The notes: generated by a model from the sequence alone, not told the origin. Shown: positions 1 to 64,000, counted from the stretch's first letter. The stretch: DNA of 64,000 nucleotides from Auanema rhodensis (GCA_964057225.1 OZ059895.1:18166001-18230000); one strand, 5' to 3'. Numbers and translations are program-made.

Positions 1-484
1 AAAAATTAGCCGCCGTCAGCACAAATTAAGCAAAAAAGGACCTTTTTCTACTTTCATTCCCTGTTAAATTTCAACAAAGTAATCTCGCATCACTAGACCC
101 ATTAATTCAATGTTTAGTTGATGGAAAAATACGGCATTTACGTTGCCCTTATCAATGAACACTACGTCTTGACGCTTCAATTGTCAGACACGGCAATCTT
201 GTAGCTGTAGATGAACTAATGGAAGAGAGGAAAGGTTACGAAGTGCATCCTTGTGAAGCAAACAAACACACAAGTAGAATGTTTGAAAATGCTTTTTTCA
301 CTTTATGAGAGTATAGAACCATAGAGCAAATCAATCCCTATTTCTCATAATGGCTAGAAACTATAAGTATTGGAATCAGAATACAGAATAAGAAGACAAT
401 TGAATACTCAATCCAGAGTCGTTAAACAATCTCAGCTCTCTCTCTCTCCATCTCTCTTAATTCTTCAGATATCTTTTTATTCTG

Positions 485-487
<3 letters not shown>

Positions 488-538
<51 letters not shown>
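488..538. repeat. (TA)n microsatellite
   Basis: Uninterrupted TA dinucleotide run of about 50 bp. Confidence 0.95.
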
Positions 539-543
<5 letters not shown>

Positions 544-1325
544 TAAATTATGTAGTAGTTAACTACACAACTAACTGGTATTACAAACAATATCATGGCA
601 TCATCTGCAACATACAGTCAACACACCATCTCCTTCGCTCACCCCACAACACTTTCATTTCAATCCCCCCTACTATCAGAACATGATGAACTTATTGATT
701 ATGAAACAATCGTCTATTTTGCTAATCAAAATCTATCCAAACGAACATATGACTGGAATCTTTAGCCCTCAGGGGTCACAAAGCCAACTGATGGGATATG
801 AGACACTGCTGGTGATAAAGAGAATCAGAGAGAAAGAGCACAAACGGAAAATACGTTGCTAAAACACCTCATACACTCACTATCATACAGCAGCACCATA
901 GCATACTCGTTCATCGATCTCAACGGTTAAGCAGTGCCAACGTTTATAAACCATCCTGTGGGGTGACAGAAAAAATTTTTTGCTCTCACTTCTTCATACA
1001 GCTACGAAAATTGAAACTTACTTTGTGAATTGGGACATGTCCAAGACGCTTGGTAACAACCTCATTGACTACGTAGAAGGCATCTTCCGAGATTTGTCTC
1101 AGAGACGACTGTCCAGTGTTCTAAAATCAAAAGAATTACTTATTCAAACAACAAGAGATTATTTTCGAAGCGCATTAGCATCGATCAGTTCTAACTTCTC
1201 AACGTAGAAGCTATAGAGGTTAGAAAGAGGTTACAGTTTTACACTCACTAATACTACATACTAGTTAGACATAAGCTATATGTAATATATATTCATATAG
1301 TATAATAGAATAAGAGTAAAACTAC

Positions 1326-1361
1326 CTTGAAAGGAGTGAGAAGATTTGGATCAACAGACAT
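1326..1361 (-). CDS. Possible 5' coding exon (MSVDPNLLTPFK) of a gene continuing leftwards
   Basis: On the minus strand, ATG...TTC AAG|gtagt donor, with upstream cag acceptors (~1390, ~1408) and a GC-box-like stretch at 1430-1480. No downstream exon could be joined and there is no recognisable homology. Confidence 0.25.
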
Positions 1362-4300
1362 TGCGTTATCCTCGAGAAGGAATTGAAGCTGCAATGATTG
1401 TTATTGTCTGATGAAGATAGAACGAGTGAACGACGGGCGGCAAACAAGTCCCGCCTACTGTTAACCCATCCCCCCTCCCTAAACTTCTCCACCTCTCTCT
1501 ATCTCTCTATCTTTGTTTCTCTTACTATATCATGTATCTCGCCATTTTTTTCTATCACCCTCTTTCTTATGTGTTCCTTTTTCTCTCTTTAATCTCTTCT
1601 TTTACTTTATTTCTCTCTCTTTGTATCAAGTTCAAAGAACAACCGACACATTAAACCACAGTCCTTTTCTAGATCAATAATTTTAAAAATATTTCTTTTT
1701 TGTTTTTTTTTTATTTTGTTTTCTTTTCCAATTTTTTTGAAATGTTATTTCATCCAAATCAGATATATCTTGTATCTTGTACATAGATTCTCATCATCTC
1801 TAGAGTTCATTCACAAAATCGAAATCTGAACCCCTTGTCTCAAATTGCAGATCGTTGTATCATTGTCTATTTGTGTTGAAATAAACAGTAAATATTACAA
1901 AAAAGTGGTTAATTATATAAATTATATGAAACATAGCTATACATATAAATAAGTTTCTTGTTCTATCTAATGGTAAAGCTTAATAAGCTTTTTTCAAACA
2001 ACTCACTCAAATAAAAGTAATTTATAATAATATTCTTCTTTTTATTTTTAAATTTAATTAAATAAACAATAAAACATATTGTTTGTTTATACTATGATTT
2101 ATTGAAATCTAATCATATGATCATTCATCTCCCTAGTTGTTTCTTTGAGGTCTTATGTAGTCATGTAGTCAAATGATCAATTGGTTGTTTCCCATACTAT
2201 ATGATAATCATTTTAAAATAAATTTCTTCATTGTTAACTATATACAATGAATCAATATAATGTTTTAAGATAATAAATATAGTAAAAGGTTAATATAACT
2301 GATTATAGATTTGAGTATGTTCAACGAATCATATCGAGGTTAATCCTGTTTACCATGGAGCATTAGCTAGTTCAGAAGCTCGCTGATATGCCAACCTGTG
2401 AGATGCTGTAGTTGAGAAAAAGAGGGGAAAGCATTATTTCATGTGAAAGTTGGGAAATCATCTACATTAGTAAGATAAGATTCTAAATAGTTATGATATG
2501 ATGATGTTTACATTGGAAAATGTAGAGATCTATTTTTGCTACATGTTGTCACTTTTTGGATTGTTTTTCTTTGTGGCATGTTTGATATTATAATAGCAAC
2601 AACTTCTGTTTTAGTTTGAAGAAGATATTAGTTCATAGTACAGGATGATAACAGGTCATCAGCATCGGAATTTGTACTTCAAAATGACTTTAAATGATAT
2701 TTGTTTCAGATAATTTTATATTGAAAATGACGATTATGATGACGATAATGATTTGTGTTTTATATGTGTTGACTGCTGGATAGGATGTTGTACATGCTGG
2801 TCAACACTGTTGATGATATGATATGATGAAGTTCGATATACACATGTTAGGTCTGCTACTATTTCATGTTGAATGTCATACTGGTATAGAAGTGATTTTT
2901 GTGAATGCACACTGAAAGAAAATGAGACTGTACGTTTCGTAGATGGAAAGACAGAGAGAGTAGGGGGAAATAAAGAGGTTGAGGAGAGAGAGAGATAGAG
3001 ATAGAGGTAATGGGTTATAAAAAGACAATGAACGAGAAAAAGATATGTGGTCAAGATGTTATTTGATTCTTCTGTTTGTTTGTTTGATTGGATTGTCACG
3101 CGATTTTGAAAACTGTAAGATTAAATGATTAAAATGAAAAAAGTGAGAGAAAAAGGAAGAAGAGAGAGAGGAGAGAGAGAAAGATTGGTTTTGAGAAAAA
3201 AGATACAGAGAATATCAGTGAAATCAGAAGATGCAAGTAATGTAAAACAGATAAGGAAAACCCCAGGAGGATGACAGTTTGTGAGACCACGTTGTCTAGG
3301 CTTGTAAAAGCTATCAAAATGCTATTTTAACCCATGGCAAATCGACAATTACAAAAGACTATGAAACTTATCGAGATGTGTACAAAAAAAGAAAGAAAGA
3401 GGGAGAGAGAAAGGGAGAGAGAGAGAGAGAGAGAAAGAAAGGGAGAGGCAGAGAGAAAGAAAGAGAGATACAAGGGAATGATGGGGGAGGTTGGCAGCAT
3501 CAAGTGCATATAGTTTTTTCCAGGAAATTCCGCCGGATGGGTTCGATATGGCAATGTCATGGACGAGCCATTTCGTTGACTCGATGCAGATCGTATTGGA
3601 AGACACAAAATCAAGCATCAAATGATCTTTTAATGAAAATATAGTTTTTTCGTGTTTGGATTAGATAATTTCTGGGCGACAATTACAACTTTCTTGTTAG
3701 CTGTACACTTGCACACGTGTGATTGTATATGTAGTTCCTGGTTAATTGTACTACCACTGGATGATAGTTCATGACCTATGTATGCATGTTATGTACAAAG
3801 TTTGAACATTCGAACTTATAGCTTTGTTGTGATTGTCGTTTCAAAAACTATATGTTACTGACTCCTGATTTTATGATCTAATCATACCACTACAGTTGTG
3901 TGAAAAAAAAGAAAAGAAGAATGAAGAGACAGATTGTATGTGTACAGGAAATCTTAAATTGTTCCGAAAATAGGATATGAAGATGAAATGCTTTAGGAGA
4001 TTTGCAGGTATCTATTGAATTTACAAACTATTGTGTGGCAAGTATTTTGATTCATCATATACATTACTTTCTGAACAAAGTACATCCATTGACTTGATAT
4101 CTGAAGATGAAACATGAAATACATATCTAATGATTGTACAATAGAAGATTAGAACATGATGTGAGTAGATACATGAGGCACATCATGATGTATTGGTTTT
4201 TGTGTTTTTTTTTAAATTTGGATTGAAACAATGACATCTCCATTATTTTGCAAATTAACGATAAAAGGGTTCACACATCTCTGAATCTCTCTCTCTCTCC

Positions 4301-5719
4301 CTCTCAATTATTTTCTCTTAATCGATTTTCACCTCAAGGTTGATTCACTCTCAGAATTCTCCTCTCTCTCTCTCTCTCGTACAATTTTCTTTTTTCTCGT
4401 ATAAAAGAATTCATTTCTACTGTTTTCTACAAATTATTCGCTCATCAACTTCGCTCACACATCAGCTTATGTAGCAACCTGATAGCTTTCAGATAAGATT
4501 ATCGGACTTTGTTCTCGTAGTATACTATTAAATAACGTTTTTTTGTACTATTCAGCTGTTCATGATGTATCCCTCTTCACATATGTTCGTCATACTACAT
4601 GTATTTCATTGGAACAGAAGCGAAGCTTTTGGCTATGCATCGTTTTTTGTATTCTGACATACATTGTGCTTTCCTTAACTGAAATCAAATGATACGAAAA
4701 ATAAGTAGTGTCAACGTGCTAAATGCAAAAAAGTTGCATCAGTACCTTTTGGAATGAAGATGGAAAAAAACTGAATAAACCTGTTGGATGTGTATGTGTG
4801 TAGTGTGTTGTGGCCGTGCCACACGTAAACAGACTTCGAACAATATCATCGTCATCATCATCATCATCACTAGCATCACCAGCTCAAAGAATAGTATCTC
4901 CCATCTCCTCTCTCCCACCGTTTCAACTTTCTTCGATATTCGTCGACGTGTTTTCATTTCGTTGACGTCCAGATGCTGATGCTAATGATGTCATCTATGA
5001 AAGCAAAAGATATCAAAGAAAAGCATAAATTAGAAGAGAGTAGTAGGAAGTTTGATCGAGGGGGAGGGGGTCTATTCTTCATGATGATTTTCTCTCTTAC
5101 TCTCTATCAATTCTCTACATCATTTTGTTATGTATTTTGTATTCTTTTACAAGACCAGAAGAAGTGGGGGAATTCCCCCGACTATAAAGATCGGTTGTTC
5201 AAACTGATCTTATTGTAATCAGTAATGAACACATCTCCGCTTTTCGGGTCAGGCCACCTTAACATTGGGTCAATAATCATAAAACTTTTTCATATTCAAA
5301 ATTTGTATTTGATTAATGCTTATGCTTTAGCTTTAGAAGTCAGTAAACTATATAAACATGAGAAAATCCAATAATTTAAAATTTTTCAAATTATTATTAA
5401 TAAAAATCAAAAAAAAATCGGAGAACTTCTTTTTTTTAAAATTGTATTAGAGTATATTAATTTGTAATTTTTACACATAAAACTGATCAGCGATTATTGA
5501 TCAAAAATAGATAGACAGTCCTGCAACTATTTATAGAGTATCATCTATAATTGGTTATTAGGTATAAACATTAAATTGTAAAAATTTTATAATTATATTT
5601 AACTATATATTATACTTTATAAAGAATATACTTATATTATTTAAAAAATTAATTAAACAAAGGACAATATGAGTAAAAACATATTTATTTTTATATAAAT
5701 AAGAAAAAAAATTAATGAT

Positions 5720-7445
5720 TTAAGCATCAATTGAAACCCCGTCAGCAATAATTGAAGGAGTTGTCCTCTGAAAGTATAATATAAATTTATTATAATAAAT
5801 AATATTTATAATATATATATATATATATATATAATTTTGTAGTATATTATCATAAATTTGTAGATGTTAAATTCTTACTTCTGCACTCGTTTTTTGCCAA
5901 TGATCTTTAGCTGAAGCATACTTGCGACATCGCATCACTACATAGATGGCTAGTCCTTGTGCAGCTGTGAAGAGTATCTGAAGATGTATGGTTGATGTAA
6001 ATATTTTAAATAGCTGTATATAAATAGATTAAGCTTTATCAATAAATAGAACATTATATGAAATCATGTAGAAGATAGAGTTATTACAATATAATTGAAG
6101 AAGCTATACCTGAAACAGCGTCCAGCTGATATCATAGCGAATATTTCCGAAAATATTTCGATGAATATCCATTATAACAGCAACAACAGTTAAAACAGTG
6201 AAAACACAGTTCAGAATGAAATTTGTTAAATAGAATACGAGAAATGGTCTGGAAATAATATAATTAATAACGTTTTTATGTTCAAAAATAGAACTAAATG
6301 CAACATAATGAGTGTCAAAAGTACAGAAATGAAACTCGAAATGCTTTCACGTAGTCTTACGTAAAGCCACGTGATATTAAGTACGTGAGAATATGCTAAT
6401 TATATGTATCGTAAAAAAAAGCTTTTCTATCATCATCTTTGTTATGTATTGCTATTTCAAACTTTTGAAGCATATGATATGTATATTTTTAATTTTTTTT
6501 TAATTTGGTGAAGAAGTTAAAGTGATTTTGAAGAACAAAAGGTATTTTGATTTGTGAAAAAATTATTTTTCATACTTTCATTTGTTATGTATGCGAATGA
6601 ATAACATTTAAGAGCAAAAAAAATTTTAAAAAAACATACGTAAACAGTTTTTTGTTATTTTTTCGAATACCGAGGAAAAGTAGGACATGGCATGGCAAGC
6701 CAACAATGAAAGCAAATACGAGATCACCTGAAACATTTTATAATTGCATAATTTTAAATTATATACCCAGTTATATAGTTTAATTAAGTATTATATTAAT
6801 TAAACTCACATAATTCCAATTGGTCAATAAATGGATTTCTTCCCAGCCCTCGATTGTGATAGAATGTATACGTAATACAGTACGAGATGGTTATAGCAAA
6901 TCCAATAGCACAGGCAAGATATGCCCCGAGCTAAATGGTCAAATTCGACTGGTCATTAGGTTGGAAATAAGTTTTTAGATTGAATATGAAATTACAGAAA
7001 TTGTTTTTTTCGTGCAGAGAATCAGTTATTTATTATCATGTTATAAGTATTATATCTCTCAAGTTATCTTTTGTTTTTTCATATTATGTACACACCTTAA
7101 CATGAACATTTGTTTTGAAAAGTCGAAATTGGCCATCATTTTCACGAAAAGTTACAATATCGGTTCCATCAATTCTGAAATATGAATGACGATGACGACA
7201 CATCAGGTTACATCATCATCGGTCAACAACATCTTCTTGACATACTTGGTTTCAAACTGAGAGTAATCAACATCCTCTTCATGAATTATATTTTTGACAA
7301 ATCGTTTAGCATTATTAATTTCTGAAATTGATTTCCGGTCAAAAAACTAGGAAAAAAAGAGATGAAAGAAAATTTTTTAAAAGTTAAGAAGAAAAAGAAA
7401 AAAATAATCACCAGGTCTATCCAAACATCTTTTAAAAAAGGACAT
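5720..7445 (-). CDS. Four-transmembrane nematode protein (LAPTM/DUF7027-like), 8 exons
   Basis: GT-AG exons join in frame: MSFFKRCLDRP|EINNAKRFVKNIIHEEDVDYSQFETK|IDGTDIVTFRENDGQFRLFKTNVHVK|LGAYLACAIGFAITISYCITYTFYHNRGLGRNPFIDQLELC|DLVFAFIVGLPCHVLLFLGIRKNNKKLFT|PFLVFYLTNFILNCVFTVLTVVAVIMDIHRNIFGNIRYDISWTLFQ|ILFTAAQGLAIYVVMRCRKYASAKDHWQKTSAE|RTTPSIIADGVSIDA*. There are four hydrophobic segments and an HVKxG motif before TM1. The gene structure is solid; the family call is tentative. Confidence 0.8.
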
Positions 7446-8126
7446 GAGAAATGCTTCTGAAATGAGATAAATCAAAAATTTTATAAGCTTTTTTTGTTCA
7501 TAGAATAAAAATAAAAGACGATTTAATAGATGAAAGACGAAATAAACTGAAAATCAATTGAATACATGTGGGTAAGGGACTAAGAGATCAACGCTATAAG
7601 TTATAGATTGAAGAAAAACCGGCTGTTTATGAGAAAAATTAAATTAAAAAACAGATTGTAAGAGTTTGATGAAGAAGGTTTGCGGAATTTCTTCATCTCT
7701 AATGCGTTATATTGAACATGTGTCGTTGTCGGGCAACTCAGGTATACAAGATAGGCATGCGTGAGGAAGAACAGCATGGTGATGCGTGTAATGCGACAAC
7801 TCGACTGCGCTAAAACTTGGAGTGATTGATTAAGCTGAATGTTTATACTGAGAAAGAAAACAAATATCAGATAAACTGTTCAGATGCAAAAAACACGTTT
7901 ACACGTGTACACGTTTTCCTTATGATATTGCTGTGGGCAAAAACAGCAATATCTTCATTAGTCACCAGGATGGCGTCTGTCCTCGTTGGCGACGTCTGCG
8001 CTGCTTGACGATGGCTGGCGCTGTCCTCTCAGAAGGTCGATGAGTTTGAAGAACGTACAATCAGAAAGGATTACAAATTGAATTCCCTGGTAGTTGTTCG
8101 AGGTAAAGACGATATACTAGGTCCCA

Positions 8127-8129
<3 letters not shown>

Positions 8130-8187
<58 letters not shown>
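8130..8187. repeat. (GA)n microsatellite
   Basis: Pure GA run of about 58 bp. Confidence 0.95.
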
Positions 8188-8191
<4 letters not shown>

Positions 8192-9067
8192 AAGAAAGGA
8201 AAACGAGGAAGAAACGATGGTTGTATCTCGAGACGACGGTCAAATGGATTACGACCACAGATGGACGAATAAGAATGTAGAAGAGGCAGTCTGACGTTTA
8301 CAAAGATATGGTTTTCTTTTAGTGATGCTAATAGAATCGACGACGATTTAAGAATGCAACCTCGCGCTTTGTTCATTTTCAAAGTTCCGGAGAGAGGACA
8401 GTTCAAGTACGCAGAAGCAGTGGTCAAAAGATGGAACTCTACGATTGTTTGTTCCAGGTTTTTCTTGCATACAAGAAGTCTTGCCTATCGTCACTACTGC
8501 ATGTATGTCGCTGTCCTGGATGTCGATGTAGCGATCATCGTTTCTCGTCTTGTTTTGCTTCATTCAAACCCTAGTATAGTTTCACTCTTACCTTCAGATC
8601 TTTTCATCCCTCCTTAAAACCTGGCGTGTATTCTGAAGCTTTACTGCCAAGTCTTCAACAAAACGAGAATCCAAGACGAGGTATAAAAACACATTTCATC
8701 GAAAATCCATCTGAAGCTATACTGCTTCTCATCCTGTTCGTATATTGGCGTTGTCGTTGTTTGGTTGTCAACGATTATATTTAATATAGAAGAAAAGCTA
8801 TAACAATTCAAAGACAATCTATAACTAAAATTACTGAAATATGGAAAAACAGTAATAAGACTCTGTGAATTATGAAACGTGTTCTAAAGCTAACGGATAA
8901 TGATGGGAGAACGGGGGGAATACCGAAAATAGCCAACTCATGTGTGTAGAAAAGGCGGATTTAGTGGAATGGTAGAAATGTGATTTATACATCAGGGTAT
9001 GAACGTTAACACAGAAAGACAGAGAAAGAGAGAGAGAGGGAGAGAAAAAGAGAGGAAGAAAGAGAGG

Positions 9068-9099
<32 letters not shown>

Positions 9100-12000
9100 G
9101 AGGAAGAGATTGAGGGAGAGAGAGAAATTATAAAAATCTGAAAAGAAACTTCGCTCTGATATGTGCAGAAAACTAAAACTATGTAAAGTTATTTCGGTAG
9201 ACACCTGCTTGGCCAGAATACAATTGAGAAAGAAAACAACGAATGAAAGATAAATCCATAAAGTGTTTGATAAACAGCTTGACTGTAATTGTACGATCAG
9301 ACATCATTTCAATTATAAATACATTAGTTCGAAGAGGAAAGAAAGTTCGTTTTATACCAGGAAATGAAAGTCTGGAAGAAGATTGCGAAGCAAAGCAGTA
9401 ACGAGAAACGGAAATGCTGCAAATGATTCAGAATAGAAAATCAAAATATCCACGAAATATTATTTGATTTCGACATATGAAGACAGTAAAAGCGACGTAG
9501 GTGAGATGAAACGAACAAATTGAAAAGTAATATGAAATATTATTGCTAAACTAGTCTGTTCATTCACGGTTTATATGCATAGGTTTGAAATAAAAAGATT
9601 TTCATGTTGCCATATCCCTCAGGGCATTTGCTGTTGATCAAACAGAACTAAATAGGTAAGCACTGGCAAAGCAGCAGATTGGAATGTTTTCAAATACATT
9701 GAAGTAGAGGACTAAGACGGATTATACAGTGACCGAAGCGATCTAGCAAACATTCAACAATTTTTTTTGAATAGTTAGAGATACATAGAATTATATTAAT
9801 TAGCGATGCAAAATGATTTAATATATTAACCGATTAAATGATCAAAATATCAATAACTTTGAAATACTTATAGATATGGGAGAATTTGAAGGAGGAGAAA
9901 GAGTTGGAGAACTTCATAGGAAACTACTAGAACTAGAGATTTAGATTAGAAGACATAGATGATGGAATGTTGGGAGGGTCAAGGAATACAATGTCGTCGC
10001 ATACATAACACAATCACTTCCAACAGAAGATGTCTGACGACGTAGAAGGCGAAGGAAAAGACGACATCAACCACGATGACCACACCAGTGAGAACGTTGA
10101 TGTTCGAGGAAGAAAACGAGAACCGTATTCAGAGTGAGATAAGAGAGAGAGGAAGAAGGCGACATAGAAAAGGAAAAGAAATACGATAGGAGAGAGAGAG
10201 AGGGAATATAAAATGGGTCAGAGACAGGATGGGCCAATAAAGGCTGCTGGTCTGTTCGAGACCATTTGTGATGTAGAAGAACGATGTACCTACCTGTTTA
10301 TCCACCTTCCAACAATATTTCCTTCAATTTTCTTCTAAAGATAGCAGGTCAAATCTATGCGCTATGCATGGATAGTATAGTTAATACAACTGTATAATAC
10401 GACTTCGCAAGCTACAGCACTTATGCTTGAGATTGAATCGGATAGATAGGGCTAGCGATCGCCAACATTTATCATGTGTCTGTACCAAATGTACAGACTC
10501 TCCAATGACTTCCCTTTCACGGTCAAAAAACACTGACTGAAAAACAGTTTCATTTTCTTATATCCGTGAATTAACTGATAACGTTGAGAAATCACTATCA
10601 GCCTAACTAATTGTCAACAACCGTGACAGCCGGTTGTATATGTGTGTGTGTGTCGATGTGTATATGTCACATTGTATTTCAATCTAATAGCAAAAATATT
10701 TTTTTTTCAAACTATTAGTTCAATGTACACTGTCCATTTCATCATTATCAGTCATAATGCAACAAAAATCCTGAATATAGAGACATATGTTGTATGGTTG
10801 ATGCGATTAAATACATGAAAATTTACGAATTTTCTTCTAGGAATAGAAAAAAATAAGAAAAAAGTCTATTCTATTGGAATGATGATTACATTCATATACG
10901 TAAAGGTATGACAAATAGAAATAAATTCAATATGGACAGTTGAGCTGGAAGAAATTAGAAAGAAAGGCGAAATGAGAAAAAAGGAAAAAATATGAAAATT
11001 ATATGTGGTATTTCCCCACTCATTCACCTAACCTCTTACAGGACGACGACGACGACAACATGGAAGGACCTTGATGATGTTCCTTGGCTATGAATGATCA
11101 TATAATCCTTTGTTCTTTATCTTTCTTCCGCACACGACCTAGAACAGGTGAAGCTGAACCGGTGCTGGATATAATTTAAGCCTCTTGATATGATCATCTT
11201 CATCTTGTCATCAATCGTTAAAGCATAAGGTATTTGCTACTTTCTATCTCTTAACATGATGTTGATACTACAAATCAGATGAGAGTATATGTAAGAATAC
11301 TTTGAACACAACCGCTTCTGACTAATGTCTGCGAATAAAATGAAAATTTCATAGATGAACTAATTAACATAACCCTCACGTGCTATTTTTCATATGTCTT
11401 ATACACAGATCAGGCCAATACCAATTGATCACATGTTACTATTACAGCCCGGTAGAACATTCTGTGTGTGGACCACTTGTTCAATAGTAATAAATGACAG
11501 TATAAAGTAATTGTTCAACAAAAAAGAATTTAATATATAAATTTATATAATATAATCAATATTATAATATTAAATCATCAAGACTTGTTTCCGGTATATC
11601 ATCAATAAATTTACTCATCAACACTTATAAACATGAGTACCGTACCTTTTATCCGGGAGAACTTTGCTTAGAATTGCTCTACTGATTACCATTAATTTTC
11701 CCGCCATATCCTCCAAATACAAACTATTTTGTGAGTATTTAACTCATACATTCTTCTTGATGAAATAAATCAGTATAATCTTTAATCTAATAATAATTAT
11801 TATATTTTAAAATGTTTATTTACTATGTATTTATATGTTTATATTATTTATATATTCTTTGACTCTTGTCTTGAAATAATATTCAAAAGCGAAATAGTTA
11901 AGTATTCTCTTAGTATTAGAAATATTTATATAGCGATATTCAATTATTAGCTAATCTTTTTTTCTTGACAATAGTCTGTCCAGACTATTGTCATCATTAA

Positions 12001-12554
12001 CTTACAGCAATTTACAGGAAAAGTATTCTATTACTATTCACACAAAACTTTGTAATATTTCGTTTTTTCTATCAATATAACTAATTTTCTTTTGTTAATT
12101 TTTTTGTGTTTTCTTTTCTTTAATAGATTGTTTTTCTCTGATGTTTTTTTTTGATTTATGAACGTTTTGCCAGCAACAGTTGTATCTCTTTGGTATACAT
12201 GATCTATACACAGTTAAAATTATGAGTTTCTTTGTTTGAAATGAATGTGGATGCTATTAACATTATAAAAATATTAATATATATATTTATTTATTTATTC
12301 TTATTTTTTTCTGAAAGCCCACTGAGATAACTATATATTTTATTCTCCTGGCTGGAAAAATAATTAGAAAACTATTACTCCATCATGTTATTGCCGCACC
12401 GCATTTCTTCTGAAACGTCTTTATAGTTATATAATAGTTAAGGATTGATTTTTCGATTAGTTCTCTTGTTCTTTTTGTTCCTTTTGTTAGTATAAGTTTC
12501 CATGTGATCATTATGTTTTCCTTATATTATTCTTGTTTAGTTTAACTATCCATT

Positions 12555-13475
12555 ATGAGCCTTGCTGATTGTTCGACAGCTAGTGCCGATCTGACTGGAT
12601 CTCCAAAACAGTTTATGACCAAAGCAGGTATTTCATGTAGTTTTAATTATATTTGTTAAATTTTAATATGATTTAAGCTTCTAATGCTTTCTCGGCAGCT
12701 GCTCTATCTGTTAAAGCTCAGAAGAAGTTAGCTTCTAAGCTTGCTAACAGGTCAGTGCTTGGCGAAAGTTTTATTTACCAACTAGTGTTATAGAACAGTT
12801 ACAAGATTATTCATTTCTGATGCCACTAATCGTTTGTTGGACGACCTTTCTAATGTTCTGAAAGAAGTATTTCCTAAGAAAGATGCTGAAAAGGTCTTCA
12901 CTACCTACTTTGCATTGTTAATGTCAAAACAATTTTTCAGGTTGTGAAGAACATTATCAAATTAGCTGTAAAGATTGGAGTGTTAGCTCAGAACAATATT
13001 CTTAGCCCCGATGAGATTAATCAGCTTTTCGTTGTTCAAAAGCACTTACATTCATTAGCATTGGCTGTTATTTCTTTCCAAAAGGTTTGATTTAGTTTCT
13101 ATTTGATAATTTTTGTTTCATTTTATTCATTGTCAGGTAGCTTATTCTTATGAAAGATCCTATTTCCTACAGTCCATGAATAATCTTAAGCAATCACTGG
13201 CACCATTGGCAAGTTTTCTTTTTTTGATGAAATCCTTGAAATCTTGTTTTTCTTAAGGTGGATGTTAACCTTTCGGACAAATCATCGAAAAGACTGGATC
13301 ATGTATTCGATCATTTAACTAACATGACCTTCTGTGATAGCCTTTTCAAGGTTTATTTCTCTGTTTAAAAGAATATTTAAATATTTACTATTTATAGGTT
13401 AATGGGCCTTATGAAGAGCAATTAACTAGAATTATCAGTGATTTGGAATGCCTGCTCGACGAGAAAAGCTTATAA
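12555..13475 (+). CDS. TNFAIP8: TNFAIP8/TIPE family lipid-transfer protein, 7 exons
   Basis: The spliced translation contains FSAAALSVKAQKKLASK, RLLDDLSNVLKE, KKDAEKVVKNIIKLAVKIGVL, VISFQKVAYSYER, LSDKSSKRLDHVFDHL and a C-terminal DLECLLDEKSL*. These match the TIPE homology domain pattern. A tttag acceptor lies 14 nt before the ATG. Confidence 0.92.
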
Positions 13476-14351
13476 ATAAGAACTTTCAAGTATACTATAA
13501 CTTCTAACATTTCTTCAAAATTATTGTTTTATTTGATGTAATCACAAATCAAAGTGCTTTGTGTAGGCAAGCTAAAAAGTTTGTTTCATTCTATGTATAT
13601 TTGTTGTGTCATGCTGCATGAAGCTAGTACGAGTATCATCATCGTTAAGTCATGGAAATTTGCTATTCTTAGTTAATATGCTAAACTATTACTTGCTCTG
13701 CACTATGTTAGGCTGTTATTTTTAGCTGTTTTTATGCCTTAAGATGTATATGTATTCGTTAGTAAAACATTTCTTGAACTTCTAGTCAAGTTGTTGAGAA
13801 TCACGATAGATTTTATTCTTCCAATCAAACATGATGACATCATTCAGAGTTTAAAAAGAGCTTAAATCGGCAATCAATTCACATTCGTTGAACCATCGAT
13901 CTTGAATCTTGTTGATAGCACAGATATTTATGGATTTTCATCTGCTTCATGATTTGATGATCGTTAATCAAGATATTTTATGACTTTGAGCAACAGGCTG
14001 TATCTATATAATGTGATAAGCAGTACTTCTTTTTGGGAAATTCTATACTGGCAAAGAAGCTAATCAATTCTACTTATTAGGATTTACCTATTGTTTTTCT
14101 AATTTTCTTACATGTTTCAAGCCTATCTTGTATATAAATTTTATTTAAAGCCAAAAATTTTAAGAACCGCAAGGCCTATTCGTTTACAATTCCATAAATC
14201 ATTGACGGCAACGCTGTTGGCCAAATTACCTTAAAGGGTTACAAATCAACATTTTCATCTATCTGAACATTTTCTTCGATCTTTTATCTAAAACATTACA
14301 ATACTGAAACACTTTTGAACGAATATATTATATAATAATTTTTTCAGTCTC

Positions 14352-16801
14352 ATGAATTTTCAATTTTTTATACTTTTGCTTGCTTCGCTTTCGGGCTTAA
14401 ATGCTGTTTGTCCGGATGGATATAGAGAAAGCCATACCGGAGCCTGCTTCAAGATGTTAGCAAATAAAAAGTTAGTTTAAATTTATATAATTAACAATTT
14501 TGTCACTTTGACTTGTTTCAGATCATGGTTTGACGCCGAAAAATATTGTCAATCAGACAACGGACATCTGGCTTCTGTGCATAATGCTTTTGATTCAACT
14601 TTTTTGAATGGTAAGTTATAAATGCTACTAAACTAGGGAAATATTAACGCATATCTTATTTTTTTCATTTAGATTATGCAAATACTTTGAAGTGTGATAG
14701 TTACTACATTGGTGTCACTTGCGTTAACGGGGGATGTAGTTGGTCCGATGGTTCTGACTACAACTTTAACAATATCAACAGAGGTGACTCTACTACACAT
14801 GCCAACACAAAATTTCTGAATTATTTGAAAATATTTTTGAATTCCATAGTTTTTGGAATAACGCCAGTTTTTCCATTGACAATCCAATCCGTTGTAGGTA
14901 CGAATACCCCAACCAAGGAATATGGCTATCAGAACATGCTTACAAGTAAGTATTGTCTTCTATTTTAAAATACAAATTAAAGTTTTTAAATTGAAAATAT
15001 ATTATTTTAGAAACTTAACTGATATAAAACTTTTCTTGTTCTTGTTGTTTTATGTGAGATCTCATTATGTTTTCAGATAAGTGGAATTTGGATGATGGAA
15101 CTGATACATTATGTTTCGCATGTAATCATCCGAATGTCAATTTTGATTGTTTGGATTATAAAAATGCTGGAATGCACAGGTTTTCCTAGAAATATTTTTT
15201 GAATTAAATTATAAAAAATTTGATACAATTTTAGAATTTAGAGTTTTTCATAAATAAAAATAAAAATAAAATATTACAATAAATAATTTATTAGATATTG
15301 TTCTTAAAACATAACTTTTTCATAGAGAATCTCGAAAAACATAAAATGTTTCATAATATTAATTTTTTAAATTTAAAATTAGGTATTTACAGTGATGGAA
15401 TTTATCAAATTACTGTGAATGGTTCACAATATCAAGTATACTGTGATATGAACACTGATGGAGGTGGATGGACAGTCATTCAAAGGTTTTCTATTTTATT
15501 GTTTTTTTTAATTCTTTGATAATTGAAGACGACTGAATGGTAATGAACCGTTTTGGAACCGTAAATGGGCTGAGTATAAGGCAGGATTCGGTAACTTAGC
15601 TAGTGTATGTTACATGAGCTAAATAGCTTAAACTTGCGATTCTTATTTGCGTTATTCGTTTTCAGAATGGAAATTATTGGGCTGGTAATGAGTTAATTCA
15701 TCTTCTTACATCTGTATGTTTCATGATGAATAATTTTCAAGTTATTTCGTGCATATTTAGAAAACAAACACTACGAATCTTCGAATTGAGTTGCACGATG
15801 ATGGCACACCAGACTCACCATTTGCTAATGCTTATTGGTACAATATATATGATAAATTCCAGGTTTATAAATTACTTATCACTTAAGAAATATACCTCGT
15901 CAGAATTATTGATTTTTATTTCATATTGAACAAGATGATATAAAAGTTTTCCTGTTTAGGTTTCTGGAGAAGATGACCTGTATCGTTTGCACGTATCCCT
16001 GGACTGGCGCCATATTAACGGCAACGCATCTACTGGATGGTAATTTACTTCATTTCCTCCAAAAATATATAAAATTGTGAAAAAAAACGTCTTTAAAGTT
16101 CAAAATATGCAGAAGACTCGTCATAGCTAATGATGATTGATATAAAATTCATTTGATTGAAGCTGCTGAGTTATAGTACTTAATGAGAAATGAGGCAACA
16201 AGTGCTGTGTGAAAAGAGTGCTTTGTAATATATTTCTGATGAGCTTTACAAGCTATTGTGATGTTCTTGTCCTTATCTGTCCTCACGCTGTCATGATTTT
16301 TTTCTGCAAAATTTCAATTCATTTGATGTAAAATATGACGAAATTTAGGTATGATATCACATTTTCGACTGGTGCTCCATTTTCAACGGTTGATCGTATC
16401 AATGATCCGAAACAAGATTGTGTAACAAAGTATCAAATGGGGTAAGCTTTATTTGCGTATACATATATCTTTTGTTACTGAGTTCATAATGTGAATATAA
16501 AAATATCGGCGAAATGCAATATGACTTCCGCTAAATCTATTTTCATATCTTCCCATTTTGCTTAATAATTCAATATCTCTATGTCTGACCGTTTTAGAGG
16601 TTGGTGGCTCTACAACTGTGCATTGAGCTCATTGAACGGAGCATATACACCTCTTGATTGGTCAACCGGATACGGTTTGTATATGATGAAAAGAAGTACA
16701 AATATATATTTGTTTCAGGACTATTCTGGATTGTTGATGGAAATGATCGAGTAATACATCCACGACGAACACAGATGATGATCCGTAGATCTGTGGCGTA
16801 G
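14352..16801 (+). CDS. Secreted C-type lectin domain + fibrinogen C-terminal (FReD) domain protein
   Basis: Signal peptide [22 protein letters not shown] motifs: [33 protein letters not shown]. FReD motifs: [73 protein letters not shown]. About 13 GT-AG exons join in frame to TAG at 16799-16801. Confidence 0.92.
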
Positions 16802-17449
16802 CGTTAATAATAATTATAGTAAATGATACCATGTTCTTCATAGTGCTTAAACTATTTCCGTTTTTTCGCTTTCATTTCCTGATGTTTTCAAAGTTATTAG
16901 AAATTGCTGAACTATAAGGCTTGTACATCGTGCACACGAAAGAGCTTAATATGAGGATGAAGAAGCAGATATTAAGCTACCAAATAGAAGAAAATGTATT
17001 AATGAGAAAAAAAGGAATTAAAAATATTAACAGATCTCTATACATATATCCAAAAAAATATATAATTTTCAATCTGTTTTTTTCTACATTAAACTCATTT
17101 TCAGATGTCGTATATTGCAAGATAATATAATTTTTTATTCACTTTTCAATTTGGTTATTATTGAATCTTTGCTCGTAAGTTTTCAACGAAAGCTACATTA
17201 TGCTTCCGTGATGAACAGCATGTTCTCTCTGAACATTGAGTCCACTCCATATCCGACTTTTATTTTATTCTTAGTTTTAGACGGCGATGATGTGATGAAG
17301 TATTGGTACATATTATCTTTTTTTAAAATACGTTTTTTCTTCTATGAAACTTTTAGAGTTTGGTAATATAATTTTATTGGCTTATAAATAAATAGAAAGA
17401 TCCTAAAGGTTGAATAAACGTGACGATTAGTTGGTGACACAAACATGTC

Positions 17450-17522
17450 GATCTCGTGGTGTAGTGGTTATCACATCTGTCTAACACACAGAAGGCCGGC
17501 GGTTCGAGCCCGCCCGAGATCA
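17450..17522 (+). tRNA. tRNA-Val-AAC: tRNA-Val(AAC)
   Basis: Acceptor stem GATCTCG/CGAGATC+A, D arm GTGTAGTGGTTATCAC, anticodon arm TCTGT-CT AAC AC-ACAGA, T arm GGCGG-TTCGAGC-CCGCC. A TTTT run lies about 5 nt downstream. Confidence 0.97.
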
Positions 17523-20500
17523 TATGTTTTGGCTTTCTATTAAATTTTCTTAATGATAAAGGGAAACGAATATTATATGCATAGCTTAATGTTTGGAGAA
17601 CAGAATTAATTTAAAGGAAGAGACTTTCAATGCCCATAAAGCTAGTTAGGAATGTTGCCATTTTGATGCTTAATGTCGCAAAGCTTCTTCGAATTTTAAT
17701 CTTGATCTTTCATCCTTATATTATAGCTTATCAATAAGATTTCAAATAAATAATTTGATAAAAGTTATAATATATTTATGCGTAAATATTTTATAATATT
17801 AAGTATGTATATATAAAATAATCAAAAAAAAACATTTTTCTCTTTAATGTTATAGATGTTGTTCGAATAGTTCATACTTGCGTCAGATAGTTCATAAGGC
17901 ATTCAATTAGTATTTTTTCTTTTATTTCTAATAAATATATATGAAATAGAAAATGATTGGGTAATGCATGACTATTAAGCGCATTCAGTAATTGTTTTTC
18001 TTTTTGTTTTTGAAAGCTGATCAACGTCCATCATGCTGCACTTGACATCATCTCCAGGATGTGTTGCTGTCGCTAGCAACGCATGGGAATGAGATAGTTA
18101 AAGGTTCTTCCAGTGCTTGTTATTCTATGATCTTTATGTGAAAGATTAAGAATAATGTAGAAACGATTGAGCGTTTTCTATTTTTTTGAAAGCAGAATTG
18201 TGCACAAATTCACGGCATTTGAAGTAAAGGCCAGTTCACATGAGTCCAGTTGAATTCATCATCAACATCATCGTCATCTCAATATTTATGAAATAAAAGA
18301 GAAAAGACTGAATATATTATCCATATATGTAACCTAAACTAATTATATTTAATCTTTAATCAAAAAAAAAAGAGATCAATTTATGACTTATTAACATGTC
18401 TCATTCAGTTTATGAGCGAATTTATAAAAAATAGACTATTCAACTTTTTTTTTACCACATCAAGATAAGTAATTATATTATAATAACTATGTTTAATTTA
18501 ATATAAATATCAAACTAATCAAGTTAATATCATGAAATAATTGGTTCACTAACTTTTTTCTGTTTGTATTTCTTTTTTTTCCAAAATTAAAGATATAAAA
18601 GTAAACGTTTTCAAATAATTCTATTTTGAACCAATAAAACCTTCAATTTCAAACATTCTCTTATAGATATTTTATTATTTTTTCTTGTTATTCCAATTGT
18701 TAGCATTGAATTTTATTTGAGGCAATTAGTCTAAGGTAATACTGAAAGAAGCAGAAGCACTAGCTTTTTCTGGTACTACTCTGATATTCGTTGTACTAAG
18801 GCTTCCAGCAAGATGCCTAATGTTAGTAACAACTAAATTTTATATTTGTCTTATTTATTTTTGGCTGCAAAATGTTCCAGAAAATCTCATTTATTATATA
18901 TTTATATACATCTAATATTACTATTTTGTGATTGCATCATCAGAAGTGTAAGCTTTTATTGAAAATTGCTTCTGGCTTAGTCCAGCTCTTGACATCTTTA
19001 GTTTTGATATTCAATATTTAATTATAAGTTAAACCGGAAAAAATTTCGGATTTAATTGCTAAAAAATAGAAAAATTTCAGTTCATCCTTGACATTGAGTA
19101 AATTAGTTATTTGAAGTTCAAACGAATATAGTATAATGTATGTATGTCTAAATGGATATTAAAATAGATAAATAAGCTTTATTAGATAAAGATACATAGA
19201 TATTCTATTTTTCTTAGTTCATATGTGCTTTTTACATTGAAAAAAAGTTTATGACATCATGAATGTCTAATAGAAAAATGACATAATATTGCTATGCAGA
19301 TTCGTAATTTGATTGTATCGTTGAGAAGAAGAAGAAAAAAAACTGTTGTGATGAATGAACGCTGAAATCTAAATGGCTTGTATGTATAAAATGATGTAAT
19401 GCTGCAAATGATAACTGCAGATCCTGCAGAGCAATTCATTAGATGTAAAGCTGCAGATTCGAAGTTTATAGACATGAATATAAAATATAAAGAAAAAGTT
19501 TCTGTTTGTTTTTTTTATATTATTTTTTTTATATAATGCCGTCATTTATAACTACAAATTACTGTAAAATATGTAGAATTTATAGCTCAACTTTTTTTTT
19601 GTTTGTTTTTTTCATCGAAAGTGATAAAACCAAAAACGGAGACGAATTTTGAATAGTATGGCTATGAAAAGAACTTTTTTTAAGAAGTAAGAGAAAAAGA
19701 AAGAGAAGGAAAAAGAGAAAGAGAAATCGAGCTTTACTACAAATATAATAGATTAGATATTTCTATATTTTGGCTTCGATATACAAGTTCCGGCTACCGC
19801 ACTAACGGTCGTCAGAATAGAAAGAGCTCAAAAGAGAAAGAGATGAAGAGAACACATTGATAAAGGATTGAGATAATCAGTCAATCATTTTCAGCTTTTC
19901 AGCATAATATTTTTCTAACTTTTTTGACAACTGCCCACACTACCACCAATAATCCCAATGACTCATCAATTTGACCAAATGGCTACATCTCCTCAAGCCT
20001 TCATACTCTTATTTATTTTCTTCCATTTAATAAATACACTGCAATATTTGATTTTTTTTATTAAAAATAACTTACAAACAAGATAAAACATATGTTTTTT
20101 GATGATTTGAGCTGATTATCGTAAAGAAAATCCTTTTTTTCCTCAAAAAATCTTTTGACGTACCAATCCTTAAGCTGGACGACGATGATGCTCAGATTAT
20201 TGTAGGTCGTCGTCGTCAAGCCCATTCAACTTTTCAAAGTAAAATCCTCTTTTGAAATTCTATAGAGTTGAAATATTCTATTGAGTTTACATAATGAAGT
20301 ATATATGGTACTTGACAATCTTAAGAAAAGTTTAAGATTAAGCGAAATAATTAAATATCATATAGATTATTTTCACATTTTTTACCTAATTTTAGCAATA
20401 TGTCAAGTTCATTTTTCTAAAATTTTAACATTATATTCCTGTAAACAAGATTTATTCTTTTTTTTTCTGAAATTCTCTTTATAATCCCTTTCTCTGTATA

Positions 20501-23500
20501 CATCTCTCCTTATAAAAATTACTTATTGCAGCTCTTGTATTCTTCTTGAAACGTTTTTGAAAACTTTGCTCTATCATCTCTTCATCTTTCTTTTCCGTTT
20601 TTTTTTTTCAAATTTTTTCAAACTTTATGGAGAGATAGAAAAGCAGAAGCGGAAGTTTAATTTTTTTGATTCAGACAGTGACAACGATAAAATAAAAATT
20701 CCTGGAGCATCTTTGAACTTTAGTCTATAAATGAAACATGTATGTTTCAAACTATTTTTAGGGTAGTCTATGAATCATTTTAGAAGGAAAAAAACTAATT
20801 AAAAGTCGAAATTGACGATTTTTAATGATGAGGTGACGTAACAACGTGTAGTATGTAAATTAATACAATATTCAAGTACTCACGTGTATGTGAGATAGTT
20901 TATATGTTGCTACGTCATTTGATAATCCAGTAATAACGCAGAACGAATATCATTCCATATATTCTCTATATTCATCTTTCCTCTATCTTTTAATTTATCT
21001 GTTTCCCTCTTTATATATTTCTTTTCCTTTCTTGATTATCTCTCTTACACTTTCTCTCATATTCTCTTCCAATTTTATTCTCTTTTTCTTATTTTCTTCC
21101 TTACCCCATCCTTCTGCTTGCCACCTTTTCACCTTATTATAATAAGCTTTTCCTGTTATTTATCATTCTATACTTTGTCCTAATGCTAAGCATCTGAAAT
21201 ATGAAAGTTTATTTTCAATTCTTTTTTTTTCATTTTGAATCATCGTTTAATCATCTAGACAGTATTTCGTCTATATATTCCTCATTATCATGAAATTTCT
21301 CAAATTGACGTTATCAAAAGTAGAACGTTGTTGTTTGTTTCAAAATATGCTCATAATTTTGTTCATATTTGAAAATCATCAAATCAGGTGATGCTAAATC
21401 GTCATAATCATACACAGAACTCATCACAACATGTCCCAATATAGAAGCACTAAGTTGAACTGATAGTCAATGAATAGAAATAAGGAAAATATCATTGATA
21501 TACAAAATAGATATATATAGATTTATACATCTATTATATATGTATATATGTATAAAATATTAATTCTAATAAACAATGATAAACGAAGCATATCATAATC
21601 AGTACATGTATTTGTATTTTGTCAACTATTCTAGGTATTATATACCGAATCGGATCATATAATTAAACCATCTAAAAAAAACACATACGCGCACGCATAC
21701 ATACATTGCTCTCATCAAGCTTTCTTTTTTTTGCTTCTTCCAAAAGCTGATGCTTCAGACTGAAAAAGATTTGACCGAACATCATACTGAAGATAATCAT
21801 CTGCAAAAAAAAAACTAAAAGAGAAAAAAAAGAAAAAAAAAACTTAAATCATATCCATCCATACGAATACATAAATAGAATCGTGTTTGTACATAAATAC
21901 ATTTGAATATACAAACTGTTATGATACATTCGACGTCAGCAACTCTATTTTGTTGCTTCAAAAAATGGCAGATATTTTTATTTTTTTTTTCTAAATTTTT
22001 AATTCTACAAAAAATATAATTTATATTACGGACGATGATGACGACATCATCTTTTGAGTTATTATAAGGCAGGTGATTGATCACCGAATTACAAAAAAAA
22101 ATTGCAGATACAGCACAGATGAGGCACATATACAGACATATTTGAGAATACATAGACATATATAATAAAGTATTACTATATGTATGATCATGATTAACTT
22201 ATTTATCATTAATGCACATTCATTGAATCCTTTGGTTTCAGTTGCTCTTGTTCTTTTTCTCTCCAAATTCTTTTTCGTGCTGTTGGTTTCAATCTACCAT
22301 GCTTTCCGCATCGTCATCAAATCAGTCTGAACTCGTTAAGCTCATTAATTTTGAACAACAAAAATTGAAAATATATCAAATAGGCGGAAAAGGAGAACAC
22401 ACACATTGACTTTCATTTTTTGCTTTTTATTTCTATCTCTTTCTTTTTCTTGCTCTCCTTCTCTTGCTCTTTCTCTCTATTTCTTTCTTTTATCTCAATC
22501 TCTCTGTGTTTCTTGTTGTCTATTATCCATTTTTCAAATGTATTGAAGAATATCACTTTATGTAGCTATTTCAACTCGGTGTTTTCAATTTTTTAATATT
22601 ATATTTGAATGTTTACAGAAATAATCTAAATATAATTTTTATAATAGATAACAAACTAGCATAATAATATAATAAAGAAAAGAATAAAAAAAATCTGATT
22701 TTACTTCAGACAAATTTGAACAATTATATTTCGTAAACAGAACTTTTCTGCTTCGTGCTTCGTGCTTCTAGAATTATCATATGTATATCGACTCATCCGT
22801 CTATTAATGTTCAAAATCATTGTAAAAAATATCGACGACGTCGTTCTAGAATCAAACAAAGCAACAACAACATAAACAACGACAAACAAAAATTATTATG
22901 CAAGTTGTCCTTCCTGTTAGTTTAATATCTTTTAAGATTTTGTGGTATAAAGAAATATGCGATGAGAGAGTAACCTAAAAAGATTTCTTTAAGATTATCC
23001 CTTGTTTTGGTTGAATTTTGAATTAGCTTTACGTAAAATCTTCTTTATTCCTTATTTTCTTTCTGGTAATTTTCCACCTGTAATTTCCTCAATCTCTTCC
23101 TGTTTCCTTGTACGTTGACTTGTCTTCACCGAAACACACCTCTTCAATTTCGCTTCCTCTATTTTGATCTCCTTCTCTCTCTCTCTCTTTCTCTCTCTTT
23201 CCTCCTTTTTTCCAGTTTGCTTTTTGAAAGTCGTTTCCAACACTGGGTGTCTGAGCCATATATCGTTTTCAGTTGGGTAATTCAAGATATCAACAAAGAT
23301 GTCGTCAATGAGATTAAAGAAACATAAGATCCTTCGTTTCAATATCTGTTTTAGTATATTTCAAAGTATGAGCTAACAAAACGATGTATCAATTTCAAAT
23401 GATCTACAGAATGAGCCATAAATCTGAAATTTCTTTGCACAATCTAAAATCGAATTTGCTAATGATTTGTAGTATTAACATCATGACAACAAGTTTTCTA

Positions 23501-26251
23501 TATCATTTCAATCGGGTATGCTCATGCTACTTCAAAATCTTGCTTCCATAAATAGCTTGCTATAATCAAAAAGAAAATAGCGTTCTTTCGCATAATTCAA
23601 AAATAAAATTTTTGATTTGGGTCTGTTTGCAAGAAAATGTGTCAGGTAGATCATATTTTTCAAACTCACACAGATCTGAAAGAATGAAAAGCTGAAAAAA
23701 ATTAATTATTCTAACATACAATATACAACTATTATTTATTTCAATGTAGTATAATACTCTGATTAATTTATAATATATTAGCTTCATTCTTCTTCAATTG
23801 ATTATATACAGATATAAAAAAAATAATATTTGATAATTAAGATAGACTAAATCTTTCCGAGTCTATGCTGCTAGATTCTCAAAATCTTCTTCAAGCTTAA
23901 CAGTTGGGATACGGTGACAAGAGGAATTGCTTTCCAATTCGCGTTGCGGATAATTTAGACTTTCATTGTGTTTCAGGAACTAGCTTATAACTATATATGA
24001 ATAGCTTACATTCATCAAATAATTTTTTTTATGTGATAGAACAGTAGTAACTTCAATCAGATATCATAATGATTATAAGTTCTCAATATGTATTTCTATC
24101 TACATATTATAAATCATTTAGTTAACAACAGATGTTATATCAATCTGTTTTAATACTTGTAGTTTCTTCTTCACAATCATTTCAGAGAGCAAAAAAAAGA
24201 GAGAATGATAAAGAGAGAGAGAGAAAGAAAAGAGTAAAAATATTACGTCATTTTGGCCTTATATCGACTTTACTAAAAAAGCTTATTTTGAATTAACTGT
24301 TTTTCATTAGTGCGTGATGTATTTCATTTTATAAAATGGTCAAGGTCTATTTCTTTTTTATTTTCAGCCAAATCATGACTTAAATTCGCTATTGAACAAT
24401 CATGTACACACAGGGTTTTTTAGTTATAGTATGCAATTTCTTCGCGTCATTGTCAATTCTTTTCATTTAAGCTTCTTTTTTTGTTTCTTGTTAAACCTTT
24501 AACTTACAGGAAGAGAATAAGAGAATGAGAAAGAAAGAGAGAGAGAGACAAAGTGAGAAAGAGAGAAGGAGAGAAAGATAGAGTGAGAAAGGAAGGAACA
24601 AGATGAAACTTTTTTTGTCATTAAAGTTATGACAATTTCTTTGATTCAATGGTCAAACAGCAACTGATCACTTACGGTATTTTCTATATTTTTCTTAGAC
24701 AGTCATATACAAGACATATTGAAATATAAAAAAAATTAATTTTTACTTTTTTTGAATATTCATTTCTATTTATAAAACATGATCATGCTATATAGCGTCA
24801 ACGAAGCATCAGCATCAGGCAGCCACACATCATTTCAGGAAATTGAAATGCTGAGCAAAGGTTATCGATGAAAAATGAATCTTTTTTTAAAATTTTTTTT
24901 TAGATAACGTCAAATTACATACTCATACTTCTTCTTTAAATATTTATTTCATTCAGATGATATGTAGATGATATGTATATATACATATCTATAAATATAT
25001 TTTCATTTATATGTCTATCTATACGAATATGGATCATAGTAGACTGACTTTCAGTTTCTGCTCACCATCAATGTGTGCTGGATGAATAATTGTCTAATGT
25101 ACTGTCAAGTTTGTGCAATATCGCATTAGTTAGTATAGAATTCAGACAAGAAAAGTAAAAAAAAATGCATTCTTTTTCTTCTTAACTATGCAAATATTCT
25201 TAAATATCAATTATAATCTCATTTTTCTGTGTTTGCAACATAAAAAAAAAGTCGAAAATTCTTTTAATATATTGTACGAAATAGAAAGAAAATGTATGGT
25301 TTTTCACCTGGTACTCAGTACTACGAAGCTTCATCATCAAGATAGTTCATAATTTTGATAACAGGAAATACAAAAATAGATTTTTCTTTGGCGATTAATT
25401 AACTATTGGTATAGTTATTTAATTTTTTTTTATTCAAAGAGAACATAAATCAAATAGATTGAAAAAAAGGAAATATTATTTAAAAATTTATTTTTATAAC
25501 GCAATCTGATGAACGTAATTTCCTCAATTTTCCAATAAAAGATTTAAATTAAAATGTTTTTTTTTCTGTTTCTTCTACAAAATCTGACTTATGCTTTCTC
25601 TTTCTAAGTTTATGCTAATTATTCTTTTTATCTCTAACTCTCTCTATATCTCTCTTGCTATCACATTGTATTTCCTTTATATGCTGTATTCCTCTCTACC
25701 CGTTTCAGTCTCTCGCTCTTTCCTCTTTCTCTCATACTTCTTCGGTGCTTCAATAAGCGTGCCACGCCTCTTCTCAGATACAGATCTCTAAGGCGATGTT
25801 CAGCCACGCCCCATCTCGACGATGTAAAAGCCTAGTCAGTTTGCTTGATAACCAACCTGGAGACTACCACTTTTCCTCACACAAGCAGCTGACTTTCATA
25901 TTATAATTCATAACGTTTTGTTTCAGACTTCAGCTTCCTTTTTTTTGAATTCGCTTCTTACTTTTGCAGAAGCTTCACGTGTTATCACGTGAAAAATATT
26001 CTAATATTCATCAATTCTATGTCATTTATCTTTATTAGAACACTAAGAAGCGGTTGTTTTTCTCATTATTTAGTTATTCTCTTTTTTTTCTTACTTTATT
26101 TTTTTCTATTAACATATCCATATCATATAGTTATACATATATTATGATGTATTCTCTCTTTTCTGTTTCTTTTTCTATTTTATCATTCCGATTCTCTCAA
26201 TATATTATTTGATTCTGAAACTAGACCAATCTTCAAAAATCTTCTTTTAAC

Positions 26252-27364
26252 ATGTTATTGCAGCAGCACTTAGTTATGCATTCATCCAGTATCTCCCTCC
26301 TTTACCTCATTCTGATGTTCGACACAGCTCTATCACATCTGCAGGATGTTCCAAGCTTCGTAAGTTCATTTTGTTGTTTTCCGAATCATTCATACTATGC
26401 TCTTGAATGAGCATATAACCGCATCTCATGCAATTTATGCTTTTAAATTGTTTTATCATTCATCTCATCAAATAATAAAAAGCAAAAAAACGATAAAAGG
26501 AAACCGAAAACTTACTCGATTTTGTCCAGAAACTACCAAAAATATAATTGTAGTTTTTCATAAACAAAAAAAGTTGGAAGAAAATGAAGAGATGTAGCAA
26601 AAAAATTCAGCTTGTATAATTCAAATGCGTATTTATAGTTTTCATTTCTTTTTTTGTTTAAAATTATCTAACATATTTATTATTTTGTTTGAATAAGTAA
26701 TTAAAAACATTTTTTATTAAATAATCAAAAATACAATATATAAAATATTTATTAACATTCTAATTATATTCTCAGATATTTCTTTTTCCTTTTTTTCTTA
26801 TACCGTTCCCAAACTTTTCTTCTAACTTATTCGGAAAAAATGTAGCAAGTTTGCAGTTTGTCAATGTTTTTATGATCAGCAGATATTAAAATTCTAACTT
26901 ATCTTATGGATAGCTCTTAACAAATCTTGAATTTATTTTCAGATGACGGAATATAGACGTCCAGTTTGTCGTCCTGATCAGACATGCTCATACGATGCAT
27001 TGGGCTTAACATTCAGTCTATGTGACTGTCCACATCACGACTCGTGTCTGGAAAAGCATAGTTTGAAACATCAAAATACGGTTTACAGTGTAAGATCTTT
27101 AAGCATCTAATATTGATTCTCATTATTCTATAAATTTTTCAATTTTCTGATGTACTAAGAACTTATATTAATCAGTAAATATCAATTATTAGGTTTTAAT
27201 TTCAGTTCTGTCAGCCTTACCAACCACCCGTATGCTGGGAAAACGATGTTTCTGTTGTCGTTAGCGGAATTCAGACATCAATTCGTTGCATTTGTCCTGA
27301 AAAGTTCGCCATAAAACGAGATAAAGTACTTGAAAATGGAGATGTGGAATTCCGATGTGTTTCT
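26252..27364 (+). CDS. Secreted Cys-rich protein with Argos/giant-lens-like cysteine pattern (first 3 exons; 3' exon(s) not located)
   Basis: Exons 26252(or 26276)-26359, 26943-27089 and 27206-27364 have strong ttcag/gtaag sites, all in phase 0. They give a signal-like MHSSSISLLYLILMFDTALS, then RRPVCRPDQTCSYDALGLTFSLCDCPHHDSCLEKHSLKHQNTVYS|FCQPYQPPVCWENDVSVVVSGIQTSIRCICPEKFAIKRDKVLENGDVEFRCVS|. The gene is well supported; the family call is inferred. Confidence 0.75.
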
Positions 27365-27975
27365 GTAAGTTTGATTTTCATATCTTTCTTCTTCCCTCTC
27401 TTTCTCTATCTCTCTTTATTCCAACATCCCTATTATTTGTTATTACTTACTCAAGAACATATTAAATTTTATTTTGTGTTATCGCTTCAAATAGTACATG
27501 AGAGCATGACGAGATGTTGCACTGCTTTTTCTCATCTAGATTTCCGTATATTAGTTAGTAGAAATTGTCAATTAGCCTACCTAAATATTTATTTCTAAGC
27601 CAGTTGAATCGGCAAATGTCTTGATGCTCATAAATATAAGACTTTTTGATGATACAAAAGCTACTACTCAGCATATACGTTCTAGCTTTTTCATAACCAA
27701 AATCATCTTTGAAGTTAAGCTCAAGACTGTAGCATTGTTAACTCATGCTTATCCTCCCTAACAACAACAACATCTATTATAACATGAGTTACAGCACGTT
27801 GAAAATAAGAATTTTTAGCAATGTGAAATGTTATGTGATGATGTCAGCATATGATAGGAAGTAGATAATCTCTAAATGTTTCCTTATTGGGAAACTATCA
27901 TTTTAGAAATTGAGAGTATAGTATATATGTCGAAGAGAGAAAAAGGGAATAAAGAGAAAGATTGAGCGATATAGT

Positions 27976-28006
<31 letters not shown>

Positions 28007-31000
28007 AGGGAGAGAAAGAGAGATAATAGAAAAATTTAATATATCTTCGAAGAATTGCATATGACGTGCTTTACGATCATGCAAACGATGACTAATAAAA
28101 GTAAAATATAAATATACATATAGATAGCTGTAAGTAATTAAAAAAAACATTTTCTTTGAGATATATTTAAATAATCTAACTTTTCAAACATTCAAGTTGT
28201 TATCTTCAGAATTCTTATGCTACTTCAAATGTATTTGATAGCTGTGAAATTTCATTGGCTGTTATCTTTAAGAAATAGCATAATCATGATCCTTTTCCAT
28301 ATTTTCAAACCAAGCTTCATCAGTAATCTTTTATTTGACAAAATAAAAGTTTCAATGCTTTTTGCTGGCATTTGAAGATCTTTCACGGAACTATAATATT
28401 CAGTTTAACAAGTTCTTAAGATCAAATATTGCATATTCAGCATACAATTCGTGAAACAGATTTACGTGCAATCTTCAAAAATTCAAATTTTTAAGTTTTG
28501 GATGAAATCAGCTTTTGGCAAATCTGACGTTTTAGTTCTGCCTCATAGATAGATAAGTATGATAATAATATGAAATAAATAGATTTGTATGGATGTAATC
28601 CCTATTGACATGATCATTACTTATGTGTATGCTGATGTTAATGCTCTCAGCTGGAAGTTCGAAAGATAAAGTTGGAACAATGCTGTGTATCATTTTACTA
28701 TGAGTACTGTAGAAAGCTCAGCAATCATTTCCTACTATACTATTCTATCATTTATCAAAATGGCCAGACTGTTTATAGCATATTCTCAAATATAATTTAT
28801 ATTATTTAATATAAATTAACGCAACTGATTTGATGAGACAGTATTTTTGTCTGGTTTTAATGATATCTAATGCCGTCTTATATACCCTGAATTCTATGAT
28901 AATCGCATATAGAATCAAATTTTTATCTTAATGACTATAGCGATCTCTATATATACATATTCAAAATGACAACAAGATGTCTGAGATATGATATGAAGAT
29001 ACAGACTTTCTCATGTTGTCTTTTGATAATTTTTTTTCCATCATCATCATCATTGAAATCAAGTGTTATGATGATATATCCATAACATCCACAATTCATA
29101 ATAGGTAATTGATCCTGAACAGATATTAAAGATATTATGTTACATTAATATTTTAAATATATTGCACGGAATGAAGAGAAAAGAAGGATTGGAATAAGGG
29201 AAGGAAGTGGAGAGGAGAGAGTGAGAATAGTTAATGCTTAACACCCACATAATCACACACAATAATACTCACAACAACCTATTATAAAACTTCATGAATT
29301 GGGTATTATCTTTGATAAGATGAAGATGAAAAAGGATATTAGAATGTCAACAATAAATATCAGTAAATCCCAAACCTTCTTTTTACAATTCATTTTAACC
29401 CAAGTTTTTCTAAAATTTTCCAGAAGAGCTATACGAGAAATATTAAAACAAAACAAAAAAACTCGAATTTCCCATGAGCTTGAGCAATATTAGCATTGTC
29501 CAAAAGATGACAATATATGGGAAAAAAAGTATTGTTTTGTACTGAAAATGCTTGTTCCATAAGTATTTTGGAGTTCTCATCCTAGTTGCTGCTGCTGCTA
29601 TTGCTGCCGCTGCTACAGACGTCCTTTGTTTTTGTCAGAATAGCAATTACAAGTATTAACTTGGAGATAAAGACTATGAGAAAGAGAAATATGATTTGTT
29701 TTCTCGATGTATTTAGAATATCGGGAAGATTTAAAAAAACATATAAAACAATGGCTAAAATAACTTAATTTGCTTATTATTATCTTCGAATCCCATATGG
29801 AAACATTATCAATTTCCTAAATTAATCTATTTATAACCTAAATTCTTTTCAGAATATTTGATGACGTGGTTCAAAAGTTGACTTCCTCAGCATTAAGCTA
29901 AGCTACATGTATCAACGTGGCTTTCTCATGTAATGCTCTAGCTTCTAACTTCAACAGGTCACTATGATCTCTTATATCATCATTATTATCATCATCATCA
30001 CATCATACTGTTAACATCATCACCATAATCAGGCTTTTATTATTACCTTCATATGTAGTTTTATCACAATATCATGATACTCTTCATTATCATTGTCGTC
30101 TTATTTATTTTTCAATTCGAAATTTTCATTATCTTGAGTTCTCTTTAATCCTGCATTCAACGTTTTATTGTCCTTCATTCTACTGAATACTTATTCTCTG
30201 TAATAGTCTATCTATTCGTTTTCTAACCCAATGGAAGTATGACTCTTCTCAAGGTATCCATCTCAGAACAATGACGATGGCATGACGATCTGAATAAGCA
30301 GATGTATCATGCTCACATCAACGTCAACTCTGAAATTTGGATGGTTTTCCATGTTCCTTTCTTTCCGTTTTATTTGTTGTCTGGAAATTTTCAAGAAAAC
30401 AAGTTGAACCTTTCCTTATTTTGTTCTCATTGATGCCAAAAAAATGTTTTTCTTTTAATAACACTGGTTAGCCTATTTATTTAAAAAAACAACAACAACA
30501 AAGCTTCAAAGTCCCTTCTAATTATCTTTCTCATCTATGAAGATTATAGTTCATCAATCACGGCAGTTGTATTCTCAATGTATCTTGAAATCTAAGTATT
30601 AGCTAACTATATAACATTCAATTTTCCGTTCATTCTCAACTATATGATATACAAAACTTCAAAGATTTTGAGGTTGTTATCCATACCAGCCAGCTTATTT
30701 AGGAATTTTGAAACAACATCAGAACGTTGGCTATTCATATTTCATATACATTTGTGTGTCCTTCATCACCACCCTCTATTAGCTTTCTCACCATATTCCA
30801 TTTCCCTTATTGAGAACTTAAACAAAGTTCAGTAAATCAAAAATCTACTGAAGTATTATTATAATATAATATTTCAAAAATATTAATAATAAATTATAAT
30901 TATATACTCATACAATCAACTATAAACTATATATCACTTTCAACTTATATTTCTTTTTTTTTAACAAATCTTTTGTAACACTCTGTGTTTCAATGAAATC

Positions 31001-34000
31001 TCATCCGCGTTTCCCTGATCTCTTGATCTCATCTTCATTTCATTATCAAAAGCCATAGCATTGTGCAGCAATTTACTCCTTTCATCTTTATATCTTCAAA
31101 AGTTAATTCGATTAAACGTATTAACAGCATTACCAGCATTATTAAAACCTTTACTCTTATCTGTATTTGCTTCAAATGAAAAGATTGTCACATGTATGCA
31201 TAATTCTTATTTAAGAATTGAATGATTTGTAATCATCTTAGGCAATTCATACAATGAATTTGAACTCAAAATCGTCTCAGTATCTCATCTATTACTTGAA
31301 ATATTTCCCATAACATCCATAGATAACTTACGTGAATATCTTTTAATTATATTATATTTTATATTTTTTTGCTCGTTATTCTCTTAATGTGATTTTTCTG
31401 TTTCTTTATGCAAAAATAAAAAATATTATTAATAATATGATAATATAATATTAAATATTATATTTCATTTAAATATATATATATTTTACTACTATATTCT
31501 TCTATATGTACATATACAAAATGTATTAATATATATATTTTTTTAAAATATATGTATATATATTATATTAACAGCTGTTGAATTATAACTTTGTGGATAA
31601 TTAATAATTATAATTCATTTATTCTATTTTTTTCGTCAAAAAAATTAAAAGTTATCAGAATTTATTGATGACAAACTCAAGACAAAACTTATTAAACTCA
31701 ATTATCATTCATTCCATTTTGTATTAAGTATTCATGAGTCTTTCTTTTTCAATTGAAATTATAGTTTAAAGGTAAATAACTGAAAGAAAATATAATAAGA
31801 TCAGAATTTTATTCCAACGTTTTTCTCTCCAAGTTCTTTTGAGCTGTATGGTAGATTGAGAGAATTTGAAATTCTTCAAAAGGGAGAATAGTGAGCAAAG
31901 GTTGTGTTGCTAAACAGAAAATGTAGAAATACCATATAAAGAGCAGCAGACTGAAGATAATGGAACTTAAATTTACAGAATCAGCTTTGTATGAAAGGAA
32001 AGCTGCAATACAAAGGGAGGAAAAACAGATAATAAATTGACTGCCTGGCATGGAACTTAATGATCGAACTGTGATATTCTCTACTGTTGCTTCATGAGCC
32101 TGAGTAGTGAGATACAAAGAAACTTGCATCATTGATGTCACTTATATGCGATTCTTGTTGTTTCATCTACAAGAAATGATACTTGATGAAGAATTCAAAT
32201 ACAAAACATTATTGGCTTTGCAAGATGATCTGCTGGCCAAGATAAGCATCATCAAGCATTACGCGTGAAGAAGATACCGTACCTATGCGAGACATGATAT
32301 GTGCAGAAAGTTTCCTTTTATGCCAAACGATTTCACAGAAATCAAAATCAAAATAGATATAAGAAATGAAAATAAATACTCTGCATACTTCTCCTTTCAT
32401 CGAAGCTTGAACTAATTTTGACAAAAAAATTGTAAATAATGTTCCAAAATGTTCATCATGTAGAACTTCGAAAACTTAATAAATTAAAGTAAACGAAGTA
32501 ATATCTAAATATTTTTTTGTCAAAATAAACAATATCTATTTATAGTTAAATATAGTATATATATTATATGAGCATACTTAAGCTTAAACTGTTCATGATG
32601 CTCATTGAATGATAAACAATAGAAATTGAACATTTTTGTTAAAAAAACACAAAGAAGAGTAATCTTTCTGATAAAACTGAACACATTTTTCTTCGAATAT
32701 TTTATATAATCCATGCCAAAACAGGTATTATTTAACTTTGTTTTTTCATGACATATCTATTTTTCAAGATAGTCACGTAAAATTTATTAAAATATGCCAG
32801 TTGTTTTTTATAAATCATTTGATAAATTTTAACAAATTTGGATAATCTAATTCTTTGAAAACCACTTCAAAATATTTAAAATTGAAACACTAGATTGATG
32901 AAGTTAATCTTATAACAACTTTGATCTTAAGACTTATGATTAGGACGATGTAATAATCTGATTTTCACTTATAAGCTTACATACAGTTTCAGAAAATAAT
33001 CGATCTTATATTAACCGAGAAGTTTCATTAAAAATTCACAAAAATTGTTTTCATATCAGCTGTCAATGTAACATAATATGATTCATAAATACTTATTTAT
33101 AGTATTTGAAACATACAGCAATAAGGTATAGGAGAGGATCAAGGAAGTGAAAGTGAGACCCCGATAGGTGAGAGAGGAAAGCTCGAAGAGAGCGGATTGT
33201 TGGAAAGCTGAAGTAATTTTTTTCGTATTCAAGTGCTTTTCAAAATTTTTTATTTATATGAAATATAAAATTATTATTATTTGTATTTCAGAAAAGAGAA
33301 AAAGGGACTGGGGGATAAGGAGAAGTAGAAGGATAGAGTGAGTAGAAGAGAATATATAAGAGGATAAAAGAGAAACACGAGAAGAGGTTAAAGGCAAGAA
33401 GAAAAATGGGTGGTAATATACATAGAATATCTTTTTAATCTTTTCTTTTTTGTTGTATTTTCTTTATTCTTTTTTTTTGTGAACAATTGATCTCATTCTA
33501 GCAACCAATTCGAATATTATATTACAAGAAGAAATAAACATACATATCTGAAACTGATGTTAAAAATAAATTGTTAAAATACATTATAATTTTTGAATAA
33601 TACTTATAAAAAATATATCAAAATTATAATAAATTAAATTATAAATTTACATATTTTATTTCTCTTAGTTCCCCCCCTCCCATGTTGAAAGTAATATATA
33701 TTCACAGATAGTTCAGTAAATTGTCAAAAATAATTCTTCATTCTAGTATTTACTTTCGGTTTTATTTAAATAGAATTTCTGACATGAATGATCTTCGTTT
33801 GAAACGTCAGTTTGAAATAAATTTAAAAACTTTTAAGCTTTATGTCCCCCAGACAATTAGCTTAACAACACTGTTTGATTATCTTTTAAAGATTCTTCAA
33901 TAAGTTCTCACTTCCTAATTCGTCTTATATTGATCCATTTCAAGAAATAACATGAAACAGAATTGGAAAAATTTTCAAAATTATAGAATCTGTTGCAATA

Positions 34001-34319
34001 CAATCAAGTTCAAGAATTATATTCCACACAAAAAATGGGAACAAAACATATATTTTCATAAAAAAAAACAAAGCAAAATAATGAAATTTGATACACTTAG
34101 ATTCAAATTCATAAAAATCAAATTAAAATAAAGAAGAAACAGGAGAAAACAGAAACTATTCTATATAAATGAAGCTTGAAAACAGATATAAAATGAAAAC
34201 ATTATAGATAAAGAATCTATTCAAATTCTTATAGCTATAACATTTCAATTGCCTTGGCCGTTATCACATTCCGATAATGCACATGTTACTTTTGAAAAAT
34301 GTGATGATGCAACTTCTCC

Positions 34320-37300
34320 TTATGAACCGGTAATGGAAGCTGGCTCATTGTTAGGAAGCATGTTAGCTTTTTCCAACAAATGTGTGATGTCTATCGGACG
34401 ATTGTCCTTGAAATTCGTCAAGCTAATCAGCTGTTCGTCAGTTTTAGGAATCTGAAAAGTTTGAATTCAAAATGATTATTATTTTTATTAATTTAAATAA
34501 TTTAAAAAATGAAATAATTTTTAATTTAGAAGCAGATTAAATGTATGTAATTTAGTCCCTTTTTTGACATACTCCCCCACATACTGAGATGGTTGTTCCG
34601 CTTTCGCACCATCCGCTTATGTCTAGACAGGAGCCTAAGCTCAGAGATCGGTAAGATATTATGAGCATAATCAGCTATATTTATATCACTGATGATTATT
34701 ATATGATTAAACAATATTATCTAAAACGATAATAAGCGTCGTTGTTTCGATAAAAATATAAAAAATATTCAAGGATGAAAAAAAATACATATGAAAGATA
34801 ATGAAAAAAGAGGGAAAAGGCAGACCAGTTTATCCATATCATACGTAGCTTAATATATTGAATATATACTGATCTAGATAGAAAACAAATTTAAAAAGAT
34901 ATCTTTCAATGTCTTTCATGAATTACATATGTATTTGTGTAGCATCAGAAAATAAGTAAAAAAACTTAATGCTCGTTAACTCTCTAAAATCTCGTATATC
35001 CCCCTTGTTTCTTTGGCTTCTGTTTTCTCGAGGAACAGTTAAAAGACAGTTGTTGCTTTCTCTCTATTGAAATTAAATTTACCTGTTTTTCCAAGAATGT
35101 CCATAAACATAAAGTTTGAAGGTAATATGGATGATCCAAACCAAAACAAACTTCAAAGATGTTCATGGCATCAAATGCGTATGGCATAGCCTGAAATTAA
35201 TACATCAGGAAATATTAGAAGAGGTCTGTATTGAATCACGTCAACAGTTTTAAATCAACAAACCTCATCTCTTTTTCCTTGTTCAATTAAGGATTTAACA
35301 ATATGAATTAGTTGATATCCAACATGACGATCAGCTTCAGGGAAACATCTGAAATGAGAAAACTTCAAATGCCTTATATGCTTGTGACTTACAATTTATA
35401 ATTTTCATAAACTTGCTTATGCATTTGACTTAAGTTAAGTAATGTTAGCTGACCAGTTACATGGAAGAGTGCTGTTCGAAGTCGAGCTACATATACATTG
35501 CTGGGATGAAGAACTAGTTCAGCTCGTTGCAACAAATCTGTTATCTGCAACATATCCATCAAATTTAATTTGAGCTAAAAACAAGCTGAAACATACAATA
35601 TCAGCTGAGCATTGTGGATCAAAGCTAGCTGGAAGACTTTTCATGAGCTCTTGAGCTGATTTTACATAGCTTTCACCAGTGACTTTGCCACATTTGCTAC
35701 AAGCAATTGCACATGTCTCTTCATCTTCGCTTGTCAACTAAAAAGTGATCGATTAGTTTGTAGCCCAAATGTTGTTGAAAAGTAGTATTTTTGAATTTTA
35801 CCAACCAAGGCTTCATCGCAATCCTTTGTAGTACATTTAATGGAAGTGAGTATATCATCAGCTGAATCCTTGCATCTACTACATTCACAATCGAAATACC
35901 ATCGTGTCTAATAAAGAAATAACAAAAATATAGAAACTTATATGTCATTATGATATCATATAGTATATAATATAATAGAAAATTGTTCTACCTTCAGTTC
36001 TTTTCTTCTCACATACTTGCTACGACCAACATCAATATAGGAGATGAATGCTTTTTCTGGATCTGCAGCATCAATTCCAGGTACAAGTGGACGTAAACAA
36101 ACTCTATAAAAAACTCTCAGATTAAACTTTTCTTAACTAAACGTCATAGTTGTATTAGATATGCCTAGTGTTATGAAAACGAATCAGTTATTCAAGTTTG
36201 AAGTCAAGTTTTATGATATAGAATATTATGATTAGCTCATTACCTGAAACCATCAAAAACCATAGAACATGTTGGCCGGCATGAATGATTGTATATGGAT
36301 ACGCCTACAAGAAAAATTCAAATAAATGTTTCATAATTAGAAAGTAAACTTATATAAACTATGCTAATTATAAATAATTTATTTAAAAATGTAAAAACGT
36401 TTAGTAAACTCTTATTATTTCCGTTTCAATTTTTCATTCATAAATTATATTTTTAAATTTATATAAAAATATAAATGGTATAAGAATTAATTCTAAATTA
36501 AATTGTATAAAGTTAAATTATCAGTAAAATTTTATATATATTCAAGCATAATACTTCTTATTGTCAAATAAACAAAATAATTATATAAATTACTATATTT
36601 ACAAATTGTTTTGTGGTCTGAAAATTTTGAGAATATTATATAATATTTGAAAAAATGATTTTATATATTTCAATTTTTAATATGTTCTTGTGAGTTTATA
36701 ATTGCATATATTCAAATAAGTACTATATTATATTAATTAGTTTTGAATATTATATTTATAATGTATAATTTACCTAAATCAAGTGCCATTCCAACTTCCG
36801 TTCCAGCATTTGTGTGAATGCTGTGTGAGTTAATAGCTGCTTTACAGAAGATGTCAAAAAACTTTTCCTACAATGAAAAAATTAATTTTGAAATATAAAG
36901 AGAAATAAACGTATTAAACAAAAAATATTCACCTTATCAACCATATCGTCCTTACGGAAAGTTTTCATTTTTTCATAAACTTTCTCAAAATGTTCCATTT
37001 TAATAGTGTCAGCTCTGAAATTGAAAATGACCCAAATTAAATTAAAGTTTTTTTTACTTTATATCTTCTTTATGATCCATGAGATCAGTAAACTTTCGAT
37101 GAGCTTCCCATCCATATTTGTCACCATGTTCTTCAAGATATAGAGCTCTATCTAAAATCTTCGACAGAAACAAGACTTCTGTTAGTGGCAGATTGGGAAA
37201 AACCTATAATATTTTAAGGTTTGTCAGTACACAATGAAAACTGAAACATACAGCTTTCAAACGGCGACATTCTGGCTTATGCATCATCCAAGCTTGTGCT

Positions 37301-38025
37301 TGGCATTCCTTCTTACAATATTGAGCAAATTGGCATCTACAAATAATTTTATAAAAATTGTTTTATGTTGAATTGAAAGGGAATTTGAAACAGATAATGC
37401 CTAAACTTAATTTTTACCAAAAAAAGATCAGTTCATAGAAAGCTTAATTGAAGAATTATTAATGAGACAACTTACGCTCCGCACTTCAGCAACTTTTCCC
37501 CATCGGCTGGTGGGCGCATACAGTACGAACAGAAATGGTCAACATTTGGATTGAGAACATGATGAGCAAAGGGTTCATCGAAGAACTAAAAAAACTTTTA
37601 CTCTAATACTAAAAATATTTTCAATAGCATTATGTATTTTATTTCTTTCTTAATTTTTTGTTGTTTTATACTATATTCATATGGTTAGCCAATTGTATCA
37701 ATAGGTTTCGTTGAATATTTCGCATCTTTTCAGTGAAACAACACTTCGAATCATTGCACTCAAGTGGAAGTTCTATTTATCTTCAAATGAAGGGAATGGC
37801 TTAGCAGCCAGCAGAAACAACGAACACTATTCAATTTACAATTTTCTAAAACACTTTTCTTTGTCTTGTAGTATATAAATATAAATATATATATCATATA
37901 TGGGAAAAATAATATTTTAGAATGATAAAACATACTCGAACGCGTGAATGCACTGATGAGATGTCATCCTTGGTTGCAACTGGTAATTCTTGCTTGTTCT
38001 TTGATTTACGTTTATCAGCAGTCAT
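34320..38025 (-). CDS. set-18: SET and MYND domain (SMYD) lysine methyltransferase, set-18-like
   Basis: EPFAHHVLNPNVDHFCSYC..KCGACQFAQYCKKECQAQAWMMHKPEC (MYND), FPNLPLTEVLFLSK, INSHSIHTNAGTEVGMALDLGVSIYNHSCRPTC (SET NHSC motif), ISYID, RWYFDCECSRC (post-SET), and C-terminal helices ending LLEKANMLP..GS*. Closely follows C. elegans SET-18 as recalled. Confidence 0.92.
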
Positions 38026-40621
38026 ACTTTAAGAAAAATTTTTGAATTATCATAAACAATGTAAAAATAGCTAGTTTGTATGAAGAAAAAGTAAGAGAAA
38101 GAAAGGAAAAAGAGGAAAATAATAGTCGATGAACGATTAGAGAGAGAAGATTCTTCTGAACATTACAACAAATACTAATGAGTTGAGGTTCGATTTAAAA
38201 GAAAATGAGGCAAAGTTGTATACAGAACAAAACTACCGGAAACTAATGAGAAAAATTGATGTTAAAACATTTTTTTATAATTATAGTATATGAGATTAAT
38301 ATAATCTTATAGGGTGTCGTTGTGTGGCTTTTACAGATTGGCGGAGGGGATCTGAGAAGGATGTAGCTAGCGAGAGAGGGTGGGGGTAGCTTTAAACAAA
38401 TATTACAACCGGTCTTATAGCAGATATAGGGAAAAGAGGCTGTACGATGTGGAGATCACAGATGCATATTCCTCGGGTTCTTTGAGCAGAACCTCAGCGG
38501 TCTGACCGGAGTACAGAAATATTACCGCAGCAACTCGCAATTTATCCCTAAATCTTTTGTGCACATTCATCTTAATGATCTTCAAATTTGAATAACTTCA
38601 TCCCGTTAAACTGAATAAGTTTTAAAGTTGGAAAATGTTCCATTAATCATTTACGGTTTGCTTTGTGATAGTATTAGTTAATGTGAAACAACTTATATCA
38701 TATATTCGAAGCATATTATAACCCAAAAGTTACAAGAAATCTTTAACTCTAAAATATATTTAAAGTGATCAAAAATTATATCAAGTGTTATATAATGATT
38801 TGTTAAATAAAAATATTCATTCCTATATATTATGTAAAATAAAATAAACTTTTTCAAGTTGCTCTTTTCAATAAAGTTCTAAATTTATCGTATTTTAACA
38901 TTTTCTCGATCAAAGATATGACTGTTGACGGTTTACTTAGTGTTGTGATGATATTACTTCTAGGTCGAATAAGAATACCATATGACCCTTATATATAATT
39001 TGATGAATTTCTAATGTATTTATACATATAACAATACTAATTGTATTATTAAAATACTAAAATTTGGTTAATTTTAAAGCTTTTATAATTTTTTTTTCAT
39101 TTTTTAAATTCAAATGTGTTTTTTTCCTTTGCTTTATTTTGTTTTTGAATTTTCGCATTTAAATGTGTTGTTTTTGAAACATATTTATAGTTTATAAAGT
39201 CTTTATTATCAATTTTTACTCTATCATTTATATTTTATATTTTTAAAATTTTCTAAAACATATGCTTTTCCTAAATATATATTTGTTCCGTGTTGATGTC
39301 TGACCGTTTTTAAACCAATTATCATGAAAAGTAGAGATAGATACTTTCGATTTGCAGAACTTAACCGGCTCAGGTTTATAAGTTTCGTTCTAACATCATC
39401 AGCATAACTGATTGGCATGCATGTTTAAACACATACTAATAACATGTTAATACATATAATGTTTGCATAAACATTTTAACTAAAAAAATCTTTTTTTATT
39501 ATTATAAATTAGCATAAATAAGATATTATAAATTATAAAAATTATATAAAATATAGTGAATAATAATACTTTTAATTTTTCTTTTTGTATGACAAAAAAA
39601 AATAATATCATATAAATATAAAATAAATATACTCTATAAATAATATAATAAACCGTAGAATGTATTAAAGCTTCAACTACAACTCACAATATGCTTAAAC
39701 TTGTTGATTTGGTTGATTTAAAGTTGTTTCTGATAGTTTTATCATCACCACTCCAACATGCTTATAGATATGTATGTACACAAAAAATAAATAGGCATTA
39801 AATACCTGGATGAATGTTTTATGGATCTACATACATATATGTATATATATAAATTTTAGATTATATGATATCTGTTGGGAATTTGTATTTTTCCAAGAAT
39901 CTCAAAAGAATTACTGTTATACTCGGAAATATTAGGAAAAATCATACCATAAGCTCTATTTCTTGGAAATTTCAAGTTTTTTCCAGAAAAAAATAATTTT
40001 GTAACACATACATACACATATATAAGTAAAATTTATTCATTATTCAATTAAAGGTTCAGCTAAAAAAAATTTACTTGAAAAATTAATCATTTCGATCATA
40101 TATATTTTCATTGAATTTGAGTTTATAAATGAACTAATTTATAAATTTTAAAATTAAATAAGTATATATATATACATTACAATTTATATTGTTTTATTCG
40201 AAAAATATTACATAAACGATATAAGTTGATCGTGCTGTATAGAGCTTGATGTCGCGTTTGTAGGATACTTTCAAAAATACAGTATTATTTATTGCCGTTC
40301 TCTCTCTTCCCCTCTTTCTCTCTCTACCATAAATTATAACATTGCTATACCCAAATTTATTAATAAATATAATTTTAAAGCCACAACATTAGCGTTCATC
40401 AGTGATAAGCTTATAATATTGATAAACATTTGAATATATGCTATTGTTAACAATAACTATATCGTATTATATGAAACCTGAATGTGGCATAACCACGAGG
40501 TGAAAATAGTTTTCAGAATAGATGTAATTTGTTTTGCGTGTTTGGTTTTTTTTTGGTTTTATAAGTAAAAGATTATATATAAGAGATTATAATAATTATT
40601 ATTTATTTTCTGAAACCATCC

Positions 40622-40628
40622 TATATAA
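40622..40628 (+). promoter_or_regulatory. Candidate TATA box of lipase copy A (mirrored near 45447-45453 for copy B)
   Basis: TATATAA lies ~120 nt upstream of the ATG, with a pyrimidine-CA initiator-like TCAG about 30 nt downstream. It is retained in both copies. Confidence 0.45.
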
Positions 40629-40743
40629 GGCTTGTTCAACCAAGAATATCACAACTCAGATTGCTTGCTGTTAAGCTTTTCAACAACTGTTCCTCCTTCT
40701 TCATCCTAAACTTTTTTCCAAAATTTAAAAATTTGGAAAAGTT

Positions 40744-42116
40744 ATGGTTTTCAAAGGATTACTGATCCTTATATCTTTTCTCCATTTCGGTCATGCCCAA
40801 GTCCAGTTTGACTTGAATGAAGCATTATTGCTTGCCCGTGCGTGTGGTGCAACTTACTCTAAAGATGGTGACATGAATACCTGCTTAAGGTATGCTGGAT
40901 GAGTTTGAAACTTCAGAAAAGCTTTTTTCAGCAACATTCAAACTCAATCAAACACTGGAGAATACAACTTGATTTTGGATGAAGAAGTTTTATGTGACTC
41001 CACGGACAACACTTGCCGAGTTGTAGCTGGTAAAATCAAAAATAAGCTTAAGCTTTATATTGTTAATAACTCCTATTTCAGTTGAATATCCTGATACAAA
41101 AACTATTATTATTGCTCAACGAGGAACTGTCGGGAAAATTCAATTACTTGAGGAGTTTGTCAAGGCTTTCCAACCTGTCCCCCTCGTGGGAATCGGAAAA
41201 GTAGAATAAGGATTATAAGTTAGAAGTTCTGATAATGAATATTTCAGGTTAACGGCTATTTTGCAGTTGCCAGTGATATTATTTGGCAGCTGATTTCTAA
41301 CCGTATTTTGGATCCAAAATATGATGTAAGTGCAGAATAGTAAAAACTTATCCGGAAAAATGCTTTCAGTCTCATACGCTCATCTTCACTGGTCACTCCC
41401 TTGGAGGTGCTCTTGCTACGACTACTGCTGTTCGAGCTAACAAGGGTATTTCAAGTTGAAGCTTGAAACTAAAATTTGTTGACTGTTTTCAGAATCAAAC
41501 ATCCCAACATCTCGTATCAAGCTTTTGACCTTTGGAGAGCCCAGAGTTGGTTTCAGAGACTTTGCTCTCACTGTTGATAGCATGTTCCCTGATGCGTATG
41601 AAATGTTTTTCAGCTCTTGAATCATACAAGCTTTTAGAATTCGAATCACTAGCGGTATGGATATAGTTCCCCGTGTTCCAGACTGCACCAGACAAATCCA
41701 ACTTCCTAATATTTTACAGAAGCCACGTTGCTCCACGAGCACCAACAACACATATTATCATCACGGTACTGAACTTCAGTATGTTTTATCCAAACTATAT
41801 GACCTGCTCATCTTTAACTTCTCAGCTTCTACAACAGAACCAGTTTGGCAGCCATTTACGATCATAAAGTATGTACTGGAGCACCAATCAACGAAGATCC
41901 AACCTGTATCGACAAGTACCTTTATCTGACTACCATCCCTGATCTAAGAACATACTGTGATCATCGTTGGCATTTAGGAATTCCAGTAGGTTTTCTCGAA
42001 AATCGATTCATCTCTCCAATCATTTTCAGATTGACAAATATGGAAATGGAGCCTGTAACGAAATTCCTTTCGTAGCAAACGATATTTCCTGTCTTACAGG
42101 TTATATCTTGGGTTAA
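40744..42116 (+). CDS. Secreted class 3 (fungal-type) lipase, copy A
   Basis: Signal peptide MVFKGLLILISFLHFGHA. Motifs IIAQRGT, FTGHSLGGALA (nucleophile elbow), LTFGEPRVG, MDIVPRVP (catalytic Asp), YYHHGTE and CDHRWH (catalytic His). Nine GT-AG exons end in NDISCLTGYILG*. Confidence 0.93.
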
Positions 42117-43937
42117 AGCCGATCGGAAGCTCTGTTTTAAATTATTTATTTACACTTCATTGTAAATATTATAAATAAATTATTATTATCTGATAGTCTT
42201 TATAATGATTTTGAACGAAACATGAACTATTAAAGTTGAGTTGTTACCTAGCCTAAACAAGGCGTCCATCCTATATTTAAATAACAAAATTTTAAAACAA
42301 TACATATACAATCGTGGAAAGCATGGTTCTCTTAACAAGTTTTCTTCTTGTATTCAGTTTTCTTCTTGTATTCAGTTTTCAAATTGTTTGAAATATATGA
42401 TCTTATAAATTTTTTTCCTCAATAGTATTGAAACAACATGATGAATGATGCTCTTCAAGATTGTTATTATTCTTATTCAAAATATATGGTATAGTTATAG
42501 TATATATTGTAGATATACATGTGTATTTCTAATGTTTTTATATTTTATGATTTATGAATAAACTCTATTACTCACATATTTTTGTACTTAATAGTGATAA
42601 CTATGAATGTCAAATACCTTTTCCTTAAATCATTATTCAAACACATTCTTTTGAGTCATATAATCAGAAATAAATATATGTATTCTTTAATCTAACGTCA
42701 TAATTAAGCAAATAATTGTTAAGAATTTTAAAATTGAAGGAAATAATTTCAATTTCATTCATAATTATTTATTAAAATTAATATTTATTTCAATTGAATA
42801 ATGTAAAAGTTATTATATCATAACTTAACTATAACAGTACAAGCTTTATGTGTGATATAGTATGGGATGTAACCTTTCTCATGAAATAATCGATCAATAG
42901 CTTAGGTAACAAATGGAAAGAAACAATAAATTAGACAAAGGCTGTAACAAATTGGTTACATTCAAGAAACTAAGATTGAGACAGAGATAGACAATTTTCA
43001 GGCGAATATAATAGTGACAATGTTAGAGAACATGAGTAAAATACTTGTAATAAGATAGGTAGATAAAAGGAAAGAGAAAAGGAAAAAGAAAGAGAGAGAG
43101 AGGGAAGGAGAGAAAGAAAAAGAGAGAGAGAGAGAAAGAGAGAGAGAGAAAAAGAGAGAAAAAAAGGTAAAAAATCATGAAGAATTGCTTGAGAAATTTT
43201 CATTTCAATACCTTTGCTTTCGTTCTTCTGTTTGTCATACATGTCACTGTTATTCTTTGGTTCTTCCATTAATTGTTCCGTCACGTCTTTATCGTCAGTA
43301 AAGTTTAATTTTAGGTTGTAGTAAAATAAATGAATAAGAATATGATCAAATCATATGTGTTCTTGGTTGTTTAATCATGTTTTTCTAATCATAACTATAT
43401 GATATTAATATCAATTCATTCTTTATTATATAAGAATTATGTATTCACATTCATCTACAATTTTCATTTTTGACAAGAATGATTTAAAACATTTTGATCA
43501 TAATTTTTTGTTCATTCAAGTTTATTTAGAAGCATTATTTTATGAGATTATTACTTCGAAAACGCTTACAGCAATAATTTGTTGGCGAAGCAATGTTTTT
43601 GTTAATTTTCAAAGTTGATTTTGTTGACTGTGTTAAACTGTTGTTAATTATTCTTATGTATTTCTTTTTTTCATTTTCATATCACAAAATGCTTAGTAGC
43701 TGTGAGTTATTTTCTGAAAATAATGTCAAACATCTACCAATTTGTTAAAAAATTTAATTTATTTTTTTAATCTTATTCTCATTAACAGGTTATAAACTAT
43801 ATTTATCTCTACCTTTCATATCTATAATAATTTGGGAACCTATAAAACAATTATTTCTTCATCTCTTTCGTTTTGCAATTAAAACACCTATTTATTAGTA
43901 GCTAATATACAACAAACATACATTTTATTAGCAAATA

Positions 43938-45331
43938 TTATTTGAATAGAAAAGAGATTTTGTTGGTAATATTTTTTGCCAAACAGCTCCGATCGTTTGC
44001 TACGAAAGGAATTTCGTTACAGGCTCCATTTCCATATTTGTCAATCTGAAAATGATTGGAGAGATGAATCGATTTTCGAGAAAACCTACTGGAATTCCTA
44101 AATGCCAACGATGATCACAGTATGTTCTTAGTTCAGGGATGGTAGTCAGATAAAGGTACTTGTCGATACAGGTTGGATCTTCGTTGATTGGTGCTCCAGT
44201 ACATACTTTATGATCGTAAATGGCTGCCAAACTGGTTCTGTTGTAGAAGCTGAGAAGTTAAAGATGAGCAGGTCATATAGTTTGGATAAAACATACTGAA
44301 GTTCAGTACCGTGATGATAATATGTGTTGTTGGTGCTCGTGGAGCAACGTGGCTTCTGTAAAATATTAGGAAGTTGGATTTGTCTAGTGCAGTCTGGAAT
44401 ACGGGGAACTATATCCATACCGCTAGTGATCCGAATTCTAAAAGCTTCTATTATTCAAGAGCTGAAAAACATTTCATACGCATCAGGGAACATGCTATCA
44501 ACAGTGAGAGCAAAGTCTCTGAAACCAACTCTGGGCTCTCCAAAGGTCAAAAGCTTGATACGAGATGTTGGGATGTTTGATTCTGAAAACAGTCAACAAA
44601 TTTTAGTTTCAAGCTTCAACTTGAAATACCCTTGTTGGCTCGAACAGCAGTAGTCGTAGCAAGGGCAGCTCCAAGGGAGTGACCAGTGAAGATGAGCGTA
44701 TGAGACTGAAAGCATTTTTCCGGATAAGTTTTTACTATTCTGCACTTACATCATATTTTGGATCCAAAATACGGTTAGAGATCAGCTGCCAAATAATATC
44801 ACTGGCAACTGCAAAATAGCCGTTAACCTGAAATATTTATTATCAGAACTTCGAGCTTATAATCCTTATTCTACTTTTCCGATTCCCACGAGGGGGACAG
44901 GTTGGAAAGCCTTGACAAACTCCTCAAGTAATTGAATTTTCCCGACAGTTCCTCGTTGAGCAATAATAATAGTTTTTGTATCAGGATATTCAACTGAAAT
45001 AGGAGTTATTAACAATATAAAGCTTAAGCTTATTTTTGATTTTACCAGCTACAACTCGGCAAGTGTTGTCCGTGGAGTCACATAAAACTTCTTCATCCAA
45101 AATCAAGTTGTATTCTCCAGTGTTTGATTGAGTTTGAATGTTGCTGAAAAAAGCTTTTCTGAAGTTTCAAACTCATCCAGCATACCTTAAGCAGGTATTC
45201 ATGTCACCATCTTTAGAGAAAGTTGCACCAGTCACACGGGCAAGCAATAATGCTTCATTCAAGTCGAACTGGACTTGGGCATGACCGAAATTGAGAAAAG
45301 ATATAAGGATCAGTAATCCTTTGAAAACCAT
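43938..45331 (-). CDS. Secreted class 3 lipase, copy B
   Basis: Same exon structure as copy A, with FTGHSLGAALA and MDIVPRIP. It ends NDRSCLAKNITNKISFLFK*. No frameshift or premature stop was seen. Confidence 0.92.
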
Positions 45332-47177
45332 AACTTTTCCAAATTTTTAAATTTTGGAAAAAAGTTTAGGATGAAGAAGGAGGAACAGTTGTTGAAAAGC
45401 TTAACAGCAAGCAATCTGAGTTGTGATATTCGTGGTTGAACAAGCCTTATATAGGATGGTTTCAGAAAATAAATAATAATTATTATAATCTCTTATATAT
45501 AATCTTTTACTTATAAAACCAAAAAAAAAACCAAACACGCAAAACAAATTACATCTATTCTGAATAATTTAGATGTTATTTCGCACTTTTAAACTCATTA
45601 CCTATTGTTTTATAAAGAGCTTATGTTAATATGACATTTATTTTAATTATATATTATATTTTAATATATTACAACTTATATTCATATATTCACTGATGGT
45701 TATTTTTCAAATTATCAATTATTGACCCCTTTTGTTTCATATATCGAATAACAGTCCTCTTTCACTGTCGAACTTATATTCATACGTTTTATATAAATGT
45801 ATTTATATATACATATACATATTCTATGTACATTAACATGTACCATATGTTACTTTAGACATAGACGCTGATATTTAAATAGTAAAGTTCACTTAAACTA
45901 CTCAAACTCATTAAGATCATATAGTATATTACATGTTATAACTAGACATCAATCTATCATTTTTCATTCAAATCATAGAGTATAGTTCTTTTTTCTTAAA
46001 CATATACAATATGTGTTTACCGGAAAGAATAAGGTCAAGATATCTGTGACGTCATGCAGAATCTATATTTTGTTCAAATGTATAGCTTAAACGTCACAAA
46101 TCGCTGCATCCTTTTATTGATCCTAGTTAAAACTAGTAAAAAATGGGATTATTCGTGGGAATTGAATCAAATAGAATAAAACAAAAATTGAAAATTGAAA
46201 ATATAGCTATATAAACTTACTTGTCATGCATTCAGTTGCTATGACAATATTATTAATCTCAAATAACATATAATTGCATATCTATTTATGTGTCTATGCA
46301 TTTCTTTTATTCTTTTTTTTTTAAATATTCATATAATATTATAGTTAAAATCATTCATTAATATTATTTTATATATATATTATAATAATAATAACTAGCT
46401 AATATTCAGTTAATTATAATGAGAAAATTATGTTCATTCGGCTACATGTCGTTAATCATCATATGCTCCTCACATCTCACTCAGCCTTTTCTAATTCTTC
46501 CAAGGTCACCATCATTAGACAGGCTCCTGCTGCGTTCATCGTTCATTGTGCTTTTTTTTAAATAAACAACGCCATGTGCATGCTACATTGCCCATCCTTC
46601 GCATGTTCAAGCTTTTTTAATTGGCTATTAGGTTATGTACGTAAGATATGAGCAGTTGAAACACGATGTATGTGTTTCACATTTTAATGAATGTGCTCCA
46701 TGCTTCTTTTCGTTTTTCCAATCAATTCTTCCCCTCTCCTTGCCCTGTGCTTTGAACAGCTACTGCAACTACTCCTCATCACATTGCTTCTGCACAGCAC
46801 GGACGCCTGAAGCTCAATTCAATGCTTGATTTTGCTTTCATTTTTTCTTTCAATATTTAATGAATTCCTTATCTTTAAATTTTTTTCTCTTAAGCACTTT
46901 AGCTCAAACGATCCGAATATTTTTTTTTCATAGAATTCATATTGAACGCAAGAATACCTGATCTAGTGTTTGTCTAGATATTTATCTCTTCAACTACCTT
47001 AAATATTTGAATATCTCTAAGTAATTAACCAAAAAAAAGTAATAAAATATTTATTAGAAGAATTTATAAATTCTTCTTATATCTCTATCAAATCTTATAT
47101 TTCTCTGTTTTATGTATATATAATTCATACATTTTATTTTCATTTTCAGCTTTTCAGTTCAATATATAATTAAATAA

Positions 47178-48877
47178 ATGCCCAGAAGAACTGCTGTGAA
47201 TACTTTGATTAATTTTGTGCCAAGTCAAGAAGCATGGATCATTGAGCGTATGGGACGTTTTCATAAAATTCTTGAACCAGTTAGTTTAATTAATCCATTT
47301 TTAAATTTTTTATTTCAAGTATATGTGTTTAGGGATTAAACTTTCTCATTCCATGTATAGATGATATACGTTATGTTCAAAGCTTAAAAGAAGAAGCTAT
47401 TGAGATTCCTCAGCAAGGAGCAATTACATTGGATAATGTACAAGTTCAGCTTGATGGTGTTTTATATTTGAAAGTTGTTGATCCATATAAAGCATCCTAT
47501 GGAGTCGATGATCCTGAATATGCTGTCAGCCAATTAGCTCAAACTACAATGAGATCAGAAGTAAGCATCTTCTCTATTGAAGCATTAACAGCTCTTCATT
47601 TAAAAAATAAATGCAAATTTCGATCTTCATTTTGAATATTATTTTGAAATTAAAGCTTAATTACCAGTGCTGCTGAAAGCTATACGGAAGACATTATTTG
47701 CTTATAGGTAGGAAAGATTGTTTTGGACACCGTTTTCAAAGAGCGTGAACAGTTGAATTATCACATCGTAGCTGCTATCAATAAAGCCGCAGAACCTTGG
47801 GGCATTATGTGCTTACGATATGAAATTCGTAAGCTACATCTTCATTTTTACAACTAAATTGTGTAAACTTATAGGTGATATGCACATGCCACATAAGATC
47901 CAAGAAGCTATGCAAATGCAGGTATGTACTGTTACAATACATTTTTTTCCATTTTCAGAAAAAAAAATTCTAAAAATTTGCATTAACAACAAACAGAATA
48001 TCTGATAGTCACATTGGTAATAAAACATATTTTTTGAATAACAAAGGGTGAATAGGTCAGATTCAATTGAATAGTACATGTTTGAGGTCATTTCGCAGAG
48101 ACCTCTATGCTATTCAATGAAATAAGAAAATCAAAGGGTCTTCATAAATATTTAATAAATGCTACAATATAATTATATTTTTAACAAAATATATCAATAT
48201 TATAATATTCTATTTAATTTGAAGGTTGAAGCTGAACGTAAAAAAAGAGCAGCTGTTTTAGATTCAGAAGGAAAACGGTAAGTCCTTCTGTCGTCTTGTT
48301 TAAATTAATGAATTAAATCAAATAATATTATATTATGTATGTATTTGAATATAGAGCTGCAGCTATAAATTTGGCTGAAGGAGAAAAACGTTCAAAAATC
48401 TTAGCGTCAGAAGCTAAAGAAGCTGAACAGGTTAGATATTTTTGTTTAAATTCACTTGTGTAGTATTGAATTTGGCATATTTCTTCTCGCCAAGAGTATA
48501 TTTCACGAGTTTCAGATCAACATTGCTAGAGGAGAAGCAGAAGCACTGAGAATAAATGCTGAAGCTCGTGCAACAGCTATAGAACGTATAAGTGCTGCAT
48601 TAAAAAAAGATGTAAGCTGGTTCAATACATTTTTGAATAATTTTTCTATAATTGATGAATTATCTTTTGAAATTAATGAATTTAATGAATCAATTAACAG
48701 GATGGCTCTGCGGCCTCATTAACATTGGCCGAAAAATATATTGAGGCTTTCTCAAACTTGGCTCAGCAAGGCAATACGATTATTTTGCCCTCAAATTTGA
48801 ATGATCCAGCTGCTATGGTATCACAAGCTTTAGGTGTCTACCATGCCATCACCAAACAGACTACTGGTACTCATTAG
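47178..48877 (+). CDS. stl-1: Stomatin-like protein 2 (SPFH/Band-7; STOML2/stl-1 type)
   Basis: NTLINFVPSQEAWIIERMGRFHKILEPG, IRYVQSLKEEAIEIPQQGAITLDNV, ASYGVDDPEYAVSQLAQTTMRSEVGK, WGIMCLRYEI, QMQVEAERKKRA, and the Band_7_C segment AEKYIEAFSNLAQQGNTIILPSN. TAG at 48875-48877. Confidence 0.92.
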
Positions 48878-49873
48878 AATTTTTTTCTTTTTTATTTATA
48901 TTGGAGTGTTTCTTGCACAATCTTCTATTGCCTAAGTATTAAATATATTTCAAAAAAAAAAAGTATTTTGATTGAATATTTGGTAGTTTTAATCATGCTA
49001 TATACATATAACATTTAATTAACCATAAGCATAGTTAACAAACTTCATTTCAAATATGTTTCCTTCTGGGCATATTTCAACTTTGAATCTCACTGCCGCA
49101 CTTTGTCTATAAAAATTTGAAAAAACGAAATTCAATTTAGAATTTCATCATGATGACGTTCATTCATTCACCACCATTTCCAACCCCTGAAGGAAGCATC
49201 TCATCTCAGCTTCTTATCTATTTTTATTTATTTTCGTTTTCTTTTACATAATATTATACTTAAATATTTTGTTTAAAATTAATTTTTATTCTTTTTAGTT
49301 GTAAATGTATAGCACCGGGAAATTGTAAAGGCGAAATATACAGAAAATTAATATTGAGAAAAGAAAAATGTTTAAATTAGGATGATTGAATTAGAGAAAA
49401 AGTTATAAAAAATTTCATAATTGAAAGTGAGTGAAATGAGATGAGAAATGAATGTAGATTGAAGAAATTTTGAAATTTTAATAATGATTAATTGAAATAA
49501 CAATTTCAAAAAGTTTGTTTTCAAAATTAGCTCACATTTCACTCACACTGATAACACACACATATACAAATATACGTATAAACTATATGTATTATACTAT
49601 ATACAGTCATGTGCAATTAAAGTCGGACAGTAGTCTTTAAAGGGCCACAAAGACTTCAAGCAGTTATTTATAATTTTGGATACCCCAAATGTTACTTAGA
49701 AACTTGATTAATTAATTTTTTCTGAATCTTTCGAATAAGTTTCCAACTTTTATCGCACATGACTGCACAAACTTAATTGTATTATATATATATATTTAAT
49801 ATGTTATTATGTACAAACATTTTTCGTTTTTGAGAATGACATTTGATGTGGAAAAATTTCGAACTTTTGACTT

Positions 49874-51164
49874 TCAAATTCGGATATGGAAAGTACGTAT
49901 AAAATCTGGTGATCGACTGACTACATGCTCAAATTCTGCGTAGTTAATACGGTCATCACCGTCTAAATCAGCTTCTTCAATTATCTAGAAAAAAACATAT
50001 GGTTAACATAAAGTTGGAGATACACATGAGGAATCAACTAACCCTTTCTATGATGAATTCAACTTCTTCGTCTGTGAGTTCATCTCTCGTTAAGCTTCGG
50101 ATCATTTTTGATAAATCGTCATGACCAAGATGATCATCACTATCGAAATCTAAAACAAATACCCGATAAGCTATTACGAATTATGATTTCTGACTATACC
50201 GTATATTCGAAAAGCATATTTCAATTTCAGTTGTAATGGAGCCATTTCAGAAAATACAGAGAACATGTCTAAGAAATCATCAAAAGTAAGGTTTCCTCGT
50301 CCATCATCTGAGAATACTTCGCAGATACGCCGACGAAATGGGTTTTCCTAAAACAAATTCAATAGATAATTTGAACATTTCAAAGTTTGCATTTGGACCA
50401 TCTGCTATGATGCAGCAAAAATTTCAAGCATGATAAGCATATCACAGTAACCTGTCACACAACTCAGTCAGAAGACATCTGATTGAGATACACTCAATCA
50501 TATCGCTGAAGTCTCTGTGTGATTGTTTTGTTGCAGAAACAACATCAGCAGCACCGTTAAGACAATTACATCCAAAAGCTGAACGTTACTTACTCGCAAC
50601 TCAGGCATTTTCTCTATCTCCTCAAACGTTAGAGACACAATTGATGGTCTGTTTCCTTGCATATTTGTTGGAACTTTTTGTGGATTTAGAGCATAAAATC
50701 GTTTATATAGCCGAATAATATCTTTTCGTGTAAAAAATGTGCAATCCTGAAAATTAGAAATATTTATTTGGAAACGCAATTGGCTGAAAATTTAATTTTG
50801 AATTTGAAAAAAACAGAATTCTTTTCTTTTTTATTTTTTTTAGTTTCTTTTTACTTCACAATAAAATTTTAGACAGATTTGAAATAATTCTACAATGGAT
50901 GGGTTAGTGTACAGAAAGCTTGAACAATGAGGATTGGAAGTTTATGTCTAAAACTTATTTCACATCGAATCGTATTTGTTTGCAGCTCAGCACAATAAAG
51001 TTTTCTTTTTTCTTTTATCGAAAAAGAAATAAATAATAGCTTTTGATGAATATAAATAAAAAATCAAAATAGAATACCTGATATTCATCCAGCTGTTCTC
51101 GAGTAAAGACACCGCCTTTGGAAAATAAATTCAAATCCGACAGCGAACTGCCGCTGTTACCCAT
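49874..51164 (-). CDS. calm-1: Calcium- and integrin-binding (CIB) EF-hand protein
   Basis: MGNSGSS (myristoylation-type start), [94 protein letters not shown]. The C-terminus is typical of CIB2/3. Confidence 0.95.
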
Positions 51165-53408
51165 TAGGAAAAACTGAAGGCAAAATGATAAATGGTGATT
51201 ATATGAAAGTTTTATAAAGCCAAATAAAACTGCAATTCAAGAAATTGAAGAATAAATGGAAATGAAACTCTATTTCAAAGCAAAGGAATAACATGAGAGT
51301 CGAAGCAGACATTCTAATGATAGACTAAATTGATTTGATAAACAAAAATATGTTGAAGTATGTATAAAAAGAAAATACTAGGGAATAATGAAGTAGAGGA
51401 ACAAGGGAAGTCAAATAGATACAGAGAGATAGAGATAGACAGGGGATGGATGAAATATAAATTGATTCTTGAGGTTGTCAGCTATTTAGAAAATAAAATT
51501 TTGAACGAAATCTGAGACTGTTTTCTTGAGTTTCTTTTTCTTTCAAATTCATTTTTCATTTTTTCATTAAGAAAACTGATGATTTTTTCATTCAATTCGT
51601 CAGCTGACAAGACGATTGACGTCGATAGATCCAATGTTATCGAGGGAAGTGGTTGTGAAAAACGTTTATACAGTTCATTTGTTATTTTGACGATACATTC
51701 ATAATTTTGAAAATTCAATTATGTGAATTTAACTGTAAAAAATGAACAGTACATATAGTTTAAGGGTGTTAAAAAAGAAATTATAGAAAATAGAATTGGA
51801 CAAAAACATCTATTAAAATAAATTTATTTCTTTTATATTTTAATTATAATAATAATAATTAAATAATATTTATTATGCACCTAATATATTGAACTTGAAT
51901 CTTTTATTAATTTAACATTGAGGCTGTTTATTTGTTTTGAGTTAGAATGCTTTAAAGCATTTACTAAAAACATAAATTGCTATTTAAAGATATAATGAAT
52001 ACATTTTTTATCTACATATTAAAATAAAATTCACTGTAAATAATAAATTAAATATAAAAAGTTAAATGAATGACTTGTTAGTTTTTGAAAATAACAAGAA
52101 AAGAAATTGTCTCGATTTATTGGCAGAAAATGCTGGAGGCAATTGGTTGAGAGATGTGCATAGCCTGGTTGGGTGATGTGTGGGGGAGAACAGATAGATT
52201 GGAAACAGAGAGAAAGTGGAAAAGAGAATGAGGGATAGAGAGAAAGAGGGATTGTGCAAGAGAAAACGGAAAATAGACGAGAGAAAGGGGATCTTTAATG
52301 TGGAAGAAGGGATAGTATGTTGTCTACCAGTCTGCACTCTATTTCTCAGTTTTTCTCTTCTTTTCTTACTTTATCTATATCTTTGGCTGTCTCTCTATGA
52401 CATCATTTAACTTTCTAATATTTCATTTTCTCTCATTCTCTCTTAGGCTTTCACTCTCTTCATCAAGTGCACTCTCTCAATCGATGCAGCTGACTACTGC
52501 CGGTATGATGATTGCTAGATAGTACAAACAGATATATGATATCTGAGAGAGCAACAGAGAATAAGAAGAATTCATTGTAAAATGGACATTTCATTATCAA
52601 GTTGAGAGAACAGACAATGACTTGCATTACATAGTAAGGAACACATCGAAGAATGGACATTGGCAGGTCAAAAACCTCAATTTCGCACCCCTCCCATTTC
52701 AATTCCCCCAAAACGTTTCAAAAAGAATATGCAAAGATGTAATCATTAGATTTGTGGTTAGTTTATGTATGATATAGTAATAGTAAAGATATGAGTAAAA
52801 TATAAAGAGAAAGATAGCAACAAAGTATTAGTGTGTATAGGAGAAAGAGAGACAAAGATGAAAAAGGAATGCATTTGCTTTGGGAGAAGGATGAATGTCC
52901 TTTGAGACTGGATCAACATATGAAAACATTTCACTGACTTAAGCCTTCAACTATATGAAATATTTATTTCAATTCTATGTTAAACTACAATTACAAAAAA
53001 GAAGTTAATTAGAAACGTTATTAATATTAATATGCATAAACAAGATTAAGCAAAAAGTAGATTCATAAAAGATAATTATTTTCCAGTAAAATCAATTTTT
53101 TTGACCATTTTCTTATTTTTATTATATAAAAGCAGTAAAATAGCTTTTAACACAAGCTATAAATGGCGTTTGCAGTTTAAAGTTGTCTACCAATTCAATC
53201 AACCGAGCTTCCGTTTGTTGCTCCAGTTGACGAATGGCTTACTAGCTAAGGGAGTACATGAGCAGAGCAATCAAAGGAAATATATTGTTGAGGTAGAGAG
53301 GTGGATGGAGATCAAAAGAGAGCGTTGCTTTAGCTCAATTGAACTTGAAGCCAAATTAAAAATTAAACCGAGCAAAAACATTAAACAGGTCGTATTTGTG
53401 TCCCAGTT

Positions 53409-55559
53409 CTAAAAGCGTGGAATGCCATCCTGTTCAGCAAGAGCAGCTCTCTTCAAATTCTCAATGATTGTTGTCTGATCTACATATTCAAAGACATTAG
53501 GCGCTGAAAACAGAATTCCCATTGTGCCAGTAGCTGTTACTGAAATCATAATTATGTATAAAATATAATATTTGATATAAAAATAATTTAACATTTAAAA
53601 ATATATCATAAATTGCCTATTAAAATCTTATGTGCAGCTGTTCCCGTGAAAAATACACAAAGAGCAAAATAAGTTTATCTTCTTTTTTAAATGAAATTTT
53701 TTTTCTGTTTTTATCGAAAATCAGTGGAAAACTTTTAGACGATATGGCTGAAGTTTTCAAATGGAAATCATGAAAAAAATATTTTGCACTTATTTTCGAG
53801 AGTTTTCTTCTAATATTTTGAACAGCATATATTTCTATTGCAATCTAAGAAGCTTTTATATTTTTGACAAATATACTTACCGGCAAAGAAAACATAAAGC
53901 AGAAGACGATCAACTACCATTGATACAAATTTCCATTCATCCCGTTGCTTAAATGTATGAAAAAATGGAAAATGTTATTTGGCTAAACCAACTCTTTTAT
54001 CGTTATTATCATGTGTTAGATGTTGAGTTATGTATTCAATAGCTTCGATTGCTTTTTTAGCATCATCCGATAAAGCTTCTTCTTTGTTTCCTGGCGTCAT
54101 AACAATGGATTTTTTACAATCATCATTCTGCAACGATAGTAGGTAAAGTATATCGAATGTTTTGTCTGAAATCAAACTATAATATACCGAATGACTGAGC
54201 TTCTTGTGAGGTTTACTATCTTCTAACTGAAAAAAACTATAATGTTGGAATCACTTCAAACACTACCTTTGTTTTGTCATCCTCAGGTCCGCGTACGTGA
54301 ATTTGTGGCATCGTTTTATTCATGGATCCGTAACTTGATTTAAATGATGATGAAGCTTTGCATGTTCTATCACGTCTAAGGGAAATTGAACTGCCATCCG
54401 GTGATTGTGGACGTTTCATTACGAGAAGCAATGGCAAATACTGGTAAATATTTGATTAATGAATTCCTAAATAGTAACAAACCTTGAGAAAAACTGTTCG
54501 AACCCATGGCTGCATTGTATGCGTGGCAGGACCACGAAAATATAAATTTATTATAATTACAGTAACCTGTTAACAAAAAGAAAATTATTTATGATATCAA
54601 CAAAAAGACTGTGTAATACCATGATGGTGATCATGTTCATAACAAATGTAAGTAAAAGATATTTAGCCATCAAAGGAATAGTGGAAGAAGTTGGAGGTAA
54701 AATCTATAAGGGAACATGAAAATAAAAATGGAATTCTCGAATATGAAATTTCATACCACACCTTTGATACTAAAAGCAGAAAAACAACAAGTGCTAATAA
54801 AATGCTTATAGCAAGTGTGATTTTCTCGCTAGCTTCACACGGTAAATAAAAAACGGACATTGACAAAAAAGCCATGAGTACGGTAGGCATTATGAGAATA
54901 ACAGTATAGAATAATGTTTTTCTGAAAAGTACATACAATTACTGAGGAATCTGATAGACAAGAGGAATCTGATAGAAAATACCGCCTGATACGTATTTGA
55001 TATGATATTTTAGACTTATTCTCGCGTAAATGTCCCGGAACTTCTAATACATCCCAAACACCACTAGGTGAGAAATCATTTAGCTCAGCCTACATCAGAC
55101 GAGAAAACCAAGATAGTTAAAACAAATGTTTCAAAAATACCTGTCTTTTTCCCTCGAGATAATCTATTTTTACCTCATCAAAATTAAATGTCCACGAACC
55201 AAATGTCAAACTACATACTTGTTCTTGAAGCCCCTGTTTCCAAAAGAATAAACTAAATTGAAAATGCAAACCATCAAACGGAAAAAATTCCACATCAATA
55301 ATACAGCTGCTTTTGTATACAGCTGGTGGAACCCACAACATTTCTCCGGTATGTTCCACTACTACGTTAGAATAGAAACTAACAAGATAATTACCGTCCG
55401 CACTGAAAAAGAAACAAAAAAAATTAATAAGAATCCAATAATATCAAACTTGTTAAATAAAACTATATCAGGCAACCAAACCTTCTCAGGGGGAACTCGA
55501 ATAGTTTTTATTCCTCCATATTCTCTTGGATCCCATTTCATTTGATAATCCGACCACCT
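53409..55559 (-). CDS. acr-3: Nicotinic acetylcholine receptor non-alpha subunit (UNC-29 group, most like ACR-3); 5' exons lie outside the window
   Basis: [22 protein letters not shown], Cys-loop [20 protein letters not shown], no vicinal Cys-Cys in loop C, TM1 [22 protein letters not shown]2 [41 protein letters not shown]4 [13 protein letters not shown], stop at 53409. The nAChR call is very secure. The acr-3 assignment is from remembered TM2/TM3 similarity and is less secure. Confidence 0.88.
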
Positions 55560-55612
55560 CTGAACAATAATAAAAGCACATCAACATTTAACAGAAAAAA
55601 ATTGAAAAAAAC

Positions 55613-55623
55613 AAAAACAAAAA
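55613..55623 (-). terminator. Pol III oligo-T terminator of the last tRNA-Ala copy (repeated in every unit)
   Basis: TTTTTGTTTT starts 7 nt after the discriminator base on the minus strand in every unit. Confidence 0.85.
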
Positions 55624-55630
55624 GGATTTC

Positions 55631-58600
55631 TGGAGATATGGGGAATTGAACCCCAGCCCTCTCCCATGCTAAGGGAGCGCTCTACCACTGAGCTATATCC
55701 CCACACATGTACGTGTTTCAAGTTGTATATTCAAACCTTCAGTACCTCGAGACTATAAATGAAATATTGGAGGTGAAACCAAGTGCTGTCTACGTTCTTT
55801 CAAATAGAAATTAATAGAATACTTTCTGTATTATGACGCTTGAAGCATTTCCCAATGTCTTTATCTTCTACATTTTCAAAACAAAAAGGATTTCTGGAGA
55901 TATGGGGAATTGAACCCCAGCCCTCTCCCATGCTAAGGGAGCGCTCTACCACTGAGCTATATCCCCACACATGTACGTGTTTCAAGTTGTATAATCAAAC
56001 CTTCAGTACCTCGAGACTATAAATGAAATATTGGAGGTGAAACCAAGTGCTGTCTACGTTGTTTCAAATAGAAATTAATAGAATACTTTCTGTATTATGA
56101 CGCTTGAAGCATTTCCCAATGTCTTTATCTTCTACATTTTCAAAACAAAAAGGATTTCTGGAGATATGGGGAATTGAACCCCAGCCCTCTCCCATGCTAA
56201 GGGAGCGCTCTACCACTGAGCTATATCCCCCCACACATGTACGTGTTTCAAGTTGTTTATTCAAACCTTCAGTACCTCGAGACTATAAATGAAATATTGG
56301 AGGTGAAACCAAGTGCTGTCTACGTTGTTTCAAATAGAAATTAATAGAATACTTTCTGTATTATGACGCTTGAAGCATTTCCCAATGTCTTTATCTTCTA
56401 CATTTTCAAAACAAAAAGGATTTCTGGAGATATGGGGAATTGAACCCCAGCCCTCTCCCATGCTAAGGGAGCGCTCTACCACTGAGCTATATCCCCACAC
56501 ATGTACGTGTTTCAAGTTGTATAATCAAACCTTCAGTACCTCGAGACTATAAATGAAATATTGGAGGTGAAACCAAGTGCTGTCTACGTTGTTTCAAATA
56601 GAAATTAATAGAATACTTTCTGTATTATGACGCTTGAAGCATTTCCCAATGTCATTATCTTCTACATTTTCAAAACAAAAAGGATTTCTGGAGATATGGG
56701 GAATTGAACCCCAGCCCTCTCCCATGCTAAGGGAGCGCTCTACCACTGAGCTATATCCCCACACATGTACGTGTTTCAAGTTGTATAATCAAACCTTCAG
56801 TACCTCGAGACTATAAATGAAATATTGGAGGTGAAACCAAGTGCTGTCTACGTTCTTTCAAATAGAAATTAATAGAATACTTTCTGTATTATGACGCTTG
56901 AAGCATTTCCCAATGTCTTTATCCTCTACATTTTCAAAACAAAAAGGATTTCTGGAGATATGGGGAATTGAACCCCAGCCCTCTCCCATGCTAAGGGAGC
57001 GCTCTACCACTGAGCTATATCCCCCCACACATGTACGTGTTTCAAGTTGTTTATTCAAACCTTCAGTACCTCGAGACTATAAATGAAATATTGGAGGTGA
57101 AACCAAGTGCTGTCTACGTTGTTTCAAATAGAAATTAATAGAATACTTTCTGTATTATGACGCTTGAAGCATTTCCCAATGTCATTATCTTCTACATTTT
57201 CAAAACAAAAAGGATTTCTGGAGATATGGGGAATTGAACCCCAGCCCTCTCCCATGCTAAGGGAGCGCTCTACCACTGAGCTATATTCCCACACATGTAC
57301 GTGTTTCAAGTTCTTTATTCAAACCTACAGTACCTCGAGCCTATAAATGAAATATTGGAGGTGAAACCAAGTGCTGTCTACGTTGTTTCAAATAGAAATT
57401 AATAGAATACTTTCTGTATTATGACGCTTGAAGCATTTTCCAATGTCATTATCTTCTACATTTTCAAAACAAAAAGGATTTCTGGAGATATGGGGAATTG
57501 AACCCCAGCCCTCTCCCATGCTAAGGGAGCGCTCTACCACTGAGCTATATCCCCACACATGTAAGTGTTTCAAGTTCTTTATTCAAACCTTCAGTACTTC
57601 GAGACTATAAATGAAATATTGGAGGTGAAACCAAGTGCTGTCTACGTTGTTTCAAATAGAAATTAATAGAATACTCTCTGTATTATGACGCTTGAAGCAT
57701 TTTCCAATGTCATTATCTTCTACATTTTCAAAACAAAAAGGATTTCTGGAGATATGGGGAATTGAACCCCAGCCCTCTCCCATGCTAAGGGAGCGCTCTA
57801 CCACTGAGCTATATCCCCACACATGTACGTGTTTCAAGTTGTTTATTCAAACCTTCAGTACTTCGAGACTATAAATGAAATATTGGAGGTGAAACCAAGT
57901 GCTGTCTACGTTGTTTCAAATAGAAATTAATAGAATACTCTCTGTATTATGACGCTTGAAGCATTTTCCAATGTCATTATCTTCTACATTTTCAAAACAA
58001 AAAGGATTTCTGGAGATATGGGGAATTGAACCCCAGCCCTCTCCCATGCTAAGGGAGCGCTCTACCACTGAGCTATATCCCCACACATGTACGTGTTTCA
58101 AGTTCTTTATTCAAACCTACAGTACCTCGAGACTATAAATGAAATATTGGAGGTGAAAACAAGTGCTGTCTACGTTGTTTCAAATAGAAATTAATAGAAT
58201 ACTTTCTGTATTATGACGCTTGAAGCATTTCCCAATGTCATTATCTTCTACATTTTCAAAACAAAAAGGATTTCTGGAGATATGGGGAATTGAACCCCAG
58301 CCCTCTCCCATGCTAAGGGAGCGCTCTACCACTGAGCTATATCCCCACACATGTACGTGTTTCAAGTTCTTTATTCAAACCTACAGTACCTCGAGCCTAT
58401 AAATGAAATATTGGAGGTGAAACCAAGTGCTGTCTACGTTGTTTCAAATAGAAATTAATAGAATACTTTCTGTATTATGACGCTTGAAGCATTTCTTAAT
58501 GGTATTATCTTCTACATTTTCAAAACAAAAAGGATTTCTGGAGATATGGGGAATTGAACCCCAGCCCTCTCCCATGCTAAGGGAGCGCTCTACCACTGAG

Positions 58601-61600
58601 CTATATCCCCACACATGTAAGTGTTTCAAGTTCTTTATTCAAACCTTCAGTACTTCGAGACTATAAATGAAATATTGGAGGTGAAACCAAGTGCTGTCTA
58701 CGTTGTTTCAAATAGAAATTAATAGAATACTTTCTGTATTATGACGCTTGAAGCATTTCTTAATGTCATTATCTTCTACATTTTCAAAACAAAAAGGATT
58801 TCTGGAGATATGGGGAATTGAACCCCAGCCCTCTCCCATGCTAAGGGAGCGCTCTACCACTGAGCTATATCCCCACACATATACGTGTTTCAAGTTCTTT
58901 ATTCAAACCTACAGTACCTCGAGACTATAAATGAAATATTGGAGGTGAAACCAAGTGCTGTCTACGTTGTTTCAAATAGAAATTAATAGAATACTTTCTG
59001 TATTATGACTCTTGAAGCATTTCCCAATGTCATTATCTTCTACATTTTCAAAACAAAAAGGATTTCTGGAGATATGGGGAATTGAACCCCAGCCCTCTTC
59101 CATGCTAAGGGAGCGCTCTACTACTGAGCTATATCTCCACACATGTACGTGTTTCAAGTTCTTTATTCAAACCTACAGTACCTCGAGACTATAAATGAAA
59201 TATTGGAGGTGAAACCAAGTGCTGTCTACGTTGTTTCAAATAGAAATTAATAGAATACTCTCTGTATTATGACGCTTGAAGCATTTTCCAATGTCATTAT
59301 CTTCTACATTTTCAAAACAAAAAGGATTTCTGGAGATATGGGGAATTGAACCCCAGCCCTCTCCCATGCTAAGGGAGCGCTCTACTACTGAGCTATATCC
59401 CCACACATATACGTGTTTCAAGTTCTTTATTCACACCTACAGTACCTCGAGACTATAAATGAAATATTGGAGGTGAAACCAAGTGCTGTCTACGTTGTTT
59501 CAAATAGAAATTAATAGAATACTTTCTGTATATTGACTCTTGAAGCATATCTTAATGTCATTATCTTCTACATTTTCAAAACAAAAAGGATTTCTGGAGA
59601 TATGGGGAATTGAACCCCAGCCCTCTCCCATGCTAAGGGAGCGCTCTACCACTGAGCTATATCCCCACACATGTACGTGTTTCAAGTTGTTTATTCAAAC
59701 CTACAGTACCTCGAGACTATAAATGAAATATTGGAGGTGAAACCAAGTGCTGTCTACGTTGTTTCAAATAGAAATTAATAGAATACTTTCTGTATATTGA
59801 CTCTTGAAGCATATCTTAATGTGATTATCTTCTACATTTTCAAAACAAAAAGGATTTCTGGAGATATGGGGAATTGAACCCCAGCCCTCTCCCATGCTAA
59901 GGGAGCGCTCTACCACTGAGCTATATCCCCACACATGTACGTGTTTTAAGTTGTTTATTCAAACCTTCAGTACCTCTAGACTATAAATGAAATATTGGAG
60001 GTGAAACCAAGTACTGTCTACGTTGTTTCAAATAGAAATCAATAGAATACTTTCTGTATTATGACGCTTGAAGCATTTCCCAATGTCATTATCTTCTACA
60101 TTTTCAAAACAAAAAGGATTTCTGGAGATATGGGGAATTGAACCCCAGCCCTCTCCCATGCTAAGGGAGCGCTCTACCACTGGGCTATATCCCCACACAT
60201 GTACGTGTTTCAAGTTCTTTATTCACACCTACAGTACCTCGAGACTATAAATGAAATATTGGAGGTGAAACCAAGTGCTGTCTACGTTGTTTCAAATAGA
60301 AATTAATAGAATACTTTCTGTATTATGACTCTTTAAGCATTTCTTAATGTCATTATCTTCTACATTTTCAAAACAAAAAGGATTTCTGGAGATATGGGGA
60401 ATTGAACCCCAGCCCTCTCCCATGCTAAGGGAGCGCTCTACCACTGAGCTATATCCCCACACATATACGTGTTTCAAGTTCTTTATTCACACCTACAGTA
60501 CCTCGAGACTATAAATGAAATATTGGAGGTGAAACCAAGTGCTGTCTACGTTGTTTTAAATAGAAATTAATAGAATACTTTCTGTATTATGACTCTTGAA
60601 GCATTTCTTAATGTCATCATCTTCTACATTTTCAAAACAAAAAGGATTTCTGGAGATATGGGGAATTGAACCCCAGCCCTCTCCCATGCTAAGGGAGCGC
60701 TCTACCACTGAGCTATATCCCCACACATGTACGTGTTTCAAGTTCTTTATTCAAACCTACAGTACCTCGAGACTATAAATGAAATATTGGAGGTGAAACC
60801 AAGTGCTGTCTACGTTGTTTCAAATAGAAATTAATAGAATACTTCCTGTATTATGACGCTTGAAGCATTTCTTAATGTCATTATCTTCTACATTTTCAAA
60901 ACAAAAAGGATTTCTGGAGATATGGGGAATTGAACCCCAGCCCTCTCCCATGCTAAGGGAGCGCTCTACTACTGAGCTATATCCCCACACATATACTTGT
61001 TTCAAGTTCTTTATTCACACCTACAGTACCTCGAGACTATAAATGAAATATTGGAGGTGAAACCAAGTGCTGTCTACGTTGTTTTAAATAGAAATTAATA
61101 GAATACTTTCTGTATTATGACTCTTGAAGCATTTCTTAATGTCATCATCTTCTACATTTTCAAAACAAAAAGGATTTCTGGAGATATGGGGAATTGAACC
61201 CCAGCCCTCTCCCATGCTAAGGGAGCGCTCTACCACTGAGCTATATCCCCACACATGTACGTGTTTCAAGTTCTTTATTCACACCTACAGTACCTCGAGA
61301 CTATAAATGAAATATTGGAGGTGAAACCAAGTGCTGTCTACGTTGTTTCAAATAGAAATTAATAGAATACTTTCTGTATATTGACTCTTGAAGCATATCT
61401 TAATGTCATTATCTTCTACATTTTCAAAACAAAAAGGATTTCTGGAGATATGGGGAATTGAACCCCAGCCCTCTCCCATGCTAAGGGAGCGCTCTACCAC
61501 TGAGCTATATCCCCACACATGTACGTGTTTCAAGTTCTTTATTCAAACCTACAGTACCTCGAGACTATAAATGAAATATTGGAGGTGAAACCAAGTGCTG

Positions 61601-63890
61601 TCTACGTTGTTTCAAATAGAAATTAATAGAATACTTCCTGTATTATGACGCTTGAAGCATTTCTTAATGTCATTATCTTCTACATTTTCAAAACAAAAAG
61701 GATTTCTGGAGATATGGGGAATTGAACCCCAGCCCTCTCCCATGCTAAGGGAGCGCTCTACTACTGAGCTATATCCCCACACATATACGTGTTTCATGTT
61801 CTTTATTCACACCTACAGTACCTCGAGACTATAAATGAAATATTGGAGGTGAAACCAAGTGCTGTCTACGTTGTTTCAAATAGAAATTAATAGAATACTT
61901 TCTGTATATTGACTCTTGAAGCATATCTTAATGTCATTATCTTCTACATTTTCAAAACAAAAAGGATTTCTGGAGATATGGGGAATTGAACCCCAGCCCT
62001 CTCCCATGCTAAGGGAGCGCTCTACTACTGAGCTATATCCCCACACATATACGTGTTTCAAGTTCTTTATTCACACCTACAGTACCTCGAGACTATAAAT
62101 GAAATATTGGAGGTGAAACCAAGTGCTGTCTACGTTGTTTCAAATAGAAATTAATAGAATACTTTCTGTATATTGACTCTTGAAGCATATCTTAATGTCA
62201 TTATCTTCTACATTTTCAAAACAAAAAGGATTTCTGGAGATATGGGGAATTGAACCCCAGCCCTCTCCCATGCTAAGGGAGCGCTCTACTACTGAGCTAT
62301 ATCCCCACACATATACGTGTTTCAAGTTCTTTATTCACACCTACAGTACCTCGAGACTATAAATGAAATATTGGAGGTGAAACCAAGTGCTGTCTACGTT
62401 GTTTCAAATAGAAATTAATAGAATACTTTCTGTATATTGACTCTTGAAGCATATCTTAATGTCATTATCTTCTACATTTTCAAAACAAAAAGGATTTCTG
62501 GAGATATGGGGAATTGAACCCCAGCCCTCTCCCATGCTAAGGGAGCGCTCTACTACTGAGCTATATCCCCACACATATACGTGTTTCAAGTTCTTTATTC
62601 ACACCTACAGTACCTCGAGACTATAAATGAAATATTGGAGGTGAAACCAAGTGCTGTCTACGTTGTTTCAAATAGAAATTAATAGAATACTTTCTGTATA
62701 TTGACTCTTGAAGCATATCTTAATGTCATTATCTTCTACATTTTCAAAACAAAAAGGATTTCTGGAGATATGGGGAATTGAACCCCAGCCCTCTCCCATG
62801 CTAAGGGAGCGCTCTACTACTGAGCTATATCCCCACACATATACGTGTTTCAAGTTCTTTATTCACACCTACAGTACCTCGAGACTATAAATGAAATATT
62901 GGAGGTGAAACCAAGTGCTGTCTACGTTGTTTCAAATAGAAATTAATAGAATACTTTCTGTATATTGACTCTTGAAGCATATCTTAATGTCATTATCTTC
63001 TACATTTTCAAAACAAAAAGGATTTCTGGAGATATGGGGAATTGAACCCCAGCCCTCTCCCATGCTAAGGGAGCGCTCTACTACTGAGCTATATCCCCAC
63101 ACATATACGTGTTTCAAGTTCTTTATTCACACCTACAGTACCTCGAGACTATAAATGAAATATTGGAGGTGAAACCAAGTGCTGTCTACGTTGTTTCAAA
63201 TAGAAATTAATAGAATACTTTCTGTATATTGACTCTTGAAGCATATCTTAATGTCATTATCTTCTACATTTTCAAAACAAAAAGGATTTCTGGAGATATG
63301 GGGAATTGAACCCCAGCCCTCTCCCATGCTAAGGGAGCGCTCTACCACTGAGCTATATCCCCACACATATACGTGTTTCAAGTTCTTTATTCACACCTAC
63401 AGTACCTCGAGACTATAAATGAAATATTGGAGGTGAAACCAAGTGCTGTCTACGTTGTTTTAAATAGAAATTAATAGAATACTTTCTGTATATTGACTCT
63501 TGAAGCATATCTTAATGTCATTATCTTCTACATTTTCAAAACAAAAAGGATTTCTGGAGATATGGGGAATTGAACCCCAGCCCTCTCCCATGCTAAGGGA
63601 GCGCTCTACCACTGAGCTATATCCCCACACATATACGTGTTTCAAGTTCTTTATTCACACCTACAGTACCTCGAGACTATAAATGAAATATTGGAGGTGA
63701 AACCAAGTGCTGTCTACGTTGTTTCAAATAGAAATTAATAGAATACTTTCTGTATTATGACTCTTGAAGCATTTCTTAATGTCATCATCTTCTACATTTT
63801 CAAAACAAAAAGGATTTCTGGAGATATGGGGAATTGAACCCCAGCCCTCTCCCATGCTAAGGGAGCGCTCTACCACTGAGCTATATCCCC
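55631..63890 (-). tRNA. tRNA-Ala-AGC: 32 tandem tRNA-Ala(AGC) genes (about 21 consensus, 11 variant)
   Basis: Consensus GGGGATATAGCTCAGTGGTAGAGCGCTCCCTTAGCATGGGAGAGGGCTGGGGTTCAATTCCCCATATCTCCA folds as a cloverleaf with anticodon AGC, G3:U70 and A73 alanine identity elements, and A and B boxes. The 72-bp copies have left coordinates 55631, 55895, 56159, 56425, 56689, 56953, 57219, then every 264 bp to 63819. Confidence 0.97.
59067..59138 (-). pseudogene. Degenerate tRNA-Ala(AGC) copy
   Basis: Three substitutions: G3>A (G3:U70 becomes A:U), G18>A in the D loop/A box, and a G>A creating a C:A mismatch in the anticodon stem. Confidence 0.75.
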
Positions 63891-64000
63891 ACACATGTAC
63901 GTGTTTCAAGTTCTTTATTCACACCTACAGTACCTCGAGACTATAAATGAAATATTGGAGGTGAAACCAAGTGCTGTCTACGTTGTTTCAAATAGAAATT

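What the first reader, a model, noticed from the sequence alone, without database searches (positions are those of the whole stretch)
55560..64000. Tandem array of at least 32 tRNA-Ala(AGC) genes apparently nested in an intron of a nicotinic acetylcholine receptor gene
Seen: 264-bp units, each with a full tRNA-Ala(AGC), internal A/B boxes and its own T-run terminator, on the same strand as the nAChR gene. The last tRNA ends only ~70 bp from the 3' splice site (ttcag at 55560-55564) of the RWSDYQ exon. The receptor's signal peptide and N-terminal exons are absent, so they must lie beyond the array. That makes this intron more than 8.4 kb, against ~45-330 nt for the other introns of the gene. 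The leftmost unit lacks downstream spacer, suggesting the array grew from one ancestral intronic tRNA. Known: C. elegans tRNA genes are mostly dispersed, though often intronic, and large single-isoacceptor tandem arrays are best known from Entamoeba and some plant and vertebrate clusters. Inference: the array could amplify tRNA-Ala dosage, or act as a TFIIIC/Pol III roadblock, insulator or chromatin hub that Pol II must cross to make a neuronal receptor mRNA. It could also be a copy-number-variable modulator of a cholinergic drug-target subunit.
Basis: partly seen in the sequence, partly recalled or inferred. Interest (0 to 1): 0.85.

Follow-up and report, generated by a model that had tools for sequence, protein, structure and literature searches.

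The report
Giant tRNA-Ala array inside acr-3 intron
A nematode acetylcholine-receptor gene (acr-3) carries, in an intron that is only about 50-110 bases long in related worms, one end of a huge head-to-tail array of apparently working alanine-tRNA genes, and the exons after the array are still transcribed and correctly spliced.

Summary
There are 32 tRNA-Ala(AGC) genes on the minus strand at 55630-63891. They form a 264-bp tandem repeat (55614-64000, 98% match) that runs off the window end. All 32 score 63-69.5 bits against Rfam tRNA.

The adjacent gene is the ACR-3 orthologue. It has 12 minus-strand exons (55559-53409) and lacks about 75 N-terminal residues. Spliced RNA contigs confirm nine of its 11 introns.

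The acceptor at 55560 sits at a conserved phase-0 intron position. That intron is 49 nt in Auanema sp. JU1783 and 113 nt in Mesorhabditis spiculigera, and C. briggsae has no intron there. None of the three has a tRNA in it. The array is therefore a lineage-specific gain, and no ancestral solo tRNA is seen.

The scan already noted the same array on DNA beyond this window. Those notes, which I did not check, imply about 150 kb and about 570 genes. They place the far end 27 nt after the acr-3 splice donor.

An August 2026 preprint on Auanema rhodense, the probable source species, reports 19,554 tRNA genes and mentions tRNA arrays. It does not mention this nesting.

No RNA joining the exons across the array was seen, so whether the receptor still works is inferred, not shown.

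The parts
55614..64000 (-). Proximal 8.4 kb of the tandem tRNA-Ala(AGC) array. The 264-bp unit is a 72-nt tRNA, a T-run terminator and a spacer of about 175 nt. There are 32 genes, and the array runs off the window end.
55631..55702 (-). The last (most 3') tRNA-Ala(AGC) gene of the array, with canonical sequence. Its terminator lies at 55613-55623.
   Evidence: Rfam 69.5 bits; sequence
55560..55613 (-). 54-nt T-rich remnant of the original small intron, ending in the 3' splice site attattgttcag.
   Evidence: Array homology ends at 55614. The DNA contig of run X9 at 55432-55643 runs exactly 30 nt into the repeat. The intron position is conserved in L002 and L003.
55450..55559 (-). acr-3 exon 3 (numbered after the JU1783 orthologue), phase 0. 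It encodes [16 protein letters not shown]...
   Evidence: An RNA contig covers 55450-55550 spliced to 55402. It is 76-83% identical to P0157.
53409..55402 (-). acr-3 exons 4-14, through the stop codon at 53409-53411. They encode the Cys-loop (C-x13-C), TM1-TM4 and the intracellular loop. There is no YxCC motif, so this is a non-alpha subunit.
   Evidence: Gene model. Eight of the introns in this stretch appear as GT..AG joints in RNA contigs of 3 runs (the ninth confirmed intron, 55402/55450, joins exon 3). The exon structure is identical in JU1783.
53025..53408 (-). acr-3 3' UTR, as covered by RNA contigs.
   Evidence: table 8 (contigs reach 53025-53144)

Best explanation
This is the 3'-proximal end of a very large head-to-tail array of Pol III tRNA-Ala genes. 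It lies inside intron 2 of the acr-3 acetylcholine-receptor gene of a nematode close to Auanema, probably A. rhodense.

The intron was ancestrally tiny, about 50-110 nt. A tRNA-Ala unit, or a piece of an existing array, entered it in this lineage. The junction falls in T-rich sequence just after a Pol III terminator. The array then grew by local unequal exchange or replication slippage, as tandem repeats do generally in this genome.

The tRNA genes keep everything needed for Pol III transcription and alanine charging. They probably add to the tRNA-Ala pool, but the copy number is far beyond need and individual copies are free to decay.

The host gene is not visibly damaged. It is most likely still made by Pol II reading through the co-oriented array and removing it as one giant intron.

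Shown: the array, the intact tRNA features, the conserved splice position, expression and splicing of the downstream exons, and absence of the insert in relatives. Inferred: Pol III activity, how the array grew, splicing across the array, the species, and the total size.
For: - Array: 32 genes, 264-bp period, 98% match. All score at least 63 bits in Rfam. Twenty-one of 32 are identical and canonical.
- Array dynamics: unit identity falls from 98.0% between neighbours to about 95% at 25 units apart, and variants form local blocks. This is the pattern expected from local unequal exchange.
- Constraint: the anticodon arm, T arm and terminator (unit positions 25-96) show one variable column in 72. 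Spacer segments reach pi 0.06-0.10. Overall, 5 of 72 tRNA columns vary against 36 of 194 spacer columns (Fisher p = 0.02).
- Host gene: 12 exons, 434 aa, 83% identical to the ACR-3 part of Auanema sp. JU1783 protein P0157. The best named hits are ACR-3.
- Conservation of the gene: the 12-exon structure is identical in JU1783. dN is 0.12 with dS saturated.
- Expression: RNA contigs of 3 runs show 9 introns removed exactly as modelled, including 55402/55450. They show no coverage of the introns or of the array.
- Orthologous intron: 49 nt in L003, 113 nt in L002, absent in L001, and no tRNA in any of these loci.
- Junction: DNA run X9 joins the unique flank to the repeat. Word depth is 13,000-74,000 over the unit against 10-17 in the flank.
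- Other windows (unchecked): notes describe the array continuing for about 142 kb beyond the window end. A follow-up note says it starts 27 nt after the conserved acr-3 donor.
- Literature: the A. rhodense germline assembly has 19,554 annotated tRNA genes and tRNA arrays (10.64898/2026.08.27.747507). Genome GC is 32% (PMC6469403) against about 30% in the window.
Against: - No RNA contig joins exon 3 to an upstream exon. The only contig covering exon 3 stops at 55550. Splicing across the array is therefore not shown.
- I could not read the DNA beyond 64000. The total size and the position of the 5' exons rest on unchecked notes of this scan.
- Eleven of 32 copies carry a change at a conserved position: G18A in 9 (one of them also with G3A and a further change), G4A in 1, and U12C in 1.
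- Part of the spacer (unit positions 145-216) is as invariant as the tRNA. The evidence for selection on the tRNA is therefore modest.
- Summed word depth is not a copy number.
- The species is inferred. The genome's own proteins are not in the protein collections.
Confidence: 0.7

Rival explanations
1. The array has broken acr-3. The 5' exons and the 12 downstream exons no longer form one mRNA. The transcripts seen come from initiation in or near the array, or from trans-splicing of a leader onto the 55560 acceptor. They encode no signal peptide, so the receptor subunit is lost.
For: No RNA crosses the 55559 boundary. An intron of about 150 kb packed with Pol III genes would be extreme in a genome whose other acr-3 introns are 40-341 nt. 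The first in-frame Met after the acceptor is residue 7, so a leaderless product would lack the signal peptide and the first beta strands. The follow-up note on the far end also left this open.
Against: All 12 exons are open. All 22 internal splice sites are intact and used where coverage allows. Exon 3 depth (5.5) is close to that of the 3' exons (8.8) in run X10, and no RNA covers 55560-55880. Units up to 5% apart suggest the array is not very young, yet the gene shows no decay. This last point is an inference and is weak if the array arrived already diverse.
Confidence: 0.17
2. Assembly artefact. The intron really holds a solo tRNA-Ala or a short array, and the assembler threaded a large array from elsewhere through it, or got its length wrong.
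For: Short-read contigs break 30 nt into the repeat, so they cannot tell a solo gene from an array. Run X9 also shows tRNA-Ala copies with other 5' flanks, so other loci exist (table 7).
Against: The units next to the junction form their own local variant block that grades into the next blocks, which looks like a natural array edge. An array of 98%-identical 264-bp units can only come from a long-read assembly, and an 88-nt shared repeat would not cause a false join there (inference). Both array ends are reported to abut the two halves of one gene. Spacer word depth is roughly a thousand times the flank depth.
Confidence: 0.06
3. The array is germline-restricted DNA that is removed from somatic cells by programmed DNA elimination. 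The receptor gene's structure would then differ between germline and soma.
For: [quoted passage not shown]
Against: The preprint describes elimination as breakage at 28 sites carrying a 29-nt palindromic motif, followed by telomere addition without rejoining. The eliminated blocks are multi-megabase and gene-poor. An array with genes on both sides fits a retained region. Elimination here would split a conserved neuronal gene onto two somatic chromosomes. The motif sequence is given only in a figure, so I could not search for it.
Confidence: 0.04

Closest known systems
Nested intronic tRNA genes of Caenorhabditis (43-44% of about 608 tRNA genes lie in introns; PMC3342880, PMC4999229)
   Same: A Pol III tRNA gene lies wholly inside an intron of a Pol II gene. 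In C. elegans the sense orientation occurs in 56% of such cases, and the host promoter can influence the nested tRNA (sup-7).
   Different: In C. elegans there is mostly one tRNA per host intron and the introns stay small. Here one intron holds at least 32 copies, and about 570 if the other windows' notes hold. It has grown from about 50-110 nt to tens or hundreds of kb. The nesting is not conserved in relatives.
Entamoeba tRNA gene arrays (almost all tRNA genes in 25 kinds of tandem array, over 10% of the genome; PMC2652664)
   Same: tRNA genes are organised genome-wide as long head-to-tail arrays of near-identical units.
   Different: Entamoeba units hold up to 5 different tRNAs, sometimes with 5S RNA, and microsatellite-like short repeats between the genes. 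This unit holds one tRNA and a non-repetitive spacer. The organism is an animal, and this array sits inside a protein-coding gene.
Human 1q23.3 tRNA variable-number tandem repeat (PMC4041453); also tRNA clusters in zebrafish chromosome 4, Xenopus and Arabidopsis chromosome 1 (the last three from my own knowledge)
   Same: Tandemly repeated tRNA-bearing units with variable copy number, proposed to act as boundary elements.
   Different: The human unit is 7.3 kb, carries several tRNAs, and has 9-43 copies per allele. Here the unit is 264 bp, carries a single isoacceptor, is far more numerous, and is intronic.
Auanema rhodense germline genome (bioRxiv 10.64898/2026.08.27.747507)
   Same: Probably the same organism. 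The preprint reports 19,554 annotated tRNA loci, only 215 of them called pseudogenes, and mentions tandem blocks of tRNA, 5S and U2 genes. It attributes the genome's repeat load to a general tendency to expand tandem repeats.
   Different: The text held here gives only genome-wide counts. It does not describe arrays inside introns, the acr-3 locus or the tRNA-Ala unit; 'intron' occurs only in a reference title.
tRNA-derived satellites and SINEs
   Same: Repeated DNA that descends from a tRNA gene. Another note of this scan describes a tRNA-Arg array decaying into a satellite in this genome.
   Different: Here the tRNA part is complete, scores as a normal tRNA and keeps its terminator. These are genes, not relics.

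Membership tests
Eukaryotic nuclear tRNA-Ala gene (Pol III type 2 promoter) | Cloverleaf that matches the tRNA covariance model | tested here: met
   All 32 copies score 63.2-69.5 bits against RF00005, gathering score 29.
Eukaryotic nuclear tRNA-Ala gene (Pol III type 2 promoter) | Alanine anticodon and the G3:U70 identity pair | tested here: met
   ARAGORN calls anticodon AGC in all 32. G3 and U70 are read from the sequence in 31 of 32; one copy has A3.
Eukaryotic nuclear tRNA-Ala gene (Pol III type 2 promoter) | Internal box A and box B, and a downstream run of at least 4 T | tested here: met
   TAGCTCAGTGG and GGTTCAATTCC are present, with T5 then T4 starting 7 nt after the tRNA. Nine copies have A at position 18 inside box A.
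Eukaryotic nuclear tRNA-Ala gene (Pol III type 2 promoter) | Transcribed by Pol III and charged with alanine | not testable with these tools
   The RNA runs available show spliced mRNA and no tRNA-sized signal. Depth over the array is 0, which says nothing about small RNAs.
Tandem tRNA gene array | Head-to-tail repetition of a unit that contains a whole tRNA gene, many copies, high identity | tested here: met
   Period 264, 31.8 copies, 98% match in the window. Summed word depth over the unit is about a thousand times the flank depth in DNA run X9 (rough).
Nested (intronic) tRNA gene | 3' side: the insert is followed by a used 3' splice site of the host gene | tested here: met
   The acceptor at 55560 is at the conserved phase-0 position, as in L002 and L003. 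The exon after it occurs in spliced RNA.
Nested (intronic) tRNA gene | 5' side: a host exon and splice donor lie upstream of the insert, and mRNA joins the two exons | tested here: inconclusive
   The upstream DNA is outside the window. Notes of this scan report the donor 27 nt from the far end of the array. No RNA contig crosses the junction.
Nematode non-alpha nicotinic receptor subunit ACR-3 | Cys-loop receptor architecture: ligand-binding domain with C-x13-C, four TM segments, no YxCC in loop C | tested here: met
   The translation shows C-x13-C, TM1-TM4, and ISYQIRIRR in place of YxCC. The homologues carry PF02931 and PF02932.
Nematode non-alpha nicotinic receptor subunit ACR-3 | Orthology to acr-3 rather than unc-29, lev-1 or acr-2 | tested here: met
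   It is 83% identical to the second half of the JU1783 acr-2/acr-3 fused model, and 64-72% to proteins named ACR-3 or their orthologues. Hits named lev-1 and most named unc-29 were only 50-57% identical to the search queries used, not to this protein itself. The exon structure is identical to JU1783 acr-3.
Nematode non-alpha nicotinic receptor subunit ACR-3 | Complete protein with signal peptide and N-terminal strands | tested here: not met
   About 75 N-terminal residues are absent from the whole window (tblastn). They are expected beyond the array.
tRNA-derived satellite or SINE | Degenerate or partial tRNA part with loss of gene features | tested here: not met
   The tRNAs are full length, score highly and keep their terminators.

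The most novel reading that the evidence does not exclude
acr-3 is still a working gene. Pol II then reads about 150 kb through some 570 co-oriented Pol III genes, and the spliceosome removes all of it as one intron, in a genome where neighbouring introns are about 50 nt. Either the array is silent in the neurons that express acr-3, or active tRNA genes do not stop Pol II. Either way this would be a natural test bed for Pol II/Pol III interference. The G18A copies could serve as built-in barcodes showing which parts of the array are expressed.
Probability: 0.5. Interest if true: 0.75.

Novelty: new variant of a known kind. Interest (0 to 1): 0.62.

Why it matters
tRNA genes nested in introns are ordinary in nematodes, and tandem tRNA arrays are known in a few eukaryotes. 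The combination here is not ordinary. A formerly tiny intron of a conserved, expressed neuronal receptor gene has been inflated by hundreds of intact, co-oriented Pol III genes.

If the receptor is still made, the locus shows how far a Pol II gene can tolerate Pol III units in its path. It also offers a tractable place to ask whether such arrays are silenced tissue by tissue.

If the receptor is not made, the locus shows runaway tRNA-array growth destroying a gene.

It also gives a concrete, datable example of how this genome reached about 19,500 tRNA genes, because the insert is absent from the congener.

Tried and rejected
- Finding this genome's own ACR-3 protein, and through it the DNA beyond the window. 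I ran a representative search with an exon piece and three homologue searches. None returned a protein of this genome, so the look-up of encoding contigs could not be used on it.
- P0157 and P0207 were not on record. The sister isoform P0419 was, and gave locus L003.
- A junction-spanning transcript. The single read-laying run found none; the exon-3 contig ends at 55550. Logan-derived protein fragments (P0380, P0329) are from other species, 75-82% identical.
- Higher-order repeat structure. None was found, only a decay of identity with distance.
- Decoy splice signals in the unit. There is no TTTCAG-type acceptor and no GTRAGT donor. One AATAAA lies 24-29 nt before each tRNA, more plausibly a TATA-like element (inference).
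- Searching for the elimination motif. Its sequence is only in a figure of the preprint.
- Synteny downstream of acr-3. The START and STAR/KH genes that follow acr-3 in JU1783 have no match in the window, so that side is rearranged between the species.
- A strong claim of selection on the tRNA part. I rejected this because part of the spacer is equally invariant.
- The spliced 434-aa protein has no reference, so I did not paste it into any search tool.
Full report
**1. The observation**

ARAGORN finds 32 tRNA-Ala(AGC) genes between 55630 and 63891, all on the minus strand and 264 bp apart. Tandem Repeats Finder reports one array at 55614-64000 with period 264, 31.8 copies, 98% matches and no indels. 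The array runs off the window end. All 32 copies match the Rfam tRNA model at 63.2-69.5 bits, against a gathering score of 29.

Read directly from the sequence, each unit carries:
- box A (TAGCTCAGTGG) and box B (GGTTCAATTCC);
- the G3:U70 pair that marks alanine tRNAs;
- discriminator A73;
- T5-G-T4 starting 7 nt after the tRNA.

Only one other tRNA gene lies in the other 55 kb of the window, a solo tRNA-Val at 17450.

**2. Anatomy of the array**

Twenty-one of the 32 tRNAs are identical and canonical. Nine carry G18A, and one of these also has G3A and an anticodon-stem change. One carries G4A and one carries U12C. G18 is a universally conserved D-loop base. These eleven copies are therefore probably weaker or dead, although they still score at least 63 bits.

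Aligning the 31 complete units gives 42 variable columns. Five of 72 are in the tRNA and 36 of 194 in the spacer (Fisher p = 0.02). Pairwise diversity is 0.0095 in the tRNA against 0.041 in the spacer. Unit positions 25-96 (anticodon arm, T arm, terminator) are almost invariant. Spacer positions 145-216 are nearly as invariant, however, so the case for selection on the tRNA is suggestive, not strong.

Variants come in local blocks. Mean identity falls from 98.0% between neighbours to about 95% at 25 units apart. That is the signature of local unequal exchange or slippage. I found no higher-order repeat, no inserted element in this stretch, and no strong decoy splice sites. The single AATAAA per unit lies 24-29 nt before each tRNA. 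I read it as a TATA-like upstream element; this is an inference.

**3. The host gene**

On the same strand I built a 12-exon model from 55559 to the stop at 53409. It encodes 434 aa with GT..AG at every intron. Intron sizes are 40-61 nt and one of 341 nt. The protein has the C-x13-C Cys-loop and four TM segments. It has no YxCC motif, so it is a non-alpha nicotinic subunit.

Its best match is the second half of an Auanema sp. JU1783 protein that fuses ACR-2 and ACR-3 (P0157, 83% identity over all 434 residues). Next come proteins named ACR-3 or their orthologues at 64-72%.

About 75 N-terminal residues are missing: the signal peptide and the stretch ending ...NVWPTM. They have no match anywhere in the window. 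The first in-frame Met after the acceptor is residue 7. A product made from these exons alone could not be a receptor subunit.

**4. RNA and DNA reads**

Three RNA runs give contigs that remove nine of the eleven introns exactly as modelled, including 55402/55450. They leave zero depth in the 341-nt intron and over the array. The libraries are therefore RNA, and the exons after the array are transcribed and spliced.

Exon 3 depth (5.5) is similar to that of the 3' exons (8.8) in run X10. The one contig that covers exon 3 stops at 55550, nine bases short of the exon edge. No read-through to an upstream exon, a leader or the array was seen. Coverage is too low to read anything into that.

In DNA run X9 a contig runs from the unique flank (55432) to 55643. 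That is exactly 30 nt, or k-1, into sequence shared with other copies, which places the repeat boundary at 55614 as TRF does. Summed word depth is 13,000-74,000 over the unit against 10-17 in the flank. The tool warns that this is not a copy number. It does fit a unit present on the order of a thousand times. Contigs with other 5' flanks show that further tRNA-Ala loci exist.

**5. The orthologous intron in relatives**

- Auanema sp. JU1783 (locus L003). An unc-63-like gene, acr-2 and acr-3 lie in one orientation within 11.4 kb, and the locus has no tRNA gene. The intron between ...NVWPTM and RWTDYQ... is 49 nt, phase 0. The twelve exons after it match mine in number and nearly all in length, with introns of 43-56 nt and 310 nt.
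- Mesorhabditis spiculigera (L002). The same intron position holds a 113-nt intron with no tRNA.
- C. briggsae (L001). There is no intron at that point, the whole gene is 2.5 kb, and there is no tRNA.

The acceptor at 55560 is therefore a genuine, conserved splice position. The array is a gain in this lineage, and no ancestral solo tRNA is visible.

Against JU1783, dN is 0.12 (0.065 in the ligand-binding and TM1-3 part) and dS is saturated. The gene has been under purifying selection. The comparison is too deep to date the insertion.

**6. Beyond the window**

I could not read past 64000. Earlier notes of this scan on the same sequence piece (AI notes, not checked by me) report the following:
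- interleaved AGC and CGC tRNA-Ala genes from +15,923 (s1-391646);
- at least 227 genes from +60,614 (s1-373270, s1-373243);
- at least 75 genes from +122,001 to about +141,941, 'inside an intron of acr-3' (s1-378766);
- an unc-63/acr-2/acr-3 cluster from +141,858 (s1-379074).

A follow-up agent on s1-378766 reports that the array starts 27 nt after a conserved splice donor. The scan has therefore already found the other end of this same array.

Taken together, these notes imply one array of about 150 kb and about 570 units. The remnant intron would be 27 + 54 nt. The gene order is the same as I verified in JU1783. Other notes describe arrays inside introns of other genes, some antisense, so the sense orientation here need not mean anything.

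**7. Species and literature**

The closest protein, the GC content (about 30% in the window; 32.2% reported for A. rhodensis in PMC6469403) and the dates of the matching runs all point to Auanema rhodense. I did not prove this.

A preprint of August 2026 (10.64898/2026.08.27.747507) describes its 180-Mb germline genome. It reports:
- 19,554 annotated tRNA loci, only 215 called pseudogenes, against about 500 in the older collapsed assembly;
- tandem blocks of 5S, tRNA and U2 genes;
- elimination of about 61% of the genome at 28 motif-marked break sites.

The text held here says nothing about arrays in introns or about acr-3. The genome-wide excess of tRNA genes is thus already reported in summary form. 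This locus and this kind of nesting are not.

Background for comparison:
- 43-44% of C. elegans tRNA genes are intronic, mostly one per intron, and 56% are in sense orientation. A host promoter can affect a nested tRNA (PMC3342880, PMC4999229).
- Entamoeba keeps nearly all its tRNA genes in arrays (PMC2652664).
- Humans have a variable tRNA repeat at 1q23.3 (PMC4041453).

**8. Reading**

Most likely (0.7), a tRNA-Ala unit or array fragment entered a tiny acr-3 intron in this lineage. The junction lies in T-rich sequence right after a terminator. The insert then expanded by unequal exchange. Its genes are largely intact and probably active. The host gene survives by removing the whole array as one giant intron.

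The main rival (0.17) is that the gene is now split and the transcripts seen are non-functional. Assembly error (0.06) and germline-restricted DNA (0.04) are less likely, for the reasons given under each rival.

The decisive experiment is a cDNA read or RT-PCR across the exon 2-exon 3 junction.

**9. Verdict**

- the nesting is well supported;
- the size is greatly underestimated;
- the 'ancestral solo tRNA' idea is not supported in relatives;
- the functional ideas are untested.

This is a new variant of known kinds (intronic tRNA genes; tandem tRNA arrays). Interest is 0.62.

Noticed in passing
window 59067-63098 (units with A at tRNA position 18): Nine of 32 copies carry G18A, a change at a universally conserved D-loop base inside box A. 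Six of them lie in one run of consecutive units (61707-63098). This gives a natural barcode for asking by tRNA sequencing which parts of the array are expressed.
   Followed up: partly
L003 5001-11395 (Auanema sp. JU1783); many proteins: Public annotations of many nematodes fuse the adjacent acr-2 and acr-3 genes into one model of about 1000 aa (P0157, P0419, P0151-P0163). This is most likely an annotation artefact of two tightly spaced co-oriented genes.
   Followed up: partly
window 50500-53400 versus L003 11400-16395: The genes that follow acr-3 in JU1783 (a START-domain gene and a STAR/KH gene) have no match in this window. Here the next minus-strand gene starts near 51166 with MGNSGSS..., which looks like an EF-hand protein. 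Synteny on that side therefore differs between the two species.
   Followed up: partly
window 17450-17522 (+): A solo tRNA-Val(AAC) is the only other tRNA gene in the window. It is an example of the ordinary dispersed arrangement in the same genome.
   Followed up: no
window 55688-55708 (run X9, table 7): Several DNA contigs share the tRNA-Ala body but continue into different 5' flanks. Further tRNA-Ala loci or arrays with other spacers therefore exist in the genome.
   Followed up: no
window 53474-53494 and 54772 (RNA runs, table 7): All three RNA runs have a contig that matches only about 21 nt at 53474-53494 and then runs into unrelated sequence, and a loose end at 54772. These are probably short shared words with a paralogous receptor transcript, or contig ends at a splice joint.
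   Followed up: no
window 55224-55271: The 48-nt intron inside the Cys-loop coding region is in frame and has no stop codon. A raw ORF scan therefore reads through it and adds 16 false residues between FPFD and EQVC. The spliced form restores C-x13-C and matches the JU1783 exon structure.
   Followed up: yes
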